Assembly (NCBI GenBank): GCA_052361145.1
Contig: JBQVMC010000001.1
Location: 1 to 35,572, forward strand
DNA length: 35,572 nt
DNA from: Methanosarcinaceae archaeon
GTDB lineage: Archaea > Halobacteriota > Methanosarcinia > Methanosarcinales > Methanosarcinaceae
Direction: 5' to 3'
Position 1 is the stretch's first letter, and each line of letters starts with the position of its first letter. A program made the position numbers and the translations under genes. Below, piece by piece: positions 1-35,572 of this stretch. A model generated the notes under the pieces. It had not been told where the DNA came from and ran no database searches. It worked only from the letters and a program-made list of their open reading frames with translations.

Positions 1-267
1 AAAAATGGAATAGTAACGTGTATGAATTTGTTTGAGATGTTTCTGCCACCAGAAAATAATAAAAAGTCTCCTATTTAGCCATACATAAACGTAATCGATA
101 GATTGAATTATCCACAAATTGATATTTACATATAATTGTAAAACGTCTTTGGAATCGATAGATATAGGCTTAGTATCAAAAACAAAATGATGTATCATCA
201 TTGACATAAATGAGTGGATTTTCGCTATCGACAGTCAGTATTGAAGATGGCTGGATAGTTACCAATA

Positions 268-699
268 ATGAATGAAATTGAGGAAAGTAGCATGAGCGAA
301 GAACAAGGATCATCACCACTTATAATAAAAAATATCGAACAGGAACTTCTATTAATCCAAAAACAAAAAGCAACGTCAATAGATGAGGCTTTAAGAATCA
401 AAATGATGTATAGCAAAGAGATCGAAAAAGAGTATACTAAGACCAAAGCACCGGAACTATCAAACCAAACAAAACGTAATGTGGCCGTAGAGGATTTGTT
501 GGAAGTTGACGAGAGATATCAGGAACTTTCAACGGAAATCGAAGTGCTTGAAATTGATTCAAAAACAATGGCAATTGACTTGCATTACGAACAGAGAAAA
601 TTTCAGGTAGAAATGAAATACGGTGATCTGTCACCAGGATATCTTGGAGATATAACACATCAACTAAAAAGGATTGCTGATGCACTTGAAAAAAAGTAA
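268..699 (+). CDS. hypothetical protein, Glu/Lys-rich, probably coiled-coil
   Basis: Complete 143-aa ORF with an ATG start and no competing ORF of similar quality. The composition suggests long helices. No recognisable catalytic motif. Confidence 0.5.
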   Translation: MNEIEESSMSEEQGSSPLIIKNIEQELLLIQKQKATSIDEALRIKMMYSKEIEKEYTKTKAPELSNQTKRNVAVEDLLEVDERYQELSTEIEVLEIDSKTMAIDLHYEQRKFQVEMKYGDLSPGYLGDITHQLKRIADALEKK

Positions 700-703
700 A
701 AAG

Positions 704-829
704 GTATCCACTTCAGATCTAAGGGTAATTTAAAAATTATTAGACAGGATTTACAGTATCGACAGGTTATACCGCAACGTCAACATCCTGTAAATCCGGT
801 CAAAATACCATGCTTTTTGAAGTGGATAC
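704..829 (-). mobile_element. MITE copy A (diverged interior), inverted relative to the copy at 20232
   Basis: Starts GTATCCACTTCAGATCTAAGGGTAA and ends CATGCTTTTTGAAGTGGATAC, so the termini are mutually inverted and shared with the other three copies. Flanks are GTAAAAAG and ATAAAAAT (TAAAAA core). Confidence 0.55.
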
Positions 830-1001
830 ATAAAAATGGTTTATTGCGGATGAATATGAAAAAGATATCCATTCTTTGAGATCCCAACCAAATATCCAAA
901 AACTACTTTAACATTAAATGACAAAATGTAGTATGTAGATAAAACTGTTAGTTTTGATCCTACATATGATCTCTCTTTAATATGCGCCAGCGAGCAAAAC
1001 C

Positions 1002-1718
1002 ATGTTGCGACAAAGATTTATTATTGATACCACTGCACTGACCGATACACAGGTACGGGAAAACATGGGTTTTTCAACCCTGTGTGATGGAATGCGTGGA
1101 ATGCTTGGACTAATAGCAGACTCTCGGTTACAACTTGGTATTAGTTGCTATGTCCCGTTCCCATCTGTATACGATGAACTGCATGATTTTGCCAAAAATA
1201 ACGGATGTGACAGCGATGTATTAGCAAAGATCGATACATGGCTTGTTAAAAAAACACCGGACCGGTATAATGTTATGATCTCATCACGACTGTTCCATGA
1301 ATACGTATCCCACATGCGTGAGCGTATAAATAAAGGAATGAACGTGGCAGAAGATGCTATATGGGAAGCTGCTACCGAGTGTTTGTTCCTTACATCAAAG
1401 GCAAAGAACAAGCACGAGATCGAAGAAGACATTGAACGCGAGATCATCGGCAAGATCGTGGGGAAGTTCCGGAACAAATACCGTACTGCCCTTCGCTATG
1501 GCATTTTGGACAGTGCCCCGGATATTGATGTTTTGTTGCTTGCTAAGGAACTTGATGCAGCTGTTGTTGCAAGTGATTTTGGGATCCAGAAATGGGCTGA
1601 ACAAATGGGAGTCCGGTATGTGCCTGCAAATACATTTCCAATGATGCTTAACGAGTATCTCAAGCATACCTCAACCCTTGCTTATAGGGGTAAAGGCGAA
1701 TTGTTCGACAAATTGTAA
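1002..1718 (+). CDS. UPF0278 family PIN-like protein (RNA ligase partner protein family)
   Basis: N-terminus [13 protein letters not shown], then ...[11 protein letters not shown]..., [46 protein letters not shown]. This matches my recollection of the Methanosarcina UPF0278 proteins. Confidence 0.7.
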
Positions 1719-1766
1719 TTATAAAATTCAGCTAACTATACCCAGCACCGCCATAAGTGGGGATTT

Positions 1767-3698
1767 TTACACCGGCGTTGACATAGTTGGACAACCACTA
1801 TCTTCATAAACAAAAATCCCCGCTGGAAGTCGCCTTGCAAACTCTCCTGAAACCAAACACTCACGCAATGTCCTAATCTCCCTAATGCCAAGAAGATGTT
1901 TTGGAACCAAAAAATCATAGTCTTCTTCAGCAACCTTGATGAACTTCAACCCCGCCTCGTCTGCGGCAAACCGCAGACCGAATCCAACATCTGCACGCCC
2001 GTTCTTTACCGCATCACAGACAACGCGATGAGTTTTTGCACCGGAATCATAACCTGTCATTGCACCGGTCATATCACGAAGTGAAATGCCTTTCTCTTCG
2101 GCAAGTTCACTAAGTTTAATATCCAGAAGCGCACGCGTTCCTGACCCACGATTACGGTTGATAAGACGGTGAACAAGTATATCCCTGATCTTTGAGATAT
2201 CACTGTCATGCCGGACGATCAAACCCTGCTCACGCCTGTATCCCTTGATAAGCACAACACCAGACAACCCCATTTTTTTGATAATAGGTATATTGTACTC
2301 ACCGGAAGCATCAGGCATATTTACACCTGCAATATCGGCAGTCCCGTTTGAGATTGCACTGAAACCGCTGCTCGAACCTGTACCTATTGTCCTGATCTTA
2401 AGCCCTGTCAGGTCTTCAAGTACATCGATACCCGGGCAGGAACCACCAACAAACAGGACATCGGGTCTTGTCACATCCCCGAACAGTGTCACATTAACAG
2501 GTGTTCCTGCATCCATGTATTCAACCTCAGGTCGTATCTCGATAAAACCATCCGCATACACAAGTGTGGTAATTGCACCTGAACCTTTGTCGGCAGGATA
2601 CACCTTCCCACGTACAAGTCCCACAGGTAAGAGCTGATGCCTGCCCTTTGAACGTATACTAGTACCAAGAACTGCAGTTGTAACTGTTTTTTGGTCAATG
2701 CTTGTTCCTATGGCGCGCCGTATGAAGGGTGCTACGAATTCATTAAAAATGGTAAGTGCAGATGTCGGGTTTCCGGGGAGTCCGATCGTTGGCACGCCAC
2801 AGATCAAGCCGATCACAACAGGTTTGCCGGGCTTTATGTTTATTCCATGTGCAAGGGTTGTGCCTTTTTCATCGATTATTTTATACATGATATCCCCTGC
2901 ACCGGCAGATGTGCTGCCTGATGTCAGTACGATATCACATTCCTCAACCGCAATATCAATCGCTTCTTCCATGTCCTGGTAATTATCGCGGATAATTCCA
3001 TACATGATGGGGGTTGCACCGCATTCGATGACAGCTGCGCTGAGTGCGTATGAATTTGTATCATATATCTTTCCTGGCCCAAGGGGTTCTCCTGGCCGGA
3101 GGAGTTCATCACCTGTTGAAATGATGCCTAACTTGATGCTTCCGGTGAGGACTTCCTGCTTCCCGATCGCACAGAGGACACCTATTTCACGTGAACCGAT
3201 ACGGGTGCCTTTGCGAAGTACGCGGTCACCCCGCATGATATCAGAACCTGCGCGCATGATATTCTCACCGATGTGCACGGGACGATCTATAAATATCTCT
3301 TTGCCCTGTCGTTTTGTTTGCTCGATCATCACAACAGCATCAGCACCATCCGGTATCGGGGCACCAGTGGCAATATCAACTGCTTTGCCTTCGCCTACAA
3401 AAAACCGATCAGTGCATCCGGCAGGCACCGATCCGACAAGTTGTACAATGCAGGAATTTGTCTCACTTGCTTGATACGTATCTTTTGCATTGACGGCATA
3501 ACCGTCCATAATAGATTTATTAAAAGAAGGAACATCCACTCTGGAGATAATATCCTTTGCAATGATATGATTGATCGAGTTTTCAATGAGTACGGATACA
3601 GTTTTTGGCTGGATTTCAATCTCATTTACAAGAATACGTGCTTTTTCGACTGATATCAGTTCACGAAATTCTTTGTTCGACATGTGATCCAGATCCAA
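1767..3698 (-). CDS. moeA: molybdopterin molybdenumtransferase MoeA fused to a C-terminal periplasmic-binding-protein-like (molybdate-binding type) domain
   Basis: 643 aa. MoeA hallmarks are present (SIMDGYAV, GAPIPDGADAVVMIE, ISTGDEL, TSGSTSAG, KPGKP). A C-terminal part of about 230 aa resembles PBP/LysR-substrate-type domains. Confidence 0.85.
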   Translation of the reverse strand: MDLDHMSNKEFRELISVEKARILVNEIEIQPKTVSVLIENSINHIIAKDIISRVDVPSFNKSIMDGYAVNAKDTYQASETNSCIVQLVGSVPAGCTDRFFVGEGKAVDIATGAPIPDGADAVVMIEQTKRQGKEIFIDRPVHIGENIMRAGSDIMRGDRVLRKGTRIGSREIGVLCAIGKQEVLTGSIKLGIISTGDELLRPGEPLGPGKIYDTNSYALSAAVIECGATPIMYGIIRDNYQDMEEAIDIAVEECDIVLTSGSTSAGAGDIMYKIIDEKGTTLAHGINIKPGKPVVIGLICGVPTIGLPGNPTSALTIFNEFVAPFIRRAIGTSIDQKTVTTAVLGTSIRSKGRHQLLPVGLVRGKVYPADKGSGAITTLVYADGFIEIRPEVEYMDAGTPVNVTLFGDVTRPDVLFVGGSCPGIDVLEDLTGLKIRTIGTGSSSGFSAISNGTADIAGVNMPDASGEYNIPIIKKMGLSGVVLIKGYRREQGLIVRHDSDISKIRDILVHRLINRNRGSGTRALLDIKLSELAEEKGISLRDMTGAMTGYDSGAKTHRVVCDAVKNGRADVGFGLRFAADEAGLKFIKVAEEDYDFLVPKHLLGIREIRTLRECLVSGEFARRLPAGIFVYEDSGCPTMSTPV

Positions 3699-3734
3699 TC
3701 TTTATCCAGTTCCAATCCTGCAAAAACATTACTA

Positions 3735-4613
3735 CTAAGGGTTTATTGGTATGCCGGTGTTCTGTGTGATATATTCAAATGCCGCAATCATTTTTTTGGT
3801 AATCGGACCGGGTTTTCCATCACCTATAACACGCCCGTCAACTTTTGTGATCGGGGCGGATTCGGCAGCCGTACCTGTTACGAATATCTCATCTGCTGTG
3901 TAGAGATCGAACATACTTATATTTACCTCGGTGATCGAATAATCCATCTCCTTTAAGATATCTATTGCTGCGGCTCTTGTTATACCCTTGAGATTATTAA
4001 TGGTTGGAGGGGTCAATACCTTGCCGTTCTTAACAACAAAAATATTGTCACCGGAACCTTCGGAAATGTAGCCGTTGTTGTCAAGGAATATCGCCTCATC
4101 CCCGCCTTTTTCGTTCGCTTCGATCTTTGCAAGGATGTTGTTGAGATAATTTAGCGATTTAATGTTCGGAGAGACTGCATCCGGCGCGTTTCGCCTGATA
4201 GCAACTGTTATCGCGGTCAAGCCAACTTCATATAGGTCACCGTACATTGCACCCCATTCCTGTGTTATGATGTAGATATTTGGTGTTGGGCATTGGCGGG
4301 GATCAAGTCCTAAGTCGCCCACTCCTCTTGACACTATGGGTCTGATGTATGCGTCTTTTAAATTATTTTTCCTGAGGGTCGCAAGGATTGCTTCCTTCAT
4401 TCCCTCTTTTGGAATCGGTATCTTAAGTGCAATAGCTGTTGCAGAATCGTATAACCTGTCAATGTGTTCATCTAACTTGAAAACACGTCCATTATACGCT
4501 CTTATACCTTCAAAGACACCGTCACCGTACAGGAACCCATGATCATAAAGAGAGGTGGTGGCCTGGGATTTTGGCACGTACTCACCGTTTGTATATATCA
4601 TTAATTCACTCAT
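3735..4613 (-). CDS. ilvE: branched-chain amino acid aminotransferase (class IV)
   Basis: 292 aa. Motifs: [56 protein letters not shown]. Confidence 0.9.
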
Positions 4614-4717
4614 GCATGAAACCTCATTGATTTTGATGTTGTAAGCATCCCTATTGGCAACAGTATATATTAATATTTATGTTGAAAAGTGAATTTAGAT
4701 GTAATACCGGAGAACAT

Positions 4718-4765
4718 GAAAATTCCCACCCAAAATTGACCCGCTTTTCCACTGAATATTGACAC
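4718..4765. repeat. copy 1 of a dispersed motif of about 45 nt
   Basis: GAAAATTCCCACCCAAAATTGACCCGCTTTTCCACTGAATATTGACAC resembles AAAAAATCCTACCTAAAATTGGCCCAGTTTTCACATTGAAACAC at 14884-14927, in the same orientation. Confidence 0.35.
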
Positions 4766-5059
4766 CCTATATACTAAAATACTCCTGTTTTATTACAGGA
4801 GGTTTTTGGATGTGCGAAAAGTAAGATATGATTGAATATAACTTTTTATTTATGTTACATCTTATAAGTTTATCAATATTTGCGGCAGGATGTATTGATT
4901 GGAAACTTACCGCTGAGCATCACAGTGCAATGATTTTCACACGATAGTCAACTATTTGGTGACACACCCGATCGCAGCAGAGCTGTGGGATATAATAATT
5001 AAGAAAAACAAGAAGATTACATCACAACTTTGCTTGCAGTGATGCAACAAAAAATAATA

Positions 5060-5209
5060 TCATTTCTTAAATTCCGTATATCCGCATTTGCCGCAGGTGA
5101 GCCTGTCCTTATGATTTGCTAAAAACACGCCATCCTCACATCTTGGACAAAGCTGTCTAATTTTTTCAATTGAATCGCCGGTAACTTTATAATAATCTTT
5201 CACTGCCAT
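5060..5209 (-). CDS. rps27ae: 30S ribosomal protein S27ae (eS31), zinc ribbon
   Basis: Not in the ORF track because it is under 60 aa. Hand translation gives [49 protein letters not shown], with CxxC...CxxC. It sits directly downstream of S24e, as in the conserved archaeal order. Confidence 0.85.
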
Positions 5210-5217
5210 TGTCTCAC

Positions 5218-5592
5218 CTACTCTTCTGTAATTTCAACCTTGGATTCAGTTTCTTCTTCTACGGCCGGTGCTTCATCAACTTGATTTTCCCCTGACACTT
5301 CAGCCTTTGGCTCAGCTGTAATTTCATTTCGCTTGACCATGTATTTGTGCTCAACCTGTGCCATGCGCGCTGCATCCTTGTAGATCTTTGCGTATCCTGT
5401 GAGTTCCTGCATTCCGTACTCATTGTATAATTTCTGGATTATCGTCAAATCAACAGATGCATCCAGCATAGCTAACAGTTTGTTTCTCACATCATTTCTT
5501 GAAGGGGTTGCGCCCTCATACTTAATTGTAAAATTAATTTCCCGCCTGTCTAAAAGCGCATTATTCTTATCTTCAGTAACAGTAATATCCAT
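5218..5592 (-). CDS. rps24e: 30S ribosomal protein S24e with an acidic C-terminal tail
   Basis: [39 protein letters not shown]... is a typical S24e N-terminus. I chose the internal ATG at 5592 over the track start at 5643, which runs deep into the upstream gene. Confidence 0.88.
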
Positions 5593-6169
5593 CCAATTTC
5601 CTCCGAACACTATCGAATTGTCCTTTATGTGCACATTCTTCAATAATTTGGTCTAATAAACTACGTATTTCATCTTTCTTAGATTCAGTGATCTTGACAA
5701 GCACCACACCTTCATTTGGCTGGCCATAGAGAACCACCGAACCTATCGGGGCCATCAAGATCGCAGGCAATGCCGCAAGGTCCTCTTCACCGCGGACAAA
5801 TATCCTTATATGATGATCTGATTCAATTGCATCATATAACGCATCGATCAAATCTCCGGTAATGGCACCCGGTGGGTTATCAACCGATATTGTTGTAAAT
5901 GCAGCATGTTTTGTACCGAGCATAACATAATCTGATGCCGGTTCTCTTTTTGTACGATCATCAACAACACAGATATCAGGCACAATGTCTGATTCAAGCA
6001 AGTAGAATGTTGTAACATCACCCACAGATATAAGTTTTGTGGGACTGCCCATGTCAGGTACAATCTTTTGGATCGTATCATTTCCGGTACCTTCATAAAG
6101 CACACCAAAAGGTTTACGCAAAACCGGACGAAGTTTTGCAGGTAGTACCAGTGCCAATTGTGCACCCAA
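5573..6169 (-). CDS. DUF359 protein, GTP-dependent dephospho-CoA kinase family
   Basis: 198 aa. Motifs: [58 protein letters not shown]. It holds the conserved position between spt4 and rps24e. The TTG start abuts the spt4 stop codon. Confidence 0.75.
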
Positions 6170-6373
6170 TTATCGCACCTTCAATGCATATTTATCCGGC
6201 ATATCAACGCTCATCTTCTTAGCAATCCTGGAACGTTCCGTATCAATAATAATAACCATGCCGCTCCAATCTGAACTCAGGTTACTGGAACCGCATACAG
6301 GGCATGTTTGACCTATGACGATCCGGTGACATTCCCGGCAAACTTGTTCGCTCATAAATTGATCCTCCGTCAA
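6170..6373 (-). CDS. spt4: transcription elongation factor Spt4 (RpoE'')
   Basis: 67 aa. Zinc ribbon CRECHRIV...CPVCGS followed by SSDWSGMVIIID. Located immediately downstream of rpoE. Confidence 0.85.
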   Translation of the reverse strand: MTEDQFMSEQVCRECHRIVIGQTCPVCGSSNLSSDWSGMVIIIDTERSRIAKKMSVDMPDKYALKVR

Positions 6374-6376
6374 AAA

Positions 6377-6943
6377 TTACCCATTATTTTCTGATTTTGG
6401 CTTGCGGTCTTCCTCAAGCCACTCGAATTTTCCAAGAGCATGCTGGCGCATGGTCAACCCGATCTTGCTCTCTCGCGGATCACGTTCATTGATACTCACT
6501 GCAACGATACGTGTGCGTACCTGATCGCCTTCGGCAAGTACCTGACCTCCGGCTTTGCTGACAAGCCTTCCGTTTTTTCCATCGTATGACATAAAGTCAT
6601 CCGTAATCTGGCTGACATGCAAAAGCCCGTCCATTGCTCCTATACTAATAAATGCTCCGAATTCCACGGTCTCAACAACCAATCCTTCTATAACTTCCTG
6701 AAGTATCGGCGTAAACACAATAGCTTCGAAAATAGCATCATAGTACACAGCACCATCCCCTACGAGAATATGCCCTTCGCCCACTTCATCAAGTTCAGTG
6801 ATCGCAACAATGGCACCCAGTGTTTTATCGATGCGTCCCTCAAGTTTAGCTTTTAATGCATCTTTAACACTTGTATTAACATCCTCTCCTAATAGGTTTG
6901 GCGCAATTCGGATCGTGTCGGCAAGTTTCATCTTCTTGTACAT
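6377..6943 (-). CDS. rpoE: DNA-directed RNA polymerase subunit E' (Rpo7)
   Basis: 188 aa. N-terminus MYKKMKLADTIRIAP, with an S1-like part GLVVETVEFGAFISIGAMDGLLHVSQI. Confidence 0.9.
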   Translation of the reverse strand: MYKKMKLADTIRIAPNLLGEDVNTSVKDALKAKLEGRIDKTLGAIVAITELDEVGEGHILVGDGAVYYDAIFEAIVFTPILQEVIEGLVVETVEFGAFISIGAMDGLLHVSQITDDFMSYDGKNGRLVSKAGGQVLAEGDQVRTRIVAVSINERDPRESKIGLTMRQHALGKFEWLEEDRKPKSENNG

Positions 6944-7111
6944 CTACATATCTCCCGGAAGCTCAAAATCATGAAGTTATTATTGAATTTAAGTTTAAAT
7001 TTATATTCCAACTTTTATATTTAAACGTCCATATTCATCTGTAAATATGGGTTCTAATTTAATCTTAAATAAATTTCAAATTGATTTTTAATTCAATTTA
7101 ATTTTAATTAA

Positions 7112-7477
7112 TTATGTTGTTGCTAACCTATTTTTCTGACGTAGGTATACAACCGTAATACCCTTTTCGCGTAATCTGTTTTTCAATCTGATATCGTTGG
7201 TCAATACCGCTGCATTGGAATCCCATGCAAGTTCTGCAATTACATCATCTGCAAAACCAGTGATATCTACAACCTTGCAACGACCTGCAAGTGAACGTGC
7301 GACCTTTGCCGCCATCCTGTCCTTTCCCTTTGACCTACCAACAAGAGTGTCGAGTTCATCAAGTACAGCCTTTGGAAGCACAAACTCATCAAATCCAAGA
7401 CGCTGTAGTTCATCGAAAATATCTACATTGAACTGGACAGGTATCATCAGTGCGTTGGTATCGATAATAACCTTCAA
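7112..7477 (-). CDS. PIN-domain protein (Fcf1/Utp24-like), conserved partner of aIF2-gamma
   Basis: 121 aa. [11 protein letters not shown] (first acidic PIN residue), [14 protein letters not shown]. It overlaps the aIF2-gamma stop by 4 nt. Confidence 0.75.
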
Positions 7478-8706
7478 TCCTTAATTACTCCTACTCCGAT
7501 AAGACGCCATCTTGAACCGACACGCCTGCTAATCGCCACCATTGAGTCACTTTGTGCACATACAGGCCGCTTAAGTTTAACTTCAGCAACATTTACATCT
7601 GCCCTTGCGCTTGTAACAATACCAACAGTTGTTGCAGTACCCACATTTAGCATCAAAGGTTCACTGGTCTTAATATTACCAATTTCCAGTTCATCCGTAG
7701 CTCCGACTACGCGTTCAAGCAAGTGGAGATCCATAGTGAACATATCACGTGTTGGCGGCAATGTGCCAGGCTTTCCTGCGACCTGTCCTGTCAATCTGTC
7801 ACTCTTTGTCAGTGTCGGATCAAGAGTTGTTCCGACTGCTAATAATCCACCAGGTGTTGCCTCTTTAATTCCACTATTATCTGCGATGATCTTCGATATT
7901 TTAGTCGTTATGGGTACCCACCTTGTAGCACCTTCACTCTCGACCTTTCGCCCGGGTCGAATTTCAAGTTCATCACCCGGATGCATGGAACCTTCAGTAA
8001 GAGTTCCTCCGATAACACCGCCTGTAATCTCACTTATAGGTGATCCCGGTTTATTGATATCAAAAGACCTTGCAATAAGCATATGGGGCGTTTTATCCAG
8101 TTTGTATACAGGCGTTGGGATCAATTTTTCCATGACTTCGATCAATACATCAATATTGATATTTTGCTGTGCAGATACCGGAACGATTGGCGCATTCTCA
8201 GCTACCGTACCTTTGACAAAATCCTTGATCTGGTGATAATGCTCAATCAATTGTTCCTTTTTTACAAGGTCAACCTTATTCTGCACGACCACGATGTTTT
8301 TGATCCCGATGATGTTTAGCGCCATCAGGTGTTCCTTTGTCTGCGGTTGCGGGCATTTTTCATTTGCTGCGATAACAAGTACCGCACCGTCCATGATCGC
8401 TGCACCAGACAGCATTGTTGCCATAAGTGTCTCGTGACCCGGAGCATCCACAAAGGAAATTGTCCTGATATCTTCTGTTTTTGCTCCGCAGTGCTTACAT
8501 TTCTTTGCAACTGTATAACACTGGGGTTTAGGACAGGCAGGACATTTCCTGAATGTAGAATCTGCATATCCTAACCTGATCGATATGCCACGCTTCTTCT
8601 CTTCACTGTGCGTATCTGTCCAGATACCGGACAGTGCACTTACAAGCGTGGTCTTTCCATGATCGACATGACCTACCATGCCAACATTAACACAAGGTTG
8701 ACTCAA
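7474..8706 (-). CDS. eif2g: translation initiation factor aIF2 gamma subunit
   Basis: 410 aa. Motifs: [20 protein letters not shown], and the zinc knuckle [10 protein letters not shown]...CKHCG. TTG start with GGAGG about 12 nt upstream. Confidence 0.95.
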
Positions 8707-8859
8707 TTTTGGATTTCCCTCCCTATTTGGGCAAGATTATTATGAAATGAATGTGGAACTATTAACTAAAATAACCTGTTTTAAGGCTTTTGGTATCATG
8801 TTATTTATGATATATAAGAGATTCCTACAAATACATAGAAAATACCAATTATGATTCGT

Positions 8860-10017
8860 TTAAGTCACGATCCTGTCAAGTTGCCCTGTTTCAACAGCCC
8901 GTCGCACCTCTAAAGCAACGCGCCGACCCGTGCTCATTGGTTTGCGCCATAATGTGTTGCCGTATGGGTGCCCGACAGACATGTGAACATTGGTTCCGCC
9001 GCCGACTCTTGGTGCAACATCATAGATGAAAAAGTTTAGGTCCTTATCAACACATGTCTGGAGACAGAATGGTCCGATAATACCCGGATCATAATATTTG
9101 CTTGCAGCTTCTACGTATTGCTCTGATAATTTAAAGACCTCCTCAAGCAAGGATTCACGAAGTGTCGCAGAGTTGTGACCGCACACGGTGTATTCAGGTG
9201 TAAGCTGGTGTTTTGCAAGATTTACCTGTTGTGGTGCAGGCAGGCGTACATGGCCGTCAAGGCTAGTCTCAAATCTCCAGTCAATTCCAAGTATCTCCAG
9301 TTTGTTCATTTCGGTCTCGATCGGGGAATAGAACATATCGAAGTTAAACACAGGACCGATGATGTATCGCTCGATCCTTGCCTCTGCGAGTCCTTTCCTT
9401 GTGATGACACCCTGATCAAGCAGTGCTTCGGATTTCTCCACATATTCCGCATAGGTGCCGGCAGTGAAAAATCCACGCTCAAGTGTTTTGACCGCATGAG
9501 GCAATTTTACCATAACAAGCTCATCGATGTCCAAAGGATCATTGATGCGCTCCGGGAATGGTAGTCCGGCTTTTTCAAGTATCCAGTAATAGTCTTGCTC
9601 AATTCCGCGTTCTTCACTTCGCAACATATTGCGGCTTCCGACAAGCGGCACTGCAAAATCATTCTCGATCTCATCTATGCCACAATATGATGTAAACGAA
9701 CGGTTCGGGATGAACAATATATTGTCATCGATCATCCTTTTCTGGTTCTCCGGGCGGAGCACTTCGCTGAATTTATTATACACAACAGTTTCATCAACAA
9801 TACCGCGGACAATATTTCCTGATGCATCCCTCTGTGACCTGAAATACTCGGTATATGTCTTTTCACGTCCTGCCTGGCATATTGCAAATGTATTGAACCC
9901 CTCTTCGATCGCACCGTCACATACATCTAATGCGGAATGGGATGCAACCATACCGATCTTCAATTTATCAGTGTCATAAGCGTTAACAATATCCTGAATT
10001 TGTTTCCTGTCGATCAT
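8860..10017 (-). CDS. purP: 5-formaminoimidazole-4-carboxamide ribonucleotide (FAICAR) synthetase PurP, ATP-grasp
   Basis: 385 aa. IGMVASHSALDVCDGAIEEGFNTFAICQAGREKTY is the characteristic PurP N-terminus as I recall it. Confidence 0.82.
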   Translation of the reverse strand: MIDRKQIQDIVNAYDTDKLKIGMVASHSALDVCDGAIEEGFNTFAICQAGREKTYTEYFRSQRDASGNIVRGIVDETVVYNKFSEVLRPENQKRMIDDNILFIPNRSFTSYCGIDEIENDFAVPLVGSRNMLRSEERGIEQDYYWILEKAGLPFPERINDPLDIDELVMVKLPHAVKTLERGFFTAGTYAEYVEKSEALLDQGVITRKGLAEARIERYIIGPVFNFDMFYSPIETEMNKLEILGIDWRFETSLDGHVRLPAPQQVNLAKHQLTPEYTVCGHNSATLRESLLEEVFKLSEQYVEAASKYYDPGIIGPFCLQTCVDKDLNFFIYDVAPRVGGGTNVHMSVGHPYGNTLWRKPMSTGRRVALEVRRAVETGQLDRIVT

Positions 10018-10140
10018 TGTTTGTCCTCATTCATGTGTCTTGGTCTAATGGGTCTAGGGGTAATAAATGATTTGGGTTTTTTGGTTTGTGATATTAATGT
10101 GATATACCGTCTATAATACATACTTTTCCATGCACATTAT

Positions 10141-10272
10141 GACACTTTTTAATATATTCCGGATAACGGATCATGGCAAAAATGATTACCGCATAGGGGA
10201 CTTATTTTTCTCTGCGTGCCTCTCGATCTCTGCGGTTTTCAAAACCATTCCAGAAGATTATAAAAAGTCTCC
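10141..10272 (+). repeat. structured repeat of about 135 bp, copy 2a
   Basis: About nine in ten positions (by eye) match the reverse complement of 22083-22220. It contains CTCTGCG direct heptamers and an imperfect long inverted repeat (GGGGACTTATTTTTCTC ... ATAAAAAGTCTCC). Confidence 0.65.
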
Positions 10273-10463
10273 ACATTATCCGCAGCAATACCTGATATCA
10301 TGACAATTTAAGATCGATCAATATACTCTCCCATGCTGCATATTAATGGTAATTGGCAAAGATCAAACTTGTTAGGTCATGCGCTTAAACATTGTCAAAT
10401 CCTGTAAATGTTGTGTACAATTTAACAATTTCTAAACAGTTGCGACTACAAGGATTTAACCAA

Positions 10464-11768
10464 TCAATCTTTTTTGGATATGCGCTTAACAACAAGTACA
10501 CTCCCATCCTTTTCAATGATCTCTATCTTTTCCCCTTCGGCAATATTCTCATCTGCGCGTGCTTTCCAGTATTCCCCTTTATATCTCACAAAACCAGCTG
10601 TTCCGGGTTCAAGCGGATCTATAGTCTTTGCCATATCTCCTATCATTTCCCCGACAACGGGTTTAAGGTGCCTTACTTCCATCACCTTGTATATCGCAAA
10701 CACCATTACGATGCCAATGATAACAGTCGGCGCAGCAATGGATATCATCAGGGATTTCTGGAAATCAGCAGGTGTATAATAATTCGGGAAACTCATCGGT
10801 ACCAAAAGAATGCTTCCTGCAATCATGCAGACCATGCCTGCAATCCCAAACACTCCAAAACCGGGCGCCTGCAGTTCCAATACCAGCAATACAATACCTA
10901 TAAGCAAAAGGAAAACTGCAGCGGTATTTACATCAAAACCAGTGCCAATAAGACCAAGTGTTATTGCAATTATGCCGAATATCTCAGCACCCACCCCCGG
11001 GCTTGATATCCCGAATACGACCCCGTATATCCCGAGCATTATAAGCATAGACGAGATCAGGGGATTTGAGATAATATTCATAAAAGAAAGCCTGACAGGT
11101 GAGGTGTAATATTCGATATCTGCACCGCTTGTGCTGAGTGTTTTCCCTTTGATAATCTCTCCGTCTACCTGCACCAGCAGATCCTCGATAGTTGGCGCAA
11201 TAAATTCGATCACACCTGCGTCCAATGCAGATTTAGCATTGAGGTTCAGGTTTTTGGTGATGAATTCCTCGGCAACAGTTTCATTTCTCTCGTGCATAAG
11301 TGCCTTTTCGCGCGCAAGCGCAACAATGGCATTCACGATCTTTGAATCCTCTATCGGTTCAATTCCGGTTGCCGACATTTCAACAGGTTGTGCCGAGCCG
11401 ATTATCGTATGTGGCGCCATTGCGGCAATGTCCGTACTTATCAATATAAGCGTACCCGCAGACCATGCTTTCACACCCTCCGGATAGACATATCCAATAA
11501 CCGGAACATCAGTCTGGTCGATCTGTTCGATAATATTGAACGTTTCATCCAACCCGCCCCCGGGCGTGTTGAGTGTAATCACAAGAGCCTCAAAACCGCC
11601 GCTCTGTGCCATTGATAGGGCATCCAGAAAAATATCATCGGATACCGGTGTTATGGAATCTGATATTTCAAGAACCAGTACTTTTTGCTGTTCACCGGCA
11701 CAGGCGGGTGAGAGGAAAAGAAGTGGTATAAAAAATAACAGGAAAAGAGAATAATATCTTTTAAGCAT
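10464..11768 (-). CDS. NfeD-family membrane-bound serine protease (ClpP class) with C-terminal OB domain
   Basis: 434 aa. Signal peptide, then INTPGG and SAGT(L)I motifs, a block of about five TM helices, and a C-terminal OB segment GFVRYKGEYWKARAD. Lies directly upstream of the stomatin gene. Confidence 0.85.
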   Translation of the reverse strand: MLKRYYSLFLLFFIPLLFLSPACAGEQQKVLVLEISDSITPVSDDIFLDALSMAQSGGFEALVITLNTPGGGLDETFNIIEQIDQTDVPVIGYVYPEGVKAWSAGTLILISTDIAAMAPHTIIGSAQPVEMSATGIEPIEDSKIVNAIVALAREKALMHERNETVAEEFITKNLNLNAKSALDAGVIEFIAPTIEDLLVQVDGEIIKGKTLSTSGADIEYYTSPVRLSFMNIISNPLISSMLIMLGIYGVVFGISSPGVGAEIFGIIAITLGLIGTGFDVNTAAVFLLLIGIVLLVLELQAPGFGVFGIAGMVCMIAGSILLVPMSFPNYYTPADFQKSLMISIAAPTVIIGIVMVFAIYKVMEVRHLKPVVGEMIGDMAKTIDPLEPGTAGFVRYKGEYWKARADENIAEGEKIEIIEKDGSVLVVKRISKKD

Positions 11769-11804
11769 CAGATAATCCCCTGTTCCTATGTAATATATGT
11801 TTTC

Positions 11805-12563
11805 TCATGACTTCTTTACAATAGCCTGCGACACGGCAGCGATCTCACCGATTTCGCTTGGTGAAGATATGATTACCATATTCTTCTCCCGTGCGATCTC
11901 AGCATAGGTCTGGAGTTCTCGCAGTTTGATGGCTACAGGCACCTGCTCATACAATTTTGCAGCATCCGTCATCTTCTCAGCAGCTTTGAACTCACCTTCT
12001 GCAAGAATGATGCGCGCGCGTTTTTCACGCTCTGCCTCTGCCTGTTTAGCGATTGCACGAAGCATGGTCTCCGGAAGACTTACATCTCTTATTGTTACGT
12101 CTGTAACCTTTATACCCCATGGGTCAGTAGAATCATCCAGCAGTTCCTGAATATCCCTGTTGATTGTTTCACGTTGTGAAAGCACATCATCAAGTTCTAT
12201 CTTGCCCAGTACATCACGAAGCGTGGTCTGGGAAAGCATTGACGTAGCAAACCTGTAATTCTCCACCTCTGTCACGGCAGCACCTGGTTCTATAACTTTG
12301 TAATACACAACAGCATCCACTTCTACGGTTACGTTATCTTTTGTGATTACAGCCTGCTTCGGAACATCGATGGTGACCACACGAAGATCGATCTTTACAA
12401 CACTATCGATTACAGGGATTATAAAGAACAGGCCCGGTCCTTTCACACCGCTTAGCCTGCCCAGCCTGAAAATTACAACACGTTCATATTCCTTCACCAT
12501 CTTGATGGATTGGGATAATATCATAATAATTATTAATACCGGAAATATAATTTCACTTGCCAT
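11805..12563 (-). CDS. SPFH/band-7 stomatin-like protein
   Basis: 252 aa. N-terminal TM, then YERVVIFRLGR, TKDNVTVEVDAVVYYKV, LRDVLG, AEREKRARILEAEGE-type coiled-coil tail. This is the classic NfeD-stomatin operon. Confidence 0.9.
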   Translation of the reverse strand: MASEIIFPVLIIIMILSQSIKMVKEYERVVIFRLGRLSGVKGPGLFFIIPVIDSVVKIDLRVVTIDVPKQAVITKDNVTVEVDAVVYYKVIEPGAAVTEVENYRFATSMLSQTTLRDVLGKIELDDVLSQRETINRDIQELLDDSTDPWGIKVTDVTIRDVSLPETMLRAIAKQAEAEREKRARIILAEGEFKAAEKMTDAAKLYEQVPVAIKLRELQTYAEIAREKNMVIISSPSEIGEIAAVSQAIVKKS

Positions 12564-12648
12564 TTTAGCACCCTCCTAAACTAAATTGAATGTTTCAGGA
12601 TAAAAAGATATTGCTTGTAAATATTTTGTATTAATAGTCGTATTATAC

Positions 12649-12762
12649 GTATCCGCTTCAAATTTAAGGGTGATTGACTATTTCCTGAAATTGAAAACCT
12701 GCTTAGGTACCTGATTTTGACAATGCAAATATGCATTTTACCCTGATTTTTAAAGTGGATAC
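12649..12762 (-). mobile_element. MITE copy B
   Basis: GTATCCGCTTCAAATTTAAGGGTGA ... TTTTTAAAGTGGATAC. Flanked by TATTATAC and CATTATAC, a 7 of 8 target-site duplication. Confidence 0.65.
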
Positions 12763-12834
12763 CATTATACCTTGATTTTATGCATAGACTTTTTAGTATC
12801 TAAACATGAGCTGTTTTTTCGATAGTGTTCTAAT

Positions 12835-13238
12835 TTATGTCTTATAACGTGGATTTAAAAAATCTACCAAATTCAAAGGAGTATCTTTAATAGTACCTTC
12901 GCCCACAATCCATTGACGATTAATTTTGACAAATTTGCCACCACTTTTTGTTTTAATCATTTGTCCACAATGATAACATGCAGGATCATATATTTTTCCA
13001 ACCCTTTGGAATACTGATCATTCCCATCACTATAGAATTCAATTCAATTGGATTGGATAAGGTTGCTCCATTCCATTCATTACACGCTTCAGAAAAGTGT
13101 CACATGTATTCTGATCTCTTTTTCTACTGCAAAACCCGCTATGAACTTTGTATCTCGTTTGATTCCTGCGTAAATCCATGCATCGCCTTCAAATCGGTGT
13201 GTTTTTGTTCCTCCGTCCACATTTTTTGTTTTTTTCAT
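12835..13238 (-). pseudogene. decayed DDE transposase remnant (family uncertain, IS1-like layout)
   Basis: Hand translation across three frames gives MKKTKNVDGGTKTHRFEGDAWIYAGIKRDTKFIAGFAVEKE..., then ..RDQNTCDTFLKRV.., then ..FYSDGNDQYSKGL.., then ..YHCGQMIKTKSGGKFVKINRQWIVGEG... The pieces are separated by stops and frameshifts. Confidence 0.4.
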
Positions 13239-13521
13239 ATGACATATAGCATTTTCATCCATAATCGATACATTGTTCTTCCTTTTAACAATCCCCGTTG
13301 CAGCCTAGGTACTAACAGTATGAAACCGCTGAATACAATGCAACACAGGAGTTTGATAACATTACCGATGAGGATATTTGTGTGTGGCTGTCTTACTTTA
13401 TCAAGACATGTGCTAGAATGACGCCATAGGGCTAAAACAAATAAATAATCGATATTTATTTAATGATTGTAATCAATGAACATTGTCATTAATAAGTACC
13501 TCGTAATATGTGGGGATATCT

Positions 13522-14664
13522 ATGAAATATACATATCAGGATTCTAAAAAATTATCACAGCAGAGGGATTTCGTACAGGATTTAAGAAATTTCATTGAGG
13601 CTGCAAAAAAAGTGCTTCCTCTTGAAAATTCTGCGATCGAGATGAACGATGAGGAAAAGTCGGAAGTAATCTCGCTTGAGAACAGGCTTAATGACCTGGA
13701 CAAGTTTGAAACGGATATAAAAAAATTTGTAGATAATGCATCTAAAGATGCAGATGCAAAAGAAATACTTGAATGCAGGAATACCATCATTGATGCCTGT
13801 GTTGCAAGTGCAGCTAGAAACCGGGAAATCCTGAAGTCGGAACTTGAGCGGAGCCAAAAGGTATATACACGCGAAGGCAGCAGGTTAGAATCCCATATCC
13901 TATCGCTTCTTGACCCTATGTTTGAAAATGGAATATACGGTGCTGAAAAGAAGTATTCTGTGATTATGGATGACGATTTGCTTCAGGGTAATTTGGCAGC
14001 ATCGATAGCAGGTATGGATTACGAATCTAACATTGTGTTTGCGAATGGTTTGCTGACGGTCAAGGATTTGTTCGAGAACCTGTCTTTACCCACATGGGGC
14101 AAGAGTGGCTTGCTGCAAAAAGAGAAGAAGATCAAGATCATTGATGTATCGGATTTTGTTATTACTTCTATTGATTACAATAGCTCCATCAATTTGTCAT
14201 TGGAATACACTTTTGAGAATAAGAAATCCGGGCGAAGTTTCAGGATTACCTGTGATGAGAATAAATGCCATGTTTATGGCGATGAACAGTCTATTACAGG
14301 TGACGATGCGCTTTTGAATTTTATTAATATGAGTGACATTTCTGAATTTGCAGATGAGGTCAAGAAATATGTGCAAGATAACATCAGTTCACAAACGCTG
14401 ACCCGTATATTGATCGATGGAAAGGATGCTATCAGGAACAATGAAGTATTTGATTGTTTAAAGATCATTGCTGAGCAGTATGGAGATATTATACATGAAT
14501 GTCTTGAACGAGGCTATGTTAAGTCAGAGATCACGATCAAGATCGAACAGGCTGACGGCACAAGGACAGAAAAATACATAACCAAGGAAGATGTGTTCAA
14601 CCAGTTATCCGAAATAGGCAGCGAAGGGCTTGAACTTGCCGGTATTCTTGGCGTTGAAGAGTGA
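13522..14664 (+). CDS. hypothetical protein (orphan, N-terminal coiled-coil)
   Basis: Long clean ORF. I prefer ATG 13522, preceded by GGGGAT, over the track GTG at 13510. No recognisable domain. Confidence 0.55.
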   Translation: MKYTYQDSKKLSQQRDFVQDLRNFIEAAKKVLPLENSAIEMNDEEKSEVISLENRLNDLDKFETDIKKFVDNASKDADAKEILECRNTIIDACVASAARNREILKSELERSQKVYTREGSRLESHILSLLDPMFENGIYGAEKKYSVIMDDDLLQGNLAASIAGMDYESNIVFANGLLTVKDLFENLSLPTWGKSGLLQKEKKIKIIDVSDFVITSIDYNSSINLSLEYTFENKKSGRSFRITCDENKCHVYGDEQSITGDDALLNFINMSDISEFADEVKKYVQDNISSQTLTRILIDGKDAIRNNEVFDCLKIIAEQYGDIIHECLERGYVKSEITIKIEQADGTRTEKYITKEDVFNQLSEIGSEGLELAGILGVEE

Positions 14665-14883
14665 GATGAGATTGCACTGCTTTTGAGTGTGTAGTTCCGA
14701 ATGTTTTAACTTTGTATACTTCTCTCCACTTATTATATTTTCACAATTTAGCTTCCATATATGAAGAATACGTTCAATCTGGGATCCATTTGGAAGTTTT
14801 TCCGTCATCCGATATGTCTGATACCATATCGCTACTCGTCGTTGATTTCCGTTATGATTTGGCGAGTAGAAACACGCAATATT

Positions 14884-14927
14884 AAAAAATCCTACCTAAA
14901 ATTGGCCCAGTTTTCACATTGAAACAC
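14884..14927. repeat. copy 2 of the dispersed motif of about 45 nt
   Basis: See 4718-4765. Confidence 0.35.
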
Positions 14928-15146
14928 ATCTTTAACAACGCATACTTTTCTAAAATCACAATCTAACGCTCCAATTTTCAAACTGTTTACATATTTTCAT
15001 ATGGTAAACCGCCTTTCAATCAAAATCAACCCCTCCACTGATCGTGTTTTCACTGTAGAATGTCATTTAGATTTAAAATATGCAGGTGTACTTCATATTA
15101 TACAAAAATAGATATCAATAGAAGTAGATAACTATGCATCCAAAAT

Positions 15147-15183
15147 TTGACAGTTGACAATTGACAGTTTGTTCAGTGACAAC
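15147..15183 (+). promoter_or_regulatory. tandem heptamer array TTGACAG TTGACAA TTGACAG plus a fourth TGACAAC
   Basis: Three exact-spaced TTGACAR units at 15147-15167 and TGACAAC at 15177-15183. Located about 330 nt upstream of the cytochrome gene. Confidence 0.25.
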
Positions 15184-15495
15184 TTTTGATACCGGTGTGT
15201 AGAAATAAGAGGCGTGCTTTTTGTATCGAAGAATGTGTAATTGAGTTATTTTTCAGCCAAAAGAGGGACGTGATGCACGACACAGATGGCTTCTGCGATG
15301 TGGCAACGAATTCAAAACATATTCTATAGAACCTCTCAATAATTTTACCGATTTTCGTACTTTTGTTGAGATTCATGGTAAATTTCAGCATTTTTCAGGA
15401 CCATAATACTATATATTCGCAATACCTGATATTATCACATAGATGATCAAAACCAATTAATCAATGAACTGGTGGACGATTAAATCAACAAAATT

Positions 15496-16887
15496 ATGGA
15501 GAACAAAATAATGAATCAACAATTTGCATCTGTGACCGTGGTGCTATCAATGTTCCTGTTCCTCGCGTGTGTGGGATCGGCAGCAGCATCGATCTGTACG
15601 GACTGTCACATTGCTGTTACCCCTGAGATCGTCGATGACTTCAATAGCGGCGTAATGGGTAGTGAAATAGATTGTTCGAATTGTCATGGATCCGCACACA
15701 ATTCGGCTGATACTGTGGATCAGGTGAAGCTGCCGACACACGAGACATGCGGAGCGTGCCATGCAAAGCAGGACGCTCAGTATATGGACGGTAAGCACAG
15801 TATCGCATGGACTGCGTTTATGGCAATGCCAACTACAGCCGATCAACCAATAGAATTAATGGAAGGCCAAAAAGGCTGTGGAGGATGCCACAAGATCGGA
15901 GCGAAAAATGAAACCGGCTGGGATGAGTATCATTACGGCGTTGTGGGCTGTGATAACTGCCATACGCGGCATAGTTTCTCAGTAGAGGAAGCAAGAAGAC
16001 CGGAAGCATGTATGACATGTCACCAGGGTTTTGACCATGCCCAGTGGGAGATGTACTCAACCTCGAAACACGGTTCGATATACCTGACAGAAGGCAACAA
16101 CTGGGACTGGAGTGCATCCTTAAGCGATGCGAAAGAGAGTTACACCGCTCCAACGTGCCAGATGTGCCACATGACTGACGGAAGCCACTATGTTATAACT
16201 TCATGGGGATTCCTTGGCGTTAGGGTCGAGGAGCCAAATGAAGAATGGGCTGAGGACAGGGTATCTGTCTTAAAATCATACGGCGTTCTTGATGCAGAAG
16301 GAAATACGACACCAAGGTTCGATATAATAGGTCCTGCAAAGATTGCAAGGATGACAATGGATGAGTGGAATGAACCCCGTGAGAAGTTGATCACAGTATG
16401 TAGCGACTGCCACTCAGAGAAGTTCGCAAGACTCTCACTTGAGGAAGGTGACCATATGCTCCGGGAAGCTGATCGGGTATATGCGGAGTCGGTCGAGATC
16501 GTTGCAGCACTTCACCGCGACGGTATACTCCCTAAGCCCGAATACATCGATGAACTCCCGTCCTATCCATATCCTGATGTTCTCAGGTTCTATGACCAGT
16601 CACACGCGATAGAGGAGGATCTCTGGCTTATGTGGATGGAGTACCGAATGCGTACTTTCCAAAGCGCGTTCCACGCAAATGCGGATCAGGAACAGTGGTA
16701 TGGCTGGGCACCGCTCAAGGAAACAGCAGTGAGGATCAAGTCAGAAGATAGGAGCCTACGGGCTGAAGCAAAACTTGCAGAGGCTATAGAGGGTGGAGCA
16801 AGTTCACAGAGTACCCCCGGGTTCGGAGCAATGCTTTTAGGTGCTGCGTTTGTTTCCCTGGCTATTCTATTTAGAAGAAGGGGATAA
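15496..16887 (+). CDS. HAO-family octaheme c-type cytochrome with signal peptide and PGF-CTERM archaeosortase sorting signal
   Basis: Eight CxxCH motifs: CTDCH, CSNCH, CGACH, CGGCH, CDNCH, CMTCH, CQMCH, CSDCH. The HAO-like stretch is CDNCHTRHSFSVEEARRPEACMTCHQGFDHAQWEMYSTSKHG. The C-terminus is STPGFGAMLLGAAFVSLAILFRRRG. Confidence 0.85.
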   Translation: MENKIMNQQFASVTVVLSMFLFLACVGSAAASICTDCHIAVTPEIVDDFNSGVMGSEIDCSNCHGSAHNSADTVDQVKLPTHETCGACHAKQDAQYMDGKHSIAWTAFMAMPTTADQPIELMEGQKGCGGCHKIGAKNETGWDEYHYGVVGCDNCHTRHSFSVEEARRPEACMTCHQGFDHAQWEMYSTSKHGSIYLTEGNNWDWSASLSDAKESYTAPTCQMCHMTDGSHYVITSWGFLGVRVEEPNEEWAEDRVSVLKSYGVLDAEGNTTPRFDIIGPAKIARMTMDEWNEPREKLITVCSDCHSEKFARLSLEEGDHMLREADRVYAESVEIVAALHRDGILPKPEYIDELPSYPYPDVLRFYDQSHAIEEDLWLMWMEYRMRTFQSAFHANADQEQWYGWAPLKETAVRIKSEDRSLRAEAKLAEAIEGGASSQSTPGFGAMLLGAAFVSLAILFRRRG

Positions 16888-16917
16888 TTTTCATTTCCCC
16901 TCTTTTCTTATTTTTTT
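16880..16917 (+). terminator. putative terminator: short hairpin GGGGA...TCCCC followed by T-tracts
   Basis: GGGGATAATTTTCATTTCCCCTCTTTTCTTATTTTTTTG overlaps the cytochrome stop codon (16885-16887) and runs into the downstream flank. Confidence 0.35.
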
Positions 16918-16954
16918 GTATTTTGAAGTAGAATGCAAAACGAATCTGTGATAA

Positions 16955-16989
<35 letters not shown>

Positions 16990-17160
16990 AACGAATGTTT
17001 CATCAACAGTTTTTTCCTGTCTCGCACATTTTAAGAATATCTGCACTTTTCCTAGTCTAAAGACCCCATATCATAAACAATGATAACTTACAGGTTTATT
17101 CACTCTGCTAGCCGGCGATCGGTCATGCATCAAACCTCAGCACTACATACAACCCAATTG

Positions 17161-19983
17161 TTAAACTAGCAACCGCCGTAATAACTCCCCCGTATATGAT
17201 CTCTCCACCTGTGCAACATCTTCCGGCGTACCCTCCGCAAGAATCTCTCCCCCGCCATCCCCACCTTCGGGTCCGAGATCGATTATCCAGTCTGCGGTTT
17301 TGATAACATCCGGATTGTGTTCAATGACTATAACAGTATTACCTCCTTTAACAAGCCGCTGTAACACCTCAAGTAGTTTCTTAACATCATCGAAATGGAG
17401 CCCTGTCGTTGGTTCATCGAGAATATAAACTGTTTTTCCTGTTGATCTGCGGCTAAGTTCGGTCGCAAGTTTCACGCGCTGTGCCTCGCCGCCAGAGAGG
17501 GTTGTTGAGGACTGCCCCAGTTTAATATAACCCAATCCCACATCAAAGAGTGTTTGAAGTTTTTTCTCAATCTTCGGGATATTACCAAAAAACCCAAGTG
17601 CTTCTTCCACAGTCATATCAAGGACATCTGCAATTGTTTTCCCCTTGTACTCAACCTCAAGCGTCTCGCGGTTATATCGCTTACTGTGGCAGACTTCACA
17701 CGGAACATACACATCCGGCAGGAAGTGCATTTCGATAGTGATAATACCATCACCCGAACAAGCTTCACACCTGCCACCCCTGACATTGAAACTGAATCGG
17801 CCGGGTTTATAACCGCGTGCACGTGCAAGTTTGACCTGTGCAAAAAGATCCCGAATCGGGGTGAAAAGATTTGTATATGTGGCAGGATTTGATCGTGGAG
17901 TGCGTCCAATCGGGGATTGGTCAATAGTAATAACCTTATCAACATTTTCAAGTCCCACGATCTTATCGTATTTACCGGGTAGGTCGCGTGCACGATGGAG
18001 TTTTTGCGCAAGTACCTTATTTAAGGTCTCGTTTACCAGCGTACTCTTGCCGGATCCTGAAACTCCTGTTATGCAGATCATAACACCAAGCGGGAAATCC
18101 ACATTGATATTTTTGAGATTGTTTTGGGCTGCTCCTATGAGAATGAGTGTACCTGTTGGACTGCGCCTGGTATCCGGAACCTCGATCTTCAACTTGCCGC
18201 TCAGGTACTGGCCTGTGAGTGATTTTTTGTTTGACATTATCTGCTTTGGGCTGCCTTGTGCTACCACTTCACCGCCGTGTATCCCTGCCCCGGGTCCCAT
18301 ATCCACCACATGATCTGCATTTTGTATTGTTTCCTCATCATGCTCGACAACAATGACTGTGTTCCCGATATCCCGCAGGTGCCTGAGAGTATTTATCAGG
18401 CGCAGGTTATCCCTCTGGTGAAGACCGATGCTCGGCTCATCAAGAATATACAGTACACCCATAAGACTTGAACCTATCTGGGTCGCAAGTCGGATACGCT
18501 GCGCCTCACCGCCTGAAAGAGTGCCAGCCGACCTGCTGAGCGTGAGATAATCAAGCCCCACATCAACTAGGAAACCTAGCCTGGATTTAATCTCTTTAAG
18601 TATGAGGCGGGCAATGGCATACTCGCGGTGGGTAAGTTTTGGTTCGAGTTCATTAAAAAAATGAAGTGCATCTTCAATCGGCATTTGTGTGACATTGATG
18701 ATATTCACATCATCTATCGTAACTGCCAGACTTGTAGGCTTTAATCGTTTTCCATCACATATCAGGCAATGTTTTGTACTAATATATTTGCGGACCCTCT
18801 CTTTTGTGTTTTCATATTCAGTCTTGTCATGTAACCGCGACAGGTAGGATACCACTCCACGAAAATGACCTTTATGTTCCCATAAACTTCCATCCCTGCC
18901 AGTATGTACGAAAGGGATAAGTTCATTTGTCCCATGAAGTATCATTTTCCGGAACCTGGGTTCAAGCTCTTCAAAAGGAACATCCATCGAAAATCCGAAA
19001 TAACGGGCAAGGGATATGACCGATTGCATGTAATACCCGTCTTTTTTCCCCCACGGTTCGATAGCGCCTTCGCCCAGGCTTAGCGTTGGATCCGGGACTA
19101 TGATCTCCGGGTCAAATTCCATTGCTGTCCCAAGTCCATGGCATTTGGGACATGCACCCTGCGGGCTGTTGAACGAAAATGCGGCAGGCTCCAGTTCCTC
19201 AAATCCGACACCGCAATCAGGACATGCAAGATTTTCACTGAATACCAGTTCTTTACCTTCAAGTATGTGAACAATGATCGTGCCACCGCTTTTTTCAAGT
19301 GCTGTTTCAACTGAACCTGACAGGCGTTCTTTAATCCCCTCCTTTATAGCGATCCTGTCAACCACGATCTCAATGTTGTGTTTTTGGTAACGTCCAAGTT
19401 CAATGGTGTCAATATCATCGAGTAATACCACATTCCCATCTACACGGACGCGAGAATATCCTTCGGTTTTTAGTTCAGCGAGCATTTTGCGGTATTCACC
19501 TTTGCGTTCGCGGACAAGCGGGGCAAGAATGTGGATCTTTGTACCTTTACGGATGTCCAATATGCTGTCAACGATCTGGTCAACACTTTGTGATTCGATC
19601 ACCCTGTTACAATCGGGACAGTGACGCACTCCTATTCGTGCATAGAGCAGCCGCAGGTAGTCGTATATCTCTGTGACCGTCCCAACGGTTGAGCGTGGGT
19701 TCTTGCTTGTGGTTTTTTGCTCGATAGAAATTGCAGGTGATAGTCCTTCTATGTACTCGACATCCGGTTTTTCCATTAGCCCGAGAAACTGGCGAGCATA
19801 GGCTGAGAGTGATTCTACATATCTTCTTTGCCCTTCTGCATAGATCGTATCGAATGCGAGGGACGATTTACCCGAACCGCTGAGTCCGGTTATTACAATA
19901 AGTTTGTCGCGTGGGAGTGTGACATCAATGTTCTTGAGGTTGTGTTCCTTTGCGCCTTTTATTATGAGGTTACTTAATGGCAT
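17161..19983 (-). CDS. uvrA: excinuclease ABC subunit A
   Basis: 940 aa from [21 protein letters not shown]. Two ABC modules (GLSGSGKSS and [17 protein letters not shown] twice) and zinc fingers CPDC...CPKC and CEAC...CEVC. Confidence 0.95.
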
Positions 19984-20231
19984 ATTGGCATTTGGATGTA
20001 TGGAGTTGTAAGTAAAACTTGCGGTGAGATAAAACACGATGATCAGGGTGACATCTCAATTTTCTAATATGTGAAAAACAATATGATTTCAATGTAATCT
20101 CACGATGTTCAATTCAGGTGTTTGTCCAACTCGCTAAATCAATATCATTAAGCCCATTATTCTTATCCGGATTTGCTATATTTGAATCTTTTAAATTCAA
20201 AAACGATTTCTACCGCAACATTGAAATTAAT

Positions 20232-20345
20232 GTATCCACTTCAAAAAACAGGGTAAAATGCATATTCGAATTATCTAAATCAAGTGTCGGGGCATCTTTC
20301 GATTTTCAAAATGGAGTCAGTTATCCTTAGATTTGAAGTGGATAT
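20232..20345 (+). mobile_element. MITE copy C
   Basis: GTATCCACTTCAAAAAACAGGGTAAAATGCAT ... CCTTAGATTTGAAGTGGATAT. The flanks are AT-rich and degenerate (AAATTAAT and AAATAATT). Confidence 0.65.
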
Positions 20346-20397
20346 AAATAATTTATGATTGGTATCGAATTAAGTAATAAGAGCATATTTCACATGT

Positions 20398-21609
20398 TCA
20401 AGTAATGGTGTCGCTCAACCATTCATAGATGGGTTTTATAATGATTGTTTTGTCATTCATGATGATGGTCTCATTTTCATTTTCAGTTATTATGAGTCCT
20501 GCATATAGATTATGAGCATTCATTGCCTCTATTAGTCCTCTAATCTCGCGTTTTCGTGTGCTTTCGTTTTTAAGAGTCATTGTGACCTGTATAGCAGATG
20601 TGATATCTAGCCCTTCCTTGGTTATAAAATCACATTCATATTTATCCTTGTGGTAATATATTTCCCTGTACTGTCTTTTCAGGGTCATATGTACAAGGTT
20701 TTCAAGTAATCTACCTCTATTTTCAGAAAATTTGAATGAAACTGAATTTACCAATCCCGTGTCGAGACAATATATTTTCTTCGGGTTTATTGTCTGCTTT
20801 TTCACAGACTTGTCATATTTCGTTAATATGTATATAAGATATGAATCTTCTGCACAATTCAGGTATTCTTTTACTGTTTCATTTGTTATGTTCAGGATTT
20901 TTGCTATTTTTGAATAAGAGAATGGTTTTGCAATGTTTGAGATGATAAAGTAGAGCAGGTTGAATACGTCCCTGTTGTTACGCAGGTTGTTGGGATAGAT
21001 GATGTCTTTTAGATAGATTGTCTGGAAATATTTACTTAGGATCTCCTGTTTCAGTTCGTTGTTTTTTTCCAGCACAATTCTAGGATAAGCACCAAATTCA
21101 AGATAGTTGTTGAAGTATTGGAGTTTCTCAACGATTGTTAATTTGTGAACATTGTTAAAGCTCAAGTATTCACTAAACGAGAGTGGATGAACAGGTATTG
21201 AAAAATACCTGCCTGATAACCTGATACTCATCTCTTTTTTAAGAAGGCCGGATGTTGAACCTGTGAGTATGATCTTAATGTTCGTTATGGTATCAAACAA
21301 CATCTTGATAGTCTGTATCCAGTAATCATAGTTCTGTATCTCGTCTATGAAAAGGTAAAGGGTCAAAGGTTTTTGGAGTGCTAGATGGTGCTCTATTATC
21401 TCTGTTAGGTATGTCGGGTCTTTAGATTTACTCTGGAACAAGGGCTCATCGAGATTGATAAATAGTATTTCTTCAGGTGGCACATTGTTATCCAGCAGTT
21501 TTCTTATAATCTGGTAAGCAAGTGTTGACTTTCCAATACGCCTTGCACCTGTTAGCAAAAGTATTTCCCTTGTACCGAGATATTTCGTAAGTTTTGGGTA
21601 CCATTGCAA
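20398..21609 (-). CDS. AAA ATPase with DUF4143-type C-terminal domain (COG1373-like), N-terminally truncated by an in-frame TGA
   Basis: Walker A GARRIGKST and Walker B LFIDEIQ. The track ORF starts at a TTG. The same frame continues upstream to ATG 21690 (MDERVKIALERQNP*WFGKPFNTGVDRL) with one TGA at 21646-21648. Confidence 0.7.
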   Translation of the reverse strand: MQWYPKLTKYLGTREILLLTGARRIGKSTLAYQIIRKLLDNNVPPEEILFINLDEPLFQSKSKDPTYLTEIIEHHLALQKPLTLYLFIDEIQNYDYWIQTIKMLFDTITNIKIILTGSTSGLLKKEMSIRLSGRYFSIPVHPLSFSEYLSFNNVHKLTIVEKLQYFNNYLEFGAYPRIVLEKNNELKQEILSKYFQTIYLKDIIYPNNLRNNRDVFNLLYFIISNIAKPFSYSKIAKILNITNETVKEYLNCAEDSYLIYILTKYDKSVKKQTINPKKIYCLDTGLVNSVSFKFSENRGRLLENLVHMTLKRQYREIYYHKDKYECDFITKEGLDITSAIQVTMTLKNESTRKREIRGLIEAMNAHNLYAGLIITENENETIIMNDKTIIIKPIYEWLSDTIT

Positions 21610-21696
21610 CCTGTCAACACCGGTATTAAATGGTTTCCCAAACCATCAGGGGTTTTGACGTTCAAGAGCAATTTTTACACGTTCATCCATATTGTA

Positions 21697-21771
21697 GATT
21701 ATAATCGCTGAAAATACTTCAATTTATCGATTACAACCGATGATTTCTGAGATAATTGAAGATTATAACCG
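21697..21771 (-). promoter_or_regulatory. three 11-nt repeats (GATTATAATCG, GATTACAACCG, GATTATAACCG) at an exact 32-nt period
   Basis: Starts at 21697, 21729 and 21761. The block begins 6 nt upstream of the ancestral ATG (21690) of the ATPase gene. Confidence 0.25.
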
Positions 21772-22031
21772 TCAATTCATCAAAAAGTTTCAACTTTTAA
21801 CATCCGATTTGAAGAAATTGTGTGTTTTTTGTGTGTGAAACTGGTGCTATTGGAACTAAATATGGCGGCGGATCATGGGGACTGTGAAATGAAGATGATG
21901 CCGGTCAATAGTTATATCGGAAATTGTTGATTAAGTGTGCTGTTTATTGTACAATGTTTAACAAAAATAAATATAAAAAAATCCCATAATAAGCATATGG
22001 CGTGGTAAATATATTCAATTTTATATAAAAT

Positions 22032-22083
22032 CGAGTCAACTTTTTGTAACTCTTAATTATCAATTTACTATGCTCCATCTGTT
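22032..22083 (-). promoter_or_regulatory. copy 1 of a duplicated 52-nt element containing the imperfect palindrome GAGTCAAC-TTTTT-GTAACTC
   Basis: CGAGTCAACTTTTTGTAACTCTTAATTATCAATTTACTATGCTCCATCTGTT compared with 23442-23493. Similarity extends about 12 nt further into a TATA-like tract. Confidence 0.4.
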
Positions 22084-22220
22084 TTAGGGACTTTTTATTC
22101 TCTTCCGGAATGGTTTTGAAAACCGCAGAGATCGCAGAGGCACGCAGAGAAAAATAAGTCCCCTCTGCGGTGAATCGTTTTTGCCATGATCCGTTTATCC
22201 GGAATTTATTAAAAAGTGTT
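22083..22220 (-). repeat. structured repeat of about 135 bp, copy 2b (inverted relative to 10141-10272)
   Basis: The reverse complement reads AACACTTTTTAATAAATTCCGGATAAACGGATCATGGCAAAAACGATTCACCGCAGAGGGGACTTATTTTTCTCTGCGTGCCTCTGCGATCTCTGCGGTTTTCAAAACCATTCCGGAAGAGAATAAAAAGTCCC. Confidence 0.65.
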
Positions 22221-22232
22221 GTTGTCTTAAGA

Positions 22233-23414
22233 TCAAATATTTATCCTAAACGGCATCTGTGTATTCTCAGGTATCGTATGAATATACTTACTTCTAAATT
22301 CAGGGTTTCGCATCATACAATAATCTGCTGATGATTTGTATGCAATATGCTTACCCATACGTTTCCAGATCTCCTCCAGTTTATTCTCCCGAATATTCCC
22401 AAACGAGAGAGGCGTATATGCACATGGTAAAACATCTCCCGCAGATGTAACATGAACCCACCTCCGCCCTGCAAAGCAGCCAAATTGGTCAGGTCCCATA
22501 AAATATGGGAATGCAGTAACCCTCGGGCCACCAGGTTTTGCATTAATGCGCTTTTGGAACTTTTCAAGACGTGAAACATCTTTCCGGTTAATAACCTCGT
22601 CCTCGTGATTTATCCAGCGTCCGACCGCTATGATCTCGTATATTGACATCTCCTGCATATCCATTTCTTCTGCAAGATTGTAAAAATCATCAAGATCGTC
22701 GATATTATCAGGAGACACCACTACGAACATATCAGTTAATATACCGGCAGCACGTGCGTTTTTGATACCATTTATAGCATCCATGTATGCACCATCCCGC
22801 CCTCGTACACGGTCATGCTCTTTTTCAAAAGGACTGTCTATGCTGATACGTATTGCATACATTCCGGCAGATTTAAGATCATGTGCCCTTTGTTCAGTTA
22901 ATCCGTAACCAGATGTAAAACATGTAGTGATCGCACGTGTCTTATCCACATTTGCAACCATGTCCACAAGGTCTTTTCGAAGCATTGTCTCACCACCATC
23001 AAATGATATAAGATATGCACCAAGGTCAAGCGACTGGTCTATCGTATCATTTATCTCTTCAAAAGAAAGTTCAGGGTCTGCAATAATATCTGATGCACCA
23101 CAGTGTATACAATTATTCGGGCAGCGCGCTGTGATACCAATAGATAACTGGTCGGGTATGCGTTTTTTTATAATTGCCCCAACTTCCGCACTGATCAACC
23201 TATCAAAAACTTTTCCTGGAATAGGTGGGACCCATGTTGAGAAAATAATCTCATTATCATCTACGGAAATTGGTTTTTCTTCCTGAAAGATTTTATTGAT
23301 CCGTTTTATTATTGGTTTTGCGATCGGTGCCATTGCACCCTCTGCATCAAGCACAATTTTACCATTCTGTGCACTGGCATTTACTTTGATCACTGACTTA
23401 TCATATACACGCAT
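22233..23414 (-). CDS. NirJ-like radical SAM protein with C-terminal auxiliary-cluster (SPASM/twitch-like) region; candidate AhbC (Fe-coproporphyrin III synthase)
   Basis: CPNNCIHC cluster motif. Clear paralogy to the ahbD product in this window (DGGETMLRKDL vs [11 protein letters not shown]; ISIDSPFEKEHDRVRGRDGAY vs [21 protein letters not shown]; GCFAGRRWVHVTSAGDVLPCAY vs [22 protein letters not shown]). The AhbC call rests on paralogy plus location and is only moderately supported. Confidence 0.6.
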   Translation of the reverse strand: MRVYDKSVIKVNASAQNGKIVLDAEGAMAPIAKPIIKRINKIFQEEKPISVDDNEIIFSTWVPPIPGKVFDRLISAEVGAIIKKRIPDQLSIGITARCPNNCIHCGASDIIADPELSFEEINDTIDQSLDLGAYLISFDGGETMLRKDLVDMVANVDKTRAITTCFTSGYGLTEQRAHDLKSAGMYAIRISIDSPFEKEHDRVRGRDGAYMDAINGIKNARAAGILTDMFVVVSPDNIDDLDDFYNLAEEMDMQEMSIYEIIAVGRWINHEDEVINRKDVSRLEKFQKRINAKPGGPRVTAFPYFMGPDQFGCFAGRRWVHVTSAGDVLPCAYTPLSFGNIRENKLEEIWKRMGKHIAYKSSADYCMMRNPEFRSKYIHTIPENTQMPFRINI

Positions 23415-23441
23415 GGATTCACCTGTTATTATATACTAAAC

Positions 23442-23493
23442 CGAGTCAACTTTTTGTAACTCTTAATCATCAATTGACTTTGCTGCATCTGTT
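23442..23493 (-). promoter_or_regulatory. copy 2 of the duplicated 52-nt element, immediately 5' of the radical SAM gene
   Basis: CGAGTCAACTTTTTGTAACTCTTAATCATCAATTGACTTTGCTGCATCTGTT. On the minus strand it is followed by TTTAGTATATAATAACAGGTGAATCC and then ATG 23414. Confidence 0.4.
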
Positions 23494-23623
23494 CTCTTAC
23501 AAAATGATTATAAATTATAATTGCGGAGTAAAACAATATCTCTGCAATTTTAACATCAATATATCGGAAATATGTGGTATTTTCTGAAATTGTCCTGATT
23601 AGGAATTGACATAAAAACGGTTT

Positions 23624-24478
23624 TTACGGAAGCATATCGATTGTTATATGATTTGTTATTTGCAACAACTTATCTGTTGCACTGCAAGGATCAAAAGTTT
23701 TGTGGATCTCGTTTGCATTCATAACCTGTTTTTTAACTTCCCCGACTGATCTTTTCACTGCATCCTCATGTGACATCTGCTTAAGGTAGATGTGAGGCAA
23801 TGTTACGGATTCATGGGTGGACTTCTTATTATCCTGTGCATTCAAGTACTCAAGCAGGTCATCCACTATCTGGTACGCAGTACCCACATATTCCCCATAC
23901 AATCTGCACTGGTTCGCAATTTCATTATCCGCACCACCAATATATGCACCAATAGCTGCGCTCGCTGCAAAAAGGGATGCTGTCTTTTTACGTATGCATT
24001 CGAAATAGTTAATAACCTCAAACTTTCCGGAGACACTTTTTACATCAATCGTTTCCCCTTCCGCCATATACATGCCTGCACGCCCGAAATCACGTACGGC
24101 ATTCCTGCCAAAAGGTGATATCAGTTCTATCGACTTTGAGATCAAAAAATCTCCGCAAAGCATAGCTGCAGCATGACCGAAATTCTCATGCACAGAAGGA
24201 ACGCCCCTGCGGATCAATCCCCCATCCAGCAGGTCATCATGGATCAATGAAGCAGAATGTATCAACTCAATCGCCAGAGCCGCATCAACACTATCCTTTG
24301 AATTCCTGCCACAAAGTTCGGTGGAAAGCATCAATATGATCGGACGTATCATTTTCCCACCGGAATTACAGACATGGCTAACCATTTTTTTCATCTGGGA
24401 TGATTCATCCATTGCCCCGGTCATTTCAGACATTGCAGATGTAATAAGTTTGTACTCATCCCATTGCTCAATATTCAT
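23624..24478 (-). CDS. trans-polyprenyl diphosphate synthase
   Basis: 284 aa. First Asp-rich motif LIHDDLLDGGLIRRG, second IVDDLLEY. Small residues (Ala, Ser) at positions -5 and -4 before the first motif. Confidence 0.85.
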   Translation of the reverse strand: MNIEQWDEYKLITSAMSEMTGAMDESSQMKKMVSHVCNSGGKMIRPIILMLSTELCGRNSKDSVDAALAIELIHSASLIHDDLLDGGLIRRGVPSVHENFGHAAAMLCGDFLISKSIELISPFGRNAVRDFGRAGMYMAEGETIDVKSVSGKFEVINYFECIRKKTASLFAASAAIGAYIGGADNEIANQCRLYGEYVGTAYQIVDDLLEYLNAQDNKKSTHESVTLPHIYLKQMSHEDAVKRSVGEVKKQVMNANEIHKTFDPCSATDKLLQITNHITIDMLP

Positions 24479-24528
24479 CCAGTGCCCTCATTATCTAATT
24501 GTATGATTATCATTCGATATGATGTGCG

Positions 24529-24909
24529 TCATTCTGTGTATTTTGACGAACAGCCTACTACTATCTGTGTAACTTCGATTTTATCAGCAGTCACCATAGT
24601 ACCGCTCATGCTGACATCTTTTCCTTCATCAAGTGTTGCAGGTAAGTCTCCCGTATATTCCACATTTATTTCACTATTTCCATCATCGGCATCGACCAGT
24701 ACAAATGAAACAATATCCGGGCTTACAATAAGTGTACCGTTCTTAATTGTACCCATTGTGCCGATCTTTTCCCCGATATATGTATCCGGATTTGAAGTAA
24801 GTTCTGAAATCATAATGTATTTCTGGGAAAAATCAACATTCCAGAGGCCAATAACCGCGACAGCAATAATAGCACCAATCGCAACAATTGTTTTTTGTTT
24901 TTTATCCAT
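24529..24909 (-). CDS. ccmE: cytochrome c maturation heme chaperone CcmE, variant CxxxY type
   Basis: 126 aa. N-terminal TM anchor, OB-like body with VEYTGDLPATLDEGKDVSMSG, and a C-terminal GCSSKY in place of the bacterial HxxxY heme-binding motif. Confidence 0.8.
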   Translation of the reverse strand: MDKKQKTIVAIGAIIAVAVIGLWNVDFSQKYIMISELTSNPDTYIGEKIGTMGTIKNGTLIVSPDIVSFVLVDADDGNSEINVEYTGDLPATLDEGKDVSMSGTMVTADKIEVTQIVVGCSSKYTE

Positions 24910-24947
24910 TTATATACTCCGGTTTGTTTTAATTATAGCCTTGAAGC

Positions 24948-25070
24948 CTATTGTAACTTGCCTAACCTCTCAAGTTCCGCGTTCAATTGTAAACGGGTTC
25001 GAATCATATATAGTATGTATGAAAATATTGCAATCCACGTAATTATAAATGCAGTATATAACGGGTCCAT
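24948..25070 (-). CDS. ccmD: CcmD-like small membrane protein (40 aa)
   Basis: Not in the ORF track. Hand translation gives MDPLYTAFIITWIAIFSYILYMIRTRLQLNAELERLGKLQ: one TM helix followed by a basic amphipathic tail. GGTGAT lies 5 nt upstream of the ATG, and the ORF sits 38 nt upstream of ccmE. Confidence 0.5.
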   Translation of the reverse strand: MDPLYTAFIITWIAIFSYILYMIRTRLQLNAELERLGKLQ

Positions 25071-25320
25071 CACATCACCTTTTATTTGCGGTTTACCTTT
25101 TTGTTAAAATAATTGCATTGAGTGTATTTAAATCCGGAGGATGACCATTTATTGGTAATATCACATATATTAATAAGGATGCATGTAGTATAAGCACATC
25201 ATATTTAAGCGAATTGAACCGAATTTTATTCAGGTAAATCTACTCCCTGGTCGGATTGGTTTGTAATAAATGATTATATTATGCGGTATAACAAAAAAAT
25301 TTAAAGAATTGATGATTATT

Positions 25321-26376
25321 ATGGTAAAACCACCAAGACTTATCGCATGGGAATTAACAGCAGGCTGCAATCTCTCCTGTGTACATTGCAGGGGCGCATC
25401 AACGTCTAATATCCCACCCGGCGAACTTACAACCGATGAGGCCAGGCACTTCATAGATGAGATTGTGGAAATGGGAAATCCGATCCTGATCATGAGCGGT
25501 GGAGAACCTCTTGTAAGAAAGGATGTATTTGAGATTGCGCAGTATGGCACAGACAAAGGGCTTCGTGTCGTTATGGCAACCAACGGCACACTTGTTACTC
25601 CAGAGATTGCAAAGAAGATGAAAAAAGCCGGAATACAGAGGGTCAGCATCAGTATTGACGGCTCAAATGCAAGATCCCACGATGATTTTCGAGGCCAACC
25701 TGGTGCATTTAATGGAGCATTACGCGGGATCGATGAGATAAAAAAGGCAGGCATCGGTTTTCAGGTTAACACAACCATCACAAAGCGTAATATTGACGAG
25801 ATCCCAAAGATACTTGAATTTGCAACAGAACTCGGAGCAGAAGCACTCCATATTTTTCTTCTTGTGCCAACCGGCCGGGGCAGGGAAATTGAAAAAGATG
25901 AGATCCCGCCAATTGAATACGAGCGTGTTTTAAACTGGTTCTATGATCAACAAAAAACAGCAAAGATCCAGTTAAAAGCCACATGCGCACCTCATTATTT
26001 CAGGATAATGCGCCAGCGTGCAAAGAAAGAGGGAATTGAGATATCCGTGGAAACACATGGATATGAAGCTATGACCAAAGGATGCCTCGGTGGCACTGGA
26101 TTTTGTTTTGTTTCCAGCATTGGTGAAGTGTACCCTTGCGGATACCTGCCCGTACTTGCCGGCAACATAAAAGAACAGGGATTCAAGGACATATGGGACA
26201 ACGCAAAGGTGTTTAATGATCTTCGTGATACAGGTAAGCTCAAAGGCAAATGCGGAAGGTGCGGATATAATGAAGTATGTGGCGGTTGCCGTGCGCGCGC
26301 GTATGCGGCAACTGGGGATTACATGGCAGAGGAGCCATATTGCATATATGTACCACCAAAAAGGAGCTCTAAATAA
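25321..26376 (+). CDS. ahbD: radical SAM heme synthase AhbD (NirJ-like, SPASM domain)
   Basis: [25 protein letters not shown]; C-terminal [18 protein letters not shown]. Lies directly upstream of ahbA/ahbB, the arrangement I recall for Methanosarcina barkeri. The start could also be 25270 or 25312. Confidence 0.75.
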
Positions 26377-26378
26377 CA

Positions 26379-26834
26379 ATGGTTCGGCTAGATAATATTG
26401 ATAAGAATATCCTGAATACTATACAGTTGGATTTCCCGCTTGAAGTGCATCCGTTCGAAAAACTGGGAAAGGAATTGGGTATTACGGAAAATGAGGTAAT
26501 AGAGCGCCTAAAACGCTTGAACACTGTAGGTGCAATCCGACGCATCGGTCCGATTATCAACACAAAGATGGCTGGTGGAATAAGCACTCTTGTCGCAGCC
26601 AGAGTGCCAGAGTCGAGGATAGATGAAGTGGCAGGGGTTATCAATCGATATCCGGAAGTATCACATAATTACCTGCGTCCTGCAAAGTATAATATGTGGT
26701 TTACAATATCCGCAACAAGTGAGGAGAGGCTTATCCGGATACTTGATGAACTAAAGGCTGAAACCGGATGTGAGTTGATCAACCTGCCTACCAGGCGGCT
26801 GTTCAAAATAGGTGTGAAATTCAATATAAGGTGA
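26379..26834 (+). CDS. ahbA: siroheme decarboxylase subunit (NirD/L/G/H-like, Lrp/AsnC HTH)
   Basis: 151 aa. [57 protein letters not shown]. The A versus B assignment is by gene order only. Confidence 0.7.
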
Positions 26835-26838
26835 GAAA

Positions 26839-27297
26839 ATGGACGAAATTGACACCAAGCTTATCAAACTTACACAGGATGGTATAGTATTTACACATGC
26901 GCCATTTGCGGATATCGCCAGAGAACTTGGCATAAGTGAAATAAATGTTGTTTCCAGATTTGAAAACCTGCAAAAAAAAGGAGTTATCCGGAGATTTGGT
27001 GCATCAATAGGACATCGGGCAATCGGGATTACAGCCAATGCCATGTGTACATGGAATGTAACTGATGAAAGGGTCGAAGAGATCGGAGCGATTATGGCAG
27101 GCTTTTCCGAAGTAACACATTGCTATGAACGCCCGCGTTATCCGGACTGGCCGTATAACCTGTTCACAATGGTGCATTCTTATACAAAAGAAGACTGCAA
27201 CAGGGTTGCACATGAAATATCAAAAGCTACAGGTATTTCGGATTACAAAATGCTGTTCAGCGAGCGGGAATTTAAGAAAACGGGTGCCAGATTATAA
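26839..27297 (+). CDS. ahbB: siroheme decarboxylase subunit (second NirD-like paralogue)
   Basis: 152 aa. DEIDTKLIKLTQDGIVFTHAPFADIARELGISEINVVSRFENLQKKGVIRRFGA, FSEVTHCYERPRY..YNLFTM. AGGTGA lies upstream of the ATG. Confidence 0.7.
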   Translation: MDEIDTKLIKLTQDGIVFTHAPFADIARELGISEINVVSRFENLQKKGVIRRFGASIGHRAIGITANAMCTWNVTDERVEEIGAIMAGFSEVTHCYERPRYPDWPYNLFTMVHSYTKEDCNRVAHEISKATGISDYKMLFSEREFKKTGARL

Positions 27298-27333
27298 ATT
27301 GTAACTATAACTATAATTGTAACTATAACTATA
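27298..27333. repeat. perfect tandem duplication of the 18-mer ATTGTAACTATAACTATA
   Basis: Two exact units plus a partial third (ATTATAA), starting right after the ahbB stop codon. Confidence 0.85.
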
Positions 27334-27448
27334 ATTATAATCATATTTTCAACTTTCATTCCAATTTGTATATTAAGTTCTGATTCAAAATATAAGCGGG
27401 ATTTATACACCATTATTATCCGTGATACATATAAAAGGATGCGCTGGA

Positions 27449-28114
27449 ATGAACACTGAACGAAACTTACTTCCTTTGATGATCGATCTTAACGGAAGGA
27501 AAATCGTGATCATTGGTGGCGGTTCAGTTGGAGAGCGCAAAGCATCCCTTTTTTCAAAATATGCAGATGTTACTGTTGTGAGTGCCGGATTTACCCCAAA
27601 ACTTGAGAAAATAAAGAATGCAGGTAAAATTAAATTGGTCTCGGCTGACCTTGGATCATTGCAGGATGACAGGATCTCGAATATTATATCGAATGCCTTT
27701 TTAGTTATCCCTGCAACAAACGATACATCACTAAATGACCGGATTGCCAGAATCGCACATAAAAGCAACATTTTAATTAATAAGGTTGATTCTATAGGTG
27801 ACGTTGTGGTTCCTTCTGTAATTAAAAGGGGTAACCTGACGATCGGGATATCAACACTTGGATCAAGTCCTGCACTTTCAAAATATACACGAAAGAAGAT
27901 AGAACAGGTGATAACTCCGCAGTATGCCGATATGATACGACTTCAGGATGATATGCGAGCGTACCTCAAACAACATGTTTCCAGACAGGAAGATAGAAAA
28001 CATATCCTGTGGGAAATACTTGATAACGGGGATGTGTGGAGTGCACTCTCACAATCATATGAAAAAGCGTATAAAATAGCACATAATATAGTATCAGAAC
28101 GTAACAAGCTCTAA
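27449..28114 (+). CDS. sirC: precorrin-2 dehydrogenase / sirohydrochlorin ferrochelatase (SirC/Met8/CysG N-terminal type)
   Basis: LPLMIDLNGRKIVIIGGGSVGERKA Rossmann start, and ISTLGSSPALSK. I prefer ATG 27449 over the GTG at 27422. Confidence 0.8.
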   Translation: MNTERNLLPLMIDLNGRKIVIIGGGSVGERKASLFSKYADVTVVSAGFTPKLEKIKNAGKIKLVSADLGSLQDDRISNIISNAFLVIPATNDTSLNDRIARIAHKSNILINKVDSIGDVVVPSVIKRGNLTIGISTLGSSPALSKYTRKKIEQVITPQYADMIRLQDDMRAYLKQHVSRQEDRKHILWEILDNGDVWSALSQSYEKAYKIAHNIVSERNKL

Positions 28115-28160
28115 TTAAACACCATAATTATTCAGAATCATTTCGATATGGAGGATACAG

Positions 28161-29414
28161 TTGTCAGAAATATCAAGTATGGTAGTAACGCATGCTAAAG
28201 CCAGTATTGAAGAAATGGAAAGTGCGTGGCATGGTGATCTTGAAAGTATGTTAAGACCCTTGTACTCGCAGGAATTAATTTATGAATGCGCAGTGCTCAA
28301 AACCTGTAACAGAGTTGAAATATATGTTGTTTCACCAAAAGGAAGTCAAATACTGTTCCATTTTGCAAAGAAAATGGGCGTATCTTCAAGGATCGTTGAG
28401 TTCTATGACCATGATGAGACGCTATTACATCTTTTAAGACTTGCATCAGGTCTTGAATCCATGATTGTCGGGGAAGACCAGATACTCGGGCAGATAAAAG
28501 AACTGTACGGTATCGCAAAGGAGATCGGCACAACCGGCAAGATGCTTGATACCACATTCAGCAAAGCGATACAGGTTGGAAAAAGGGTGCGCACAGAAAC
28601 GGGCATTAACAGGGGTTCGGTTTCTATAGGTTCTGCGGCAGTCGATCTTGCAGACGAAATACTTAATGGCCTTATCGGCAAAACGATCCTTGTTATTGGT
28701 GCAGGTGAGATGGGAACACTTGTTGCACGTGCACTTGCCCACAAGAATATTGATGCAATATACATTGCAAACCGGACATTCGAGAAAGCAAAGATGCTTG
28801 CTGAAGAACTGGGCGGACTGGCTGTTCCTTACAGCGAGGTAGGAGAATATGTGAAAGATGCAGACGTGGTCATTAGTGCAACATCGGCACCGCATTATGT
28901 GTTGACAAAAGAGATCATGTCAAAAGCGATGGAGAACAGGAATAGTGCGATCCTTTTGATCGATATTGCGAACCCGCGTGATATAGAGGATTCGGTCACA
29001 CAGGTTATGAATGTAACGCTTCATAATATCGACAGCTTGCGTATTATCAATGAAAAGAACATGCAGATGAGGCGTGATGAAGCAAAAAAGGCAGAGGTCC
29101 TGATAGAAGAAGAACTTGTACTACTTAAAACCCAGTTCAAGCGGCAAAAAGCAGATGGGTTGATATCTGAATTATATGAACGGATCTATAAAGTGCGCGA
29201 GCATGAAAAGGAGCGTGCGATCAATCGCTTGAAAGCATATCACTCGATCGGAGAGATTGAAACAAAGGTAATCGATGACCTGACACATTCTATTGCCAAC
29301 AAGATAGTGGCAGAGCCAACAAAAGTCCTGAGAAATGCGGCAGAGCATGATGATGAAGATATGCTGGATACAGTGTCCAGGTTGTTCAAACTAAACGGTG
29401 CAAAAAAGGAGTGA
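28161..29414 (+). CDS. hemA: glutamyl-tRNA reductase
   Basis: [10 protein letters not shown] (catalytic Cys), [28 protein letters not shown] start with GGAGGAT 4 nt upstream. Confidence 0.93.
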
Positions 29415-29418
29415 TATT

Positions 29419-30393
29419 ATGTTTCCACAGGTTCGAATGCGAAGGTTAAGAAGTGGCAAGATACGTGATCTGGTGCGTGAAACCGCACTTACGACAGATA
29501 ACTTGATATATCCAATGTTCGTGGACGAAACCATTGGTTCTGCTGTGGAGGTTTCTTCTATGCCTGGCGTATACAGGCTGCCCCCTGGCAGTGTGGCTGA
29601 TGATGCAAAAGAAGCCTCTGACCTCGGGATTCCTGCGGTAATCCTTTTCGGGATTCCGAAGAACAAGGATGAAACGGGTACGACCGCCTATGGTGACAAT
29701 GATGTTGTCCAGCAGGCTGTCCGTGAGATCAAGGATGAACTTGGAAAAGACATGGTCGTGATTACTGATGTGTGCCTGTGTGAATATACGTCCCACGGAC
29801 ATTGCGGTATTGTTGACTATGATACAGAGGAGATCTTGAATGATCCGACCTTGCCGCTGCTTGGCAAAACTGCAATAAGTCATGCAAAAGCAGGCGCGGA
29901 TATTATTGCGCCTTCCGGAATGATGGACGGGATGATCGGTACGATACGCTCTGCTCTTGACAAAAATAGTTTTGATAATATTCCGATAATGTCGTATGCT
30001 GCAAAGTATTCCTCTGCATTTTACGGGCCATTCAGGGATGCGGCAGAATCCGGTTATTCGTTCGGTGACCGCTCAAGTTACCAGATGGATCCTGCAAACT
30101 CAAATGAGGCTATGCGTGAAGTTGCGCTTGACATTCAGGAGGGTGCTGATATTATAATGGTTAAGCCTGCACTTCCCTATCTTGATATACTCTACCGCAT
30201 CAAGACCGAATTTGAAATGCCAACGGCTGCATACAATGTAAGCGGGGAATATTCAATGTTAAAAGCCGCTGCGCAGAACGGCTGGCTGGATGAAAAAGCG
30301 GTTATGTACGAGTCGCTTCTCTCGATCAAACGCGCGGGTGCAGATATGATTTTGACATATTTCGCAAAGGATATGGCGCGTATTCTGGGGTAA
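29419..30393 (+). CDS. hemB: porphobilinogen synthase (delta-aminolevulinate dehydratase)
   Basis: [25 protein letters not shown] (Zn site), [22 protein letters not shown] 29419 is preceded by AGGAGTGAT. Confidence 0.95.
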
Positions 30394-30535
30394 AGCACAA
30401 TATATCTTACAAGTGGAATGCAATAGATTTCCTGCTGTGTCGCCACTTATTATTAAGATTAAAATAATGTATTGTATTATTGACAATAATATTTATTTCA
30501 AATATTTATCAACAATAAACCATAGGTGTTTAATC

Positions 30536-30682
30536 ATGGTGAGAAGAGATATTGTTCAAGTAAAAAATCCGAAATCCGGACATTATGTGAAAATCGATAG
30601 ATCTATCGGTAAAATTCTTAGTTATAAGAAAACGGAAGGGGCATACAAAAATGTGCCAATTGCGAGAAAGAGGACTGAATGA
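30536..30682 (+). CDS. small basic protein (48 aa), function unknown
   Basis: MVRRDIVQVKNPKSGHYVKIDRSIGKILSYKKTEGAYKNVPIARKRTE. AGGTG lies 8 nt upstream of the ATG. Its stop overlaps the next ORF start in ATGA. The track version from 30413 runs through an AT-rich leader and is unlikely. Confidence 0.45.
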   Translation: MVRRDIVQVKNPKSGHYVKIDRSIGKILSYKKTEGAYKNVPIARKRTE

Positions 30683-31317
30683 TACTCTACAGGCCTGATG
30701 GCGATGTTCACACTACCCACATAAAATATCGTCCAAGAACCTGTTTTACTATGACTAAACTTGGTCAGCCAATTTCACCTGAGATAAAAAATATAAGAGT
30801 TGAACTGCGTAGAGTGTTAATAAAACGACAAATTGAGGAAGTCGATGCTGAAAGTGTTGTTACAGGACGAGATTTTTTAATGAAGATCTGGAACCTGATT
30901 ACAACTGTACCATTAGGAATTGCGATCATTGATAACAATATGTCCGGACAGACCCTTTCTAATGTTTTTTATGAAATCGGATTTATGCAGGCTTATGGTA
31001 AAGAAACTTTAGTTATAAAAACAAAAGATGTAAAAATACCATCCGATTTTATTCGAACCGAATATGTTGAATATGGGAATGGTTTTGAAAATAAATTGGA
31101 TAAATTCTTCAATACTTTCTTTGCACTACCGGAACATTATGATGATATGGCAGAAGTGCTTGAAAACAACCCCCTTTTAGCAATTGATTATTTGCGAAGA
31201 GCATATTTAATTACTGGTGACTTAAAATATAAGGAGAAAGCCAATGTTATTTATGAAGATGCATCAATTGATGGGAGAGCAAAAAATAGTGTGGAGGCTT
31301 TGTTAGTTAAATTTTAA
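30679..31317 (+). CDS. TIR-like / nucleoside 2-deoxyribosyltransferase-like domain protein with a helical C-terminal region
   Basis: 212 aa. The core is PLGIAIIDNNMSGQTLSNVFYEIGFMQAYGKETLVIKTKDVKIPSDFIRTEYVEY. It follows the strand / N-V-x-[FY]-E-x-G / G-K-x-strand / P-S-D pattern I associate with COG4271/DUF1863 TIR-like and NDT-like domains. The coding call is solid; the family call is by eye only. Confidence 0.55.
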   Translation: MILYRPDGDVHTTHIKYRPRTCFTMTKLGQPISPEIKNIRVELRRVLIKRQIEEVDAESVVTGRDFLMKIWNLITTVPLGIAIIDNNMSGQTLSNVFYEIGFMQAYGKETLVIKTKDVKIPSDFIRTEYVEYGNGFENKLDKFFNTFFALPEHYDDMAEVLENNPLLAIDYLRRAYLITGDLKYKEKANVIYEDASIDGRAKNSVEALLVKF

Positions 31318-31371
31318 GAGTCTTTAAGTTCGAATCACAATCCAACAAATTTTATAATCAATGGTGATCAC

Positions 31372-32649
31372 ATGAGTTTAGAAAAATCAAAACTATTATA
31401 CGAAAAAGCCAGGACACTCCTTCCAGGTGGAGTTAGCAGTCCGGTTCGGGCGATTAAGCCGTATCCATTCTACACAACATCTGCAAGCGGTTCAAAGATT
31501 ACGGATGTTGACGGGAACGAATACATTGATTATTGTATGGCATATGGTCCGAAAATACTCGGACACGCCCATCCGCGTATCAAGCAGGCGATAGTTGGGC
31601 AATTGGACAATGGGTGGCTGTATGGTACACCTACAGGCCTTGAGGTGACACTTGCGGATAAGATCGTTTCCCTCTATCCGAGCATTGACATGCTCAGGTT
31701 TGTTACAACCGGCACGGAAGCGACCATGAGTGCACTCAGGGCGGCGCGCGGGTTTACGGGTAAGAACAAGTTTATAAAAATAGAAGGGGGCTTCCACGGT
31801 GCGCACGAGGCGGTGCTTGTCAAGGCAGGTTCCGGTGCGACCACACACGGCAAACCGGATTCGCTCGGTATACCGGAAGATTTTACAAAAAATACGCTTC
31901 AGGTCCCGTATAACGATATTGAGGCAATGGTAACTGCCATCGAGTCCAACAAAGATGATATGGCTGCGGTTATTATGGAACCTGTTATGGGAAATATAGG
32001 TCCTATCCTTCCGGAGGGAGATTATCTAAAAGATGTGCGCAAGGTCACAGAGGAGAACGATGTTGTCCTGATATTCGATGAAGTTATTACAGGATTCCGG
32101 CTTGCCATGGGGGGTGCACAGGAATATTATGGCGTTACGCCTGATATGACAACACTCGGGAAGATTGTTGGTGGCGGAATGCCTATTGGTGTGTTTGGAG
32201 GACAGCGCGAGATAATTGAGATGATCTCACCCTCGGGAGGTGTGTACCAGGCAGGCACATTTAGCGGCAGTCCCGTTTCTATGGCAGCCGGTATTACAGT
32301 GCTGGATATTCTTGAAAAGGAAAACGTGCATAGAACATTGAATGCCACAGGCGATGCAGTGCGTGCCCGGTTGTCTGATATTGTTTCGGATATGGGGCTT
32401 GGTTATAATGTATCCGGAATTGCATCGATGTTCAAGATATTCTTTGGGGATGCTCCTTTAAACTATCAGGAAGCACTCAAATGCGACAAGGAAAGATACT
32501 TCGAGTTCTTCCACAGGATGCTGAAGAGCGGGGTTTTCCTGCCGCCATCGCAGTTCGAGACGAATTTCATCTCAACCGCCCACAATAAATCCGATCTTGA
32601 CAGGACTTACGAAGCCTATGAGGCGAACCTGAAAGGTGTTAAAGAATGA
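31372..32649 (+). CDS. hemL: glutamate-1-semialdehyde 2,1-aminomutase
   Basis: [48 protein letters not shown] (PLP lysine). Confidence 0.95.
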
Positions 32650-33590
32650 TAATCGGAACCCGTGGCAGTGGTCTTGCCCTTGCACAGGCGAACCTTGTGG
32701 CACGCCTGCTTGAAGAGCGCGGGACCAAGACCACCCAGATGATTATAAAAACAAGCGGGGATACGTTCACGGACCGCCCCCTGCACGAGGTTGCAGGTGT
32801 GGGCGCGTTTGTAAGAGAGATCGATGACCGCATGATCGCAGGTGAGATCGATATCGCAGTACATTCGATGAAAGACCTGCCAACCTTGCGCCCGGAGGAG
32901 TTATCGATCGCAGCGGTCCTGAAGCGTGATTCTCCCTTTGATGTGCTTTTAACAACCGACGGTTCAACACTTGATGAGTTGCCGGACGGTGCTATTATAG
33001 GCACGACATCCATGCGCAGGCGGGCACAGTTACTGAGGTACCGCCCGGACCTTAACATCCAGGACCTTCGCGGGAATATCGATACCCGTATCAAAAAACT
33101 CAAAGCGGGTATGTATGACGGCATACTGCTAGCAGAAGCCGGACTCCAGCGCATGGGCTGGGAGATGGATGTCGAGCAGTTGGATCCGGATGCGTTCTGT
33201 CCATCTGCAAATCAGGGTACGATCGTCATTGTTACAAAAGCGGGCAGTGAAGCCGAAAAAGCGGTTGCCTGTCTTGACCATGCGCAGTCTCGTATTGAGA
33301 CAGAGATCGAGCGCCTTGTGATAACGGATGTGGAAGGCGGGTGCATCGTTCCGATCGGTGCGTTTGCCGAACATGTGGAAAATGGCGAGATTATACATGT
33401 GCGCGCAGAAGTGCTTGCACTGGACGGAACTTATGATGTACACGTTGATGAACTTATACTTACTGATAATTACAGAAGTGAAGGTCAAAGGCTTGGTCAT
33501 GAACTTGTGAAACTTGGTGGTAAGGAACTGGTACAGGATGCGATATGCCAGTTATCGAATTACGATGCTGAGGAGAGACAGTTTAATTAA
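32646..33590 (+). CDS. hemC: hydroxymethylbilane synthase (porphobilinogen deaminase)
   Basis: [58 protein letters not shown] (cofactor Cys). Overlaps the hemL stop by 4 nt. Confidence 0.95.
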
Positions 33591-33638
33591 GAAGGGAATG
33601 TTTGTCTCTTTGTTTTGATGAGTATTATACAATGTTTA

Positions 33639-33751
33639 GTATCCACTTCAAAAAGCAGGGTAAAATACATGTTCAGATTATCTATATCAAGTGTCTGAGC
33701 ATCTTTTGATTTCAAAATGGAGTCAGTTACCTTTAGATTTGAAACGGATAC
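33639..33751 (+). mobile_element. MITE copy D with a perfect 8-bp target-site duplication
   Basis: GTATCCACTTCAAAAAGCAGGGTAAAATACAT ... CTTTAGATTTGAAACGGATAC, flanked on both sides by AATGTTTA. Confidence 0.72.
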
Positions 33752-33924
33752 AATGTTTAACTGTATGAACAGGATTTACGGTATGTTGGTTGCATTTTCA
33801 TCCTGTGCATGGTTCGTTGATTTTAATAATATGATACCATATTTGGTAACATGTCCTAAATGATGGAGTTGCCCATACAGTGTGCTAGAATGAATTTAAG
33901 AGATACTAAAGAGACGTGACAGAT

Positions 33925-34833
33925 ATGGTTGCACTTACACTTACAGGGCTGGACCTTAAGAATCCTACAATGTTGGCTGCAGGTATTATGGGCACGACCG
34001 GTGCATCCCTTGTGCGAATGGCAAATGAAGGTGCGGGTGCGGTGGTTACGAAATCGATCGGACCTGAACCTAAGGAAGGACATCCTAACCCGAGTATGAT
34101 CCAGCTCGAATGCGGATTTTTGAATGCGATGGGATTACCGAATCCCTCATATGACGGTTTTTCACAGGAACTCGAATTTGTGAAAAACAAAACTTCGGTT
34201 CCTGTTATCGCAAGCATTTTCGGTGGGGATGCCGATGAGTTTCTCAAGGTTGCGGAAGGGTTAAGCCCGGCAAAACCTGATGCTTTTGAACTCAATGTCA
34301 GCTGTCCTCATGCCGAAGGGTATGGTGCGATGATCGGCATTGATCCTTATGTTGTTGAGGAGATCACGCGCGTGGTGTGCAATGCTGTGGATGTTCCTGT
34401 GTGGGTAAAACTTACTCCGAATGTTACGGATATTGTGACCATCGGCAAGGCAGCTGAGCGCGGCGGTGCTGAGGGTGTGGTTGCGATTAATACTGTTCGC
34501 GCAATGGCAATTGATATTGCCACTGGTTATCCGATACTTGGAAATAGGTTCGGTGGCCTGTCCGGTGCGGCAGTTAAGCCTATTGCGGTGAAGTGTGTCT
34601 ATGACCTGTATGCTGCTCTTGATATTCCGGTCATCGGCGTGGGAGGTGTGTCCGTATGGCAGGATGCGATTGAGATGATCATGGCAGGTGCAAGTGCGGT
34701 GCAGATCGGTTCTGCGGTGATTGACGGATTAGGGGTGTTTGGCACGATTGCCGATGGGATTGACAATTATCTTGATGAGAATGGTTATGCAGGTGTTGAA
34801 GATATTATCGGTCTTGCCCACGAGGTGACCTGA
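33925..34833 (+). CDS. pyrD: dihydroorotate dehydrogenase catalytic subunit (class 1B)
   Basis: LKNPTMLAAG, VTKSIG, NAMGLPNP, ELNVSCPH, NT..., GGLSG, IGVGGV. An alternative GTG start is at 33916. Confidence 0.9.
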   Translation: MVALTLTGLDLKNPTMLAAGIMGTTGASLVRMANEGAGAVVTKSIGPEPKEGHPNPSMIQLECGFLNAMGLPNPSYDGFSQELEFVKNKTSVPVIASIFGGDADEFLKVAEGLSPAKPDAFELNVSCPHAEGYGAMIGIDPYVVEEITRVVCNAVDVPVWVKLTPNVTDIVTIGKAAERGGAEGVVAINTVRAMAIDIATGYPILGNRFGGLSGAAVKPIAVKCVYDLYAALDIPVIGVGGVSVWQDAIEMIMAGASAVQIGSAVIDGLGVFGTIADGIDNYLDENGYAGVEDIIGLAHEVT

Positions 34834-35572
34834 TTGCGCCCGATCAATGTTACGATTACAAATATTGTTGAGGAATCCCCATCAACAAGGACGTTCTTTT
34901 TTGACACGTCATTTGATAGTGCGATCCCAGGTCAGTTCGTGATGATCTGGATCCGGGGTGTGGACGAGATTCCGATGACACTCGCTTACAATAATGCAAT
35001 TACCGTGCAAAAGGTCGGTGATGCTACATCCGCACTGTTTGAACTGGACGTGGGAGACTCGCTCGGCATTCGCGGACCGTTCGGCAATGGTTTCACATTA
35101 CCGCAAAGGGATGAGAGGATCCTGCTCATTGCGGGCGGGGTGGGTGCAGCACCCCTTGCGCCCCTGGCAGAGTATAGCATGTGCGCAGGGTCGGATGTCA
35201 CTACTATCTTAGGCGCGCGCAATGCTGATGAGTTGATATTCGCGGACAGGTTTATGGCAGCAGGTGTGTTGTATATTACAACCGATGACGGCAGTAAGGG
35301 ACGTGGCGGATTTGTGACTGATGTACTGAATGAAGTTGATATTTCGGAGTATGATAAAATATACACCTGCGGACCTGAGATAATGATGGCGCGCGTGCTT
35401 GAGATACTGCGCAATGCAGGGGCGCACGGACGGGCAGAGTTTAGTTTGCACAGGTATTTTAAGTGTGGTATTGGGGTGTGCGGGGCGTGCTGTATAGATC
35501 CGCACGGGTTGAGGGTTTGTAAGGATGGGCCTGTTTTTAATGGGGAGTTGCTTGTTGGATCTGAGTTTGGGG
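34834..35572 (+). CDS. pyrK: dihydroorotate dehydrogenase electron-transfer subunit PyrK (3' end outside window)
   Basis: Not in the ORF track because it has no stop inside the window. Hand translation: (TTG)[72 protein letters not shown] (2Fe-2S ligands). It is in the same frame as pyrD, directly after its TGA. Confidence 0.85.

Follow-up and report, generated by a model that had tools for sequence, protein, structure and literature searches.

A horizontally spread two-gene cassette between hemB and hemL of an ANME-3-like archaeon pairs a predicted TIR-fold protein with a conserved basic mini-protein

The 978-bp block that separates the heme-synthesis genes hemB and hemL in an ANME-3-like methane archaeon holds a two-gene cassette. 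We read it as an accessory, horizontally spread toxin-antitoxin (TA)-like or abortive-infection module in which a TIR-type NADase effector would be restrained by a small protein partner, and place the probability of this reading at roughly 55%. The first gene, ORF1, encodes a basic protein of 48 amino acids, and the second, ORF2, a protein of 212 amino acids with a predicted TIR-like core. TIR-domain NADases are central immune effectors from bacteria to plants and animals, and those known in prokaryotes are triggered by cyclic nucleotides, Argonautes, NLR-like sensors, or Thoeris signals. The cassette pairs a minimal TIR-like enzyme with a 48-residue partner whose conservation exceeds that of the enzyme. 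Should the pair prove to be a TA or defence system, TIR effectors would gain a new regulatory logic, and ANME and methanogen archaea, in which defence systems are poorly charted, a tractable candidate.

The hemB-hemL junction

The window, the whole 35,572-nt stretch of DNA that was analysed, comes from an organism whose hemB is 92-94% identical to that of ANME-3/'Ca. Methanovorans'-like MAGs. The hemB stop lies at 30393 and the hemL start at 31372. The earlier note had described the hem genes on both sides as tightly packed, and the overlap of hemA with hemB and the 4-nt overlap of hemL with hemC agree with this. It had also judged by eye that the block is more AT-rich than its neighbors; the measured GC content is 0.326, against 0.470 for hemB and 0.480 for hemL. 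The GC3 of ORF2 is 0.254 versus 0.46-0.49 in the flanks, and when the 35.6-kb window was scanned, only 0.8% of 978-nt windows were equally AT-rich. The two co-oriented ORFs joined by an ATGA overlap are real in the sequence. The cassette proper, at ~0.8 kb, is expected to be easy to test in a heterologous host. The features of the region are:

29398..30393 (+), hemB (porphobilinogen synthase), upstream flank of the insertion site (PF00490 ALAD, E=2.6e-148)
30394..30535 (+), 5' leader of the cassette, AT-rich (GC 0.25)
30448-30491, imperfect palindrome in the leader, found as an inverted repeat
30524-30528, AGGTG Shine-Dalgarno sequence in the leader, 7 nt before the ORF1 ATG
30536..30682 (+), ORF1, 48 aa, ATG at 30536
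30679..30682 (+), ATGA stop/start overlap for translational coupling of ORF1 and ORF2, read from the sequence
30679..31317 (+), ORF2, 212 aa, its alpha/beta core set between an N-terminal extension and a helical tail
30739..31083 (+), TIR-like alpha/beta core of ORF2, aa 21-135, from alignment and secondary structure
30973..30975 (+), Glu99 codon of ORF2 (NVFYEIG motif, helix alpha-C), residue predicted to be catalytic
31084..31314 (+), acidic five-helix C-terminal domain of ORF2, aa 136-212, predicted helices
31318..31371 (+), spacer with the native hemL ribosome-binding site GGTGAT (31363-31368)
31372..32649 (+), hemL (glutamate-1-semialdehyde aminomutase), downstream flank (PF00202, E=2.3e-67)

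Comparison of the junction across relatives, a check that had been suggested, supports the proposed insertion between hemB and hemL. In ~35 related Methanosarcinales the junction is empty, with hemB and hemL 20-100 bp apart; one of them is locus L020, whose hemB is 93% identical. The cassette occupies the junction only in the window and in a minority of relatives (loci L015, L016, L018, L024, L001, L175, and L176/177). Two close relatives, L017 and L019, have a HicB-like gene and HicA (PF07927, E=7.5e-15) at the same position. The cassette is thus accessory, being patchy among relatives and foreign to its flanks in GC content; it is neither universal at this junction nor native in composition. 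Within Methanosarcinaceae it is always found at hemB-hemL, with no visible movement there, and in our preferred reading it would have been inserted in an ancestor within the Methanolobus/ANME-3 group. If the cassette is a TA or defence system, junctions in essential operons would be hotspots that alternate between selfish cassettes, here the TIR cassette or HicAB.

The leader is kept in L015 and L016 and missing at the empty site of L020, and it may carry the cassette's own promoter or operator. A scan for sigma-70 promoters and terminators gave nothing above shuffled expectation, with a bacterial model that is not applicable to archaea. At the other end, the window shares the motif AATGGTG(A/T)TCACATG before hemL with L020, where the site is empty, and with L017 and L019, where HicAB occupies it, and the spacer at 31318..31371 marks the downstream boundary of the insertion. 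A search around the cassette for terminal direct or inverted repeats and target-site duplications returned only short repeats at chance level, so nothing points to a mechanism like that of a transposon or integron.

Predicted fold and active site of ORF2

The AF2 model of ORF2 (pLDDT 83, pTM 0.81) has the strand and helix order b-a-b-a-b-a-b-b, and the protein carries a conserved N-terminal extension of 20 aa. The core GIAIIDNN...LSNVFYEIGFMQAYGKETLVIKTKDVKIPSDF..EYVEY, pointed out earlier as TIR/NDT-like, is present in the sequence. The best Foldseek matches were TIR-STING, DNPH1, nucleoside 2'-deoxyribosyltransferases (NDTs), the BcmB CMP N-glycosidase, and the SARM1 and MyD88 TIR domains. 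Foldseek probability was 1.00 against 9lmq, 8qhr, 7o62, 4jen, 7un8, 8p2m, and 8w8m, target-normalised TM-scores against single-domain structures, including those of the NDT/DNPH1/BcmB type, were 0.6-0.66, and E-values were modest, the best being 2.5e-4. In a viral structure library, ORF2 matched a CMP hydrolase, a Cap12/Pycsar TIR protein, and NDT proteins. Model and searches agree on the TIR/NDT superfamily, and we confidently predict that ORF2 combines a TIR/nucleoside-deoxyribosyltransferase fold with an acidic helical tail, in keeping with the initial fold call.

The profile searches that had been recommended for the 212-aa protein gave scores below threshold. No model in Pfam, NCBIfam, or PADLOC passed at threshold; NCBIfam returned nothing, PADLOC only chance-level TIR matches, and the ORF2 profile had no meaningful match among PDB chain sequences. 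PF10137 (CAP12-PCTIR_TIR) scored 17.4 bits (E=0.0044) over aa 86-125 only, under the Pfam gathering threshold of 24.7 bits, and ORF2 is therefore not a formal member. PF10137 is also the sole profile that the ORF2 family matches recurrently, always sub-threshold, with weak matches in 26/35 members (best E=5.5e-5). Distant relatives from a family-profile search score up to 23.5 bits and cover positions 9-118 of the 119 in the model, and homologue P0102 has a precomputed PF10137 annotation. These scores indicate homology without formal membership. PF05014 (Nuc_deoxyrib_tr) did not match ORF2 and was weakly matched by two of the 35 relatives (best E=0.0091). ORF2 homologues numbered 810 in the word-indexed search and 900 as cluster representatives.

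The N-x3-E...PSD motif of ORF2 is invariant across the 35-sequence alignment. The glutamate of the [FY]-E-x-G turn, noticed earlier for its conservation, is E99 of FYEIG; it is identical in 35/35 sequences and sits in the helix at residues 90-105. The other invariant core positions include T26, D56, D65, T92, N95, F97, Y98, and G101, along with G107-K108-E109, P121-S122-D123, and R126-T127-E128-Y129. [quoted passage not shown] The N95-x3-E99 spacing of ORF2 equals the N80-x3-E84 spacing of SfSTING (PMC9402430), and judged from motif spacing, N95, E99, and D123 would correspond to N80, E84, and D110. ORF2 has the hallmark of TIR NADases, a conserved Glu on helix alpha-C with putative ligand residues nearby (N95, T26, and D123), and E99 is predicted to be its catalytic glutamate. 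Phosphate- and deoxyribose-binding motifs of the NDT type were not identified in ORF2.

Helices are predicted over residues 136-210, as expected from the ~70-aa helical tail first described. The C-terminal domain has a net charge of -4, and its conserved segments are NPLLAIDYLRRAYLITG (161-180) and GRAKNSVEALL..F (200-212), with column identities of 0.88 and 0.83. A distant relative gives a weak TPR_2 match. In the AF2 model the C-terminus is a short helical bundle in place of a STING, SAVED, or similar sensor domain. We propose that the tail serves as a regulatory, oligomerisation, or ORF1-binding domain.

The ORF1 mini-protein

ORF1 encodes the 48-residue protein MVRRDIVQVKNPKSGHYVKIDRSIGKILSYKKTEGAYKNVPIARKRTE, which contains 8 K, 5 R, and no Cys, matching its first description as a Lys/Arg-rich protein. 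Across the family, the mean net charge is about +10 and the pI about 10.4. The AF2 model (pLDDT 76) places strands at residues 6-10, 17-21, and 26-30, and ORF1 is predicted to form a beta-meander of three strands plus an extended tail of basic character. A Foldseek search with this model reached E=0.55 at best, with no significant PDB structure and no recognisable DNA-binding or antitoxin fold. No nucleic-acid-binding fold was matched by the model or the sequence, and the ORF1 profile had no meaningful match among PDB chain sequences. Homologue counts range from 103 to 1906, with 60-90% identity across phyla. We propose that ORF1 is a neutraliser or regulator of ORF2.

ORF1 also gave a faint match (E=0.009-0.06) to GcvH, in its lipoyl/biotinyl hairpin. 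It scored 13.7 bits against GCV_H, where the cut-off is 22.2, and 12-16 bits against NCBIfam gcvH, where the cut-offs are 116-117, and no carrier-type motif with a conserved modifiable Lys was identified. With scores this far under the cut-offs and genomic contexts mostly unrelated to cofactors, we rejected ORF1 as a GcvH or lipoyl carrier.

The PADLOC model PDC-S38 matches ORF1 with E=1.1e-8, and this 57-position model is matched by 27/27 members of the ORF1 family (best E=1.2e-13). PDC-S38 is a single-gene, untested phage defence candidate (Payne et al., bioRxiv 10.1101/2024.01.29.577857), one of a set selected for embedding in BREX, DISARM, or type I RM operons (bioRxiv 10.1101/2024.01.29.577857). 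The suggestion that this is an undescribed system therefore needs qualification: ORF1 already falls under a PADLOC candidate, and the part that stands is that the pair as such is not described in curated databases. Nor did an account of the ORF1-ORF2 pair turn up in literature searches on PDC-S38, COG4271, and TIR-like TA systems.

Pairing and distribution of the two genes

The ORF1-ORF2 pair is near-obligate. The ORF2 gene follows ORF1 in 75/78 ORF1-seeded metagenome loci, and ORF1 precedes ORF2 in all 17 ORF2-seeded loci. A 4-nt ATGA or GTGA overlap joins the genes in 54 of 63 distinct cassettes and a 1-nt overlap in five more (59/63 in total). By these co-occurrence and overlap counts, the pair shows the adjacency and strict co-inheritance of type II TA systems. 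In 11/78 loci ORF1 is intact and ORF2 is absent, truncated, frameshifted, or interrupted, an asymmetry biased by the seeding of these loci with ORF1. Intact ORF2 without ORF1 was seen in none of the 78 ORF1-seeded and 17 ORF2-seeded loci.

Relative to the orthologous cassettes of L015 and L016, dN/dS is 0.16-0.40 for ORF1 and 0.16-0.23 for ORF2. These low ratios, and homologues that number from hundreds to thousands, show that the two ORFs are real genes, and both are under purifying selection. The dS of the cassette is below that of its flanks against L015 and similar against L016, a comparison confounded by AT-biased codon usage.

The pair is spread over many phyla of bacteria and archaea. 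The family comprises at least 800-1900 proteins, from Methanosarcinaceae, Chloroflexi, Desantisbacteria, Actinobacteria, Balneolaceae, Thermoanaerobaculia, and many metagenomes. Contexts in the sampled loci are mixed. Many contain defence or mobile genes, among them HsdS plus AbiEi, reverse transcriptase, NERD, Mrr, type III RM plus Prok-E2/ThiF, Eco57I methylase, DUF499, AIPR, integrases, and relaxase; the cassettes of L106 and L107 adjoin HsdS. In several others, the cassette is wedged into housekeeping operons, as at accB|accC and lipB-coaX|lipA. CD-NTase and PycC cyclases are absent from the flanks in the window and from all surveyed contexts. A tblastn search with ORF1 and ORF2 against PLSDB plasmids gave no match, and the ORF2 profile found no relative among IMG/VR viral contigs. 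The only relative in the phage GenBank set is a distant one (34% identity) in the lysogeny module of Streptococcus prophages, a protein that has no Pfam match. Near-obligate pairing, the kept overlap, defence and mobile neighborhoods, and HicAB at the same junction all favor the earlier suggestion of a minimal conflict module with a tiny coupled partner.

Proposed mechanism and alternative readings

In the TA-like or abortive-infection reading, ORF2 would be the effector. Its TIR-type domain is divergent, lies nearest to PF10137 (Cap12/Pycsar/TIR-STING), and appears to retain the catalytic Glu along with Asn and Asp as ligands. Once active, ORF2 would split NAD+ at its N-glycosidic bond, with a nucleotide as the less likely substrate, and the cell would arrest. 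ORF1, translationally coupled to ORF2 and presumably produced before it, would bind ORF2, probably at its conserved acidic tail of helices, and block the oligomerisation that TIR NADase activity requires; nucleic-acid binding by ORF1 is an additional possibility. Loss, displacement, or titration of ORF1, for example on infection or on loss of the cassette, would then release the effector. The roles of toxin and antitoxin are tentative assignments within the pair. Some properties of ORF1 run counter to a TA reading. ORF1, at 60-90% identity across phyla, is conserved far above what is usual for antitoxins, it is basic rather than acidic, and it lacks a recognisable antitoxin or DNA-binding fold. 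A role as sensor or activator is equally conceivable.

The logic could indeed be reversed, with ORF1 as a sensor or activator that, on binding a cue of infection (foreign nucleic acid, for instance), nucleates an active ORF2 oligomer. TIR NADases are switched on by oligomerisation, which forms composite active sites (PMC9402430; bioRxiv 10.1101/2022.05.04.490601), and ligands drive filament formation in TIR-STING and TIR-SAVED. The charge of about +10 and extreme conservation of ORF1 would suit a binder of a universal ligand such as nucleic acid, and strict co-occurrence with coupling suits a two-part machine equally as well as a TA pair. However, ORF1 matches no nucleic-acid-binding fold, a small upstream gene and a downstream effector joined by a stop/start overlap are the classic antitoxin-toxin layout, and the persistence of ORF1 where ORF2 has decayed is simpler if ORF1 protects against ORF2. 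We regard an activating ORF1 as unlikely. A broader proposal, for which we see some limited chance, makes ORF1 the infection-sensing switch of a TIR NADase in a pan-prokaryotic immune or addiction system that embeds itself in essential operons. ORF1 might, for example, bind nucleic acid or a universal cell component and thereby gate TIR oligomerisation, and embedding in hem, acc, lip, and RM/BREX operons would provide constitutive read-through expression and protection from deletion. If true, this would constitute a new principle of TIR control and a distinctive lifestyle for a defence module.

The remaining alternatives concern what ORF2 does. It could be a partner-regulated nucleotide or nucleoside N-glycosidase of the NDT/DNPH1/MilB/BcmB type, rather than an NADase, and would then act on (deoxy)nucleotides, such as phage-modified bases, by depleting or modifying them. 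Foldseek places DNPH1, NDTs, and the BcmB CMP N-glycosidase beside TIR-STING, the top viral-library match is a CMP/hydroxymethyl-CMP hydrolase, and there are the two weak Nuc_deoxyrib_tr matches. Yet the only recurrent profile is that of the Cap12/Pycsar TIR domain, the N-x3-E...P-S/T-D pattern mirrors the NADase site of TIR-STING, and the NDT binding motifs were not found; we consider a nucleotide-directed ORF2 quite unlikely. ORF2 would be a ThsB-like TIR protein that detects infection and makes an ADPR-derived signal, and ORF1 the effector activated by it, if the pair resembled Thoeris. Many two-gene TIR operons with unexpected partners, some of them small or of unknown function, have been predicted or verified to be Thoeris types, DUF2188 being one putative partner (bioRxiv 10.64898/2025.12.03.692087). 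Nevertheless, ORF1 is a hydrophilic basic beta-meander without a transmembrane segment, enzymatic domain, or ligand-binding fold, it lies upstream and is translationally coupled, and ORF2 is closer to effector-type TIR domains (PF10137) than to the TIR_2/DUF1863 type typical of ThsB, which makes such an arrangement very improbable. Equally improbable is a housekeeping role, with ORF2 as a LOG/NDT-like salvage or repair enzyme and ORF1 as a small chaperone of heme, biotin, and lipoate operons. The co-oriented position within hemB|hemL, accB|accC, and lipB-coaX|lipA and the faint GcvH resemblance of ORF1 speak for it. Against it, the ~35 close relatives that lack the cassette keep an intact hem operon, HicAB takes its place in sister genomes, its composition is foreign to the flanks, the bacterial contexts are mostly RM, Abi, integrase, and reverse transcriptase genes rather than cofactor genes, and the GcvH match is far under threshold with no carrier-type modifiable Lys identified.

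Comparison with known systems

RES-Xre and MbcTA are TA modules with NAD-degrading toxins. Like type II TA systems such as the HicAB of L017 and L019, the cassette is a small two-gene unit with a 4-nt overlap and the small gene first. It shares with them a patchy distribution, an AT-rich foreign composition, insertion in or next to operons, and decay of the toxin gene, here putatively ORF2, while the partner, ORF1, is kept. It differs in its partner: ORF1 is basic, has none of the RHH, HTH, and AbrB folds, and exceeds the putative toxin in conservation. Among the TA families in the Pfam and PADLOC matches obtained here, none combines a toxin of TIR fold with an ORF1-like partner.

Thoeris (ThsB TIR plus effector) is likewise a two-gene operon with a TIR-fold protein and is associated with defence islands, and defence genes lie near many of the sampled cassettes, whereas ORF1 is implausible as a signal-activated effector and the TIR domain of ORF2 is of PF10137 type and not ThsB-like. 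The NDT, DNPH1, and MilB-BcmB N-glycosidases resemble ORF2 in fold and in where the nucleophilic or catalytic Glu sits. Identity to ORF2 is 11-20%, however, their Pfam model is weakly matched by 2/35 family members, and they are stand-alone enzymes of metabolic or antibiotic pathways without a coupled mini-partner.

PDC-S38 is matched by the whole ORF1 family (27/27), and the cassette is similarly embedded. Since PDC-S38 is a single-gene candidate and ORF2 has no PADLOC match above chance level, the two-gene nature and the TIR-like effector are not captured by the PADLOC entry.

The PF10137 TIR NADases (Cap12/CBASS, PycTIR/Pycsar, TIR-STING, and TIR-SAVED) share with ORF2 the flavodoxin-like TIR fold, the alpha-C Glu in N-V-x-[FY]-E-x-G, and the downstream P-[ST]-D loop. 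The operonic cyclase and sensor domain that define CBASS and Pycsar effectors are not found in the cassette, which has no cyclase and whose ORF2 has no STING, SAVED, or cyclic-nucleotide sensor. In contrast to those systems, ORF2 scores sub-threshold and carries an acidic five-helix tail together with an obligate 48-aa partner.

A two-gene insert at a variable junction of the tetrapyrrole operon

The tetrapyrrole genes of the window stand in a row (ahbB-like, sirC-like, hemA, hemB, hemL and hemC, then pyrD), with a gap of 978 bp between hemB and hemL. The features that the earlier note had read from this gap are all present, namely an AT-rich block with two open reading frames, ORF1 and ORF2, joined by an ATGA stop/start overlap.

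Features of the hemB-hemL region of the window
29398-30393, + strand, hemB (PF00490, E=2.6e-148)
30536-30682, + strand, ORF1, 48 aa, ATG at 30536 (from sequence)
30679-30682, + strand, ATGA stop/start overlap of ORF1 and ORF2 (from sequence)
30679-31317, + strand, ORF2, 212 aa (from sequence)
31372-32649, + strand, hemL (PF00202)

The sequence AGGTG lies 7 nt 5' of the ORF1 start, and hemL keeps its native ribosome-binding site (GGTGAT) 3' of the cassette. The AT-richness, previously called by eye, was borne out by measurement. Block composition clearly deviates from the flanks, with GC at 0.326 overall and 0.254 in the 142-bp leader, versus 0.470 for hemB and 0.480 for hemL; GC3 of ORF2 is 0.254 against 0.46-0.49 in the flanks, and 0.8% of equally long windows across the 35.6 kb are as AT-rich. 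ORF1 and ORF2 are both genes. In comparison with the orthologous cassettes that two related MAGs carry (L015 and L016), dN/dS is 0.16-0.40 for ORF1 and 0.16-0.23 for ORF2; against a Methanolobus copy pN is 0.15, with synonymous sites saturated (pS 0.86).

Outside the cassette the window is ordinary chromosome with a few other low-GC patches, and its remaining genes encode MoeA, an aminotransferase, eIF2-gamma, a PurP-like protein, NfeD, a multi-haem cytochrome, UvrA, a radical-SAM/SPASM protein and AsnC-type Ahb regulators. Another putatively acquired gene, for an AAA_14/DUF4143 ATPase (20398-21609, - strand), lies just downstream of uvrA in a low-GC stretch at ~19.7-21.5 kb that ranks with the window's most AT-rich parts. 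A Pfam search gave no match for a 384-aa ORF (13510-14664, + strand) near a low-GC region, upstream of the multi-haem cytochrome gene (15496-16887; PF13447).

We placed the window and read the junction in relatives from a HemB scan of GTDB species genomes. The nearest genomes are ANME-3/'Candidatus Methanovorans'-like MAGs, with 92-94% HemB identity.

States of the hemB-hemL junction
With the cassette: window, L015, L016, L018 (contig end), Methanolobus sp. L024, M. sediminis L001, L175, L176/L177
Empty (9-147 bp): ~35 other Methanosarcinales (Methanolobus, Methanococcoides, Methanomethylovorans, Methanohalophilus, Methanosalsum, others)
With a different cassette (~550 bp, GC 0.36): sister MAGs L017:5390-5942 and L019:3188-3736 (HemB identity 92-93%)

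The comparison agrees with the insertion proposed in the earlier note: a minority of genomes have the cassette, ~35 relatives are empty, and two have HicAB. The MAG L020, with 93% HemB identity, has an empty junction with a 50-bp spacer. In L017 and L019, a HicB-like ORF (71-74 aa) overlaps a HicA toxin gene (PF07927, E=7.5e-15, over the cut-off) at exactly the junction that has the TIR cassette in the window, and the hemL ribosome-binding site is common to all three states. The cassette is accessory, and the junction is a hotspot. The HicA frame of L019 appears shortened by a stop. All Methanosarcinaceae copies found lie at this one junction, and archaeal ORF2 sequences are 69-91% identical to each other and at most 66% to bacterial ones, which together suggest that the cassette entered the family once and was then either lost repeatedly or spread via flank homology. 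No terminal repeats were found around the cassette.

Two close relatives (L021:6094-7074 and L051:6100-7080) have an ornithine cyclodeaminase/mu-crystallin gene (PF02423, E=2e-107) after hemB in place of hemL, which points to a rearrangement at this junction too. The hemC-pyrD junction of the same operon is a second variable site. It measures 11-58 bp or overlaps in ~40 Methanosarcinales, and expands to 325 bp in the window (33591-33915, GC 0.33), 215 bp in L015 (9170-9400) and 680 bp in L016 (8320-9015). This spacer holds a palindrome (GGATGAACAGGATTTACAGGATG...CATCCTGTAAATCCTGTCCATT), possibly a MITE- or REP-like element, whose L015 copy is clean and whose window copy is degenerate.

ORF1 and ORF2 form one unit

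An ORF1-seeded metagenome scan gave 78 loci with enough sequence downstream, and in 75 of them an ORF2 homologue directly follows ORF1; ORF1 is immediately 5' of ORF2 in all 17 ORF2-seeded loci (~11 distinct contexts). The two genes are one unit. Among 63 distinct full-length cassettes, 54 overlap by 4 nt (ATGA/GTGA) and five by 1 nt; the only long spacers, ~100-110 nt, occur in Methanolobus-lineage copies (L024:6236-6338, L176:4795-4908, L177:1953-2066), where coupling is therefore relaxed.

ORF1 is intact at three loci where ORF2 is missing (L101, L113, L154) and at eight where ORF2 is damaged by internal deletion, truncation, frameshift or interruption (L110, L170, L153, L155, L167, L169, L148, L142). 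Decay in this sample is one-sided, with ORF2 lost and ORF1 kept, an asymmetry that the seeding favours seeing. Decay products include the 68-aa database protein P0214, a fusion of ORF1 with the C-terminal ~15 residues of ORF2, an internal deletion that leaves N- and C-terminal ORF2 fragments (L110:1807-2298), and a copy in which ORF2 diverges past ~aa 144 and is followed directly by a 454-aa ORF (L142:82-2177).

ORF2 is a predicted TIR-type protein

The 810 word-indexed homologues of ORF2 and the 900 cluster representatives (50% clustering; 59 at E<=1e-30) are ~213 aa and annotated 'hypothetical'. Conservation of the first 24 residues (MILYxPxDGDV....YRPxTCF) marks the ATGA as the true start; NCBI annotations of 187-188 aa are truncated.

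An AlphaFold2 model from a 35-sequence alignment (pLDDT 83, pTM 0.81) has a short N-terminal extension, a core (aa 21-131) of order beta-alpha-beta-alpha-beta-alpha-beta-beta, and five helices (136-210). Foldseek against the PDB matched it at probability 1.00 to TIR-STING (9lmq, 7un8), DNPH1, several nucleoside 2'-deoxyribosyltransferases, the CMP N-glycosidase BcmB, and the SARM1, TIR-1, MyD88 and plant TIR domains, with a target-normalised TM of 0.6-0.66 among single-domain matches and a lowest E of 2.5e-4. Viral library matches were a CMP/hmCMP hydrolase, a 'Cap12/Pycsar effector TIR' protein and NDTs. The only recurrent sequence profile is PF10137 (Cap12/Pycsar TIR), matched by 26 of 35 family members (best E=5.5e-5), and near full model length by distant relatives of 220-370 aa (family profile, E=1e-17 to 1e-30). 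ORF2 itself scores 17.4 bits against a cut-off of 24.7; NCBIfam returned nothing and PADLOC gave TIR-effector matches at chance level only, so that ORF2 passes no curated threshold of the three libraries. Its closest clade by sequence is the effector-type TIR, short of formal Pfam membership.

Invariant residues concentrate where active-site elements are expected: T26 after beta-1, D56, D65, T92, N95, F97-Y98-E99-x-G101 on the third helix, G107-K108-E109, P121-S122-D123 and R126-T127-E128-Y129. The earlier call of a TIR/NDT-like protein with a conserved Glu was right, given the Foldseek matches, the recurrent PF10137 and the invariant E99. In SfSTING, catalytic E84 lies on helix alpha-C, N80 and S10 bind ribose/phosphate, and D110 of the dimer mate completes the site (PMC9402430); judged from motif spacing rather than superposition, N95-x3-E99 ... 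D123 of ORF2 would mirror N80-x3-E84 ... D110. The helical tail is acidic (net -4), and conservation outside the core peaks in two of its segments (161-180 and 200-212).

ORF2 is distantly related (34% identity over aa 20-132, 113 aa, E=1e-3) to a 259-aa hypothetical protein of Streptococcus pyogenes prophage 315.2 (SpyM3_0974; L014:3465-4244) that has no Pfam match. This protein is encoded in the lysogeny module, with repressor/integrase genes on one side and cro on the other, and its type recurs in five Javan prophages; it may be a prophage-borne TIR-like gene.

ORF1 and the genomic contexts of the cassette

ORF1 has a strongly basic composition (8 K, 5 R, 2 D, 2 E; family means of ~+10 net charge and pI ~10.4). 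Its homologues, 103 by single-sequence and 1906 by profile search, are 47-57 aa long and 60-90% identical across phyla, with the consensus IVQVKNPKSGHYVKIDRxxGKIxxHKKSEGPYKNVPIARK. The predicted fold (pLDDT 76) is a three-stranded antiparallel beta-meander with an extended basic tail; structure and sequence searches of the PDB gave no significant match. Its one real match is PDC-S38, a single-gene phage defence candidate model of PADLOC (E=1.1e-8; 27 of 27 family members, best 1.2e-13); PADLOC has no entry for the ORF2 partner. The PDC set consists of 145 untested candidates, picked by 'guilt-by-embedding' within operons of BREX, DISARM and type I RM systems (bioRxiv 10.1101/2024.01.29.577857).

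Bacterial contexts are diverse. The cassette is wedged, co-oriented, between accB and accC in Desantisbacteria (L002) and between lipB-coaX and lipA (L012), where the ORF2 stop overlaps lipA; these two insertions lie within biotin-carrier and lipoate operons. Faint ORF1 matches to the GcvH lipoyl/biotinyl-hairpin region (E=0.009-0.06; Pfam, NCBIfam) were judged coincidence because the scores are far sub-threshold and most contexts are unrelated. Elsewhere its neighbours are genes of mobile elements or defence: integrase, GIY-YIG and protein kinase genes (L006), MobC, relaxase and integrase (L008), AIPR (L009), HsdS with AbiEi (L106, L107), reverse transcriptase (L124), NERD (L138), Mrr (L150), Prok-E2/ThiF with type III RM (L164), an Eco57I-type methylase (L168) and DUF499 (L162). 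Neither PLSDB plasmids nor IMG/VR viral contigs yielded a homologue. A few kb downstream of the Desantisbacteria cassettes (L002:10620-11154, L004:5231-5589, L005:5012-5594), further tiny ORFs, in pairs of 68-84 aa and 47 aa with 4-nt overlaps plus a lone 48-aa ORF, adjoin a PDDEXK_2/Rpn-like gene; these ORFs may be additional mini TA-like cassettes.

Proposed mechanism and relation to known systems

The best-supported reading is that the cassette is a TA-like or abortive-infection module whose effector, ORF2, is a predicted TIR-type N-glycosidase, most likely an NADase. ORF1 would be made first, in fixed stoichiometry through translational coupling, and would bind the acidic conserved tail of ORF2 and hold it inactive; its depletion or displacement would free the effector. 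TIR NADases normally need TIR-TIR assembly into composite active sites (PMC9402430; bioRxiv 10.1101/2022.05.04.490601). Gene order and overlap, the one-sided decay and a site interchangeable with HicAB argue that ORF1 restrains ORF2. The unusual conservation and charge of ORF1 count against this direction, and would fit a nucleic-acid-binding sensor or activator as well.

The substrate of ORF2, among whose structural matches are DNPH1 and BcmB, could be a nucleotide and not NAD+. A cofactor-related housekeeping role is unlikely for a cassette that is accessory at its hem junction. A Thoeris-like signalling pair is also unlikely. The cassette falls outside CBASS, Pycsar and Thoeris, as it lacks a cyclase, a sensor domain and any plausible effector that a signal would activate.

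The cassette is widespread, very compact and easily testable; its ultra-conserved mini-partner is intriguing, and it tends to embed in essential operons. The small gene is already flagged, alone and as an untested candidate, by PDC-S38; the two-gene system with its TIR-like effector has no description in Pfam, NCBIfam, PADLOC v2 or the literature searched, including a 2025 systematic TIR survey. In its proposed working the cassette resembles minimal TIR-effector conflict systems and type II TA cassettes; the effector class and general logic are familiar.
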